A stretch of DNA of 64,000 nt from Octopus vulgaris. Lineage: Eukaryota. Numbering within the stretch: the first letter of the stretch is position 1; every line of letters begins with the position of its first letter. The stretch is taken from positions 56,978,001 through 57,042,000 of the forward strand of contig OX597829.1 in NCBI GenBank assembly GCA_951406725.2. Direction: 5' to 3'. Below, piece after piece: positions 1 through 64,000 of this stretch. A program made the position numbers and the translations under genes. The notes below the pieces were generated by a model. The model saw nothing but the letters and a program-made list of their open reading frames with translations, ran no database searches and was not told the origin of the DNA.

Positions 1-185
1 AAGAACAATAAAAATAAAATGGTTAAAGCTAGAGGCATTGATTAGATGTTTCTATTGATCAGATTGGTTATCTCTTTGTTTGGGATAGGATAGGCCTGCT
101 TTAAGTAGAATAAGTAAAAGATAACTACTACAATAAAATAACAAAATAAAAATAGTCATCATAGATAGAGAAGGTTTGTGTGTGT

Positions 186-247
<62 letters not shown>

Positions 248-366
248 AACTGGAGTTATCTATTTCCAAGTATTCGGCACTTGATCAGTTTTTGTCCCAG
301 ATGTATTTCCTACTTGAATTAGGCTGGAGTAGGTGGCTATCTTAACACCACCATCACCATTAACAC

Positions 367-398
<32 letters not shown>

Positions 399-2218
399 GG
401 TGTGGTTATGGAGTTTGTGTGGTATACAACATTTCAGTGGTGGAATGGTGGGTGAACTCAGTAGCACAGAACAGAAAATAACACAACTGTAAATAACAAA
501 ATCTATAGGAGGAACAGCAGCAGCAGCAATAATAATAATAATAATAATCACAAATAATAATGATAATATTTAGCTGGATGTATGAACACTTAGTTTCCTG
601 AATCAGCCAGAGAAGCTACATAAAAGGAGTGCCCTAATTGAAGCAGTGTCATGTAAAACATGATTACTCCACTGAACACAGACACAAAACCAACTTCTTT
701 TCTATAGTTGTTCCTTCTATTTGAGCAGCAAATTAAGGTTGGGTTTAATAAAAAGATAACAACAACAGCAACAATAATTCTGACAATAATAATAATAATA
801 ATGATAATACAAAAGATGATTGGTTACAAGAGGTTGTGTGATAGCAGTTGCATTTGATTACAGAAAATGCCAAGCTGAGATCCATAATGAAACGAACAAA
901 TTTTGCCAAAATTCTTTTGAGGATCTTCATTTTAGGTGGTAAGCGTAGTAATGATAGTGGAAGAGGGGGGGTGGGGTGGGTGGGTGAAAGGCACCAACAA
1001 CATTTACATCCTGGCAATTGTACAATCAGTTTTCATATGGTGAAACTTTCCCAAAGTAAGCAGTAATTACAAATCTCATAGTCCTAATTCACAGTGGGAG
1101 TAACAAAAATATTCTCGGCATTGATCGCAGTTTTGTCAGAAATCAATAAAATTTCTTCAGAAACCAAGAATAGATTCAAGAATTTCTTCCATTTTTGTTT
1201 ATTGTGTTATTATTATTATTATTATTATTTGTTGAAAATATGAAAAACACGAAACATGATCTTATAACCGAAGAAGATTAATGGGATGCAGTGACATTCA
1301 TGTGTTCCTGTATCATGTTTTCTGAGATTAGCACCAGATTCATATAAATCTATTGATGACATCATAGCTGACTGAATGGGTACCAGGACACTACCGGAAC
1401 AATGAGGGAACCTCCATATGGCTCACGACCAGCTAGAAACAGCAGCTAAATCTCTCTTTCACATCACTCTGAACATAAAAAAGAAAAAAGATACATTGGT
1501 TGTTGTAATCCGAGACACTCTAAAAAAGACGGAATGATTGAAGACGGAATACGTTTGATCAAAATTCTATCAGATCATTGGTCACCTGGCTGTGTGACTA
1601 TGTAATTTAACATTTGATCCTACATGGCAGCAGAGGTCTTCTGGCAGTCTCAGGTTAACCAAAATATTGTCAATAGAATTTGGTAGACAGGTGACAGGTG
1701 ACAGGTGCTAATTCACTACCCAGTTTAACAACACAATCTGATTATTGGAAGCCTTTAGTTGAGCAAGTATTTGGACTATGTCTTTGGTTTGGGAATAAGT
1801 TTTTTCCTTTTCTCCTGTAAATTCTTGGAGGCTCCACTAAAGGACTATGAATGCCATCACTTATCCTCTAAGTCATAAAAAAAAAAAATCCTAGTGAGAT
1901 AAACAGCAGCACCAGGACTGGTAGGATTTGAACTCAAAATATAGAGAGAGATGAGAGTAAACATTTGACGGCTCAACCATTTGTGTCCCTCAATTATCTT
2001 AACAAGTGTCACATCATCACCCTCCTCCTTACGACTGCATTCCATGTCAGCATGAGTTAGATGGATCATTGCTCTCTCTTATACAAGGTGTAAGGGGGAA
2101 CATATCTCATTCTTTTTAGTCTTTTTTTTTTTCAGTTAAATGATCTTTCTGATGCCAACCACTCTACTAAGTTTACTTGGCCCACAGGAGATATAATTAC
2201 ATTTTGCACAAGTCTAAA

Positions 2219-2867
2219 GAATGATAATGACCTGGCAGTACTTGAGGAAGGCTTTTCTAGTTAGAGATGAACTGCACAAGTATGGAAGTAGCTGCAGGTG
2301 AACCTGTTTGAGATGTATACAGAACAATAAACCCATCCTATATACATCTGTTCAGTGTATAAGTCCCCATCAATCCTACATTTAAGAGTTGACATGCATA
2401 TTTGATCATGGCATCAGTGCTAGAGAGAGGGAGGGAGGGAGAGAGAGAGAGCGAGGGGGGTGTGTGAATAGTAGGAGATGGATAAGGAATGTTGATACTG
2501 AATTGCCAATAGAGAATATACAACCTCTACTGTTATAGTAAATGGTTTGATAATAACAAACCCTATACTATACAGTACAGGTTGTATATTCACAGTAGAA
2601 ACCAGGCAGAGTGAAGACAAGTCACCTTCCTTTGTCAAAAGCAGGTTAATACTATATTTGGTTGATAGACAGATCTGTCTGACACACACAACTGTCCAAT
2701 GCAAACCCACAAACGGACAATGGTCGGACACTGAACAGATGTATATAGGATGGGTTTATTGTTCTGTATACATCTCAAACAGGTTCACCTGCAGCTACTT
2801 CCATACTTGTGGAGTTCATTTCTAACTAGAAAAGCCTTCCTGAAGTACTGCCAGGTCATTATCATTC
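2219..2867. repeat. Inverted repeat of about 140 bp (2219-2358 / 2728-2867) around a 370-bp spacer
   Basis: The arms are near-identical reverse complements with only a few mismatches; no recognisable TSD or family terminus. Confidence 0.85.
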
Positions 2868-3005
2868 ATATCACTCATTAACCCACTATTACAAAGCATT
2901 CAAGTACTTTACCAGCAGGACAATAATCAAAATATCAAAAGCCCAGTCTCTGAGCTGTAGAAGGATGAACTGGGATGAACAGCGACACCCTTCTTCATTG
3001 TTATA

Positions 3006-3789
3006 CAAGGTGTCACAAAAAATCACTGATGGGTTTCAATTTTTAATAATTTCCTAAACTTTACAAATAAATGGATAAAATTTTGAAACCATATAAAGGA
3101 CATAATGGAAATTAATATGCACAAATCAAATTTTGCAACACCACTACATCACATACACACATGTGCTCTTTCCAAAACTTGCACCATAACACCCTCAAGA
3201 GTTTCAGACCCCACTTCTCTGATTTCTCTATTGATATTCTCCTTCAGTTGCACCAGGGTCTCTGGTTTCTTGACGTAAACCCTCTCTTTAAGGAATCCAT
3301 GATTGAGACCTCTTTTATGCCCAGCCATACAAAGTAGACCTCACACATGGTTCCAGCAAGATGGGGTAACTGCTCTCATACCGAAAGAGAAACAATGCAG
3401 TTGCTAGGGAAGTGCTCTAGAGAGAGAGAATAATCTCCTGCTATGGCAATGTCAACTGGCCTGAAAGAGAGGGTCTATGTCAACAAACCTGAAAGAGAGG
3501 GTTTACGTCAAGAAACCTGAAAGACAGAGTTTATGTCAAGAAACTAGAGACCCTGGTGCAACTGAAGGAGAAATCAGAGAAGTGGGGTCTGAAACTCTTG
3601 AGGGTGTTATGGTGCAAGGTTTGGAAAGAGCGCATGTGTGTATGTGATGTAGTGGTGTTGCAAAATTTGATTTGTGCATATTAATTTCCATTATGTTCTT
3701 GATATTGTATCAAAATTTCATGCATTTATTTGTAAAGTTAAGGAAGTTATTGAAAATTGAAACCCATCAGTGACTTTTGGGAAACGCTG
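3006..3789. mobile_element. Tc1/mariner-superfamily foldback element made of two inverted copies of a transposase 3' end
   Basis: TA TSD at 3004-3005 and 3790-3791; arms of about 290 bp; the plus strand reads WFQQDGVTA...IISCYGNVNWP then LKERVYVKKP-ETLVQLKE...EVGSETLEGVMVQ. Confidence 0.85.
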
Positions 3790-5916
3790 TAGAAGACAAG
3801 GAACGTGTGCTGGTGTGCTGGCTTCAGAATATACCTGTGCATCATCAATGGCAGTATGCTAAGATTCCACGGAGGAGATGTTGACAACAGATGGATTTTC
3901 TGACTGACAAAACTTGTTTCTACAAGATATGAAAGAGCTTGTACTCTGACCTGATCAATGCTTCCTGTCACAAAGCATGATGGACAGGGGAAACAAATGA
4001 AGTGAGGAAGGAACGAACCACATGTTTGCCCAACCTTTCAAGAACAACCTCCTTTGATTTAATTTCTGAGCAAGAATGGTTACCCTGCTCAAAATCTCTT
4101 TCCAGTTTTTCTCCACCAGGAGGCAAGTACCTTAAATGGGCCTTCTGTTCTTCAAATGCTGGGCTGCAAGTTCACCAGCTTATTCTGAGATTACAGCTCA
4201 ATCAAAGAGACAAGCTTCAATAATCCCTGCTAGCATGCATGATGGTGTTGGTGTTATGGGAACAAGTTTAGGGCGGGTTCAGACATATGCTAGCATTAAT
4301 AATACATCCCTCAGCTTTTGTGTAAAAAAAATGGCCAATGAACAATCTTGTAGCTTGCAAATCAACTGTGATTCCTCTTTGAATCAGATGTTTACCAGCT
4401 CTTCTACTTTACCAAAGGTAATGTAACTTATCTAAAGTGTCACTTGGATGAGGCCCTCCCACATTTGTTGGTGACAGCCACCATTTGTTCCTACTTAACT
4501 TGCTTAATCCATTTAACGATGATGATGATAATTAGGAGAGAGAAATGAAATGCTTTAATAGTCAAGCTTTTCACAGGAAGTAAAAATAACTTCTGTGATT
4601 GGTAGTACAATGCAGTAGGAAATCCTCAGGTTAGCTGTGATCAAAGGCATTTCAGTAGTGATCACTGTTTTATTATCACATTAAGGTACATCTAGGACTA
4701 CATTATTCAATGTGACTTTCCCTTTTTAAGATAACAGGGTGAGATTATTGGGAGTTTTGACTGCCATTTCTAGCAGGTTAAACAACCACATAAATTCATA
4801 GAAATTAACTATGATGCACAAAAGCTAATTGCTATGTGGCATTTAATTGAAGATTAAGCATTATTAACCACAAAGTCAGCCTCAGCCTCGACTCAAAGAT
4901 ACCAATACAAATAGAAATAATACTGATTTTAATCATTGATGGAAGGACACAAATTATAGGAGAGGAGGAGATTGACACAATGATATTACTGGTTTTGGTT
5001 TTACTGACTGTGAAAAGATGAATGGCAAAAGTGAAGTCAAAATTTCAACTAGGAACCAGGAGGGACAATTCTAAATGCTACAGACTTATTCGCTCCCATA
5101 CACTTAATGTCTGAAATTAATTTACTGAATATATGTCATGTCAGTGGCACGTAAAAGCACCCATTACACTCTTGCAGTGGTTGGTGTGAGGAAGGGCATC
5201 TAGCCGTAGAAACCATGCCAAATCAGACTGGAACTTGGTATAGCTCTTTGGTTCATCAGCTCCAGTCAAACCATCCAACCCATGCCAGCATAGAGAGTGG
5301 ACATTAACTGATGATGATTCCTACAAGTTATTGTGGTTGCTTTATGGATATAGATCAAGTGAACTGAACTCAATGCACAAGTATTTATTACTTTAATCAG
5401 TCCTGGAAATAATGTCAAACTAGAGCAATATTTAAACACAATACTGTTAAACAACCAAACTAGGGTGAGCGGCTACCGTGTCTGACACACAAACACCAAG
5501 TCATCTAACAGACACAAGGTCTCAGATTCTGGAGGAAAGGAACGGTTGATTTCATACCACAAGACGTCCAATCTAAGTTCTTGAAGTTGATTTCATCAAC
5601 CTCAGTACTCCATTTCATTGATCCCCAGAAGGAAATGAGATGAAAAGTTGACCTTGGAAGGACTTGAACACAGAATGTAAAGTACTGTAACTAAACATTC
5701 AGATTTTGTTCACTGCTCTAATGATTGTACAAGGCTAGACATTTTAATGTTAGGATAGAGTTATATTAGCCTGAGGATTTAACTGGTAATTTCATAGAGC
5801 ATGAAAAGATGGAAGGTACAACTGATCTCAACAGGATTTGAACTGAAAGTCTAAAGAGGCTACAGACTTATAGAGAAATAGTAGAGTCCATTCAAAATCA
5901 ACGTCAGTGCAATATC

Positions 5917-6437
5917 CAGTAGCATAGCCAGGTTCTAAAATTGGGGGGAGTGAGCACTTAGAACAAAACAAAAGGCAACGTGACACATACCACACAATTT
6001 TTAACTCATTTCTCTTGTATTACATGAAATATTTCATTAGTAATAATAAACATAAATTCATTAATTTTATGTTTCACTAACAATGTCATTATGGATTAAA
6101 CTTACAACTACTGATATGCGATATGAAAATAATGAAATTCAATGGATTGTCCAGTGTTGAGAGGTTATGACATCAAGGTTTGTTTTGGTTCTTCAGATGT
6201 CAGTGGCCATCAACACATTGCAGGAGATGGAGCTGACAGTTCAGAAGTTGGTCAAATAAAGTAACGACTCCATAAAGTTCTTCCAAGGTCATGCAATTAG
6301 CGAAAAAAAGAGATTCAACTTTTATTGCACAATTGAACTAAAGAGTTAAAAAGCAGAAACTGTTGAAAAGGCACCAATTTTGAAAAAATGTGATCAGGTG
6401 GGGAATGGTCAGTCCCCTTGCTCCCCCTACACCACTG
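5917..6437. mobile_element. hAT-type non-autonomous element
   Basis: Termini CAGTAGCATAG / CTACACCACTG; 8-bp TSD gcaatatc / acaatatc (7 of 8). Confidence 0.7.
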
Positions 6438-7094
6438 ACAATATCCTGGTGGGATTCGAGCTGAGAACATAAAGGAATATGACTAAACATGGCATTACCA
6501 TTTCTGCAATTTACTGTCTTCTACAACAATAACAACAGCAACACTGCCACCATCTATAAAGGACAAGCCTGAAGCATTCTCATGGAATCTTGACTGTCTG
6601 GGATTAACAGCTCAACTCAATATAAAAGATCTTTCAAAAGACACAGAATCCAAGTTGTTTACACATAAACCATGGCCCTTACAACCTAGAGCCAATGTTA
6701 GAACTGTATTAAGCGAGATTTCATTTCGTAAGGGACAATACGGCCATGCCTCCACACAGCCCCCAGCCTGCATCTGATGCCAAGATCCACATTTTGATTG
6801 GGAGCTTTCTACATTTGACTATAAAAGGGATCAAACATTTTGAAGCTGAAGACTTTCAACATTTGGGATGTTTTAACACAGAAAGCATTCTATATAACAC
6901 TTCAATAGATCCACCACCTGACACCCAGGTAACAATAATGATTTGCATTCAACTGAAAAGTCATAAAAGGAGCATCTACATTTTTGATCAATTTGCTAGA
7001 AATAGCAGCTAAATCTCCTTTAAATTACACTTTTTCCTATCTTTGCATTCATTAGACAATAGCGCAAGGTTGTCCTTTTTTGGCTTTTTGTTTT

Positions 7095-7440
7095 TCGCCT
7101 GACTGGCACTAGTGTTGGTGGCATGTAATAAGCACCATTCAAGCATGGGTCAATGCTAGTGCCGCATGACTGGCTGCCTGTGCCGGTGGCATGTAAAAAG
7201 TACCACATGAACGTAGTCAATACCAGAGCCCCTGACTGGCTACTAAGGCAGTGGCTTGTAAAAAGCACCCCCTACACTCTCAGAATGGTTGGTGTTAGGA
7301 AGGGCATCCAGCTGTAGAAACCTTGCCAAATCAGATTGGAGCCTGGTGCAGCCTCTTGGCTTGCCAATCCCCAGTCAAACTGTCCAACCCATACCAGCAT
7401 GGAAAAACGGACGTTAACGATGATGATGATGATGACTGAT
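7095..7440 (+). mobile_element. RTE LINE 3' UTR fragment; similar pieces at about 5140-5318 (+), 9900-9978 (+) and 55030-55315 (-)
   Basis: aaaagcaccc..tacactctc..ggttggtgttaggaagggcatccagctgtagaaac..ccaacccat..agcatggaaaa..gatgatg matches 62475-62656. Confidence 0.85.
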
Positions 7441-8814
7441 ACAACCAAGACATTGCTCCAGTCAGGGTATCATTTCATCTGGAAGTGGAAGTTTCTCACC
7501 CTCAACCAGATCCCACTGTAGTAAAATTTCAATTCAGAATGAAAAGAACTGCAATGGATGCTGTAAGACACCGTCTGACAATATAACAACTTAGTTAATC
7601 CACTGAGCTGGATCAATACTTTATTGAGCCAGAAAAGATGAAAAGCTGAGTTGACTCAGTAGCATTTGAACTCAAGACTATAAACAACCAGAACAAATGC
7701 CACAAAATACAAACAATTTGTCATCTTTTTTTTTTTAAATAACACCTACCATTATAAGGGGGGTGGAGGTGCTGCATAACATAGTCCTATGTATCATGTC
7801 TTAAAAAAAGATGGGATGGCCACATGTGGAATATCTTTGATCACATAATAATAATAGACTGCAGAGGAAGCATGGAGACAATCTTCCATTCAGTTATTAC
7901 ACACCTTCCTTTGATGTTTTAAACATCTACAAGGGTTGTGAATATGCATGGCTTAGTTTACTCCCTGGGAACAATTTACAGTTTGTATCATGGGTGGGGA
8001 ACAGATGACATTAGAAACAGAAAAACACACACATACACACATGGAGGACTAAAGATAAATACTCATATACACACTGGAATAAACAAACACACACACACAC
8101 ATTATCAGAAAGAGATATAAGCAGGTATGCATTAATATAAAGACAGGTACATACATGCACGCACTGGTATAAAGAGATGATGTACATGTACACTAGCTTA
8201 AAGGGGCATTTGGTTGCTATTTCTCTCAGGTCAATCAACTATGGAGTGTTTGGTTTTGTCTTTGACAATGTGACTCATTCTTCTGACTTAATCTCTAAGG
8301 AAGGTGTTCTGGAGAGGAATGTGTACAGTTAAAGAATCAACAACCAATAAAGTTGAAGAACTTCCAATCAAAATTCTTCATCAAAATATTTCTGACTTGA
8401 ATTATCAATTGGAAGGTTATAATCCAAATCCAAGAAAAATCTAACTCAAAAGAAATGGTCACACAAATCTAAATAAATTCTATGCTTACAATAAGAGCCA
8501 AACAATGAGGCTTGTACTAATTAAAATATCGTTAAATTGCTAAGTAGTTAACTGGTTAATCCTATATTATAGTTTAATAAATCGGAATTAACACACAGGT
8601 TTGTGGAACACAATTGAGACTAACAAAATTATTATTAAATGATTTAAGCAACATTATTATTGCTGAAGAAAAATATTAACTAAAGCTTAGGATTAAAAAC
8701 TTATAAAAAAACCCCATTTCTATTCTGAAAGAAATTCTATACTTTTCTATCATTTTGTATTCAGTAACAAGTTTTGGTGCCAAAAAACAATATGATAATG
8801 CTTATCTCAAGGAA

Positions 8815-9105
8815 TGCTGTATAGCAAGGGGTGGAGGAGCCATTCCACTGCCAGGGGGAATAGCAAGTGCCATAAGAACTTGTGAGGTCTTATCTGTTTT
8901 TGAGGAAAACAATGAATCTTTAATTATGTTAATAGGTAAGCATCTTATATTAAACTCCTGTTCTGGTCTTAAAGGATTAACCACTTTGCTTTTTTTCTTC
9001 TTTTATATTTATTTTTAGAGACTATGTCAGCATGCCAATTTAAAAATATATTTAGGTTAAATTTTACCCTTGGGCAAAAGATACTCCACCCTTGCTACAC
9101 AGCAT
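8815..9105. mobile_element. Short TIR element (hAT-like MITE)
   Basis: atgctgtatagcaaggggtgga versus tccacccttgctacacagcat; no clear TSD. Confidence 0.5.
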
Positions 9106-10251
9106 CAACATTATTCCACCCCTGAAGTACAGCAACAACAAGGCCCCACTTCTGCAATACAGCTCCAATCATTTTTGTTTCTTTTTAAAGTCACCATTTT
9201 CTCTTTAGTGAAATATCAGAACACAATTAGCCAAGCACATTACTTGCAGATATATTCTCATACTTTTCCAGATGCCATAAAAGAATTATTGGTAGAGCGA
9301 TTCTTAATTTTGTAGAGCTTGTGGAATGCCCTCCATCATTAAAAACATAAATCTGTTTGACTCATGGAACACTGCTGTGTTTTTCATAAGTTAGCCTAGT
9401 TAAGGATTATATTTTTAAGGCTTAGTTACAAGAAGGGGTCTGTGATGGTTACAGGTCATCACAGACTGAGACCAGTATGATTAAAATGATTGTTGTTCAG
9501 CCTGAATATGAATAAGTTGACATTTGCAGGTAAGACATGAATGGAGTGAGAGGTGGGGGGGTTTACAAAGGATTTAAGTTCAAGAAAGGCACAGATGTGG
9601 CTGTGTGATTAAGAAGTTTGCTTGCCAACCAAATGGTTCTGGGTTCAGTCCCACTGCATGGCACCTTGGGCAAGTGTCTTCTACTAAAGCCCCATGCTGA
9701 CCAAAGCCTTGTGAGTGGATTTGGTACATGGAAACTGAATGAAGCCTATCACATATATAACAATAATAACAAAACAAAAGGATGTGCACATGGAACGTAT
9801 TAATTTGACACTCAGTGAAAAGAGAGGGTTTTTGACACTTTGAGCATAGCTCTTTGTCAGAAAAGTCCAGAAAAGGAAATTGTATGTGTGTGTGTAATCT
9901 GGGCAGCCCTTCAGCTCCTGTCAAACTGCCCAACCCATGCCAGCATGGAACAGATGTTAAATGTTGTTGATGATGATGTGTGTGTGTGTGTCTTCTTGTC
10001 CTTGACATTGAGTGTTGACAGTAGTAGAATGAGTGTCACTGAAACAAATAGTGTCATTCATTTACAGTACACTATGAGAACACATTGGATGATGGAAACG
10101 TGAGGGTTGCCGACGAAGAGCATCTGGCTGGAGAAAATCAACCATCAATCAATTTCATTCATGCAAATATGGAAAACTGGGTATTAAAATGATGATGATG
10201 ATGATAAGAAGGAGTGAGAGATGAGACAACAGAGGCTGTTGTAGTTGTGGT

Positions 10252-10623
10252 GAGGGAGGCGCAATGGCCCAGTGGTTAGGGCAGTGGACTCGCGGTCATA
10301 GGATCGCGGTTTCGATTCCTAGACCGGGCGTTGTGAGTGTTTATTGAGCGAAAACACCTAAAGCTCCACGAGGCTCTGGCAGGGCTGGTGGTGATCCCTG
10401 CTGTACTCTTTCACCACAACTTCCTGTTTCTGTTGTACCTGTATTTCAAAGGGCTGGCCTTGTCACTCTCTGTGTCACGCTGAATATCCTCGAGAACTAC
10501 GTTAAGGGTACACGTGTCTGTGGAGTGCTCAGCCACTTACACGTTAATTTCACAAGCAGGCTGTTCCGTTGATTCGGAACAACCGGAACCCTCATCGTCA
10601 TAACCGACGGAGTGCTTCCATCA
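10252..10623 (+). mobile_element. Full-length tRNA-derived SINE (family A; resembles described octopus OR-type SINEs, unverified)
   Basis: A box TGGCCCAGTGG and B box GTTTCGATTCC; perfect 12-bp TSD tgtagttgtggt (10240-10251, 10624-10635). Confidence 0.9.
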
Positions 10624-10704
10624 TGTAGTTGTGGTATAATAGAGTAGAGTAAGGAGAGGAGCACATTTGTGGAGCAGAATATGTTGATGAAGGAGTAGTC
10701 ACCA

Positions 10705-10920
10705 AGGTAGCAAAGTTGGCAGAAACGATAGCATGCTGGGCGAAATGCTTAGTGGTATTTCGTCTGTCTTTACATTCTGAGTTCAAATTCTGTCAAGGTT
10801 GACTTTGTCTTTCATCCTTTCAGGGTCAATAAATTAAGTACCAGTTGAATACTGGGGTTGATCTAATTGACTGGCCTCCCTCTCCCAAAATTTCGGGCCT
10901 TGTACCTAGAGTAGAAAAAA
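10705..10920 (+). mobile_element. SINE family C; other copies at about 16879-16990 (+), 23876-24050 (+), 46640-46760 (+), 36085-36290 (-), 5540-5720 (-)
   Basis: Recurrent ggcagaaac..tagca.g..gggcgaaatgcttag.ggtatttcg.ctgtctttac.ttctgagttcaaatt....ggt.gactttg.ctttcatcc, with a B-box-like GAGTTCAAAT. Confidence 0.75.
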
Positions 10921-10966
10921 AAAAATGAGTAGTCACCAATTAGGAGGGCAGAGACTTCCTCTAAAT

Positions 10967-11225
10967 CAGTGGCTTTCTACTGGGGTCCCTGACTTCTGGG
11001 GATCCATGCAAACAAAATAATAAAATGGGCCCCACAGTAGTATATTAAGGGTCCATAAAAAATTTTTTGCTTTAGTTGTAGCTATTCTAAAAAACAGTTA
11101 AAAACCTTTCTCTAATGTTTTACATAGTCCAACCTACACAAGTGAATGTGTGAAAAAATAAAATAAGAATTTTGAAAGAAGTAATCAAAGAGGTCCATAG
11201 ATAAAAAGATGGTTCAGAACCACTA
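10967..11225. mobile_element. hAT-Charlie-like MITE
   Basis: Termini CAGTGG...AACCACTA; TSD ctctaaat / ttctaaat fits the Charlie-type NTCTARAN target. Confidence 0.7.
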
Positions 11226-12834
11226 TTCTAAATAGTTAGGGTATAAATAATCAGAGTGAGGAGACAGCGCAACTACAGACCAGGTTGGTGAGAGAGAGAG
11301 AGAGAATCTTGGTCAAGATCAAGATCTATGTACAATAAGTGTTATTGCAGTTTTAGACATGTGGGTAGGATTCCTTTGTGGACCTTAAAATTAAAAAATA
11401 ATAGGTCAAAAGTAATTTTTTAAAAATTCTGAACAGGAAAGTTAGTCTTTGTGATGCAGTTTTGGTTATCTGAGAGTAAAATCACTACAGGAGATCACTT
11501 TGAGGGTAATGGTTGTGTGTATACACAAAAATGAGAATATGGTTTCAGTAATATGAACCAAATGACTGTGTTTGGCATATATTGCCATTGAAGGATATTA
11601 CAGATATGGTAATGCCAGGATGTTTCAGACATGATGTTGCTGCAGGAGGTTCTAGCATTTATCTGCTTATTCTTTTGTTTCAGTCATTGGACTACGACTA
11701 TGCTGGAGCACCATCAATTAGACAGATCCCAGAACTTATTCTTAAAACAGCTACTTTTTTTTTGTTGATGTATTTTTACCAATCCCCTATTTTATGAAGA
11801 TGTAAACAAACCAACACCCGTTGCCAAGCAGTAAAACAAATACAGACTCACAAAAGAGTTTCCAAACAATTTCCCACAAGGCATTAGTCAAACCAAGACT
11901 ATAGTAGAAGACCCTTGTCCTAGGTGTCACATAGTAGGACTGACCTTGAAATCATGTGGTCCCAAAGTGAACTTCTCAACAACACACTGATGGAGACCTG
12001 AGGTTTTTAGTTGTGTGTCGTCTAAAAGTAGAGAGGATGATACAGGAGACTATTTCAGTGACATGTGCTGTCAATATGTCTGTTCTATTGAGAGGCACTG
12101 AAACATTATGTTCCCATTGGAGGATGTTTTTACTCAGTACAATTGTGTGAAATGGTTGATGTGAGGAAGGGCATCCAGCTGTAAAAGCCATGCCATAAAT
12201 GGAATGTATGAATGAGTGTATTTCATCTAAGGGTGAGTAACTCCAACTAAAATTTAATTCATACCTTCGTTAATTCATCCACTCCATTCCAATAGATGTA
12301 AAATAACGATCAGGATATTTAATAAATTCCCTGTCCATCAAATATGGTAAGTACAGAAGACCAACAACTGTTGTAGGATGACCGAGTCCATTTTTAACTA
12401 ATTCCATTTTGGCCACCAAAAAAATACAGAAATATACTGGACAGTGGAGAAAGTGTACATGTCCAGGCTGACACTCTAGTTGCGTTTAGCTTAGCAGTCA
12501 GCCCTAATCAAGAAGAGTTTTGATCACAGTCACTCCACCTGTGACCACCACATCTATCCCTACATTATTCGATGAGTTTTGGTATTTTAAAATGTCGATA
12601 TGAAATTCAAAAGATATTTGTCCACTATGTCTTGTAGATCATGAGACCACGTAGAGGTTTCCTTAATGGTCCATAAAATTGTTATGAATTAAAAATAAAC
12701 TAAAGAAATCAAGGAAATATCATCATCATCGTTAACATCAGATAGGGAGAATTATGAAATTAATTAAAAAAAAAAAACAGTATGTTATGGGTGGAGACAA
12801 GGTGGATAATTCTAATAGTTTCTGATTATATATA

Positions 12835-13078
12835 TGATGGCTGTCCACTCATGACCAAGGAAGACCATCACTGATCTTGAGGTTATTGCATCAGCAGTTG
12901 GCTTCTCCTGGGTTCGCATTTGCAGCTCCAATGCTCACCTTGGAGCCCTTCCACTTGACCAGGTATTGGATAGTTGCCTTGCTGCTGATTGCACAACTTT
13001 CTCCTAGAGACATGCTTTAACAAAAGCTAAGGGATGCTTCACTCACAGTGGTCTTCCAGCAATCTGGACTTTGAGACC

Positions 13079-13080
<2 letters not shown>
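12835..13080 (-). mobile_element. Possible 3' end of a second RTE-type LINE
   Basis: Ends in gatggtcttccttggtcatgagtggacagccatca followed by (TA)n, an RTE-like 3' terminus; protein similarity is weak. Confidence 0.35.
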
Positions 13081-13131
<51 letters not shown>

Positions 13132-13134
13132 TCA

Positions 13135-13270
13135 CTGTTTATTTCCTTTTTGTTGAAGAGCTTAGGCTCGAAACAAAAGACTTTCTCACCTTCCTGAGCT
13201 TTAAACTAATACATCTGTTTGTTGTTTATACACCTGTCTTCGTTTTTTGTTTTTCTGTAAATTCCAATTA
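13135..13270 (+). mobile_element. Shorter copy of the same Penelope-like repeat end, between (TA)n tracts
   Basis: ttgttgaagagcttaggctcgaaacaaaagactttctc...ttcctgagc...actaataca aligns with 14818-14940. Confidence 0.5.
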
Positions 13271-13443
13271 TATATAGATGCAGCACGGACTTTGTCAGTG
13301 AACAGGTCGCGGATTTTAGCGACGAAAATATTTTGACAAATTAAACTTAAATGTTGGAGTGAATCGAACGGCTTTTGTGTGTTTCTTAAATGGCTTATAA
13401 ACACCTTCCACGCTGCAATTGTCAATTATATATATATATATAA

Positions 13444-14521
13444 TCATCATCTTCATTGTTTAATGTCTCCTTTCCATGCTGGCATGGGTTGGACAGTTTG
13501 ACTAAAGACTGGTGAGTCAGAGGCTGCACCAGGCTCAAAATGATCTGGCAAAGTTTCTACAGCTGGATGCCCTTCCTAACGTCAACCACTCCCAGAGTGT
13601 AGTGGGTGCTTTTTAAGTGCCACCGGCACAAGGGCCAGTCAGTCGGTTCTGGCAACGACCATGCTCGAATGTTGTTTTCTGCGTGCCACCAGCATATGAG
13701 CCAATCTGTGGCCCTGGCAACAGTCATGCTTGGATGTGCTTTTAACATTCCACTGGCATGAGTGCTAATCAGGCGGTACTGTCATCGGACGTGCCAGCAA
13801 TTTTGGTTTGTTTATACTTGCCTTAATAGGTCTTCGCAAGCAAAGTTCATTGTCCAATGAATGAAGGATACTCATAAGTGACCCAGTTACACACTACATT
13901 CGAATGTGCTTTTAACGTTCCACTGGCACTGGTGCCAATCAAGTGGTACTGTCATCGGTCGCGTCAGCAATTTTGATTTTGATTTCACTTGCCTCAACAG
14001 GTCTTCACAAGTAAGGTTTATTGTCCAATGTATGAGGGGTATTCATAAATGGGCTAGTTACACCCACTGGCATAGGCCATGGGCTATGGTCTCACTTGGC
14101 TTGTCGGGTTTTCTCAAGCACAGCATATCTTCAAAGGTCCAGGTCACTAGTCATTGTCTCGGTAAGGCCCAATGTTTGAAGGTCGTGCTTCACCACCTCA
14201 TCCCAGGTTTTCCTGGGTCTACCTCTTCTACAAGTTCCCTCAACTGCTAGGATGTGATACTTTTTCACACAACTGTCCTCATTCATTCGCAACACATGAC
14301 CATACCAGCACAGTTGTCTCTCTTGCACACCACATCTGATGCTTCTTAGGTCCAACTTTTCTCTCAGGGCGCTTACACTTTGTTGTGTATGCACACTGAC
14401 ATTAAACATCCAGTAGAGCATACTGGCTTCATTCCTTGCAAGCTTACACATGTCCTTAGCAGTCATGGCCCATGTTTCACTGCCATGTAGCATGGCTGTT
14501 TGCACACATGCAAACTGCCAT
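13444..14521 (-). mobile_element. 5'-truncated RTE-clade LINE
   Basis: ORF 14131..14559 MLHGSETWAMT...LCWYGHVLRM...RGRPRKTWDEVV; 3' UTR subrepeats and a (GAT)-type tail. Confidence 0.9.
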
Positions 14522-14559
14522 GCTACCTTATATATATATATGTATATATATATACACAC

Positions 14560-14945
14560 CTACACATACATACACATATCACATCACAACACACTACCCA
14601 CACATACACACACACGTCCAGACCACCAGCCCCCTTTCACACGCACGCACATACTCTCTCATACACACACGCACCTTTGTGTTGGGGGCACCTTCGTATT
14701 GGAAGTCACTTGACCTTGTTATCTCCCCTACTGTCCCTCTCGCGTCTGACCATTGTCTGAAGTCAGGATGCCATGATAGATCGTTAACTACTACACACAT
14801 TTTTTTCTGTGTATCTTTCTGTTGAAGAGCGTAGGCTCGAAACATAAAAGACTTTTTCTATTCCTGAGCGCTATACTAATACATTTGTTTGTTTGTACCC
14901 CACCTGCCTTTGTCTTTTGCTTATTTTCATAAACTTTCCCTTTAT
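14560..14945 (+). mobile_element. Penelope-like repeat end (pLTR-type) with a variant minimal hammerhead at 14814-14851
   Basis: tcttt CTGTTGA a GAGC-gtag-GCTC GAAA c ATA aaaga; the repeat ends in (TA)n and is homologous to 13135-13270. Confidence 0.5.
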
Positions 14946-15000
14946 ATATATATATAATTGAAATGTGAATGAGAAGAAACTCAAGGGATATAAACAACAG

Positions 15001-15281
15001 TGAACACACAACCACAAGGTATGTCTTTTGTCAGTTAGTGTGCAGGCTGTGATTTTAGATGTAAGAGAATTATTTTCATCAAGTTGCCTGATGTTAAAAC
15101 ACCTGGAAGTCATAGACAAATGAGACAACTCACACCAAGTCCCAGTACAGGAGTAAGAGACATTAGTGTTTTGTCATCTTTGTCTAACACCAAACAAATT
15201 CATGAGAATGTATTCTCTTCTGCCCACAATCACAGCCTGACCACAAACTGACAAAACACATACCTTGTGTTTGTGCGTTCG
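15001..15281. mobile_element. Diverged palindromic MITE
   Basis: gaacacacaaccacaaggtatgtcttttgtcagttagtg...caggctgtgatt is inverted at about 15226-15280. Confidence 0.6.
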
Positions 15282-17014
15282 ATATTGTATTCTTTTATTC
15301 TGTTACTCATTTGACTGTGGTCATACTTGAGCAGCGCCTTTAGTTGAACAAATCGACCCCAGGACTTTTTCTTTGTAAGCCTAGCACTTATCCTATCAGT
15401 CTCTTTTGCTGAACTGGTAAGTTACGGGGATGTAAACACACCAACATCTGTATAAAGTGATGGTAGCAGGACAAACACAAACAAACACACACACACATAT
15501 ATATATATATGTACCAAATCCACTCACAAAGTTTTGGTTGGCTTGAGGCTATAGTAGAAAACACTTGCCCAAGGTTCCACACAATGGGACTGAACCTGGA
15601 ACCATGTGGTTTGGAAGCAAGCTTCTTACCATACAGCTAGCCAGGAGCTGCACAAGGTTCTATTGTCTGTTTTGGCATGGTATCTTCAGTTGGATACCCT
15701 TCTTATTGCCAACCACCAAGTAATTATTATATATGCGTGCGCTCACACACACACACACACACACACACAGTTACAGGAGAGCTGAAATAATAATTAAAAT
15801 TTTTTTTTCAAAACTGTCAGTCAATCTCGCCTTGAAGGTAAATTATTTTATATGTTTTTTTGTTCTTCAAAACATTGTACAGGAGGAAAGAAAGAAAAGA
15901 AAAGTAGAGAGACAGATGATTGATAAGAGAAAATGGCAAGGAAACAGTTTCACTGAGAACAGTATTAATATTTAACACATATAGGTGCCTGCTTAGACAA
16001 ATGTTGTGTAAAGTTCCTGCTTTTAGGAAATGTAGTTGGGTGGAGGGTGGCGTTAGGTAGACATTCCTTCAAAAGGAACAAATGAAAACAGTTTCTATAG
16101 AATTATTGGGTTATTAGTGTAAGTTGCAATACTGAGGGGGTCGGTGTAGATATGTGTGTATATATATATATACACACACAAACTAATATCTACTAGAAAT
16201 ATGAACATATTGGAATTAAAGTTCCAAAATTTTTGCTGTGGAAGTGTGCAGAAATTTTCTTGAAGAAATTCTGTCTTTCTTTGCAAAGTATCCATGCAAG
16301 TAAGTAATCATAAAAAAAATCTTCTTGAAAACCTTGTATGTGCACATGTTCACACACAAACAAGCATACAGTTTAAACAGAAAGATCAAGGATTGGAATA
16401 CACCCTGAACCCTTTAGTATATCAATCAACCAATATATTCTCAAGTCCACCATTTCGTCAATTGCAGCAGCTTCCAAGCTTCACCACTAATTCAGTTCTC
16501 AACTAAATTGCCAACTGTTAACAGTCTTAAAGAGGAAACCTCCTCGGCAACACTTTGGCGTAAATCGTTTGAGATTTGGTTCAGTGGAAAAAAGTTGCAT
16601 CAAAATATCTGCGACCTCAAGGGGGGGGGCAGTAAGGCAGGTATTCATCTCCAATTAACATAAACTTTTTTAATTTTAAAATAAAAGTATACTTTTCTTT
16701 GGCTTAAATGATAGAAAAATGCATGAGGACTTCAGAATCACTCGTCGCATTGAACAAAAATTAGTAGAAAAAATGTTATGGGGTAAAATGCGACGAGATT
16801 TTATGTCAGGAAGTAAGAAGTAATGCTTAAGCAATAAGAATAAAGAATATATTGCTAAAATGAATGTTTATCTTCTTAGGCAGTGAGCTGGCAGAAACAT
16901 TAGCATGGCAGGCAAAGTGCTTAGTGGTATTTCGCCTGTCTTTACATTTTGAGTTCAAATTCCTCCAAGGTTGACTTTGCCTTTCATCCATTTCAGATCT
17001 ATTCAATTTGACGT

Positions 17015-17175
17015 ACAGATTATTTGGTTAATTTTTTTTAACTAAACACTTTGTAACTTCCGATACTGGTAGAATGTGTAACTTCCGATACTGGTAGAAT
17101 ATGTCACATACAACAGGGATCACTCTCAATGTTTTTGACAAAATTTTGTATTTTAGAAGTTATTTCGTCACAAGT
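17015..17175 (+). mobile_element. Diverged fragment related to the Merlin-type MITEs, with an internal tandem duplication of about 25 bp
   Basis: actaaacactttgtaacttccgatactggtagaatgtg aligns with 40981-41020; gtaacttccgatactggtagaat occurs twice at 17053-17100. Confidence 0.5.
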
Positions 17176-17919
17176 TACACAGAATGACAATGAACTGATG
17201 ATGCGTGTTTGATGAGTGCCAATACACGAAACTCTCAGTTTTTGACCAACTCTCTAACTTCTGCCGATTTTATATATATACATATTATACTTATATGTGT
17301 AAAAAAAAATTCTCATCACGCAATCAAACCAATGAAAGAGCCTCTACCTGGTCGCTCGTCACGCTAAAAATAGCAGCCAATGTATACCCTTACCTAAATC
17401 ACACGTCTATTGTATGTAATGTCCTACATTATCCCCAAAAAGATGGTTTGCTGAAAGCTGGAATGTCTTTGATGATAGGGTTGCTGTATCAGGGTTGATT
17501 TGAGGCTAAATAACAACAACATTATGGTAAATTACTATATTAACACCTGCACAATTTTCACTAAGCAAAAAAGAAGGATTTTTTTGCATGGAATCAAGTA
17601 CCCTGACCTCCTAATATGCTGCAAATCCCTAATTTTGCTTCGAAAAAATTGGAGGTGGGGCAAGAGAGAATCCCCCCCCCCCCAACCCCGGAATCATTGG
17701 AAATTTTTTTTCGTTGAATGAATTCCTGTGATCTAACATGCTACAAAACCCTTTGGGGATGGGTAATATCAAATAATTCAATCACAACATATATTTAAAT
17801 TAAACATGGAAAAAATTGAAATATTATCTTTCAATATTTTATATAGTAAAATCTTAAATTATTAATTGACACATTATTAATTATCTTATAACAGCAATGC
17901 CTGGAAAAATCATGGATTA

Positions 17920-18422
17920 CATGGAAAAATGCAAGCATAGAAAGTAATATTCTTAAGATTATAAACCTGGAAAAGTACAGGACAAGTTAATACACCTTTA
18001 AAAGTTTAGGACAAACTATTACTTCAAGTAAAGAATAAGAAACTTTTACTTAAAATATTGCAGCTAAAATTAAAATTTGACTATTAAAAATTATTTTTTT
18101 GAAGTTTACAAATAACACTATACTTAAGTAGAATTTGGCTAATTTACTACCTTAAATACAGAAAAAAGTGATTAATTAGACAAACTTACAAATTAGCTGA
18201 ACAGTTTTGTACAATAAATTTAAAAGATGAGAACTGTAAAGAGTGATAAATTAGAAGAACTGGCATTCTTTGCTGCAATATTTTAAGTAAAAAGTTTCTT
18301 ATTCTTTACTTTACAAGAAGTAGTAGTTTGTCCTTTACTTTTACAGGTGTAATAACTTGTCTTGTACTTTCCCAGGTTTATAATCTTAAGAATATGACTT
18401 TTCATGCTCGCATTTTCCCATG
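17920..18422. mobile_element. Foldback MITE with TIRs of about 150 bp
   Basis: catggaaaaatgcaagcat...aaaatattgcagc (17920-18065) is inverted at about 18272-18422; superfamily not determined. Confidence 0.75.
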
Positions 18423-19486
18423 GAATAGATATTTCTCTCATTGCTTTGAGACTTCAATGGTGTGATTATATATTTTTAGAGTGACATTATAGGAAAGGTG
18501 TGAGAGGCAAGATGTGGCTGGTTGGAATGCAAAACAGAATATTTGGGCTGGAAAGGACAGGTTTAAACGTTAAAAGGTTCAATACTTTACACTCTATAAA
18601 TCTGAAATCCGTAGGTGATCGTTCAACATGTTAGTAATACATACATATACCCAGACCCATATTCCCCATGGGAGGGAGTAGCCACGAGATAAGACACTCA
18701 CCAGGCATTCCATTCATTTCCCAGCTCAAAGAGGCGAGCCCAGTCCCATGCTTGGGTCAAGGCATAGAACACAACCCTCAGCAGGGCCTGACAGCATATG
18801 CAGGTTTACCTCCCCCGCATCATGCTAGTAATAATAACCACATCTCCCTCAAATCACATGTCTTCAATAAGAAAGAGTCTTGTAGTCCTGAAACCAATAA
18901 ATATCCGTTAGGTTCTCCGATTAACAAATTTTCACTCATCTTGTTTCCAATAACTTCTAATTGAAATTTGGGTTTATTGGGGGTAGAGTTGATTATATTG
19001 AACCCTGTGCTTGACAAAATGAAATTTAGAGTTTGTCTATTTTACCATGGCACTGGAGAAGTCCAAAATCATTTTTAGTTGATTAAATATGTCTATATAG
19101 ATAATTGGAAAAAAAAAATCGACAGTGACTAAGAGTTAAATCACTAGCAGGTTATTAAACACATCATTACATTATTATGCATCACAATTACATAATTATA
19201 CATTTAATGATGATTATCTAAATGAAACAATTGTTGAACACAAAGTACGAATGATATGTGAAATTTATGCATTTCTGCAATTATTCTTAATTAAATATGG
19301 CTATCAATTGTCACCCTTACCCATAAGAGAAAAATACCCCTAAAAGGTTGAACGATCATAGTTAAAATGACTAGTGGTGTATTGATCCACCTGTTGGAGA
19401 CTGACCCGTAGCTAAGCTGTTATACTATACACAACATACTTTGCCGTCAACGACATCGCATACTACAATCATACAACACACACAGA

Positions 19487-19603
<117 letters not shown>

Positions 19604-21472
19604 GTAAATGAAGTTACTTCTAAGTCGACCAGCTAAAAATAGCAGCCAAATTTCCCTTAAATCACAAGCTACCCCCTTAGAAAAGGACACATTAAAAATG
19701 ATGCAGTCCTAGGTTCTCTGTACATAGGAAAAGATGGGATGGTCACGGCTGGAATACATTTGCTCATAAGTTTGGGCTGACAAGAGCTAAACAATAACAA
19801 CAAATAAAAAACACAATATCCTTATAATTCGTTTCGTCTCCATCACAAAGTGTTTTATAACAATATTGCTGTGCGCGCGCGCGCTACATTACCGAAATAA
19901 ATTGCCCTATTTAAATGATATCCTATTCTACGAATAATTTCCCAAATGAATATGTGACTATAACTGTATATTCTTAAATTCACAGGGTCACACACACACA
20001 TACATGTATACGATAGAAACTACGAACGATGTAAAACGGTTATTGTTATCAAAAGCAGCGGGTCCTAAACTTTACTTAAAATGTTGCCCACCGGTTCTTC
20101 ATATTGAAACAGTTCCATGCCACCCACCCACTCAGTATTCAGCGGCTTCCATTATAATATAATTTTCTTTCTTGGGTTCCTCAATTTTTGAGAACTTCGT
20201 ATAGGACCCTCGTGTCATCGGCATCGTCTTGGGCATTTAAAACTTGTTAGAGATCAATGTCTAAACACAACTGACTACTCCCAAAAGTAAGAGGAATCAA
20301 ACCCAGTACTCTACTGGTACTTTATTGATCCAGAATATACAAAAAAAAAAAAAAAAGAGAAAAGACAAAGCTGACTTCATCGAGGTTTGAAATCGAACAG
20401 AAAACCGAAAACACAGCAAGACTTTCGCCCCACCCACTCTGACCCAACGACTTTTGCCAACACAACGAATATCTTCACATAACTCACAAAAAGGCTTAAA
20501 TGTATGTCTACAGGTGAATGCGTATATGCATATAAATACATGGTGTTCCTATAGTACAGAGTCTGAAATTATCTAGTGCGCCAAAAACCGCAATTTATCC
20601 GGATGTGTGTGTGTTGTAAGATATTACCAAAAAAAAAAAGTTGGGGAGGGGGAATGCTTTTTGCTCCTTCCTTCCTGTAATTTTTCGGTTTTGAGTTGTT
20701 TCGAATCTTCTTTACAGATTTCGGTTTAAAAAAAAATTACGCAATTTTATTCAGAAGTATAATCTCAGATTAAAAAAGAACCCCCCCACAAAACAAGTTT
20801 AAAAAATACTGAAATAGGGGAAGCACCCCGCCCCCTTTTTCAGAATTTACAGAAAATTTAAGGCCTTAAACTGCGAATTATTTAAAATTTTCTAAAGGAA
20901 TTCTTTCTGTTTTTTTTATTAAAAATAAGTTTTTTTCTTTATTAGTCAAACCTAAAATAAGTGTTGCCAAAAGCAGCATTAAAAGTTACGAACTAAAGTT
21001 TAACAAGATTTTGATAATTATTGTTATTTTTCATGGAGATCATAGAGATTAAAAGATTATAACTAGGACGAAGCAGATTATGGACAACAATCATTAAAAA
21101 GAAACTGTCAATTTAATTAAGAAAAGGAAAAAAAAAAAAGGTAGCCTATTTCTTCGATGTAAAATACTTTTTAGCTCCTCACAGATACGTAAGGGGTAAG
21201 GCTGGTGCTAAAAGCAAAACCATCCTAATTTATTTCCTCTCTCTTCAAAGTCTCTTTTCCACTCATACAAAGTACATAAAACACTATTTTATCACTGATA
21301 AACAATGAGATAAATATGAAAATGCAGATCTAGAAATTACTGTGTGGCTCATTTGACAATTCTAAAGGTTTTGTAGCAACGAATGATAAGGAGAAAGTGT
21401 CGCTTAGTAGAGATATATCTTGTAAACAATATATCACTTCGTTCATTTGTTGTTGTTGCTAATATCCTGAAG

Positions 21473-21552
<80 letters not shown>

Positions 21553-22599
21553 TTCAGAGCAACATTCGTTTAATAAATTCGCAACGATCTCAAATAAAGA
21601 AATGAATTTATTCGAGTCGAAGTTACACCAACCTCCAGGAAGAAACTCAAAGCAGCTTAACAAGAACAAGGAAAATGCAAGAAAACCTGGAAGATCTCGC
21701 AGCACATGTCAACAATTGTTTAGGCGTTGAACCAGTGGTTTAGTTGTTGTTTAAACCCGAGTCAACTTCGATCCAGCAGAATCTGTGATCAGAGGCATTC
21801 CAGTAATGTCTATCAGTTTTTATCAGCTATATTGTATATCTAAAGACTGCATTATCTAACAATTATAGCATGGAAGACATTAACCACTCAAAACCCCCCC
21901 AAATCTGTTAAACTCATTGTTTTGTGTTACAATTTTCGTTGCACCACTTGCGACCTGGTCACTAATACGGGACCACTGCGTTTCATTATCTAACATTTCC
22001 ATCTATTTTGAGTATCAATAGTGTGCGATTTAAGAATGTTTAGCTACTATTTCTTGAAGTTTGAGAGACCATCAAGAGCTCCTTCATTGGCCACGGTTGG
22101 GCAAAGTAGTTGGTGTTTTATTCCGACAGGTAGGTGTATAGAGGAAACAGAAGCAAAGTATCAAACAAAGAATTTCCTTCAGGAACTGCTTAGACTTAAC
22201 CTGTGCTTGAAAGGTCGGGCGGATGTGACGAATACTCACGTCGCTTCTGTGATATCGTTTTAGTTGCTTGGCAACCTTAAAGGGCTTCCCAAGCCATCCG
22301 TCGGTGTTGAGGAACGACCAGGTCATCTCTAGTCTTTTTCTCCTACCTAACCATTTCACGATATTGTTTGTACGTATTTACTTAAGAGTTACTTGAGTCC
22401 ATCGAGGGCGGTGAGGAACTTCACCACTGCTCATCACTTTAACCCATAGTTTCTCAAAGTAAGACTTGGGTTACTTCAGAATGAGTACAAGTAACAAGTT
22501 AATAAAGGTTGAAATAATGCGTTTTAAAACTAAAATCTCTCTCTATAACACATACACACACATTTATGTATGTGTGTGTTGTATGTATGTGTATATAAT

Positions 22600-22793
22600 G
22601 TAGTCGTTGGTTATGGCTGGTCAGAAAGTAACCATTGGTTCCACGTCTATTATTGTTCATAGGCGACTCACTGGACCTGCTGGCCTGAGGCACACAATCC
22701 ATGGTAACTTTCTGACCGGCCATGACAAATCGACTGCATAAAATATTATTGTTCAAAATAATTTTTAGTGTGCTTTTTTGCAGACTTGACCGA

Positions 22794-22837
<44 letters not shown>

Positions 22838-23000
22838 GGGGATTATTGTTGACAACCCTGGCTAATCAAGATCCATTTGTAGAGAGGTTATATGTCCCCG
22901 GCCAACGAGTTTGACGAGTCACCTGTGCTACTAATAAGAGCATTATAGGTGTGAAACCAACGGTCACTTCCTGACTAGCCATAACCAACAATCTTAATTA
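22600..23000. mobile_element. Inverted-repeat element with a central (TA)n
   Basis: gttggttatggctggtcagaaagtaaccattggttccac (from 22606) is inverted at about 22945-22990. Confidence 0.6.
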
Positions 23001-24894
23001 TACACAGACACACAAACTTGGTCAGTTCACGGCGAAGGGACACTTATTTTAAGCCACAGTGGGGCACGAGACAAAAAGATAGATGGAAAAAAAAACCCGT
23101 TGAGAGACTTTAACCTATCTGCTTTAACTTATGCATAGACCGAGGAAGGCGACTGTTTAAAAACCATCTCAGTTTTTTTTTCTCTCCCCTGCTGATGTTG
23201 ATTAACAGTTACAAAGTGTGGGTGATGGGTGTGACAAAGATAATGAGGTTGATACAGCTGATGGCTGTGATGATGGGTGTGGTAGAAGTGAAGGTGGAAA
23301 TGGGGAGACCGAATGAATCTTGTCGAACCCACGTCAGAAAAACAAACAAAAAAACATCACGAAAATAACGATGATGATGATGATGAAGACTAGCAACACT
23401 CCTATCGCTGTACCAAACCTCTATCAATACCTGGCTCTTTGTATTTAAAAAGACGGCGAAATAGGTTAAGAAACACGATCATCAGAACGACAACGATCAC
23501 CAGCCAACGCATAATTACATTCGATAGAAGAAGGTTGTGTGTAACAGGTCAGCTCAGTCTGCTGACCTGGAAGTACTACAAAACTTTATTTCTCAGAAAT
23601 TTCAAAACAAAAGATAGCGAATAATTTCCATAAATTCGGTGAAACTACGAGAGTTGTCTGCATCAAGGGGAGATGATGGCGAATTTAAAGAAATTTGAAT
23701 ACAACGCGAGGGAGAGGGAAAATATCTTCCTTAGAGAGGAACGGTCAATCATATCAACTTTTTCGAAGTCACTATTCACTACGTTTCTCGTATAAGTAAT
23801 ATACTATACGAAGAAGTTTTGAATAATACTTCAGTTTTATGTAGAATTGTTATTATTACTTATAACTCGATATAAGGCGGTGAGCGGGTAGAATTGTTAA
23901 TGTGCCGGACGAAATGCACGACAGCATTTCGTCTGGCTTCAAAATCTGTCGAAGTCGATTTCATCCTTTCCAGATCAGCAAAACAGGTATCAGTTGTACA
24001 CTGGGGATCGATGTTATCGACTAGTTCCCTCCACACAAATTGTGCCCAAAGTGACAGAAAGGATTTACAAATACCATTAAAAAATCGTTTGGTCAGAAGA
24101 GAAGGTAGGGCTCATGATCCTTCAGTTTCCCACCAAACCTCTAGGTTGGAGGGAGGAAGTAATGTTGAAACTGGTAACTTGAATGCTTGCAAAAGATTGG
24201 ATGCTACTAATGGTACTCAAGGCATCGAATGAAGGTCCGTTGAGTACCATTACCGTGTGACGGGTCTCGACTCTACTACCCAAGCAGGCCATGGTGGGAA
24301 TTAAACTCAGAACTCAACGAATAGGAACAAATTTGAATACAGTGGGAGGGAGAGACGAGAGTATTCGATCCGACGGTTTTAGCCCCGTTGATTCAACACC
24401 TTGAATCGAAACTTTATTTTAATCGACCCCGAAAGTGTGAAAGGCAAAGGTGACCTCGCTGAGATTTGAGCTCTGTTCGACGTTCAAACATCAGCCAATT
24501 CGCAGCTGTTGAGTTTACAGATGCTAAATGTTATGGGACAATCCTCGAATCCGAAGGAAGGACGTTGACGCCAAGCTGTATATGTGATTAAGAAGCTTAC
24601 TTGGCAGTTATGTGGTTTTGAGTTCAGTTCCACTTGTCTTCCACTATAGCCTCTGGCCGACCGATATTTTGAGTGGATTTTGTATGTGGAAACTGTGTGA
24701 AAGCCCGTCGTAGTGTCCCCTTTGACAACGGGTGTTGGTTTGTTTACGTCCTTGTAATTTGGCTGTTCGTATTTTAAAATCTGGTGGTAAGTACTGGGTT
24801 CAACTTGATTGGAGAGAACGAGTCACATTGATGAGTGCATTATAAGCATGGGCGGATGATAAATAAATGTGTTCGATTAAACCCTTCAAGGCTA

Positions 24895-25013
24895 CTACCG
24901 TAGCTGGGGTGGGGCGGTAGGGGCGATACTTTTAAAGGGGTTGCACTTTTCATCCTACTGTAGGCAATGTGTTTTTTGTGGGGTCCGAGGGCGGCACACA
25001 CTAACTACGCTAG
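24895..25013. mobile_element. Small hAT-like MITE; relatives at about 31520-31625 and 45470-45625
   Basis: CGTAGCT...ACTACGCTAGTG termini; tgtaggcaatgtgttttttgtggggtccg is shared in reverse with 31575-31605. Confidence 0.5.
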
Positions 25014-26345
25014 TGTTCAAGGTGGTGCCCCAGGATGGCCGCAATCAATTGACTGTGTGTGTGTTCGTGCGCGCGCGCTGGTTGTCTCGCCATTGGCGAT
25101 TGACTTCAATGTCACCGGCCACATGCCTGCCATCCGGTCACCCAACAATTACCTCATTTCCACCGAAAATTATTTAAAAGCATTCCCAAAACCTGAAGCT
25201 ATTTCTAAAAGCAGTCAATTTTATACAAAAAAAAAAACAAAACGAAATTGAAAGAGACAATCTTCAGAAGTTATATTTATTAGTGTTGTCAGGTGTGACC
25301 AAGAGCCAAAGGATTAATGATTCCCGCCTCCAAACCCGTCTGTAGTGACCGAAAGAGGATGTATGTAGAAAAAAAACAAAAAAACTAAAAGGAGTGACCA
25401 AGGTATTTCCATTCTTTAAACGAAATCATCTTCGAGAACCAGAGTCATATACGCGGTACACGATCTGCTAAGAATAGCAACCAAATCTCCTGCAAAACCA
25501 CACTTGATGATTTTATTTTTAAAAAATGTAGTCCTAGGATAGACCTAGAATCACTAAAATGATGGAATAGCCATAGTTGTAACACTTTTGATCAATGTTG
25601 ATCTCGGACTGAGCAACAACTCGAGAAGAGTTCAAAGAAGGTGAAACGGCACCGTGAAGAGGGTAACAGTTGGAAACTTCATAAAGGTTGGGTAAACTGG
25701 ATAGGAGGGGATGAAGGACGGACATAGTTTGGCTGGAGTAAAACTGTGTCCTTCCCATAAATGACTGAACCATTTTTGTTTCCGACTGTCTCCTATGTGC
25801 TTGTGTTTACACGTGCGCCACAGAATATAGCGAAAAAACACCAAATATAAAGATTACATGACTCACAATACGGATGCGATTTTGTCATAGTCTATTTTTA
25901 TGTTGGCCTGTCAATTTGTATTGTCTGTCTAATTAGTGGCACTGCTACGTGGCCCTCGTTAGTAAATAAAGGGGAAATCCTCGTTATCCTAATTACTGCA
26001 CATTAAAATAATAAAAACGACTGCTGTAGAATATTCAAATCTAGAGCTAAAAGAACTAACAAACCAATCCCTCATACCATTATTGTAAGAAACAATAGAA
26101 AGTGTAATGTTATGAAGAACGAATTCCATGATGAAACACATATTTAGTAACACTTGGAGTATTTTGAATATGGAATAATAATGATTAGAAGAGGAGCCAG
26201 GCAAACAGTGTTTTTGTTTCATACTGTTATATATATATATTGTATATGGGTCACTTAATCTTTTAGATACAGTAAACTATGGACTGTTTAGAAACAAAAA
26301 CTATAAACTGAGAAGGGGAGGAACGAGGTTTTCAAAGTTGCATGA

Positions 26346-26383
<38 letters not shown>

Positions 26384-28428
26384 GGGGAAGACAGAGGAGA
26401 GAAAGAAGAGAGAAGCAGGGAGGAGAGAGAGAGGAGGAAAATATGAGGAGTGGCGGTGGTCGCGATGATGCTTCACTTCTATTTTGGGTTTATGGTAAAA
26501 ATCAAAAGAATTTAGTAGAATTTTAATTTCATGAAATTGAATGGGGAAGGGAAAATACATATTTAGCAGTAACTAAAGTAATTAGATAGACAGATAGCTA
26601 AAAGACATAGAAGAACCCCGAACCGCGCACACACACACAAAATGCAAAAAAAAACTGACTATGTAAGCAATATTTCTTTTTATTTATTTCATGTGGTTAG
26701 AAGAAGAAGTTTTTTTTCCTGCTGATCTTGTTTATATCGCAGTCAACGTAAATGCTTTTTGGTTTGGTGTGTGAAGGAGAGAAGGGAAGAAGTACTTAAT
26801 TCTTTCGAGATCTTGACAAATATATCCGGTATCAGCAAAAAGCTAGCAACAATCTCTCAGTAAGCATGCATGTGTATATGTATGAGTGTGTGCATGCATA
26901 CACATACATACATGCACGCACACACATATTTATATATATACATATATATACACATATACACACATTTACATTGTAATGTACTAACTACACCATACTCTTA
27001 AGAAGTGATAATGGCAAGATGTTAATAATAATTTTCCTTGACTGTACTAGAACTGCTTTGTAAGGAGGAGTGCAGGTACCCGACAACCTGGTGAGATGAA
27101 AATGAGAATAAAAAAAATAGCACACGGCAGGTTTTGAACTTAGAAAGTAGATAACAAAGACGAATCTACAATTCCTGCTGACAAAAATAATAACGATTTG
27201 TTACTTTATTTTTTTTTTGCTACAAGAACAACAGAAATATAATACATTAAGATACATTTAACTTCAAAAAGAAATCAAAGAACAGTAAGTTGACATTAGA
27301 AACATCAGAATACCTTAACTTGCATTCTACATTCCAGAGATGAAACTTCAACAGGAATGACAGTCATTTATCCCTCCCACCCCGTTACAAAGTACCTGTC
27401 ATGTATCGGGGTCCTTCAATATAGGGTGGATCAACTACAATTATCTTTCTTGTAATAAATCATTGTCATTTTCACTTTACTATGAGAGAACACAAAAAAG
27501 TGTTCTCTAATGAAATTCAAACCACAGATTTAGCTAACAGAAAAGTGGTTAACAGAATAACTAATGATGGTGTATAAACTTTTTTTTATACATCTTAAAG
27601 GGTAAGTGTGATTTAAATGGCTAAAAGGAGACTAGGAGGAGTAAACAACACGCGCAAAAATGCCTTCACAAAAGTTACAAAATTTGGAGAGAAGCAAAGA
27701 GGATGTAGCGTCGTTGATGCCCATGGATGAATAACATGTTAAATAAAAAGGCATGATAGTATAAACAAAAGGCGCCTGTTGCCTTTATCGCCCTCACAGT
27801 TTCATTTCAAGAATTTCTAATTCCGCTTCCTCACTTTCACTAAAACCAAAACCAAAACAAAACCCCCCAAAACAAAAAGTTGTCTAAACTATGGCGTGAG
27901 GAATATAAGGTACGATGTAACCTTTTACACCTCACAAACCATTAATAATAGTTCCTGCATGAGTGATTAGTATCATATTAAGAATATTCATCGTAAAGTA
28001 CTGGACATGGTAGAGTGAAGGCATTTGTCAGAAAAACTCATCTCTCAACACATACATATGGGTATGTGTATACATACACACGTGTGCATCCATCCATCCA
28101 TCCATATATATATATATATATAGTGTAAAGAAAGAAATGTGCCTATGTGTGTGTGTGTGTGTGTGTGTCGCCAGATGAGGGAGTTCACGTCAATCTTGGA
28201 GAAAGAGAAGTGAAAAAAAAAAAACTTTGCGAAATATCTGTCAGATGGAAGTAGGATGGAGAGACAAGGAACAAGTGACCGGCAAAGATGGAAGGAACTC
28301 ACTGTCCGATATTCCCGAGGATATTCTAAACCACACACACGTGTGTGTGTGTGTGATTTAAAATAAACAGAGAAATTACTAAAAAGTTAGCAAATGGAAA
28401 GTTTTAAAGTGTGTGTATGTGTCTGTAT

Positions 28429-28461
<33 letters not shown>

Positions 28462-28730
28462 ATATATGTTATAATTTCTAAATCTCTCACTCACTCACAC
28501 ACCCACAAACATGCATATATAAATACATATATTTACATATGTATATGCGTATTTAAGAGTATTTATACAATTATGTATATAATCAAACATACCAAGCAAC
28601 AAAAAGAAAATAATAATCATGCAATGAAAACAGTGAAGAGCTTTGTACATTGATTTAGACAAGAATTAAAAAAAAACCCAGTTTTTATAATGAATAATTT
28701 AAGAAATAAGTTTGCTTAATGTTTACTTAC

Positions 28731-28933
28731 TCCAAAGCATCCAAGTCAGACTCGGTAAGAGCAGCGGAACCGTTTATATCAGCATCATTATAAAGAGTAG
28801 AAAAGTTGGCAATTGTTGTGCTGGACGTGACAGGTAGATTGGGGTTTGCCGGTTCCAAGAGTAAAGGGTCATTTAGGAACTGTTCTAAATTAGTAGAACT
28901 GCTGGGATACACGTCTTCTTCGAACTTGTCCAT
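28731..28933 (-). CDS. Probable first coding exon of an unidentified host gene; acidic, Leu/Phe-studded N-terminus (MDKFEEDVYPSSSTNLEQFLNDPLLLEP...LTESDLDAL)
   Basis: ATG at 28933; 67 non-repetitive codons plus 2 nt, then a consensus donor TTGGA|GTAAGT (intron starts at 28730; the ORF-track stop lies inside the donor). Pyrimidine-rich acceptor-like sequence lies upstream (ttttcattaaccatttgtag, about 28977-28996). Downstream exons not found. Confidence 0.7.
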
Positions 28934-30064
28934 CTCAAGAAAAAACCCATTAAAGTATCAGAGAATTAACCTTTTACTACAAATGGTTAATGAAAATAGA
29001 AAGAGAGAGAGGCGAGTGGGAAAGGATGAAGTGTGAGAAATGGTAGAGCGATGCAGGAACCATCAAAGCGGGACTTGAAATATTAAAGAGAAAAGAAGAA
29101 ATGGCTTTTTATAAATAACTTTTGACAATAAATGTGTGTGTGTGTGGAAATGTGGACACCAGTTGATAATAATAAGACTCCGGTGAAATAGGTGTCGGCA
29201 ACGGCGGTTTGTTACCAATAAAGTGACATCGGGGGAAGTCGACGATGAGAAGAATGTAAAAAGTTGTGTGACTTTGGGGAAGAAATTTGCGGGAGACGAA
29301 CGTCAGAATTGTTATTGTGATACTGTAGAGTTGGCAGCACCCAAGCCCTACTTTCGTACGAAAACAGAGAAAGAGAGAGAGTTGCACTTTACGCGATTCG
29401 CTTCCTACACACACACACACACACACACGCGCGCATTTTTATTTAATTTACGTTTTGGTCACTAATAAAAAAATAGAAAAAAAAAGTGTACGCGCGCGCT
29501 CGCACACATTCATAGATATTCTGCGCCAAGGTTTTCGTTACCTTGTTTCTTTCTCTCCTTTCACCATTAGAACACACTTTTTTTTAAACATTCACATCAG
29601 CAATAATAAATAGGCATCAGTTATGCACACACACACTAATAAACGTATCTTTAGGCAGATATACGAAAAATACAAACAAATGTAAGCACGCCAATGAGAG
29701 GATTTCTATAGGGTCACTGGATCTGCTAGAAACAACAGCTAAATTTCTCAACTCAGATCAGGGAAACGACCTCAAACAAAACAAAGACGCATTGCACAAT
29801 ATACTCCCGGATATATAAAAGGGGATAGTCGTATTTTTTAAATTTTATTTTATCTAGTTTCAGCTCACGAGCTGTGGCCATGCTGGGGCACCGCCATTAA
29901 GTATCTGGAGTTTTTTTTTTTGATAATAAGTTTATCTTAATTGGAACTCATCTAGAGTGAAATACAAACTCAAATATTTATATACATTTGTGTATACATG
30001 TGCGCACAAATATATGCATGTGTATGATATATATGTTGGTACATATAAGATGAAGCGATGCATC

Positions 30065-31060
30065 TAGAGCAGCAGTACTCGCCCCTTTCTTGCTTGTAGC
30101 TCACTGCCATTGGGTGCCCCATGTGGCGAACCGAGAAGCAGCCTGATGCGAAAATCCTCTCAGCAAAAGACACAAACTCTTCAGAGGCATCCCGCAGCCG
30201 TTAATGGCAGATCGATGCCTTGCGACTCCGGATTAACTTGCTAGGTATCTCGGAACAGACATACAGTGGCACAATGTGCAGGACTACCCTGGTGGATATG
30301 CCCTGGCATTGCCTTGTAGTTGAGTCCAGGAAGACCAAGACTAGAGGATTATACTGTGATAGGAGAAAAAAGCAATGATGGTCTTTCGGCGGTGTCTAAC
30401 AGCCTGGATTTATTGGCAGCCTCTTGTGGCCGAGAGGAGGTGCCAATCATTTTCCATTTACCTAGACTCTGGGTCTATATATTTCAAGGTAAACATAGTG
30501 ATATTAGGAATTCTGCAACATGAATTCTGGATCGCTAAAAAGCCTGGCAGCGTAAAAACGTTTGGTAACAAGAGCAGTTCTGAGTATACGTAAGCTTCTA
30601 ACCAGAACTCTACACGTAAGGTGTACAGTGTAATAGCCATTAGTAGCTTATCCACGGATCTCTTAGAGAACCCTGTCTATAAATGTCTATGCTTAGCCCA
30701 TTTGAGAAAGGGCCTAGAAAACGCGCTAAATATTGTTCGCTGGCATTTCTTCCGAGAGGAATCTGAAACTGCACGGACAGACCACATGATAGTTGAAAAA
30801 CGACCAAACAAAACTTTCTTGTTCGTTATCCACCTACTCTCGTAACCAGTAAGCTGAGACAATGTAGTGAGATCAGGGTAATTGGGAGAAAGGTTCTCTC
30901 AATGAAGTTAGTGGTGGTTAGACTTTATTCTGGAGGGGTTAATCCAAAGGTGGACATCACCAACATGGCATTGGCTTTGCTGTGAGAAATACTCTGTTGT
31001 CTAAACTGATAGCGACACCACTTGGCATTTATCATGTGGCTAAATATCATGTGTCTATCA
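30065..31060 (+). mobile_element. RTE-clade LINE 5' relic (putative 5' UTR plus start of the AP-endonuclease domain)
   Basis: 30892-31029 reads GSLNEVSGG*TLFWRG*SKGGHHQHGIGFAVRNTLLSKLIATPLGI, a typical RTE APE motif. The 5' boundary is approximate. Confidence 0.7.
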
Positions 31061-32020
31061 TCTAAAAATCAAAACAACTCAGGATTCAACAGCGCAGAAT
31101 TTTAATAACTTATAGCTCGGAATCGACTCAAGCCAAGAGTGGAATTTGCTAGACGGAAATCTGTTGGAAGGAATATTCTTAATCTCAGAATCCATTAGAA
31201 AGTTATGAGAACATCACCACCACCTGGGCTCCCAAATGTCTCCAAGTGGAGTCTATTCTGATGATAGTGTTCAACTCTCCGGAGGGACGGCAATCTTGGA
31301 GATTCTGAAAACAGTCACGGGTCACTGCCAAAGTCGTAAATAAAATAAACAGAATATTCAAGTCGAGATTGTTTTTTTTTTTTCTCGTTAGAGCAACAGT
31401 AACTAGAGATAAGTATTGATCGACTAACCCACGAACATGTGTAGATTTATGTGTTTAAGTGTGTATGTGTAGGTATGAGTGTAGAGGTGAATGTGTAGGA
31501 TGTGTGTGGGAGCGTATGCACTAACGTAGCTAGAGTGTGTGCCGTCCAGGGCGGGCCTTCCGTCCGCCGCTCCCGGACCCCACAGAAAACACATTGTCTA
31601 CAGCGGACCCAAAAGTGCAGCTCGGAGCACTTTTGTGCGTGCGTGCGCGCACCAATATTTAACCACAACCGAATGTTTAAACGCGCTGTCCTAAGTTCTA
31701 TCCCACTGCTTGGCAACGTGGACAAGTTGTCTTTTACAATTCTTTGGATACTTGTGTAGAAGCGTACCGGATGGAAGTACCCATAATTCTAGAACCTAGC
31801 CTTGCCATTCGTTGTTACCTTGATTAAGATGGAATTTAAAGATTCTTAACGTCTGTCAAATACTCACTGTACCTGTAATTCTAGGATTTAGCTTTATCAG
31901 GCCGAAACATCCCAAGTATTATATAAGAGATTAAAGGATATAAATATGTGCAATATTAATCCATTTTCACTGTAATTCAATTCGAAAAATCGATATTTCT
32001 GCAGATCGAACACTGACTTA

Positions 32021-32300
32021 CTCTTCGTCGACAGCGACGCGAGCGATCCAGCACGCGCCTATGCGCATGTATGTGTGTGTGTGTGCGTATGTGTGAGTGT
32101 GTGTGTCTGAACGTGTGCATGTGTGTGTGTAAGATTTCAGACTAACATGCCAACCAGCCAGCCAGTCGGCCGGCCAACCAGCCAGCTTGTTCTTATCTCG
32201 TTTCCTACGTCTCATCAGATATCGGTTGCTTTCTTACAGTTCTCCAGAGAACAGCTGCTTCGGGATCATTGATTCGCTCATCTGCACTCGGTAACCCCCC
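32021..32300 (-). other. Candidate non-coding 5' exon upstream of the 28731-28933 exon
   Basis: Minus-strand donor GAAGA|GTAAGT at about 32020 in CpG-rich unique sequence with GCGCATG/GCGCGCG motifs; the 5' boundary is a guess. Confidence 0.3.
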
Positions 32301-33911
32301 ATCCCCATCAATTCCACCCATTTTTGCTGCCACTTGTTCACTTTATTTCCCAACCACCAACACCACCACCACACACACACACGCATATCTCCCATGTTAC
32401 GGAAGCGTTGCGCTTTTGGTAATCTTGCCCTTTCGACTGTAATTTTCCCCTCTTATTTGCCTTCGCGTACACCCGCATTCATACACGCACGCACACACCA
32501 CACAACATATACACATTTATCTCACCCGCGTTACAGAATTATGTTCTTGAAAAATCTTCCTCTGACGTGAAGCTCGCTAAGACGAAATCTAATCATCGAC
32601 CTCCAAGTTATAAAAGAAATCAATGTGAGAATGTATTTCGCGTTACGGAGCTTCTTATTTAAAAAAATAAATAAACGCTTCTGTAACGTTGGGCGCGCGT
32701 GTGCGAAATATGTCTCAAAATATGGCAACATCCAGAGATTTGTGGTTTATTGTCCTGTCTGTCTCCATTTAAATTGTCGCACCAAATCGACTACCCCAGC
32801 ATACAAGTATTACTCAGAAATATACCTGACTCAATCCTTATTTCGGAGTGTGTATCATTAAATTTTAAAACAAATTAACACCTATATTGTTATGATTCTG
32901 CAAAAGAACGCAATTGTTATGAAGAAAAATTTTAATTGATGAATTCTTCAACGACTTATACATGTAACTTAAGGAACACAGAAAGTAGCGGAATATCATT
33001 CACCATCGGTCCTTCTTTACCATTTGTCCATTATTTCGCTATCTACCTAATTCATTATATCATTTTACATGTAAAATGTAATGTTGAGAGGGATGGTATT
33101 CTTTCGATTTATGATCACAAAAAGGGGAAATACCCGAATGACGTGTCGAATAGCCCACCTCTTCGGCTTTTAATTTTTCTACAAAATTTCTTCGGATTCC
33201 TAGCCTTTTCAACCCCAGCGACAATTTTTTCTTTGCATGGGGATCCTCCCCCACTACACGAATACGCATCGACTTAAGAATATAAGGTAAAAGGATGAGT
33301 GATTCAACGATACAAAAAAAAAAAAAAACAAGAAATAATTCATAATTTCAATCTTTTAAGGCCAATAGTTTGACGATAATTTTCCGTTTCCAGTGTGCTT
33401 AATATTTTATAGTGAATTTACCATCGTTAGTGGGTGCGCCATGTACCCTTCTCAGTCTGAATATAGGCCAGAGAAACCATCCCGTTTCACCAGACTATAG
33501 ACGTACTCAAAAATAATGCTACTGTTGCTTTAACTCAGGTCAATACCCTTCTGGCATTGTTAGAGTTATGACCAAAGACGTACCATCCGTGACAATACAG
33601 TTCTTTTTGTGGTACTTCACATTTTTCACTGCGGTAGGGGAGTGATCTGAAAGTTGGATATTATTTGTAGCAGGTCCAGTGACGACTACGTAAGAGGTCT
33701 CTTCATCGCCTTCGATTATCGTTTAGTCTCAGTTCGGCCCTGAATGAAGAAGTGATCAAAATCCATCTAATCATGGCTTTGTGTGTGTGTGTGTGCGCGC
33801 GAAGTGAGGTGAGTGAGGTTTTTTGTACGGCAGAAATGGCGTTTGTATATATATAAGGTGTGCATGATATGAGTGTGTGATGTATATGAGGTATATGTGA
33901 ATGTGTGAAAC

Positions 33912-34258
33912 GTGGATAAGTGGTTAGAGTATTCGACTCAAGATCATAAGGTCGTCGGTTCGATACCTCGCGGCGCATTGTGCCCTTCAACAAGACACTT
34001 TATTTCACGTTGCTCCAGTCCGCTCTGCTGGCAAAACTGAGTTGTACCTGTATTTGAAAAGCCCAGCCTTGTCACACACACACACACACACATACACACA
34101 CACACACACTGTGACGTGCTGAATCTCCTTGAGAACAACGTTAAGGGTGCACGTGTTTGTGGAGTGCTCCAAACACTTGCACGTTAATTTCACGAAAAGG
34201 ATGTTCCGTTGATCGGATCAATTGGAACACTCAACGTCGTAACCGATGGAGTGCCAGT
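33912..34258 (+). mobile_element. tRNA-derived SINE with the family A 3' half but a different head and a CORE-like middle
   Basis: agtggttagag...ggttcgatacc head; gtgcccttcaacaagacactttatttcac; 3' half aligns with 10430-10615. Confidence 0.75.
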
Positions 34259-34439
34259 TGTGAGATGTCAGATGTCGGGTGTTATGTATCTGTGTGGATG
34301 TGTGTGGTGTGAAGAGTGTGAAGTGTGTGTGTAAAGTGTCAGCTATGTAAATGCTTGTGTATATATATATTAGCGAGGAGGGAAGCTAAAAGAAAAAAAA
34401 GCGAAAGAGATTGTGCGAGAAACTGCGCCAGAGAGAGAG

Positions 34440-34729
34440 AGAAGCAATAAAGATAATGTGAGAAATATGGGGAGAAAGTGAGAATAATAATGAGAGAGAG
34501 AGGATTGAAAGAAAGTGAGAAGTGTGAGAAACAAAGGGAAAAGTGAGTGATAATGAAAGAGACAGAACAAAGAGAGAGTGAAAGAAAGGGAATAAAGATA
34601 ATGTGAGAAATATGGGGAGAAAGTGAGAATCATAATGAAAGAGAGGAGTGAAAGAAAGAGAAGAGAGAGAAGGTAGAGATAGTGAGAAATATGGGGAGAA
34701 AGTGAGACTGATAATGAAAGAGACAGAGC

Positions 34730-34779
<50 letters not shown>

Positions 34780-34780
34780 A
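34440..34780 (+). repeat. Purine-rich irregular minisatellite ending in (GA)n
   Basis: gtgagaaatatggggagaaagtgaga occurs three times (about 34458, 34603, 34683). Confidence 0.8.
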
Positions 34781-37123
34781 GAGAACGAGTGAAGCTAGAA
34801 TTATGGTGAGAAAATCATTGCCAAAGAGAAAGGAAGAGAAAAAGAGAGTGTGAGAACGACATGTCACGTGATTAAAGGACAACGAAGCAGACGACATGAA
34901 ACATCAAATGAGACAAGAAAGGGATTAATACAATTGTTATTGTCTGTCTGTCATGTTTCCTTTTCTGCAATGTCATATTTGTATTGTCAATCTGATGTAC
35001 CAAAACTTAAATATACACAGAAAATATGAAAGAGAGAAGAGATGTTTGCCCGCGGTTGACAGGACACGCAGTGACCCTCATAAATCGAGTGTGACTGAGA
35101 GGAGAGGTCGGATAGAAGAAGCCTCTGCGGTGGCTAGAAATAGCAATCAATTTCCCTGAAGTCACTTTATTTAATGTCTCTAAATAAGTGGGGGATACCT
35201 AATAGACTGGGATATGTTTCTAAATAAATAAAATGTTGAGAAGGATTAAAAAAAAACAACAACTCTAATGTAATATTTGACGAATAATAATGCTTTATTT
35301 TATTGCGGCAATAAAAAAAAAAGAAGCTCGATGAAAAATGTGAAAACAGAAAGAGAAGAGTCAATATCTATGATTCCCATGAATAAGCGATATAAAATGA
35401 AACGTATGCGACTGGGAATAGAAACCGACTGATTCCCCACTGCTCTGTAGAAACTTGTTAGGTCCTTGTTTCTTGTATTTTAATACAGTAAAGTAAGGAA
35501 GGGTAGCGGTCACGGCTACTTATTTTTTCAGGACTTCCGAGACTGATGAGGAGGAAGGGAGAAAGTTACCCTCTAACCAGAGGAGACCTGGCCCATTTGC
35601 AACAGAGAATGCCTCTTACTCCTCTCCGAAAGGACCACGAGGTTGTGTCAGATTGGATGACGGTCAAAGTCTTCCACTTGGGAATTCAAACGCAAAGAGC
35701 CAAAACAAATACACTACCATTCCATCGTCCAGGATCGATACTTTATTTTATCGACACTCAAAACAGGTGAAAGGCAAAATTGTCTTGGTGCCATTTGAAC
35801 TCAGTGTGCAGAGAGTTGGAACAAAAGCCGAATACTGCTTTCTCTGGTACACAACTTCACGCGTGTAGGGGCAGTGTAACGTAGTGTCGATTAAATACGA
35901 CCCCAGCACATAACTGGTACTTATTTCATCAACAACGCGAAAAAAGGTGTAAAGTAAATTCGACGCCAACAGGATTTTAACCAAGAACGTAGAAGAGTAA
36001 TTCTTAAAACTGTCAAGCAATCTATTCAGTACTATCGCCATGGCTAGTATTTCCCCTTTAAATATATTTTTTAAAAATTTCAAATTTTGGCACAAGGCCA
36101 ACAGTTTAAGAGGGAGGAGCTTAATCGATTACATTAATACCAGTACTTGACTGGTACTTAATTTTATCGACCCGAGAAAGATGAAAGACAAAGTTAACCT
36201 CAGCGGGGATTTGAACTCGGAGTACAATAAGTCAGAAGAGATGACGCTGAACATATTGTCCAACACTCTGATCCTGTCAACTCGCTGCCTAATTAAACGA
36301 AGTTTTAATTACTTTTAAATAAGCACAAGACCAAATATGGAAGGAGTGAAGTATTTAGATTTACTGTCACCCGCCCTTCCTCTAGTATAATGGATGGAAA
36401 GTTATGTCGCCTTCAACAGAATCTTAGATACGATAATTGTAGAGAACCCAAATCAATTTCCAGTGTATTAAATGTGATAGCATTCCTAAGTAAATAAATA
36501 AAGATCAAATTTGAAATAAAGTTTGTATTTTGTAGGAATCTGAAGAATCTAATGTTTTCAGAACTGGTCCCAACTTCTGTTTTTCCTCTTTCAGACATGA
36601 TCAGTCTTTCCCAAAATAATGTCACATTCCTCTCTTCCCGTCACATACAAACTTATACAAATATATCCATGAAATTAGCTGAATAATTTTAGCCGATGCT
36701 GATTTCGTGGAGTCCTTTTATTTTTCTCTTTTAAATAAATAAAAGATCACCTTAATAAGGTAAAGAGCGTCGTTGTTGACATCAAACTACAACCCTCATA
36801 CAAACATTCCACCACCGTCACTACTACTACTACAACAACAACAACTACTACAACTACTTTCTTTGGTGCGAACTCTACGAAGCAAAAGGTAAAGATTCTT
36901 CTCAACCAAAATACTCGAAACAGTTGCAATAAATGAATGTGTGTATAAGTTGACTTGGAGGTGTTTAAAAGAAACGTTAACCGCAATCTTACGGCCGGCC
37001 CTCGGACGGTTTGTGATGACTATAGACACAAAAGGATTCGATGAGAGGACATAAAAGGGTTCTTTGAGAGGGGATTCCAGCAAGTAGTAAAATCGTACAG
37101 GGAGTCGGAAATATTCTAGGATC

Positions 37124-38649
37124 CGATCTTTTCCGTTTGGCTGCCAAGATTTTAAAAAAAGCTTATTGAAAATTTTAAAACTGAGTACATTAATGTAGTT
37201 TTTCCAAACTAAATTGCTGGAGATATTTCACTTTTTCCAGAAATTTAAAAAAAAAGTTATAGAGGTTTAAAGTTTGATCCTTTTCACCCAGTCAAGAAAA
37301 AGGATCTGAAAGCTGTCATTTTGTGCGTGACTGCACATTTTGTCAACATCCTGAAAATAGTGTTTGCTTTTATATGAAGCCGTAAACAAATGAATTACAC
37401 ACGACAAAACTTTCTTTTTTAATTTACAGAAAATTTTTGCGAATTTGTATTCTATGTGTGGAAATTCATGCGATTAAACCCCACGACCACCACCAAAAAT
37501 TGCGAGGGTGCGTGATTTAAGGCCCATTTAGCTGTTATTTTTAGCACGTTTCACAACCCCCTCAATGAAAAAAAACAAACAAAACAAACAAAAAAGGGAG
37601 TAAGCAACACATATTTTGTAATTTTAAGCATTCAATATGTATTTAAGGCGATAAGCAGAATAAATTAACAGATTAAATATTTTTCAAACTAAGAAACTTG
37701 TAGCACAAACTTAAGAGATATGAATCTACCATAGAACAGTGAGTGTCACAGCGTCGTTTATTACCTGGCTTTACAGAGGCCCACCTACTCTCCACTTGAT
37801 GAGTGTGGGTACCATCTTTCGAGTTAACAAACCCAATGCCTCCAGTGTGTCACTATTCCGACATGGCACCGCATAAAGAAAAAAAACCTGTCTAGTCTCG
37901 CGACACACTCCTGAGAACCCACTGCTCAGGTAGGACCCTTCGTCGGTTGTACTTATGTCTTGAGAAGACTGCTTCGTTGATCTGAGCAATCTTGCCAGGA
38001 CCGCCAACCTTAACTGGATGACGGAGCAGATCCTCTGCACATACTTCCCTAACGTAGCTGTTATAATCAACAGCTGTGCAATGGTTGATCCCCAGCTCTT
38101 CAACACAAAACTGGACTGAAGTCAATTCCTTAACCGATGAGTAAGGGTAAAAACCTAGAGTCCTAAGAGGAAGGACGCCACCTTCCAACCATGTCTTTCC
38201 TCACTGACACAGACTCATGGCATCCTTGGCGCGAGCATCGTCAATACATAATCCCACCACGTTTTCTTGTACTCATAAAATGCTTCTTCGTTTTGCATAA
38301 TTTTCTTTTGGGTATAACACACTTTTCTTGCAAGTACGAAACCGCATGATTTAAAGCCTATTTAGCTGTTATTTTTAGCACATATGACAACCGCCTAAAT
38401 GACTCGAATATATTTGTCAACACGTGCTTTCTTGCAGACGAAAGAGTTCTCACGTTTAGTTTGTTACTATGGAAACAGGCTTGAATGTGTTTGCGGCTTA
38501 CGATTGGCTAAAATTACCCCAAATTTTCAAACTTTAAAAGCTAATAAACTCTTTATTGATTTATAGCGAAAATGATTTTCATTGCATTGATTAGCACATA
38601 AAAGTATATAATTACACTGAATATGAGAAAAGCCAATCAGAAAAGATCC
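37124..38649 (-). mobile_element. Merlin (IS1595/ISXO2-like DDE) DNA transposon, internally deleted and frameshifted
   Basis: Perfect 8-bp TSD CTAGGATC (37116-37123 and 38650-38657); TIRs cgatcttttccgtttggct / ggatcttttctgattggct; transposase motifs RCSRQGC...SVRK, REVCAEDL, VGGPGKIAQINEAVFSRHKYNRRRVLPEQWV and GVCRETRQVFFLYAVPCRNSDTL. Confidence 0.9.
37840..38345 (-). pseudogene. Merlin transposase N-terminal/first-D region, disrupted
   Basis: ORF-track frames 37892..38188 and 37771..38106 join through a frameshift into the typical GG.G.IV.IDE....RKY.RGR....QWV.G...R motif; the catalytic D reads N here. Confidence 0.85.
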
Positions 38650-39249
38650 CTAGGATCTCATAAAACCTTCTACAAATGGAGAAGACCTTTAATGCAGCCT
38701 CGTATTAAAAACGAAAAAGAAAAAAAATCATTGTTCCGTCTAAAAAGAGGAATAATACATCTATTATAATCTTAAATACACTTATGTCTAAATAAAAGAG
38801 GGGATGGTTTCAGTTTGTGTTTAGGGGTTTGCTTCGGCAGCGATAATCTGGGATTGGACAAGAATAAGAACGTTTTCAGATTTCTAAAAATATTCGTGGT
38901 TTCACTGAACTAAAACATAAAGCGAAGACGGCACACCACCCGGAGTACGTTTTGAAAAGGGACAACTAGTACACTACAAATGTATAACACCACCAGCACT
39001 ACAATGACATCAAGAAAAAAAAAAAAATAAGACCAAAAAAAAAACAAAACAAAAAAACAATTACAGCAACAGCAAGAATAACAAAAAACAAACAAAAAGG
39101 AACAAGATATTGGAATATTGTCGGTAACCCAATTTCGCACGACTAGCGTCAAAATGGGGGGGGGGGGGAGTGTTTTTCGTATAATTAAGGATGAATTAGC
39201 TCGTTAGAAAATCTCCTTTAAGAGATGGAAGTTGTAACTATACTGAGAA

Positions 39250-39421
39250 ATAATGTTTATCGCCACTTCAACATGGCTGTTCCGTAGGACAGCTGGAGCG
39301 AACTACTGCTATCTTTAGCAGACGGGTATCCACCACTGAGGATGAGCACAAATAGCTCGAAACCGGACGGTCTGGTTGTCTTGTCGTCGCTGGAAGATGG
39401 CGGGGTTCGTTCCCCTGCTTG

Positions 39422-39481
<60 letters not shown>

Positions 39482-39594
39482 TCGGGTACAGATTGCATCA
39501 ATCACCAGCTGGAGGAGTTGCCCGCCTGGGGTTAAAAATTGTAATAACGTTGGTTCCTATGAAACTGCCATGTTGAAGTGGCGATAAATATTAT
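39250..39594. mobile_element. Inverted-repeat-bounded non-autonomous element carrying the hammerhead and a central (TA)n; Penelope-like or MITE-like
   Basis: 39250-39289 ataatgtttatcgccacttcaacatggctgttccgtagga matches the reverse complement of 39555-39594 with about 4 mismatches in 40. Confidence 0.7.
39332..39376 (+). ncRNA. Type I hammerhead ribozyme motif
   Basis: acca (stem I) CTGAGGA t GAGC-acaaata-GCTC (stem II) GAAA ccg-ga-cgg (stem III) TC tggt (stem I'). All core nucleotides are present, with GUC cleavage after 39372 and one extra U before stem II. Confidence 0.8.
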
Positions 39595-40615
39595 GGATGA
39601 ATTAATTTCTCTTTATCAAGAAAACTTTGTTGCTTGCAGAAACCCCTTATCTTGGCTTCTTGAGTCCACCACAAAGAAACATTTTTTTGTTGTTCTTTTG
39701 TTAAGAGACAGTTCTTTAATTCTGTCTTGTTCCTTGTTTTAAACCACCACAGCCAAAAATAATGTTAAAATAATATTTAAACTTGACCAAATAATCAGAT
39801 TAAAAAAAAAGGGGGAACTCAATAATCTTATCCAAAACAGATAGACAAGACAAAAATATAAATAAAAACTAAAAAAAGAAGGGGTGAAGAATACCATTTA
39901 TTCCCTTCTGTTTTAATAGAATATACCATTAAAATTATTCGGAACTGATTAATGTAACATGCTGTTCATATATGCTACATACCACAATAGTGAAAACATT
40001 CATTAAAATTTTGCTTTGCTTAATCACGAACAACATTTTATTAACTTATCATTATTATTGTTGTTGTTGTTGTTATCATCATCATCGTCATACAAACCTA
40101 TTTTTGACTGAATACAGTCATAGCTCAGTTTGTGTTGTGTGTTTAAAAAGAACCATTCTTAATGCTTGTTTTGAATGCTCTTCACTTCCTTCCACGTGTG
40201 TAGGTATGTGTGTCTGTTCGTTTACACACATGTACGCATGCATGCATCAGTTTGTGTGGAAACTAGGAGGGGATCTAGATTAAGCTGTTTCACATTATGT
40301 GCGTGTAGATGCGAGAGAAAGAGTTTGTGTGTGTGTGTGTGTGTGCGTGCGCGCGTACGTGCAGCGTGGTTATGTGCAAGCGCGTGCAGCAGGGAGAGAA
40401 AGTGGGTGGATGGACGGGTGGGGGCGACATTCTGTGTTTTTTCTTTTCTTTTTTTTTTATTCAATCCCGGTCTAGAATGGTTTGTTCGGGAGAAAACTGG
40501 GTAAGCTCAGTGTGAGGTAAATGTTCAGTTTTGAACCGTTGCAAGCTAATAACCCGAGTTAGGGTATGGGTAGGAGGGGTAACGTGGCCAGCAGGATTTC
40601 CTGAGGGATATGGTC

Positions 40616-40679
<64 letters not shown>

Positions 40680-40932
40680 GCAGGCACTGTCTATTATGTG
40701 TTGTGGTCGATGGTGGTATAAAGTGCATCATAAAGATGATGAAAAACATTGAATGCATTGAACAAATGAAGAATAATTTCTATGAATTCATATTCAACAG
40801 CCAAACATTGTGGACAGACTTTACACTTTATTTTTTAATTATTATCATTATTAGTCACAGGAAGAGGGATATTGCTTACAATATTTGCAAGTCCTCATTC
40901 TAGGCTGGTGCCAAGATTTATGACCGACATAT

Positions 40933-41635
40933 GGATCTTTTCGGTTTGAAAGGCAGTTTTGTAAAAAATAATTTATATGTAACTAAAAAGTTTTAAACTT
41001 CGTATACTGGTAGAATGTGTTTATAAAACATCTTTTTCTCTTGGCTTTATTGAGAAAATTCTGTAAATTGAAAGATATTTGGTCTTTAATTTCTTGCATT
41101 TCGGCAATTTCAACCAATCAATGACCGTCTATTGGGGTGAAAACAATATCTGCCGAAGTCTGTCAACAGCAATTTTTCTGCGGTGTCATATGAAAATGTC
41201 CTTAAGAAACAGATTGGATTTATTTACATTTCTGAAGAAAAAAAAGATACCCTTCCCCCACCCCTAACCCTAACCAACCCCAAAACAGATTGAAATGCAA
41301 TAGATCGATACTAGGGTCATAATTATGGGTGGACACTAAAGAGTAAATAAACCCAATCTGTTTCTTAGGGACATTTTCATATGACACCGCAAAAAATTGC
41401 TGTTGACAGACTTCGGCAGATATTGTTTTCATCTCAATAGACGGTCATTGATTGGTTGAAATTGCCGAAATGCAAGAAATTAAAGACCAAATATCTTACA
41501 AACTACAGAATTTTCTCAATAAAGCCAAGAGAAAAAGATGTTTTATAAACACATTCTACCAGTATACGAAGTTTAATATTTTTTTAGTTTCATATGAATT
41601 ATTTTAAAAAACTGCCTTTCAAACCGAAAAGATCC
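40933..41635. mobile_element. Merlin-type foldback MITE with about 295-bp inverted arms and central CCCTAA repeats
   Basis: Termini GGATCTTTTCGGTTTG / CAAACCGAAAAGATCC; arms 40933-41228 and 41342-41635 are highly similar; partial TSD ccgacatat / ccgacggat. Confidence 0.85.
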
Positions 41636-43463
41636 CCGACGGATATTCTTGTAATTGTCGTCAGTGTAAGACTTTAGGCAAGAAGAGGTTCGGCTTAGCT
41701 TTTAGGGTTGCAATAGGGTTAAATCCACTAAAAAGCATCGGCAAGACCAGTCGGACATATATTTCTTTTTATCGCTTTAGACTGGAGGGAAGGCAGTGCC
41801 CCTGGCCCTTCAAAGGGCATCTGAGACGGGTGGGGAAGGAGGGAAGAGAGAACAAAGTAGTTTTAAACCGGGGAACTGGCCTGAATACTCTGCAGCAGAC
41901 TAGAGTCCGTCAAAGGCATCAACGGATGAGAGAGAGAGAGAGATGGGGAGAAGAGCGAAGAAAAAAGCAAGGAAAGGTGGGGGTGTAAGGAAGAAAGAGA
42001 AAGGAAAAGTGAAAAAGAAAAAGAGGAAAAGAAACACGAGACAGATGGTGTTAAATAAGCCTATAACCTAGTATGTCAGAGTAGCATTTGAACCCAGAAA
42101 GCAGAGTCGGAAAAAATTCTATAAGATATCCCACAACTAAATTCTATCAGTCCACCGCCCCAAACACTTGAAAGAATAAGATGACCACGGCGAGTTTTGA
42201 ACTCGCACGCAAGGAGCCAAAAATAAATACCATAAGATAGTTGGTGTGATGCTCTTATCGTTTTGCTGTAACATAGCAAATTGTGTAAAATGCCTATTAT
42301 AAAACGAAAGTTTAAGAAAACGGTTTAAACATTGTCAAAGTCCTTTCAATGACATCATTAGTTGATTGATTGAGAGAGAGAGAGAGATCACATACATTTT
42401 GGACAGTGATTGTAACACACTTTGTTTTAGACCATCATTGAGTAAAAAAAACAAACAAGATGAGTGGGTAAACGAAAGCCTAAAAATTGCCGCTGCTCTT
42501 TTGTTGGCAATTGATGAAAAAATATTAAGGACGATGCTGAAAAGATCAAATCGGTGGTTTCTCTTCCTTTTTGCCCAAACGATGCACTGTTTATAAAAGC
42601 AAAAACAAGAACACTGCATTTATTTAACTAACAAAGGGAAAAAAAATCTCGACTTTCAATCTAGAAAAGTTTTTTTTATAGCATTTTCTATATATTTAAA
42701 AAAAAATAAAATAAACAATTTTCTTTGACAAAATACCGATGAATATAATGTGTTTTGTGTCAAGGACAACTGTAAGTGTCTTGATAAAGCTTTAGCTTTT
42801 ATTGATAAACTGAAGATAAACATCAATTAAGTGGAATTGCTAGAAATAGCAATTCAATCTCTCCGAAACAGTACAATTGGATAACGTAGTTTGAAGGTTA
42901 AAAAAGAAAAGATGGCCAGACCTGTTTTATCAGAGTTGACCCTGACCGTAATATAGCAACAACCAAAGTACTGTTGCTCAAAGTTGCACGAAATAGCAGC
43001 CAAATCTCACTCAACTTGCACCCTACTATCTTTTCATCCCCTTTTCAAGCCAATCTCCTTTATAAAGCAAATATACTGGGACCCTATATGGTGCTTATTT
43101 ATTGACTGCAGTCCACAGTATGCCTAGATTCAGGTTGGGCCCCCGGGTAGCTGCTTAGTGAGGGGCCATGTCTTAAATCGGCGGTATTGTAAAATTGAAG
43201 AGTATACTATTGGCCTGCAGTGCCGAGTTGATTTAATACGGGAGCATTCCACCCGAGAATAGGTTAAGACTTTCGATACTGAAAATAAACCTAAGCGACC
43301 TGTTAGAAATAGCATCCAAACCTAACTTCTATTATCACTTTAAAGACTTTAAAAAAAAAGTATGATCCATGGGATAAAGTAATTTTGGAGGTTTAAGTGT
43401 TTCTAAGAAGAAAAAAAAGGAAGTAAACTGACTGGAAACGAAGCCGTAAAACATCCTATAATT

Positions 43464-43664
43464 TCATAGAGACCGTAATGCGAAGTAGTGACATCCCTTA
43501 ATCTTATTAATGGAACTCTCCCCATTATGCCACGTCCACAAGCCCCATACATGTGTAATACTTCTTAGGGGTATCTTAAGTATTTCAGAAATAACAACTG
43601 AGGTACGCCGTTCCAACTTATGACCACCACTAGAGACAAGGCAATTCGACGACTCGCATGTCAA
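43464..43664 (-). mobile_element. Possible Tc1-like transposase HTH relic
   Basis: ISEILKIPLRSITHVWGLW...GESSINKIKG resembles the Tc1 paired-like HTH; highly decayed. Confidence 0.35.
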
Positions 43665-44899
43665 TGCATGATAGCCACTATATTACATGTGAGCAATAAT
43701 CCTTGGATGACTACTGAGCTAATTTACAGAATGAAAGCTACCCACAGTGAACCGACAGGAAGCGATTGTCTTCCTCGTTCCGATCCATTCACGTTCTACA
43801 CATCGGTTAGATTACAGAGATTGTTTGCATGAAATTATAAAAATCTGCTGTCGTCTACCTTCTTTACTTCCATTTTTTTAAAGCTTAAACTGCACGTTGT
43901 TAACTCTTTGGGATAGACTGAAAAAAATTGGAGAAAAATAAAAGACAATCTGGTCACATCTCATTTGCTCAAAAGTCAGCTTTTATCAGGACTGAAGGTA
44001 AGCTGCCTAACATAGCAACCGGATAGAGAATAGCCTCTCTCCACGGTTACTCTTTATACTTGTCTCAGTCATTTGACTGCGGCCATGCTGGAGCACCTCC
44101 TTTAGCCGAACACATCAACACCAGGACTTACTCTTTGTAAGCCTAGTACTTATTCTATCGGTATCTGTTGACGAACCGCTATGTTACGGGGACGTAAACA
44201 TACCAACATCGGTTATGAAGCGATGGTGGGGGACAAACGTCGACACAAACACACACATATATATATATGGGCTTTTTTCAATTTCCGTCCACCAGAATAG
44301 AAGACACTTTCCCAATGTGTCACACAGTGGGATTGAACTTGGAACCATGTGGTTGGGAAGCGAGTTTCTTACCACACAGCCATTTAACTTTGGTAACCAA
44401 GTGTTCGTCACCTGAAACCCTATTGTCTTAAATCAGGCGAATATCCACTGGGAAATGCTATCCTGGATATACAATAAAACAAAACAGCCATGACTAACAA
44501 GTAACTAAGCAACCGAGTCGTCGCTTAACTTCAAATCAAATACGATGACCGAAAGCTAAACCATGAAATAGACATTACCCAAGTTGTTCCAACCGTTTCT
44601 TTTTACAAACACAGTATACCTTGGATTATATTACCCAGTGAATACTTCCACTTTTTTTTTACAGTAACGTGTAATATGGAGGAAATTTGACTATTTCTAC
44701 CAGATTGAGTAACCAACAATCAAAAAAAAAAAAACAGTTTCTCAACATGGAAATCTGGAAATTCAAAAAGTTTCCAGAAGATAACGAACTTGGGATACAC
44801 TGATATAGAGTGTTCATCGTTGGTTCGTACAACTGGGTGGATTGCCGAGGTTCATGAAAAGTCAGAAACAGGGTATCTGCGGTAGACACATGGTTTTGT

Positions 44900-45400
44900 G
44901 TTGTGTAGGTGCAGAAACTGTTAGCCGTAAACGTTACTTGTAAATAGATCATGTATTCTACAAGACTCAGGTGATGTTCCTTTGAGTAGTTCTCTTACAT
45001 CTAGGACTCACATCTGCAGCCACTTATACATTCTGGACGGCATTCAGAGAAGAGCCTAACAGACACGCCGCATCCTCTTGGTCGATATATCTTCATTCTA
45101 TTTCTTCTATCGTTACTATAATGGTCTTTCATCCCTACCTCTGGTTGCGGGTTACTATTTTCAGTCCTTACTCCCCAGAATATTCACTTTCCGGAAAATT
45201 TTCTCTGCTTATTGCTTACTTGCATGTGTTGACCTGCAACATTTTAAATGGAATATCAACATCAGTTTTACGAGTCTATAAGCCAAGGGCACTGTCCCTT
45301 CCTCCAGATTCAGCAAGCAGAAAAATATGTACATTTATATAACCGTAGCCCCTATACAAATCGTCTACATACATTCCACATCTGGTCAGAACCTATTACA
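44900..45400 (+). mobile_element. Decayed CR1/L2/Jockey-like LINE 3' region
   Basis: SSFYFFYRYYNGLSS resembles the post-RT 'LFYRY..G.CS' motif; heavily degraded. Confidence 0.4.
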
Positions 45401-45774
45401 AGCTTCACAGAGGACTGCGGACACCATTGTACAAGTGCTATGGCGTGAATACCCAAGTCGGGTTTCCCTCAGTGGCGTAGCTAGAGTGTCTGTCGCCTGG
45501 GGTAGCCCTAGAGAGTACCGCTTCCCCTCCGGGCCCTCAAAACTAAACAAGCTAACACAGCAGGCCCTAAAGTGCCACCCCAAGCAGCATGCCCCATGGC
45601 AAACGGCTCTTTTAGCTACCTACTTGTCCCCTAGTATCTTTAACTATCACAAAACTCACTGAATGTGGACGGCTATTTCGGTTGTGTGTGTTAGACATGT
45701 CACTACACATACATACTACTCTTATTCTTTTACTTGTTTCAGTCATTCAACTGTGGCCACGCAGGAGTACCACC

Positions 45775-45808
<34 letters not shown>

Positions 45809-48617
45809 ATAAACACACACAATTTACATACATTCATCTATACCTACCATTTATAATATAAAATTGTTTTCTTTAATACGATATTTTTTCTCCTCTAAAT
45901 TAAATAATAACAGGGCCCTTGGTAAATACCACGGCTGACACACACCATTCAGCGATGTGTGTGTGTGTGAGTGTGCAAATGCGCCAGTGTTATGCGAGAG
46001 TCAGTGAGTGTGTATGTGTGGGGAAGTTATTGTATTAATGTTTTTCATGTGTTGAATTTCCTGTATGCTGGCGCTCACAAAGCAATCTGAATGTCTGTCT
46101 ATATTGTATGTATGCATGTATTAATGTGCCCCTCCTCTCTACTTGTGTCCATATGTGCATAAAAGAGATTCTATGTATTTTGTGTGTATGTATTTTCTCT
46201 CTGCGTGTGTCTGAGAGAGAGGGAGGGGAGAGGAGAAGAGACAGTGCAAGTTTATTCTTTGTTTATTTTTTCCTGTAAATATATATTGTATCTGAGGACT
46301 TGAAATTGACGGATAGATTCCCTGCATTGTTATTTTATGTAACAATAGGCAGACAGTATCATTTAACATAGAATAAAATAATTATAAAAAGAACAGCTAA
46401 AATCATACGAATCTAACACCCCCCCTGCCACGCAAAATAGAGAAAAACGACAAATTTAAAAAGATATTTCTCTTGCCAAGAAACTGCAATGGTGTTGCCA
46501 AAACGTTTCAATAAAACTATAAAAGGTTTCTAAATTTTAAACATGGATTATTATGGTTGTTATATCGACTGAGAGGAGTGGATGGGGAGAAAGAAAAAGG
46601 GGGATGTTGTGAGGTTCATGCGTTTTTTTCCTTTTTTAAAGAGTGAACTGGCAGAGTTATTAGAGAATCCAGCAGAATGCTTAGTAATATCTGTTCTGAA
46701 CCTCAGCACTCTTGAGTTCAAATCTCGACGAGATCAACTTTACCTTTCATTCTTTCAGGTGAAAGAAGGTATCATTCCAAAGTGGTGGATCAGCGGAACT
46801 GTAAGAACGTCAGATTGGATACTTTGCAGAATTTTTTCTTTTTTTGCGTTCTGAATTTAAATCCTACCATGGCCTTCTTGGATGGTACACTATCTGTCGC
46901 CTGTTTAATACTAGTAGTTAAGTACCTTGTGTGACTTTAATGGCGTCCAATCTGTTTTAAGCATTGGGGTCACGTTTCGGTTTGAAGATACCTTCCACAC
47001 TCCCTCCCAAAACCACAGAGGCCTTGTAGCGGGGCATGCGTACTGCTTACTCTCCTTGACTGAAAATATTATATATATATAAAGTAAACCAATGCAGTAT
47101 ATCTGCCTAACCTCAAAAGTAGTCCGAAGTTGAGTTCGTCTTTACTTCCGAGCCAAAACTTTCTCCAGAAATGCTTGGTCTTGCTTTTAGGTTAAACGAA
47201 AGAAATCCAGCCAGAAGATAAAAACAAAAATTGGGTCGTTTAGTCAACGTCTTTCAGTAGAAACATGTCACTCTACAGGTCGATGAGAGCAAATATATCA
47301 GATGAACCATAATCGCTGAAAAACCAAGAAATACTAACCAGATACCCTTTAATCGTACTATGCCATCTAAATAAATAAAGGGTATATTGAATAATGTATT
47401 CTAGGGTAACCTTACCTAAAAAAAGGAAATAAAAAAGACACGATGGTCCGAATTGACCATTTTTGATCTTGGGTGTGCAAGATCAGGCTAGTCTTGAGTT
47501 TAAATAATTATAACGAAAGTCCTTTTGATGAATATACACATCTGTTGCATAGAAATACACTTTATTAGGCGTTGTATGCAGAAAATCGATACAAGTTCAA
47601 TGGAAGACTATTTTATTATGTTGCGAATATCGATAGGAAAACGAATCCAAGGCAAAAACACCGAAAAAAAAAAAAGAACAAAACAAAACAAAAGCTGGAA
47701 AACAATGTCAATAAAACTTCAATAAAAAAACTGATTTAATGTTTTCATTTTCTTTCAATGTTTTCCCACCTATCTATAATTACTATTTATATAAAATCTT
47801 TCAGGAAAAACATCAAAATAAATTTAATTTCAGAAAATTGTGTTGTCATTGTTTACAAACCACGTGTATTGTCAGTTAATAAACTGACTTAAAATATTAC
47901 TTAATTATAGTATTATTTACGGTAGTTAAGTGAAATATATTTTCTCACTCGCATTGATTTTTATTTCCGTTCATCGTGAGAGTTTCTGAACTCACGGCAA
48001 AGACGGGGACCTAAGCATGGAACTGCGAATGGTTAGAAATAGCAATTAGATCACCTTCATATAAAATTAACTCATTTTCTTGGACGGAGTTTGGATTAAG
48101 CATCCCTTACTTCAGGGGAAATAAGAAGAGTTGGTTTTCTTCTTTAAATAAATAAATAAAATATTTCTGTTTCATACAGCGGAAATTACAATTCTGAAAA
48201 AGATTTTTTAAATAAAAATTTCGATTTTTTAACATATTCTCATCCTCGCTGCCACTACTTCCGTAAATTTCTCGTTTCCCATTGAAGTATGAGGCGTCTA
48301 ATTCGAAACTCCGCCCTTTTCTTAATATACGAATACCACATTAGGTAACGTGATCTATGAGAGGGCCACGGCTGGAACATCTTTGTTTATATGTTTACTT
48401 GATCAGAGTTAACAAGGAGCTAAATAACTAATTAATGAAACTGGTCCGGAATCATTCACGGAAGTTCTTATGTTACAGAAAACCTACCAACAAGAGACGT
48501 GACAGGGATTACAACTATGGAATGAAAGAGAGCTCCATGAATTTCTAAGAATACAGATGACCGAGTTGTTTTGTTTAAACCAGGTGAACTCTGTTTCAGC
48601 AGACCTATCAAAGGAGT

Positions 48618-48945
48618 GGAGGCGCAATGGTCCAGTGGTTAGGGCAGCGGATTCGCGGTATCGATTCCCAGACCGGGCGTTGTGAATGTTTGAGCGAAAA
48701 CACCTAAAGCTTCACGAGGCTCCGGCAGGGGCAAGGTGGAGAACCCCGCTGTACACCACAACTTTCTTCCTGTTTCGGTTGTACCTGTATTTCAAAGGGC
48801 CAGCCTTGTCATACTCTGTGTCATGCTGAATCTCCCTGGGAACTACATTAAGGGTACACGTGTCTGTGGAATGCTCAGCCACTTGCATGTTAATTTCACG
48901 AGCAGGTTGTTCCGTTGATCGGATCAACTGGCACCCTTGTCGTCG
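48618..48945 (+). mobile_element. tRNA-derived SINE, family A copy
   Basis: Colinear with 10255-10600. Confidence 0.85.
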
Positions 48946-49260
48946 TATTCTAGCCATGGCCACCCGGTTTATTTTTTTAGATATAGGCACAGGCGTGACT
49001 GTATGGTAGGAAGCTTACTTTCCAATCCCATGGTTCCGGGTTCAGTCCCACTACGTAGCACCTTGCACAAATCTCTTCTACTATAACATTGGGCCAACCA
49101 AAGCCTTGTGAGTGGATTTGGTAGAAGGAAACTGAAAGAAGCCTGTTGTGTGTGTGTATATAGGAAAGGTTTTATGTCACTAATTGTGACAGAGGGTGCC
49201 GAAGCACCTATATAGCAAAAAAAAAAAAAGTGTTAGAAACTCTTAAAGCTGTATGAAGCG

Positions 49261-49613
<353 letters not shown>

Positions 49614-49638
49614 TAACTATTATATGTATGTATGCATG

Positions 49639-50357
49639 CATGTGTGTGTGTGTGTGGGTGTTCGACTAAAAACCCTCTAAGGGGGTGCTTCAGCATGGCC
49701 GCAGTCAAATTGCTGAAACAAGTAAAAGATAAAGGATGTCATGAGGCTACGATTCCTTTAGCTTAATATGTACCGTGTCTATGAAACCGATGTGTGATTC
49801 CTGAGCTTTCTCGAATCAATAAACTATGAGAAACAACAATAGAACAGCATCTTATCCTGTGAATACGTTGTGAACGCTGGAAATAAACATCAGTCCCGTA
49901 AAATTTTGTGATTCAGGAGCACAAGAGAGAAAAAAAGGGGTCTTGCTCATAGAGAGCTACATAAATTTTTCTTTGTAAATTAGCTATGTGAGGTGAGACA
50001 TGTGTGTGTGTGTGTGGGTGTTCGACTAAAAACCCTCTAAGGGGGTGCTTCAGCATGGCCGCAGTCAAATTGCTGAAACAAGTAAAAGATAAAGGATGTC
50101 ATGAGGCTACGATTCCTTTAGTTTAATATGTACCGTGTCTATGAAACCGATGTGTGATTCCTGAGCTTTCTCGAATCAATAAACTATCAGAAACAACAAT
50201 AGAACAGCATCTTATCCTGTGAATACGTTGTGAACGCTGGAAATAAACATCAGTCCCGTAAAATTTTGTGATTCAGGAGCACAAGAGAGAAAAAAAGGGG
50301 TCTTGCTCATAGAGAGCTACATAAATTTTTCTTTGTAAATTAGCTATGTGAGGTGAG
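49639..50357 (+). repeat. Near-perfect 360-bp tandem duplication
   Basis: 49639-49997 versus 49999-50357, period exactly 360; two substitutions seen (gctta/gttta, tatga/tatca). Confidence 0.95.
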
Positions 50358-50939
50358 TATGGTGTTTGATTTTCAGTTTTAAAAAACTTAGCAAGGAATG
50401 ACCAGGAAAATACTTAGCGTATATTCTGGTGGGAAGGACACAGTAGATGTGACGACTGCAGAAGAGACAGGTGAGTCAGGATGGCATGGAAGAAAGTACG
50501 GTTTCAATGTCTTCGTGCAGACGAAGAGAGGACGTTATTAGTAGCGATAGAAAGAAAGAAATAATCCATATTTGAGTTAGAGGTTATGGTAATTGAAGGT
50601 CAGTGGCTCTTTGCCAACGAAGCAAATGGGTATTTTTACTTTTTCATGCGGTCTAGGACGTGTGTTGTATGTAGCAACAACGTCTAGGTATGTGAATAGT
50701 AGTATAGAGTGTGTGTGGGCGGTCTTATGTAAACTTTGTAGAAGGTCAAGGGTCACCAACTAATCAAGACTGGGAGATTTTGTAGGCCTTGGAGTCACCA
50801 ACTATCGACAGCAATTCAGTCATTGGCAATAAGCCAAGCTAGAGTTAACAAGTAGTTGAGGCATTAAAAAAAACAAAAAAACAACAACAAAAAAACCAAT
50901 GGAAGTGACGTCAGTAGCATCCCTAATTTCATAAAGTTG

Positions 50940-51357
50940 GGATCTTTTCCGTTTGAACGGCAGTTTTTTTCTAGCGGTGCCATATGAAATTGTCACCCAT
51001 AATTATGACCCTAGTATCGATCTATTGCATTTCAATCTGTTTTAGGGTTAGGGTTAGGGGTGGAGGCAAGGGTATCTTTTTTTCTTCACAAATGTAAATA
51101 AACCCAATCTGTTTCTTAAACGAGGGACATTTTCATACGGCACAGAATGTTTTTTACCTCAATTAGACGTCAGTGATTGGTTGAAATTGCAGAAATTGAA
51201 GAAAAAAAACAAATATCTTACAGACTATAGAATTTCCTCAATAAAGCCAAGAGAAAAATATGTTTTATAAACACATTCTCCCAGTATACGAAGTTTAAAA
51301 GTGTTTAGTTACGTGGAAATTATTTTTAAAAAACTGCCGTTCAAACCGAAAAGATCC
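50940..51357. mobile_element. Related Merlin-type MITE (one long arm, one short arm, (TTAGGG)3 inside)
   Basis: Termini GGATCTTTTCCGTTTGAACGGCAG / CTGCCGTTCAAACCGAAAAGATCC; internal sequence aligns with 40933-41635. Confidence 0.85.
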
Positions 51358-51591
51358 AAAGAGACCATAAAGCGAACTGGTAAAATTCTTTAATTTTATC
51401 AACAGAATTCCCCGATTTTGCCTCGTCCACTGGCATCTACTTGGTTAGTACATGCTAGGGATATGAATGCCACAGAGAAGGCAATTCAGGGGATGATTAA
51501 CATGCAGTTTACCGTCGTCAAAATGTGAAAGTAAATAGCAATGGAGACCAGATTAACAGTGGTATCAAAATTTCATAAAACACGTTAGATA

Positions 51592-51750
51592 TGTGATGGA
51601 TGGGCTTTGTTTTTGTGTCTCGGCAATTCCTATGCTCATGAAGTTGTCAACCATTGACTCAGTTTTGTAGATCCAAATGATGACAACATCCATACACAGG
51701 CTAGAGAAGGGTGATGGATGCTTGCTGAGAAGATACTTAAGCAACAATGA
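51592..51750 (+). pseudogene. Second Merlin transposase relic (C-terminal D..E region)
   Basis: One frame reads CDGWALFLCLGNSYAHEVVNH*LSFVDPNDDNIHTQAREG*WMLAEKILKQQ, matching the IS1595/Merlin D.W..Y...H..VNH...FVDP....HTQ..E..W motif. Confidence 0.75.
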
Positions 51751-52499
51751 TAATTTATTTAACATCAAATATTTTTAGGAGGTGGATCTGGGCCTGGTAA
51801 CATTATAATTTCCTGATTCCAATTGAGTCAGGTATAACAGCGAAAAAAAGAAAAAATATATGACAAGAGTTGTAACTGACTGCCACACCTTATTCAAACG
51901 CCTAATGGAAGGTACAGCAAAATTGGAACATCTTGAATGATTCAGCCAGAAAATATACATATTAGTTTGTCATGCAGTTGGAACTTGATGTGTGCTTGAC
52001 GGAACACTACAACGCGTCAAAGCACTCTACTGAAAAACTCTCGTCTCGGCCGAGATCCGAACTCGACCGTGCCTTTCCTGAAGAATAGTGGGAAAGATTC
52101 CTATTTTTAAAGCTGATGGGGTGGGGGTGGGGGACTCCCGTGAACAAACATAATTACCCGCGCTAGGCTGGTCTGTCACGAGAGGGAGTGGATAGTCCGT
52201 GTAAAACCAGGACTAGATCGATGTACACAGGATTACGTAACCAGGTCAAGTGACCACTTCTAGAAAACACGAATGATTCAATCTCGGGGATATTAAAGCT
52301 AAACGGCCGAATGATAAACATACTTCTGCGACATTTCCATGCGCATGTATGGCGATCGTGAAAAACTATTCATGAATCTCATTTCCTGCATCAATGGCTT
52401 AGGTTTCCCCTTAAATGGGATTGTTTTCATCTTATATAAAACGCGTACGGTGTTCATATTATATTAAATATATGTACGTTCTGTACATTAGTTATATCA

Positions 52500-53300
52500 C
52501 ATATATTGTTTACATGAAACTATGGAATGTTACTGTCGTCACTTTCGTTTTCTACAGCAATTTACTTTAATTTTTTTAGGACCATTTACTTTCACCTTTT
52601 TATGATGGTAAACTGCATGTTAACTTCAGTGGCTTGCATGTCGACGTATGATGGCCACCTCAGTGAGTAATCAATAATCCTACACCACCACTGAGCTGCA
52701 CAAAATGAACCGACAGGAAGCGATGGTCTTTCTTGTTCCTATCCATTCACGTTTCATACATTGGTTGGGTTACATTACATTGTTTACGTGAAATTATCGG
52801 ATTTCAATGTCGTCACTTCCGGTCAATTTACTTTATTTTTTTTTTTTTAACTCTTAAATTACGTGTTAACCGAACTCAGAAATGTTTTGCAACAAGCTAA
52901 AAGGTTTCGATCCATGTTCCTACGATAAATCCCACGAATTTCAAGCTTCTTATCGTAATTTTTCTCCTCATTCAATTTTATGGTTCTTTATCTGTTTGCG
53001 CACTTTATCACGTGATTCGTGGCACACTTCAGACATTTTATTGACTTGTTTGTGTTTATGTAAACGCATTCTGTTCAATATCTGCACATGAGATCGATAT
53101 TCCCACTGATATTTAATATCCCTGTTACATATCAATAAATTACTATTACCATCGTTGTCTCTGGAAAACGTTAAAATAATTAAGAAGTCGATTCAATATT
53201 TGGCCCTTAATATTAACAAAAGTAACTTCTCTTTCGCGTTTGCTGCTCGTTTTGTGTATTTATAACGAAAGACCACTAAAATGATTAGTAACTAGGTAAA
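52500..53300 (+). promoter_or_regulatory. Candidate promoter or first-exon region of a plus-strand gene
   Basis: Unique CpG-containing sequence at the CpG-rich to CpG-poor transition; duplicated TGTTTAC...CGTCACTT module; ETS-like CACTTCCGG; donor-like AG|GTAAAA near 53295. Confidence 0.3.
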
Positions 53301-53949
53301 AACACCCCTGCAACAAAATTACAGAATTTATCCTTTTGTAAAGATAAAACAAGTCACATTTCGTATGTGTTTTATGGGAGGAAAAATATATAAAAAAATA
53401 TTTTTCAACGATGTTTTAGTAAATATTCGGGTACATAATGCATCATCAAGACGGGTTTATATTTGATGTCTTGTTTTATCTCTAAGCTGAATAATACTAG
53501 AAAAAAAAAGAAAGAAAAAAACCCAGACAAACAAAGGCAATGACTTAATAAACAGAATATATAACAAAGAATTTTCCAATTAGAATAATTTTGAGAATAA
53601 CAAAAGGATTTTCAAACAAAATTGAATTAAACTACACACATAACACTAATTCCTTCCTTCCTTCCTTATTGTTGTTGTTGTTATTTACTGAAAGTTAATA
53701 AGAACTAATGGAGAAGAATACATTGAACAAAACGAACGTTATGTTAATTATATAGTTGTTTTAGTTTGGGGTTTTTGTTTGTGTTAGCCAATTATTGGCA
53801 GCACACGCAGACATATACATTTAACGTTCCAAATTAAAGATATGGATGGTTACCTTCCATAATAGCAATAAAGATCATGGTTTCTAGCAATAATATATTT
53901 GTACACAATTGTAAACTCAGCCATCATTATTGCTATTTAATGACTGGCC

Positions 53950-54840
53950 TGTATTCAGGAGCTGGATCGCTGCAATGCACAGTGACATTTGTTCAGTGGT
54001 CAGAGTGAAGGGTCACCTCTCACAGCTATTCAATATCATGTGCTCAGTCTGGCAAGGTTGCCCCCTCTCATCTTTTTAGGATGTACTGATTCTCAAGCCA
54101 CTACTACACTAACTGGAGGCATTGAGAGGCACCCTGCGTGATCTAGGATGTGGGAGATGCATGTCGGCACAAACTGACAACGTCACCATAGCGGTGTTGG
54201 ATCATAAATACATAGAAATGATTGGCATCGCTTTCAGAGGTGGTTTCAGGAGAAATCCAGTGAGCTTGCAGCTTGGCACCTGGAGAAGTAAGTTCATGCC
54301 ACCCAACTGCGTCATTGGGCGCTGCATGGACAGACCGGTTTAATTGCTCGGGGTCTGGTTCGGTCCGGACCTCCAGATGGACAAAAACTGGGATGATGTA
54401 ACAAACAGGGTGACTACACTCACCCAGAAATGGGCTGAGAGAAAGCTATCCCTGAAAGGTCGGGCAGAGGTGGCTAGTGCATGTATCATGTCCGTCATTT
54501 ACTATCACTTGACATTTGTGCCATGTCCTGGCCACTGTCTGGTTACATTGGAGCGTATACACTTCCGCTTCATGTGAAAGGAACACATCCCGATGATCAA
54601 GCAGTCTATCTGCTGCCAACACCCGCTGCATGGTGGCTTGGGCATGCCATGGTTGATGATGTGCAGACATGCACAGAGGCTGTGACATCACCAATGCTTC
54701 CTTGATAGTGAACAGGTGTGGCCACCGTTTGCTAGACACACATTTCCCCTGCTAGTTTTTTCTTAATAGAACTGCAGTCGTGGGTAAAACAGAGACTGAG
54801 AGGGAGCATTTGGAGTTGTGGAATGTCTTCAAGCGCTCAC
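53950..54840 (+). mobile_element. Tx1/L1-clade LINE reverse transcriptase relic
   Basis: FRSWIAAMHSDICSVVRVKGHLSQLFNIMCSVWQGCPLS, SAQTDNVTI (decayed YADD), LGVWFGPDLQMDKNW...WAERKLSLKGRAEV; stops and deletions. Confidence 0.85.
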
Positions 54841-55314
54841 ATGGAAAGCGGATCTGAAATGATGATGATGATATACGTATGTATCTATGTACGTGTGTCT
54901 GTGTTTGTTACCCCATCACCACTTGACAACTGCTGTTGGTGTGTTTATGTCAACATAACTTAGTGGTTTGGCAAAGGAGACCGATAGAATAAGCACTAGG
55001 CTTTAAAAAATAACTCCTGGGGTTGACTTGGTATGGTTTCTATAGCTGGATGCCCTCCCTAACACTAACCGCTCCATGAGTGTAATGGGTGCTTTTATGT
55101 GCCACCAGCACAGGTGCCATTCGCATGACACCAGTATCTGCCACGGCTTATTTTATTTGGCTTGATGGATCTTCCTTCTCAATCATAATGCAAAAGGTCT
55201 CAGTCATTTGTCACTGTCTCCATTGAGGCCCGATGCACGAAAGGTGCTTTTTACATACCATCGGCACAGGTGCCGATTATGTGACACCAGCATCGGCCAC
55301 GACTATGATTTCAC

Positions 55315-55365
<51 letters not shown>

Positions 55366-55400
55366 CATATTTGTAGATATATATGTATATATATTTGTAG

Positions 55401-55447
<47 letters not shown>

Positions 55448-56109
55448 AGCTATATATAATATATATATATACATACATATTTGACATTACTATGTATATA
55501 TTCATATATAGATGTACATCTATATTCACACATACGTATATCTATACATACATACTGATACACATAGTATGTACAACATGTACATTTGTATACACACACA
55601 CACACAGGGCTGAGTATAAACCATTGAATACATTAACTGAATGTAATTGTCTATAATTAACTCCTCTTGTTTCACAGACACTCACCCACTCTGTTTTTCT
55701 CTTACCGTCTACCCTTCTCTCTTTCCCTCTCTCACATACACCTTACACTCTCCTTAGATATCGTTGATGACACCACCACCACCACCACCACCACCACCAC
55801 CACCACCGCCACCGCCGCCGCTGCTACATGTGCAAAACAATTTTTTTGTTGCTGTTGTTAAGTGATACCAAGCTATTCTTTTTTTTTTTGTGGTTTTTAT
55901 TTACATTGTTTTTGTTATTCTAAACAGCACGTGAATCTCCTTTACAGCAAAAGCCTCGAATGTCGTTAAGTGGAAATAATTCGCAGAGATAAACTATATT
56001 ATTCGTCCTTGGATAAACTTTTAAAAATTAAAGTTATTAACAGAAAAAATTCACTTGTATAAATCTGGTAGCATCTGTCTCAATAATCATCTGTATGTGT
56101 GTGTGTGTT

Positions 56110-56157
<48 letters not shown>

Positions 56158-56160
<3 letters not shown>

Positions 56161-57405
56161 TCGTCGTCATCGTTTAACATCCGATTTCCATGCTGCCATG
56201 GGTTGGACGGTTTGACTGAGGGCTGGTGAGCCAGAAGGTTACACCAGGCTCCAATCCGATCTGGCAATGTTTCTACAGCTGGATGCCCTTCCTTCCTAAC
56301 TCCAATAGTGCAGTAGGTGCTTTTTACGTGCCACCGGCATGGGGGCCAGTCAGGCAGTACTGACATTGGCCATACTTGACTGGTACTTTTTACATGCCAT
56401 TGGCATGGGAGCCTGTCAGGCGGCACTAGCAACAATCATGCTTGAATGGTGCTTTTTACGTGCTACCAGCATGGGAGCCAGTCAGGCAGCACTGGCACTG
56501 ACCATGCTCGAATGGTGCTCTTTACATACCACTGGCACGGGTGCAATTAGACAGTATTGTCATCAGCCACGACGATGACTTCACTTGCCTCAACAGATCT
56601 TCACATGTGCAGTCTATAGCCCAATGATTGAAGGGTACTCTTAAATGGGCTGGTTATGTTGCACTGGCATAGGCCACAGTTAGTCTCACTTAGCTTATCA
56701 GGTCTTCTCAAGCACAGCGCATCTCCAAAGGTCTCGGTCACTTGTCATCACCTCAGTGAGGACCAACGTTTTAAGGTTGTGTTTCACGACCTCATCCCAG
56801 GTCTTCCTGGGTCTACCTCTTCCACTGGTTCCTTCTAATGCTAGGGTGTGGCACTTTTTCATACAGCTCTCTTTATCCATATGCAACACATGACCATACC
56901 AGCGCAGTTGTCTCTCTTGCACACCACATCTGATGCTTCTTAGGTCCAACTTTTCTCTCAAGGTACTTACACTCTGTCAAGTATGCATGCTGACGTTACA
57001 CATCCATTGGATCATACTGGATTCATATCTTGCGAGCTTACGCATGTCCTCAGCAGTCACAGCCCATGTTTCACTGCCATGTAGCATGGCTATTCTTACA
57101 CATGCGTCATACAGTCTGTCTTTTACTCTGAGCGAGAGGCCTTTTGTCGCCAGCAGAGGTAAGAGTTCTCTGAACTTTGCCCAGGCTATTCTTATTTTAG
57201 CAGCTACACTTTCAGAGCAGCCACCCTCGCTACTGACTTGGTCACCTAGGTAACAGAAGCTATCAACTACTTGTAGTTTTTCCCTCTAGAATGTGACAGA
57301 AGCTGTTTTCTGCACATTTTCAGTGTTTATTGCCTGAACATTTGCCACACACAAAAACTATCTTCCTAGTTAGCCTTCCTTTGATATTGCTGCACCTCTT
57401 GTGTG
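56158..57405 (-). mobile_element. 5'-truncated RTE-clade LINE
   Basis: Same family as 61558-62656 (LRWYGHVLHM, GRGRPRKTWDEVV, upstream YLGDQVSSEGGCSESVAAKIRIAWAKFRELLPLL); tail at about 56158. Confidence 0.9.
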
Positions 57406-57972
57406 TCCATAGCTCAGTTTCTTTAAAATATTTTTCACCTCTTCATCCCATGTCTTCTTGGGTCTTCCTCTTCCACAGATTCCCTCCCCATTTAGAGATC
57501 GGAACCTTCCCTCCACCTTCCAGTCTCCCCTGTTGAATCTCTTCCCCACGACATATCCTCTTAGCCCCTACCTTTACCTCTGTGCACTCACTACAATCCC
57601 TCCACTCCATCTATCACCCTCCTTACCCAACCTCATAGTCTTATCCACCCACTCACCCTATCCAATCCTTGGCCCTAATCCACTTATATACACCTACCTG
57701 TAACATGAATCTACCCCCAAATACTGTTACAGCTTCACTGTTTCCTTCTCCTGAGGTACCCCTATATCTCCTCTGCTGCATGACACCTATTTCTGCCCCT
57801 TTATTTATACTCCTGTCTCATCACCTGGCACAAAGCCACTTCACTCAATACTACTCCCCACTCAATGGAGGGGGAGGAGCCTTGTCTTGTGATGATGATG
57901 ATGATGATGATGATACATGCATAAAATTGCCATGGATATATTTTTTGATGTTTATGCATCAGTTCCCTTTAT

Positions 57973-58003
<31 letters not shown>

Positions 58004-58586
58004 TATTGAAGGTAACATTTTTTTGTGTATTTCAGTGCTCTCTAAAATAACCACACACTTCAATTTTTTTTTGGCTCTGAGGAATCTGAAAACTGATGCA
58101 CAAGCACTCAGCTCTGAATGCACTGCTCCTTCCAGTAGAAACAGTTGTGAGCTAATGATGTTGCTTATATAATTCCTGTTCCTTTGACATTCAGTCAGTT
58201 CATTCAAGCTCTAACTCAGTATCATAAGGATGCTGTATTTCACTGACACACTTTGTGTATCTTAAATACTTAGTGCACATTCATGTGTTTGTGTATGTAT
58301 AGACACATTTGTCTTCTCTAATTCTATCTTTGTGATGAAGGTTGTACAAATAAAACGTCAAGGCATTTTTATTTCTATTTCTCGCGATGTGAAACTATAA
58401 CTATAGCTTTCTTTTATTGTATTTTATCTGCTTTTATGTTGTCATTTTCCTAAATCTAATTTCATTATCTTTTTGTCTCTCCCTCCACCACCACTCCATC
58501 ATGCCTCTCTCAAATACATATTCACAGCATGACCATGGCTACTGGCTTGAATGTAAAAGAGAATACACATATATGAATGTACATAT

Positions 58587-58629
<43 letters not shown>

Positions 58630-59281
58630 GGTTTAAGAGACAGAACCATCTGATTCATATACATTAGATATGTTAAAAAGACAGGACTAATCTGATTCAT
58701 ATACATTAGATAGACTACATGCATTTCATGACAATAAATCTATTGATATTGCTAAAGTAGAAGGTCTCGAAATTCAAAACTTTTTCGATCTGACTATACT
58801 GCCAATCTTCAGGTCTGGATTATATAAAACTATTTTACTGTTTACAACCTATATAGAGACATGATAATTAAAATTATACATTTAGAAATCATCGAAGTAA
58901 TTATTTTAACTAAATATTAGTAATTGCAGGTATTAAGTAGATAATATTTATTCTTATATATCTCTATCATAGATAGTGTCGTTCAATGTTGATTGAGTTG
59001 CTTGAAGGTGGTTTTGTCTCTTAAACCTATCTATCTATATACATATATATATATAAAATACAGTTGGAAATTCATTTTAGTACCACTAAATTGAATTTCC
59101 CTCCCCTGTGGACTTGGAAATAAATGCCCTAATATTAATAATTATATATATATATACACACACACACACAAATATGTATAGAGAAAATTTGCTGCTGCAT
59201 ATCAGCCCAAAGTGTTATATTTCCAAAAATAATATTCTAAACCAAGACTAAATCACGCATGCATGTGCATATGTGCATCAG

Positions 59282-59332
<51 letters not shown>

Positions 59333-60016
59333 TGTGTAATAAAAACGATTTTACATGTGTATCAATATAATTCTTCACAACCACTTCACAATCTCAATAT
59401 ATGTTATTGATTCTTTAAAAAGCATATCATGAAAATTCATCATACTTTAAGATTTATCGATAAATACTAAATTTTCCTCCCTAAAATATATGTCAAAAGT
59501 ATCTATCACTTCATTTTGGCAAATTTTCAAGGTCTTTTATGTTTGTGAAAATGAAAATAAAAATAAAAATAATAAATTAAGAGATCACACAGAACATAGG
59601 AAAATAATGTGGTAAAGATTTTATAGAATATTAACCTTGTTTATTTTGGTTTTATGTATGTTGTATTTCATTGATGTATTCTTTCATTGTATTCAGACTC
59701 TATATTTCAACATCATAAATATTATATACGTAATGGTTGATTTTATGAAATTTTTGTTGCACTTCATCGGATATCTAAGTATTTATCCACGATGTATAAC
59801 GATTTATCTGGGGAAACCACTACACCACGCATGATTTACAAGTAAATGATTGTCCCTCAGCTAACAAAGAAAGAAAGAAAAAAAGGAAAGAAAGAAAAAA
59901 AGGAAAGAAAGAAAAAAAGGAAAGAAAGAAAAAGATAGAAAGGAAGAAGGGCAGAGGATTTCTGAAACATCTAATATCCCTGTGTAACCACCTATTGCTG
60001 TTTTATATATATATAT

Positions 60017-60315
60017 CTTTTACTTATTTCAGTCATTAGACTGGGGCCATGCTGGGGCACTGCTTTGGATTTTTAGTCAAATGAATCGACTTATTTATTA
60101 AGCCTGGTACTTATTTTAGTGGTCTCTTTTGCCAAACTGCTAAGTTACAGGGATGTAAGCAAACCAACACCAATTTTCAGGCAGTGATTGGGGAACAGAT
60201 ACAGACACAAAGACACATATACACACACACACACACACACACTCATATATATATATATACATACATATACATACATACATATACATACATACATATATAC
60301 ATACATATATATACA

Positions 60316-60351
<36 letters not shown>

Positions 60352-60366
60352 CATACATATACATAC

Positions 60367-60405
<39 letters not shown>

Positions 60406-60605
60406 CATATATATACATACATACATATATATATATATATAAATATGACGGGCTTCTTTCAGTTTCCGTCTGCCAAATCCACACGCAAGGCTTTGGTTGG
60501 CCTTGAGGTCATAGTAGAAGACTCTTGCCCAAGGTGCCACGCTGTAGGACAGAACCTGGAAACATGTGGTTGGGAAGTAAGCTTCTTACCACACAGCCAC
60601 TCCTG
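60017..60605 (-). mobile_element. SINE family B with expanded internal microsatellite; other copies at about 9587-9755 (+), 11670-11975 (-), 15290-15645 (-), 24572-24800 (+), 44050-44382 (-), 48985-49150 (+), 61323-61452 (+), 63420-63655 (-)
   Basis: Recurrent consensus gtggctgtgtggtaagaagctt..ccaaccacatggttc..gggttcagtccca..gcaccttgggcaagtgtcttctactatag..accaaagccttgtgagtggatttggta..ggaaactgaaagaagcc. Confidence 0.8.
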
Positions 60606-60625
60606 CATCTATATATATATATATG

Positions 60626-61298
60626 GGGTGGGGGATGAGCTGGAAGAAGATGGCCATGACGTCAATGGTCAAGAGATTGACCGGAAGAGGAAGCGTGAGA
60701 AGGGAAGTGCGGGAGAGACAGGACAGGATCAGCCTCTTTTCACCGGCTGAGGCATCGTGAACGAACGTCAGGGAATTTGCTCCCGAGTTGGTCAGATAGC
60801 AGCTGCTTATACTGGGTGACAGGGTAGGGTAGGATCACTGGAGCGACTACTACTAAACAACCGCAGATGAGAGAGGAAGGTAGCTGAACCTCCTTTCATT
60901 TCCCACATGTGATAAGCTATTACGGCAATTGTGTACAGACGTTGTTGTCCCCTTGATATATGACGGCTGCAGGCAGTTGTGATTGACCATGTGATAGACG
61001 GGATTGACATGGTAATGGGGATGGATGTGATTGACTGCCTTGGAGGTATAAGCATTGGAGGAGATGTTGTTCCGTTTGGTGCCATGGAAGCGTTGTGCGC
61101 CGTGAGTCAGGAATGTGAGTGGGAGCAAAGCTCTGCGAGGAGCTGCACTGCCTATGCCATTGAAGACAAGGATTTTCAGCCATTGAAAAGAGGCTGACCC
61201 CGTCTTGTCTCCCCTGCACATCCCTTCTCATGCTTCCTCTTCCAGTCAGTCCCTTGACTATTGACGTCATGGCCCTCTTCTTCTGGCTCATCTTCACA
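60626..61298. mobile_element. TG...CA element with inverted arms of about 125 bp, inserted in (TA)n; interior resembles a Gypsy-type protease fragment
   Basis: 60630-60750 matches the reverse complement of 61176-61298 (roughly 80% by eye); interior reads VIDHVIDGIDMVMGMDVIDCLGGISIGG...IEDKDFQ. Confidence 0.6.
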
Positions 61299-61453
61299 AT
61301 ATATATATATATATATATATATAGGTGTGGCTCTGTGGTAAGAAATTTGTTTACCAACCACATGGTTCCCGGCAACTGTCTTCTACTATAGCCATGGGCT
61401 AACCAAAGCCCTGCGAGTGAATTTGGTTGATGAAAACTGAAAAAAGTCTGTTT

Positions 61454-61484
<31 letters not shown>

Positions 61485-61557
61485 TGCTTGAACATACAAC
61501 AGGTAGAATATTTGAGTCAGATATCTAATTATATTTATATATATATACATACATACA

Positions 61558-62656
61558 TGTATGATGCGTACATCATACATGTATGATGCGTGTGTACATA
61601 CATACATCATACATGTATGATGCGTGTGTACGAACAGCCATGCTACATGGCAGTGAAACATGGGCCGTGACTGCTGAGGATATGCGTAAGCTCGCTAGAA
61701 ATGAAGCCAGTATGCTCCGATGGATGTGTAATGCCGGTACTCACACTCGGCAGAGTGTAAGTACCTTGAGAGAAAAGCTGGACCTAAGAAGCATCAGTTG
61801 TGGTGTGCAAGAGAGACGTTTGCGCTGGTATGGTCATGTGGCGAGAATGGATGAAGATAGTTGTGTGAAAAAGTGCCACACCCTAGCGGTTGAGGGAACC
61901 TGTGGAAGAGGCAGACCCAGGAAAACCTGGGACGAGGTGGTGAAGCACGACCTTCGAACTTTAGGTCTCACTGAGGAAATGACTAGAGACCGAGACCTCT
62001 GGAAGTGTGCTGTGCGCGAGAAGACCCGGCAGGACAAGTGAGTCCATAACCCATGGCCTTCTACATGGGATGGAGCCGGCCTACGTATGCATACCTTCCC
62101 TTCTTGGGACACAAAACTCTACTTGTGAAGACGTGTTGAGGCAAGTGAGGATCAGAATCGAAATCGATCAATGGAAATTGCGGATGTGCTACCAGTGCCG
62201 GTGGCATGTCAAAACTCTGCTTGTGAAGACCCGTTGAGGCAAGTGAGAATCAGAATCGAAATCGATCAATGGAAATCGATCAATGGAAATTGCAGATGTG
62301 TTACCAGTGCCGGTGGCATGTAAGAGAACTTTCCGTTTCGCGACCGTTGCCAGCACCGCCCCGTTTCGTGTCCGTTGCCAGCCTCGCCTGGCCCTCGTGC
62401 CGGTGGCACATAAAAAGCACCATCCGTTCGTGGCCGTTTGCCAGCTCTGTCTGGCACCAGTGCGGGTGGCACGTAAAAAGCACCCACTACACTCACGGAG
62501 TGGTTGGCGTTAGGAAGGGCATCCAGCCGTAGAAACACTGCCAGATTTGACTGGGCCTGATGAAGCCTTCTGGCTTCACAGACCCCAGTAGAACCGTCCA
62601 ACCCATGCTAGCATGGAAAACGGACGCTAAACGATGATGATGATGATGATGATGAT
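61558..62656 (+). mobile_element. 5'-truncated RTE-clade LINE, young copy
   Basis: Open C-terminal ORF YDACVRTAMLHGSETWAVT...RRLRWYGHVARM...GRGRPRKTW...RDRDLW; subrepeated 3' UTR; (GAT)n tail; CpGs retained. Confidence 0.92.
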
Positions 62657-62671
62657 ACATACAAATATATA

Positions 62672-63075
62672 CGAGGTCTGATTAATAAGTATCCAGATTG
62701 TTGCCATAGTAATGAAGCTAAAGCATGCAGAGAGAAGCTGATTGGTAAAAACTGACCTTGAACTCTGTTGTACTATTTTTTGACAGTCTGGTTCACTTTT
62801 GCTGTTTACAGCAGTGCTCAGAAGAAAGGTGTGTAGCATGTGAGCATTGCATTAAGCATGAATCTGCCTCACATTTTGCCAAAAGCTTGGTGATGCCTGC
62901 TCAGAAGCCTTTGCAATGTTCCAGAAAGTGTATGGAGAAGAAGCATGTACGAGCTGAAAAAAATGTTGATGGTAATGAACGTTCTGGAAGACCCACAGCC
63001 AGCAGAACTGAGAAAAACATCACAGAGTTTGGGAGAAATTGTTGAACCATGGCATCTGAGTTATCAGAGGATCTG
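62672..63075 (+). mobile_element. Mariner transposon 5' relic
   Basis: TA followed by a CGAGGTCTG terminus; FCQKLGDACSEAFAMFQKVYGEEA and VDGNERSGRPTASRTEKNI match the mariner N-terminal HTH region. Confidence 0.75.
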
Positions 63076-64000
63076 CAGATTCAAATTACCCAGGTTCAAG
63101 CTTCAGTCTTTCACCTTATCATCTGGCAAAATGATTTCCTAATGAAGGAACAATGGGGCAGTCTTAACTACACGATTAGTCCCCAACAGAGAGAGAGAGA
63201 GAGAAAGAGGGACAGAGAGAGAGAGAAAGAGAGAGAGGGAGAGAGAGAAAAAGAGGGAGAGAGAGATTGAACTGAGATGTCTGTGAATAAGGAAAAAAAA
63301 AAAACAACCCCTTCTATCATAGGTTTGCTGAATCAGGTCTGACTTATGATTGAACAACACTAGTATTATAACTGGTAATATGGCCATCCCCCCAAAGGAA
63401 AGGCACATTAGGTAATAATTTTATTCTTTTACTCACTGAACTGCAGCCATGTTAAGGCATCAGATTATTTCAACTACATTGACCTTATTTTTAAGAGTGG
63501 TGCTTATCTTTTTAATATCTCTTTGGTGAACTACTAAGTCATTAAACAGAGTGCCATTTTTCAAGCGGTGCTCATGTAAAGACAAATACACACACACTCA
63601 AACACATGCACTGAGCTTCTGCATAGTTTCCATCAATCAATTTCACTCACAAGGAAGACTAATGCTTTTGTGAATGAAATAGAGATTCTACAGGTTCTTT
63701 CATTTCCATCCACATTTAAGAATCTGTCAATGGGAAAATAAAGCAGCCTGCCACTTTTTTGATACATATATTGGTGGGTATGCTTTGATGCTTTACCTTT
63801 TACCAGAATCTTTTGATCCGAGTGCAGTAAAAGATTCCGCTCTTATATCCTTGTTACATTAACCATGTGTTAACAAAGCAAGGACAGGCCAGATTGTAAT
63901 GGCATACTGTCATATAATATGCACTGAAGACAAAATCTCAATGTTCATATTTTAAATGCATTTAATACACATGAAATGTTACGACTGACAACACACACAT

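What the first reader, a model, noticed from the sequence alone, without database searches (positions are those of the whole stretch)
39332..39376. Intact-core type I hammerhead ribozyme
Seen: acca-CTGAGGA-t-GAGC(acaaata)GCTC-GAAA-ccg(ga)cgg-TC-tggt, with three paired stems, the CUGANGA and GAAA boxes and a GUC site after 39372. Established: type I hammerheads with a short stem III occur in Penelope-like elements and retrozymes and often cleave as dimers. Inference: this is a potentially active self-cleaving RNA. The extra U after A9 and the tight stem III loop may require dimeric folding or loop II-stem I contacts.
Basis: partly seen in the sequence, partly recalled or inferred. Interest (0 to 1): 0.85.

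Follow-up and report, generated by a model that had tools for sequence, protein, structure and literature searches.

The report
Hammerhead in a fossil retrozyme copy
A complete self-cutting 'hammerhead' RNA motif is encoded here, but it lies in one old, lone copy of a 360-base repeat that was likely spread by Penelope-type jumping genes, so it is a new member of a known kind, and a young sister repeat in the same genome is the better thing to study.

Summary
The motif is real: all 11 core bases, a GUC site (cut after 39372) and three helices (strict descriptor: 1 hit; 4 of 200 shuffles). It is not a stand-alone gene. It lies in one copy (39184-39604) of a dispersed ~360-nt non-coding repeat (family A) whose helices show two-sided changes. 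Copies are 5'-truncated, partly tandem, often have an inverted 5' arm, and end at one of two fixed points ~57 nt apart, never at the ribozyme cut: the 'tail' mark of Penelope-like elements. Family A is old (this copy's closest relative 89%); 19 of 55 copies keep the core, 18.8 expected from independent decay. This copy has no second hammerhead in 64 kb and a weakened helix I; I put its own cleavage at about 35-40%. The extra U is a family trait (55 of 60) known from other hammerheads. A homologous young family B (353 nt, 99% identical, tandem arrays, canonical hammerhead) shows the same two ends in 14 of 14 inverted insertions. Verdict: non-LTR retrozyme / non-autonomous Penelope-like element; new member of a known kind. 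Cleavage, circular RNA and the helper element are untested or unidentified.

The parts
39184..39198 (+). Left copy of a 15-nt target-site duplication (1 mismatch); overlaps the outer end of the inverted arm by a few bases
   Evidence: (D6)
39194..39290 (-). Inverted 5' arm: 3' part of the unit (about unit 216-309), running out to the long end, i.e. carrying the ~57-nt tail; holds no hammerhead
   Evidence: (I1)
39291..39593 (+). Sense arm: 5'-truncated unit (about unit 1-260), stopping at the short end
39296..39415 (+). Rod-like hairpin with the hammerhead at its tip; whole family model matched at 128 bits (this copy is in the model)
39321..39385 (+). Type I hammerhead with extended helix I (39321-39335 / 39373-39385), internal loop 39327-39329 / 39379, C-U mismatch 39331/39377
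   Evidence: sequence
39336..39343 (+). CUGAGGA box (C3-A9) and extra U at 39343
   Evidence: extra U in 55 of 60 rows
39344..39358 (+). Helix II, 4 bp, 7-nt loop ending in CAAAUA, the loop II hexamer of the Rfam Hammerhead_1 consensus
39359..39372 (+). GAAA box, short helix III and GUC triplet; predicted cut between 39372 and 39373
   Evidence: sequence
39426..39473 (.). (TA)24 microsatellite grown at the unit's internal ATATAT motif (inferred from the other copies)
39590..39604 (+). Right copy of the target-site duplication
   Evidence: (D6)

Best explanation
The hammerhead lies in one old, lone copy of a ~360-nt non-coding repeat family, a non-LTR retrozyme that was likely copied into the genome by the reverse transcriptase and endonuclease of a Penelope-like element. 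Shown: the repeat family, its head-to-tail unit, the hammerhead with paired changes in its helices, 5' truncation, inverted 5' arms, two fixed 3' ends about 57 nt apart, target-site duplications, decay, a homologous young family B, and intact Penelope-like ORFs in the genome. Inferred: when the family was alive, tandem copies were transcribed, the hammerheads (probably as dimers through the palindromic helix III, helped by loop II-helix I contacts) cut the RNA into unit lengths that would be circularised; a Penelope-like protein bound the RNA, nicked AT-rich DNA on both strands and started reverse transcription at two internal sites about 175 and 230 nt downstream of the ribozyme cut, giving head-to-head insertions with a tail on one arm only, as here. 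This copy was probably dead on arrival as a source element (one hammerhead, less than one full unit in sense) and has drifted since; that its RNA still cuts itself if read through I put at 35-40%.
For: Family: 402 and 1337 first-look candidates, 40 scored each, 73-87% identity. Unit and tandem form: 33 of 57 loci cross the unit-to-unit junction; L024 holds two hammerheads 360 nt apart. Structure under selection in the source elements: 82.6% of cells paired against 79.0 in shuffles (0 of 500) and 26-37% when slid; two-sided changes AU>GC in 9, GC>CG in 7 (helix II), CG>GC in 3 (helix I) of 60 rows; core columns vary 9.1% against 15.8% elsewhere. Penelope marks: sense 3' ends at unit 245-272 in 24 and 306-323 in 24 of 57 loci; among 29 head-to-head loci the 12 with both ends classed are 11 long+short, 1 short+short, 0 long+long; end repeats of 12 nt or more in 5 of 29 against 2 of 320 controls. 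Family B: colinear homologue (profile E 6e-16; global score 137 against 70+-11, best of 200 shuffles 97), 14 of 14 head-to-head insertions have one end at 171-174 and the other at 216-220, 22 of 26 loci lie in TA-rich flanks. The intact 781-aa RT + GIY-YIG family also has two ends and sits in (TA)n. The tail is described as unique to PLEs and as the stretch between two RT start sites (PMC11167929). Decay: nearest neighbour of this copy 88.9%, median 83.7%; 19 of 55 intact cores against 18.8 expected; 6 of 21 intact cores and 1 of 21 with helices too in a set picked by the tail.
Against: No autonomous element sharing sequence with the unit was found: no match in the own ends of the Penelope-like loci examined, and the tail of A is no closer to the tail of the one candidate helper than shuffles (432 of 1000). 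The number of pairs with a two-sided change (11) does not exceed the shuffles (11.0; 317 of 500), and cells count inherited changes many times. 17 of 29 head-to-head loci of A have an end outside both classes. Long tandem arrays of A were not seen (at most about 2.3 units). No cleavage, circular RNA or transcript was shown. Folding energies leave out tertiary contacts and give the young family a similar gap (6.5 kcal/mol) as this copy (6.4), so they do not decide activity.
Confidence: 0.85

Rival explanations
1. The unit is the pseudo-LTR of an autonomous Penelope-like element, and this is a heavily 5'-truncated solo end of it.
For: Same insertion marks. Penelope-like ORF remnants lie within 1.5 kb in 6 of 82 family A loci. 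PLE pLTRs carry type I hammerheads with a base between 9 and 10.1 (PMC4209133). Only 40 candidates per search were scored.
Against: Upstream of a unit lies the end of another unit in 33 of 57 loci, and in no locus examined an ORF running into the unit in the same direction: the six remnants are 0.5-1.4 kb away or inverted. The profile finds no unit in the own 3' ends of the PLE families sampled. The hammerhead is canonical (4-bp helix II, long helix I), not the minimal PLE type.
Confidence: 0.08
2. This copy has been taken over by the host as an active ribozyme in a transcript, like the conserved intronic HH9/HH10 hammerheads of amniotes.
For: Core intact; it is one of 10 of 60 rows with core and helices; it differs least from the commonest letters (7.6%, median 15.8%); best Rfam hit is HH9.
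Against: The set was found with this copy as query, which biases those figures; intact cores are no commoner than independent decay predicts; helix I carries a mismatch found in 4 of 60 rows and its predicted pairing is 0.02 against 0.85 in L003; no Pfam family in 200 of 325 window ORFs tested; HH9 score is a third of the cut-off.
Confidence: 0.03
3. The 40-bp inverted repeats are terminal inverted repeats of a miniature DNA transposon that happens to carry a hammerhead.
For: 39250-39289 and 39555-39594 are 90% complementary and there is a target-site duplication.
Against: The inverted arm is present in only 20 of 57 loci, varies in length, reaches 57 nt past the sense end, and is a piece of the same unit; many copies are head-to-tail.
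Confidence: 0.02
4. The motif is a chance arrangement.
For: Core boxes alone are not above chance; Rfam scores are below cut-off; the short fragment's best fold lacks helix I.
Against: 4 of 200 shuffles; family-wide pairing and two-sided changes; the homologous family B has a hammerhead at the same place in the unit with different helix sequences and matches Hammerhead_1 at 32.2 bits, E 2.9e-6.
Confidence: 0.01

Closest known systems
Animal non-LTR retrozymes, e.g. the 350-390-bp Mytilus galloprovincialis repeats (Cervera & de la Pena 2020, PMC7229834; Li, Clavereau & Pollet 2026, 10.64898/2026.07.22.740005)
   Same: Non-coding unit of 353-360 nt, GC 39-42%, one type I hammerhead per unit, dispersed monomers and head-to-tail copies, strongly self-paired circle (z -3.6 for an A unit, -7.3 for a B unit), target-site duplications longer than 4 bp, PLEs in the same genome.
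   Different: Family A is old and mostly broken; arrays are short; this copy is a solo and would not count as 'active' by the two-hammerhead rule of the 2026 preprint; circular RNA not shown; inverted arms and the two-end tail are not mentioned in those two texts (word searches); no sequence link to a pLTR found, unlike 24 of 57 Xenopus families with TE matches.
Penelope-like elements and their pLTR hammerheads (PMC4209133, PMC8557442, PMC11167929)
   Same: 5' truncation, partial tandems, inverted 5' arm, tail on one end only, AT-rich/(TA)n targets, extra base between 9 and 10.1, palindromic helix III.
   Different: No ORF; tail about 57 nt (A) and 48 nt (B) against the 30-40 nt described; canonical rather than minimal hammerhead.
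Rfam Hammerhead_1 (RF00163) and Hammerhead_HH9 (RF02275), clan CL00010
   Same: Core, 6-bp helix I with distal internal loop, 4-bp helix II, loop II ending in CAAAUA.
   Different: Extra U and one extra loop II base; scores below gathering (17.9 of 52 for HH9; family B 32.2 of 34 for Hammerhead_1); multi-copy and decaying, not ultraconserved.

Membership tests
Type I hammerhead ribozyme | Core C3 U4 G5 A6 N7 G8 A9, G12 A13 A14, A15.1-U16.1, NUH triplet | tested here: met
Type I hammerhead ribozyme | Three helices, helix I open-ended, with pairing kept among relatives | tested here: met
   (82.6% paired, two-sided changes in helices I and II); one C-U mismatch in this copy
Type I hammerhead ribozyme | Loop II-helix I tertiary contact | tested here: inconclusive
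   Loop II ends in the Rfam hexamer and the helix I internal loop is kept in A and B; contact not modelled
Type I hammerhead ribozyme | Self-cleavage | not testable with these tools
   Folding only: hammerhead fold 6.4 kcal/mol above the ensemble, rank 9 of 24 core-intact rows
Rfam Hammerhead_1 / HH9 | Score at or above the gathering threshold | tested here: not met
   not among the 6 RF00163 matches of 73 scored in the genome
Non-LTR retrozyme | Non-coding 150-450-nt unit with one type I hammerhead, GC under 50% | tested here: met
   no Pfam match in the ORFs over the element
Non-LTR retrozyme | Head-to-tail copies with a hammerhead in consecutive units | tested here: met
   Family level: L024, L061, L069; family B up to 5 intact cores in a row. 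This copy is a solo
Non-LTR retrozyme | Expressed as unit-length linear and circular RNA | not testable with these tools
   Only assembled contigs were available
Penelope-like element, non-autonomous | 5' truncation, inverted 5' arm, tail on one end only | tested here: met
   family B
Penelope-like element, non-autonomous | Shared terminal sequence with an autonomous partner | tested here: inconclusive
   None found in the PLE loci sampled, a small part of 6136 GIY-YIG candidates
Penelope-like element, autonomous | RT + GIY-YIG ORF between the repeats | tested here: not met
   tblastn of two PLE ORFs finds nothing in the window
Ultraconserved host hammerheads (HH9/HH10 kind) | Single copy, conserved at the orthologous site across species | tested here: not met
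   Multi-copy and decaying; orthologues could not be fetched, the genome has no relatives in the collection

The most novel reading that the evidence does not exclude
This genome holds two homologous retrozyme families, one fossil (A, the window's) and one alive (B), whose insertions carry the Penelope-only two-start tail at the same places in the unit. That would be direct genomic evidence that animal retrozymes are written into DNA by Penelope-like proteins from internal start sites, not from ribozyme-cut ends, and two head-to-head retrozyme/PLE-ORF junctions (L049/L195, L136/L194) would be single events in which one enzyme dimer copied both RNAs. Family B with the intact 781-aa PLE would give a ready test system for how retrozymes move and what their ribozyme is for.
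Probability: 0.5. Interest if true: 0.55.

Novelty: new member of a known kind. Interest (0 to 1): 0.33.

Why it matters
The single copy matters little. The family matters modestly: how non-LTR retrozymes are mobilised is stated as open in the two main papers (PMC7229834 names PLEs as a strong candidate; the 2026 preprint argues from co-occurrence and trees). The tail and inversion pattern seen here is a mechanistic footprint pointing to PLE proteins, it is conserved between an old and a young family, and the young family makes the question testable. Three paper searches listed no description of a cephalopod retrozyme family; a squid genome paper counts 235 Hammerhead_1 matches (PMC6962438). 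Repeat libraries such as Repbase and Dfam could not be searched and may already hold these units.

Tried and rejected
Expression: no RNA holder listed. Four runs were laid, all contigs; two runs guessed to be RNA hold contigs of this locus (39100-39386 and 39100-39357), neither bridges the cut site by the tool's 31-base rule, so nothing follows on transcription or cleavage. Helper search: the family profile or natural units against 30 GIY-YIG loci, 20 further PLE stretches and 6 RF00163 loci, 7 full-length 781-aa loci and 30 loci of an older PLE family gave only separate A- or B-like insertions, no shared pLTR; tail-to-tail alignment with the older PLE was not significant. Host gene: no Pfam family in 200 of the 325 window ORFs of 55 aa or more; short exons would be missed, so intron or intergenic stays open. 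Minimum-energy folding did not separate live from dead copies. miRNA and pestivirus UTR hits come from the TA repeat and were rejected. The 360-period duplication at 49639-50357 is unrelated to the unit. MITE reading rejected (see rivals). Earlier-findings look-ups by place and sequence were empty. Rows dropped: loci at the same place as another were left out before counts; two near-identical pairs (L023/L055, L061/L068; probably segmental duplicates, not tested) stayed in alignment A1; five rows (the window copy and four picked by core pattern) were left out of the 19-of-55 count; 10 of 31 rows of A2 (one duplicate, nine weak or antisense matches) were left out of the 6-of-21 count; L130 and L131 of family B may be one event duplicated.

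Full report
OBSERVATION. The motif is at the stated place: all 11 core bases, GUC at 39370-39372, helix II of 4 bp. The two boxes alone are not above chance, but a descriptor that also asks for the three helices hits once in the window and in 4 of 200 shuffles. Rfam gives only Hammerhead_HH9 at 17.9 bits (cut-off 52). Helix III has to be drawn as A-U plus two C-G pairs around a 4-nt loop.

SETTING. The window is G000:C16:56978001-57042000 of a 2.8-Gb genome in 227 contigs. Size, contig number and the look of the interspersed repeats suggest an octopus; that label is recalled and comes from no call. No Pfam family was found in 200 of 325 ORFs of 55 aa or more.

THE REPEAT (family A). 39255-39425 found 402 first-look candidates, 40 scored, the others 81-87% identical; a natural 361-nt unit found 1337, 40 scored. 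The unit is about 360 nt and head-to-tail: 33 of 57 loci cross the unit junction. 5' ends are scattered; 3' ends fall at unit 245-272 (24 of 57) or 306-323 (24 of 57), while the ribozyme cut is after unit 83; reading the flanks shows two sharp ends about 57-60 nt apart. 20 of 57 loci have an inverted arm at the 5' end. In a larger set, 29 of 80 loci are head-to-head; of the 12 with both ends in a class, 11 pair a long with a short end; 17 have an end outside both classes; end repeats of 12 nt or more occur in 5 of 29 against 2 of 320 controls. The window copy is such an insertion: inverted arm 39194-39290 with the long end, sense arm 39291-39593 with the short end, a 15-nt duplication on both sides.

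THE RIBOZYME ACROSS COPIES. In 60 aligned copies the named helices are 82.6% paired (shuffles 79.0, 0 of 500; slid 26-37%), with two-sided changes at two pairs of helix II (9 and 7 rows) and one of helix I (3 rows); the count of pairs with any two-sided change does not beat the shuffles. The AU>GC rows fall in at least two parts of a weakly resolved tree. Core columns vary less than the rest (9.1% against 15.8%), which fits selection on the source elements, but whole intact cores number 19 of 55 against 18.8 expected if sites decay independently, and 6 of 21 in a set picked by the tail, 1 of 21 with helices as well. An exact 30-mer of the core occurs twice in the genome, a looser pattern seven times. 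The family is old: nearest neighbour 88.9% for this copy, median 83.7%, end branches 0.12. So the intact core here needs no special explanation.

The extra U is in 55 of 60 rows. A base between positions 9 and 10.1 is listed as a conserved trait of PLE hammerheads (PMC4209133, parts 1-2 of 4 read), and U there raised trans-cleavage 3-4-fold in a viroid hammerhead (PMC3705267, passage). Helix III is a perfect palindrome where 39366 is T (36 of 60 rows); this copy has G (18 of 60), which weakens a dimer helix (-13.3 against -16.4 kcal/mol). A model of the family finds no second hammerhead in the 64 kb, so an intramolecular dimer is excluded. Folding predicts a rival hairpin that takes up the GAAA box and the 3' strand of helix I: helix I pairing 0.02 against 0.85 in L003; the gap to the hammerhead fold is 6.4 kcal/mol, rank 9 of 24 core-intact rows, and 6.5 in young family B. 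These numbers omit tertiary contacts; I put residual cleavage at 35-40%.

A YOUNG SISTER (family B). The family A profile hit a second repeat (E 6e-16): 353 nt, 2060 candidates, the 40 scored at 99%, arrays with up to five intact cores in a row, a canonical hammerhead without the extra U (Hammerhead_1 32.2 bits), colinear with A from cut site to cut site (score 137, shuffles 70+-11) and alike in the tail region (0 of 1000 shuffles). All 14 head-to-head loci among 26 have one end at 171-174 and the other at 216-220; 11 of the 12 others end at 174 (the query ended there, a mild bias); 22 of 26 lie in TA-rich flanks. Both units fold as strongly paired circles (z -7.3, -3.6).

MECHANISM. Inverted 5' arms and a tail on one end only are described for PLEs (PMC8557442, passages); the tail is the stretch between two internal RT start sites, both target strands are cut and extended, and ribozyme cleavage was not needed for insertion in vitro (PMC11167929, parts 1-2 of 4). 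The genome has intact RT + GIY-YIG ORFs of 781 aa with two ends and (TA)n targets. I infer that A was, and B is, copied in trans by such proteins, and that the ribozyme served to cut tandem transcripts into units that circularise, as shown for coral, mussel and axolotl retrozymes (PMC7229834, section 14 and passages). The helper is not identified: no PLE end sampled shares sequence with the units. Two junctions join a retrozyme 5' end head-to-head to a truncated PLE ORF with no TA between (1 of 82 A loci, 1 of 25 B loci); the PLE family at the A junction is of like age (88-92%). They may be co-insertions or later deletions; the PLE arm at the A junction lacks its own 3' end and the B arm ends at an unusual place.

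WHAT IS KNOWN. Non-LTR retrozymes are established, and a 2026 preprint proposes that they are non-autonomous PLEs (10.64898/2026.07.22.740005, parts 1-3 of 5 read); it found cleavage in 1 of 9 dimers tested. Word searches found no 'tail' or inverted-arm discussion in it or in PMC7229834; their supplements were not seen and may list cephalopod motifs. Searches for octopus or cephalopod retrozymes listed no description (listings only, passage on 235 squid Hammerhead_1 matches). Two unchecked AI notes from other genomes describe the same insertion pattern in ribozyme-free repeats; they came after my reading and are not support.

VERDICT. Real hammerhead motif, fossil solo copy of a non-LTR retrozyme family with Penelope-type insertion marks; new member of a known kind; interest 0.33, carried by the family-level footprint and by family B rather than by this copy.

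Noticed in passing
G000:C31:4652307-4652866 (L106/L126), G000:C4:22081770-22084509 (L163), L127-L155: Young 353-nt retrozyme-like family B: 99% identical copies, tandem arrays, canonical type I hammerhead, inserts in (TA)n, two fixed ends 48 nt apart; probably still mobile.
   Followed up: yes
L156-L162 (e.g. G000:C17:42761500-42768500): Intact 781-aa RT + GIY-YIG Penelope-like family with a CxxC linker, many copies with the full ORF, long repetitive 3' region, two 3' ends about 38 nt apart; only a degenerate hammerhead-like motif near its end.
   Followed up: partly
L101:3790-3850, L103, L106, L113: A second PLE family (574-aa open frame in L101) ends with a minimal hammerhead-like motif with a palindromic helix III; in L101 the inverted arm is 100% identical, so recent.
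   Followed up: no
L194:2030-4599 (G000:C17:47711500-47714100) and L195:2919-3745: Head-to-head junctions of a retrozyme arm with a 5'-truncated PLE ORF, without TA between; possible co-insertion events.
   Followed up: partly
L120-L125: Six other Hammerhead_1 matches over the Rfam cut-off, at least two further families; three (L121, L122, L125) have a ~60-nt insert in helix II.
   Followed up: no
L101:4592-4813, L160:733-908, L197:5834-5980: B-like copies at 80-93% identity: intermediate-age relatives that could date the A-to-B succession.
   Followed up: no
window 49639-50357: Two-copy 360-period duplication, 99% identical, next to a (TA)173 run; no match to the retrozyme units; local duplication or assembly artefact.
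   Followed up: partly
L023/L055 and L061/L068: Two pairs of family A copies 98-99% identical on the same contig, far apart: probably segmental duplications.
   Followed up: no

What the first reader, a model, noticed from the sequence alone, without database searches (positions are those of the whole stretch)
39250..39594. Hammerhead packaged in a 345-bp inverted-repeat cassette with a (TA)n core
Seen: 40-bp inverted termini enclose the ribozyme, a (TA)n tract and a short unique arm, with no ORF. Known retrozymes use direct repeats, whereas this looks MITE-like. Inference: it is either a Penelope insertion with an inverted terminal segment, or a ribozyme-carrying non-autonomous family that may be undescribed.
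Basis: partly seen in the sequence, partly recalled or inferred. Interest (0 to 1): 0.75.

Follow-up and report, generated by a model that had tools for sequence, protein, structure and literature searches.

The report
Truncated Penelope-type insertion carrying a hammerhead
This is most likely the short, protein-less leftover of a Penelope-type retrotransposon insertion in an octopus-like genome, with a real hammerhead ribozyme motif and inverted ends of the kind these elements are known to leave, so it is probably ordinary rather than a new kind of element.

Summary
In detail: 40-bp inverted repeats (36/40) enclose a complete type I hammerhead motif and a (TA)24 tract. An exact 10-bp direct repeat abuts the right inverted repeat and recurs 51 bp outside the left one (about 0.1% of control positions), so the insert reads as 39199-39594: target duplication, 51-bp one-sided extension, 40-bp inverted copy, hammerhead-bearing body, target duplication. 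That asymmetry is the published anatomy of Penelope-like element (PLE) insertions (inverted 5'-truncated copy, one-sided tail, 8-10 bp duplication), not of a MITE. The hammerhead has the published PLE hallmarks (extra base after A9, G10.1-C11.1, self-complementary helix III) and is predicted to need a partner copy. A neighbouring LINE fragment points to Octopus, where PLEs are reported at 6.8% of the genome. Unusual details: the extension is longer than the usual 30-40 bp, and helix I is prolonged by a 29-bp wobble-rich stem. No sister copy, parent ORF or empty site could be obtained, because no eukaryote genome was searchable; the family-level question stays open. Verdict: new member of a known kind, low-to-moderate interest.

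The parts
39189..39198 (+). left copy of candidate target-site duplication, 10 bp exact (extends to 14/15 at 39184-39198)
   Evidence: (family D7)
39199..39249 (-). 51-bp one-sided extension outside the left inverted repeat; inferred PLE 'tail' in inverted orientation
   Evidence: position between the candidate duplication and the inverted repeat; no independent sequence link to the body
39250..39289 (-). left inverted repeat: inverted 40-nt copy of the 3' end
   Evidence: 36 of 40
39295..39325 (+). 5' arm of the long lower stem that prolongs helix I
   Evidence: 29 predicted pairs with 39384-39413, 6 of them G.U; hairpin z -4.7 on + against -1.7 on -
39332..39376 (+). type I hammerhead motif; predicted cleavage after C39372; extra U at position 9.1; self-complementary helix III 39362-39371
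   Evidence: weak Rfam HH9 match
39384..39413 (+). 3' arm of the long lower stem
39426..39473 (.). (TA)24 microsatellite, followed by a short (CA) run
39474..39554 (+). 81-nt unique arm, no significant structure or match in the window
   Evidence: z +1.3
39555..39594 (+). right inverted repeat = inferred 3' end of the sense copy; holds a small predicted hairpin near 39565-39583
39595..39604 (+). right copy of candidate target-site duplication, starting at the first base after the inverted repeat

Best explanation
A 396-bp, 5'-truncated insertion made by Penelope-like element (PLE) machinery. The template was the terminal region (pseudo-LTR) of a hammerhead-bearing PLE or of a non-autonomous derivative, sense = + strand. 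Inferred mechanism: the element's RT-endonuclease nicked AT-rich DNA on both strands 10 nt apart; the right-hand nick primed reverse transcription from an inner start site and copied 305 nt (39594 back to 39290, through the TA tract and the ribozyme); the left-hand nick primed from an outer start site 51 nt further 3' on the RNA and copied only 91 nt; the two cDNAs were joined head to head and gap filling left the 10-bp duplication. The 'terminal inverted repeats' are then only the 40 nt that both cDNAs share, and the 51-nt surplus is the PLE tail. In the parent the hammerhead would cut tandem transcripts as a dimer (or with protein help), and the long helix I would hold the cut ends together; this lone copy has no partner and is probably catalytically silent and immobile. 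Shown here: the geometry, the ribozyme motif, the folding predictions. Inferred: that the 10-mer is a target duplication, that the extension is a tail, the two-primer mechanism, the parent element, any cleavage.
For: (1) Exact 10-bp repeat begins at the first base after the right inverted repeat and recurs 51 bp outside the left one; control: 42 of 60,902 positions one-sided, 84 of 60,902 either side; 14/15 version 18 of 2,967, 17 of these inside a 360-bp tandem duplication; 0 of 5 other inverted-repeat pairs in the window show it. (2) Published PLE inserts have an inverted 5'-truncated copy, a 30-40 bp tail on one end (PMC8557442) and 8-10 bp duplications with a 31-bp tail on one inverted copy (PMC3846280). 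(3) An active PLE protein cleaves and extends both strands and starts reverse transcription at two adjacent sites whose spacing is the tail (PMC11167929). (4) The motif shows the features listed for metazoan PLE hammerheads: type I, a base between 9 and 10.1, G10.1-C11.1, palindromic helix III (PMC4209133; here); helix III folds at -0.9 kcal/mol alone and -13.3 as a self-duplex; as in the anole PLE an ATG sits at the start of helix II. (5) Named relatives of a LINE fragment in the window are Octopus proteins (2 named of 111 hits); PLEs are reported at 6.83% of the O. vulgaris genome in 190 families (PMC13282606 supplement).
Against: Only one copy was available: no sister copy in the window, none through predicted peptides. 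No RT or GIY-YIG match nearby (0 of 150 ORFs above a Pfam cut-off; 0 of 139), though Pfam also missed the evident LINE fragment, so this negative is weak either way. The extension is 51 nt, longer than the 30-40 nt reported, and nothing independent ties it to the element. The geometry of the duplication test was chosen after seeing the repeat, so its rates are optimistic. The two arms differ at 4 of 40 sites while the 10-mer and the catalytic core are intact, which needs different source copies or luck. No open PLE-like reading frame runs through the 3' end and extension. 25 of 256 possible loops give as strong a self-duplex, so the palindrome signal is modest. An internal (TA)n and a 29-bp extension of helix I are not among the PLE features I read.
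Confidence: 0.7

Rival explanations
1. A non-autonomous family that is amplified as a fixed cassette, inverted ends included (an 'inverted-repeat retrozyme'): the whole hairpin-forming RNA is re-transcribed and re-inserted by PLE machinery, so many loci share the same 40-bp arms and junction.
For: The whole 345-nt unit folds into one very stable structure (-153 kcal/mol, z -13). The arms have diverged (4 of 40, two as G.U on the + strand) while the core is intact, as expected if the inversion is older than this insertion. Size is in the range of metazoan retrozyme monomers (about 220-390 nt, PMC7229834). PLE terminal repeats can mobilise unrelated sequence in trans (PMC3846280).
Against: Much of the stability comes from the inverted repeat and TA tract by construction. 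The body without the left arm folds well on its own (z -5.6). One-off inversions are routine for PLEs. No second copy seen.
Confidence: 0.12
2. A true MITE (Tc1/mariner- or PIF-type, 2-bp TA/AT duplication) that carries, or was hit by, a PLE ribozyme fragment; the 10-bp repeat is chance.
For: 40-bp near-perfect arms; 2-bp TA or AT duplications can be read at trims of 2, 3 or 5 nt; the window holds several other foldback elements; interior is 48-54% GC against 35-42% in the arms.
Against: The 2-bp reading follows automatically from the self-complementary ends. The 10-bp repeat abutting one arm has a control rate near 0.1%. No second duplication was seen around the inner segment among the repeats of 12 nt or more. 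No paper on hammerhead-bearing MITEs turned up (listings, one paper read in passages).
Confidence: 0.12
3. A non-autonomous DIRS-type (tyrosine recombinase) retroelement, whose inverted terminal repeats are asymmetric.
For: Imperfect inverted ends with a one-sided extension; DIRS have imperfect inverted terminal repeats (PMC8969392).
Against: DIRS lack target duplications and carry an internal complementary region; the extension matches the body on neither strand (scores 46 and 42 against null medians 43 and 44), and a 10-bp repeat bounds the unit.
Confidence: 0.03
4. The hammerhead motif is a chance match or a dead relic inside an unrelated foldback.
For: Rfam score far below gathering; active fold has about 1% or less probability in the monomer (helix I pairs 0.009-0.016, helix III 0.001).
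Against: 0 of 20,000 shuffles of the unit match the descriptor; core fully canonical with PLE-specific extras; low monomer activity is the published norm for PLE hammerheads.
Confidence: 0.03

Closest known systems
5'-truncated insertions of endonuclease-containing PLEs (Penelope/Poseidon, Neptune, Hydra), e.g. Adineta vaga Pen2/Pen2a, Drosophila virilis Penelope, Anolis PAc
   Same: Type I hammerhead with extra base at 9.1 and palindromic helix III; inverted 5'-truncated copy giving inverted ends; extension on one end only; about 10-bp duplication; AT-rich target; ATG at start of helix II as in PAc.
   Different: No ORF left; inverted copy only 40 nt (181-212 bp in the A. vaga examples read); extension 51 nt against 30-40; helix I prolonged by a 29-bp stem, whereas metazoan PLE motifs are described with a 4-5 bp helix I and poorly defined loop; internal (TA)24. 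Clade not assignable without the ORF.
Metazoan non-LTR retrozymes (coral, mussel, axolotl; Xenopus families derived from PLE pLTRs)
   Same: ORF-less, 300-400 nt, type I hammerhead, highly structured RNA, likely PLE-dependent; solo monomers are reported.
   Different: Defined by head-to-tail tandem repeats with two or more hammerheads; here one unit, one hammerhead, inverted ends.
Plant LTR retrozymes
   Same: Non-coding, hammerhead-bearing, bounded by a target duplication.
   Different: They have direct LTRs, type III hammerheads, 4-bp TSD, PBS and PPT; direct LTRs and a type III motif are absent here, PBS/PPT not tested.
MITEs (non-autonomous TIR DNA transposons)
   Same: Short, ORF-less, inverted ends.
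   Different: The long direct repeat is offset by 51 bp on one side instead of hugging both arms; carries an RNA-level catalytic motif.
Naiad PLEs of Octopus (Naiad_Obim, Naiad_Ovul)
   Same: Same host group; tandem/inverted insertions with tails; (TA)n association.
   Different: Naiads lack canonical hammerheads and insert into (TA)n; here the hammerhead is complete and the TA tract is internal.

Membership tests
Autonomous EN+ PLE | ORF with RT and GIY-YIG endonuclease | tested here: not met
   No RT/GIY-YIG Pfam match in 150 ORFs at 30.9-48.9 kb or 139 others; this copy is not an autonomous element
Truncated PLE-type insertion | Type I hammerhead with base between 9 and 10.1, G10.1-C11.1, short palindromic helix III | tested here: met
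   against PMC4209133
Truncated PLE-type insertion | Inverted 5'-truncated copy of the 3' end adjacent to the 5' end | tested here: met
   39250-39289 is the reverse complement of 39555-39594, upstream of the + strand ribozyme
Truncated PLE-type insertion | 30-40 bp tail on one end only | tested here: inconclusive
   51-bp one-sided extension by position; longer than reported and not independently tied to the element
Truncated PLE-type insertion | Short target-site duplication (8-10 bp in A. vaga) | tested here: inconclusive
   Exact 10-mer at the predicted places, control rate 0.07-0.14%; no empty site available
Truncated PLE-type insertion | Sequence identity to the pLTR of a coding PLE; variable 5' ends among copies | not testable with these tools
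   No eukaryote genome or repeat library searchable
Non-LTR retrozyme | Head-to-tail tandem units each with a type I hammerhead | tested here: not met
   One hammerhead in 64 kb, no tandem unit at this locus
Non-LTR retrozyme | Expression as self-cleaved linear and circular monomers | not testable with these tools
   No RNA reads
LTR retrozyme | Direct LTRs each with a type III hammerhead | tested here: not met
   Single type I motif, inverted ends
MITE | Terminal inverted repeats, no coding capacity | tested here: met
MITE | Superfamily-typical TSD directly against both TIRs | tested here: inconclusive
   Only 2-bp TA/AT, uninformative; none of 3-12 bp at trims 0-7
MITE | Many copies of uniform length with fixed ends; related transposase | not testable with these tools
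   No genome
DIRS-type element | Internal complementary region matching the termini; no TSD | tested here: not met
   Extension does not match the body; candidate 10-bp duplication present

The most novel reading that the evidence does not exclude
A cephalopod family of non-autonomous, hammerhead-bearing elements that spreads as a fixed inverted-repeat cassette (an inverted-repeat retrozyme), in which a once-accidental PLE inversion has become the heritable end structure and the long wobble-rich helix I with the terminal duplex makes a viroid-like rod or circle; in the boldest form it is moved by a DNA transposase while keeping a functional ribozyme.
Probability: 0.13. Interest if true: 0.68.

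Novelty: new member of a known kind. Interest (0 to 1): 0.27.

Why it matters
If the best reading holds, the value is modest: it is a compact genomic footprint of the two-primer PLE insertion that has been seen in vitro (both strands extended, two start sites), with a longer-than-usual tail, and a warning that such stubs look like MITEs to repeat annotators. Sister copies would map the reverse-transcription start sites of an octopus PLE family for free. If instead the cassette is fixed across copies, it would be a third architecture of retrozyme (inverted ends, beside direct LTRs and tandem arrays). If transcribed, the 40-bp and 29-bp duplexes would be candidate RNA-editing substrates in a lineage known for heavy A-to-I editing (recalled; not tested).

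Tried and rejected
Sister copies in the window: BLAST and Smith-Waterman of six parts against 12 shuffles each gave nothing clearly above the null; a look-alike near 52685-52737 scored 87, below all 12 null maxima (90-121), and lacks the catalytic boxes. Sister copies through predicted peptides: residues 1-46 of the + frame, 3 candidates, 0 at E<=0.01; residues 60-99, 0 candidates; the 55-aa minus frame over ribozyme and left arm against 1.84 billion proteins, 1 hit (P0112, E 3.4e-4, 36% identity, 1313 aa; too divergent for a sister copy; its identity stayed unchecked). GTDB genomes: arm motif 0 matches; core motif 1 match, L001, in GC-rich coding-like DNA with no helix I in my fold, rejected as chance. 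Phage collection: no match. Short motifs in paper texts: 0 papers; in two supplements: 0. tRNA-derived SINE: ARAGORN found 0 tRNA in the window; a T-arm-like stretch near 39400-39416 is part of the long stem. My first descriptor null demanded a 4-bp helix III, which the real motif fails, and was redone. G.U bias as proof of RNA-level selection: 5-6 G.U and 0 A.C in the lower stem, and a strand energy gap (18.9 kcal/mol) larger than in any of 289 control windows, but the five DNA inverted repeats scored (the focal arms and four others) also lean the same way (16 against 6), so this is supportive only. A 9-mer shared by the junction and 39507 is not significant (217 of 2,000). Pairing of the extension with the body: not better than shuffles in the ribozyme's sense (337-468 of 500; best of six tests 25 of 500, in the other orientation). 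Helitron/Helentron-type origin (recalled features: 3' hairpin, no long TSD) considered because of the small hairpin near the right end, set aside because the hairpin is in both arms and a 10-bp repeat bounds the unit. Pfam coverage: 150 of 167 ORFs of 45 aa or more at 30-49 kb, 7 more of them plus 132 of 167 distant ORFs; two sub-threshold matches only.

Full report
Observation. The inverted repeats (39250-39289, 39555-39594; 36 of 40), the (TA)24 tract (39426-39473) and the 81-nt unique arm are as described. A complete type I hammerhead motif lies on the + strand at 39332-39376, with predicted cleavage after C39372. It is the only match in the window to a descriptor asking for 4, 4 and 3 pairs in helices I, II, III; that descriptor gave 5 hits in 150 shuffled windows and 0 of 20,000 shuffles of the unit. 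Rfam does not call it at gathering level and gives only a weak HH9 match (17.9 bits, E 0.26). An 81-codon frame starts inside the core and crosses the TA tract; it has no family or homologue and I treat it as non-coding.

Context. The window is AT-rich, microsatellite-rich DNA with no Pfam domain above cut-off in 289 ORFs tested. A LINE-like fragment at 61565-62041 has 111 relatives, of which the two that carry an organism name are Octopus vulgaris (85% identity over 54% of the query) and O. bimaculoides. I take the host to be an octopus or close kin; the species was not determined. PLEs are reported at 6.83% of the O. vulgaris genome in 190 families, with 30 recently active Penelope families (PMC13282606, part 1 of 3 and supplement rows), and are among the families enriched in coleoids (PMC8967140, passages). 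The giant squid genome paper counts 235 hammerhead-1 matches (PMC6962438, passages).

An exact 10-mer, GGATGAATTA, starts at 39595, the first base after the right inverted repeat, and also lies at 39189-39198, 51 bp outside the left one; it extends to 14 of 15. Sliding the same geometry along the window gave 42 of 60,902 positions (one side) or 84 of 60,902 (either side), in 7 clusters, leaving out the locus itself and a 360-bp tandem duplication; the 14/15 version gave 18 of 2,967, 17 of them in that duplication. None of 5 other inverted-repeat pairs shows such a repeat. The test was framed after seeing the repeat, so the rates are optimistic. No duplication of 3-12 bp touches both arms at trims of 0-7 nt; 2-bp TA/AT can be read but follows from the self-complementary ends. 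The likely insert is therefore 39199-39594 (396 bp) and is asymmetric.

The ribozyme. It has an extra U between A9 and G10.1, a G10.1-C11.1 pair and a self-complementary helix III, three of the traits that Cervera and de la Pena list for metazoan PLE hammerheads (PMC4209133, parts 1-2 of 4); their fourth trait, large families with covariation, needs a genome. Helix III folds at -0.9 kcal/mol alone and -13.3 as a self-duplex with a tandem G.A centre; 25 of 256 loops would do as well, so this is modest support. In the monomer the active fold costs 5.5 kcal/mol (-49.3 against -54.8) and its helix I and III pairs have probabilities of 0.001-0.016. Poor monomer activity, dimer cleavage and protein help are reported for PLE hammerheads (PMC6765202, passages; PMC11167929, parts 1-2 of 4). 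The original dimer paper by Lunse et al. was not held and is known to me only through that review. Helix I continues, past an internal loop, into a 29-pair stem with 6 G.U pairs; the hairpin is far more stable on + than on - (z -4.7 against -1.7; energy gap larger than in 289 of 289 control windows). DNA inverted repeats in this window also lean to G.U on + (16 against 6), so wobble bias alone proves little.

Comparison with known anatomy. Craig et al. describe PLE inserts as often carrying an inverted 5'-truncated copy at the 5' end, giving inverted repeats around the unit, and a 30-40 bp tail often at one end only (PMC8557442, passages). Arkhipova et al. show A. vaga copies with an inverted pLTR, a 31-bp tail on one inverted copy and 8-10 bp duplications (PMC3846280, passages and Discussion). 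D. virilis copies have inverted terminal repeats of variable size and a 34-37 bp repeat (PMC2377424, passages). A curation guide lists inverted pLTRs and short 3' extensions as PLE peculiarities, and no TSD plus an internal complementary region for DIRS (PMC8969392, passages). The purified anole PLE protein cleaves and extends both strands, prefers AT-rich DNA, and starts at two adjacent RNA sites whose spacing is the tail; its ORF begins at helix II, where this motif also has an ATG. Metazoan retrozymes are tandem by definition, leave solo monomers, and derive from PLE pLTRs (bioRxiv 10.64898/2026.07.22.740005, parts 1-3 of 5; PMC7229834, passages).

Most likely mechanism (0.7). Staggered nicks 10 nt apart in AT-rich DNA; one nick primes a 305-nt cDNA from the inner start site, the other a 91-nt cDNA from a site 51 nt further 3'; the two are joined head to head and filled in. 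The inverted repeats are the shared 40 nt, the extension is the tail. The geometry is shown; the steps are inferred from the anole in vitro work, and self-priming on an antisense template is a published alternative for the inversion. The TA tract is most simply part of the source repeat or a local expansion; only 44 of 1,259 intervals of this size in the window hold such a tract, so it may be a family trait, and (TA)n association is reported for several PLE clades including Octopus Naiads. This copy, lacking ORF and partner ribozyme, is probably inert.

What speaks against it and what stays open. There is only one copy. No relative was found in the window, through predicted peptides, in GTDB genomes or in phages; none of these collections is a fair test for an octopus repeat. 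The extension is longer than published tails and shows no independent link to the body. No PLE-like frame runs through the 3' end. The arms differ by 10% while the 10-mer and core are intact. Hence two rivals remain at about 0.12 each: a fixed inverted-repeat cassette moved by PLE machinery, and a MITE holding a ribozyme fragment. DIRS and chance are unlikely.

Novelty. Searches for a hammerhead in a MITE or DNA transposon (listings, PMC6431247 read in passages), for cephalopod hammerhead elements and for the motifs themselves found no description of this family or of such a cassette in the open library; subscription papers, Repbase, Dfam and the O. vulgaris library were out of reach, and the family may well be catalogued there. 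Verdict: new member of a known kind, interest 0.27; the fixed-cassette reading has probability about 0.13 and would deserve about 0.68.

Noticed in passing
window 40932-41635 and 50940-51358: Foldback element with 296-bp arms (95% complementary) 1.3 kb from the finding, with a related copy at about 51 kb; contains short CCCTAA-like runs.
   Followed up: partly
window 2219-2867 and 3018-3778: Two adjacent inverted-repeat units: 140-bp arms at 98% and 276-bp arms at 89% with a 28-bp tandem repeat inside; no boundary-abutting 10-bp repeat.
   Followed up: partly
window 51497-52623: 40-bp inverted repeats (90%) 1.1 kb apart, both ending in TTAA; piggyBac- or Kolobok-type non-autonomous element is a recalled guess.
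   Followed up: no
window 49639-50357: Near-perfect (99%) 360-bp tandem duplication beside a (TA)173 tract; recent duplication or assembly artefact.
   Followed up: no
window 14134-14559 (-), 56581-57113, 61565-62041 (+): 3' fragments of one LINE family, about 80% alike (RTE type is my recalled label); named relatives are Octopus proteins.
   Followed up: partly
window 52685-52737: Stretch faintly resembling the hammerhead segment (11-nt exact match) but without catalytic boxes and within the shuffle null.
   Followed up: yes
window 39392-39402 and both 40-bp arms: AAGATGGCG and GCCATGTT motifs resemble the YY1 binding consensus (recalled, not tested); could belong to an internal promoter.
   Followed up: no
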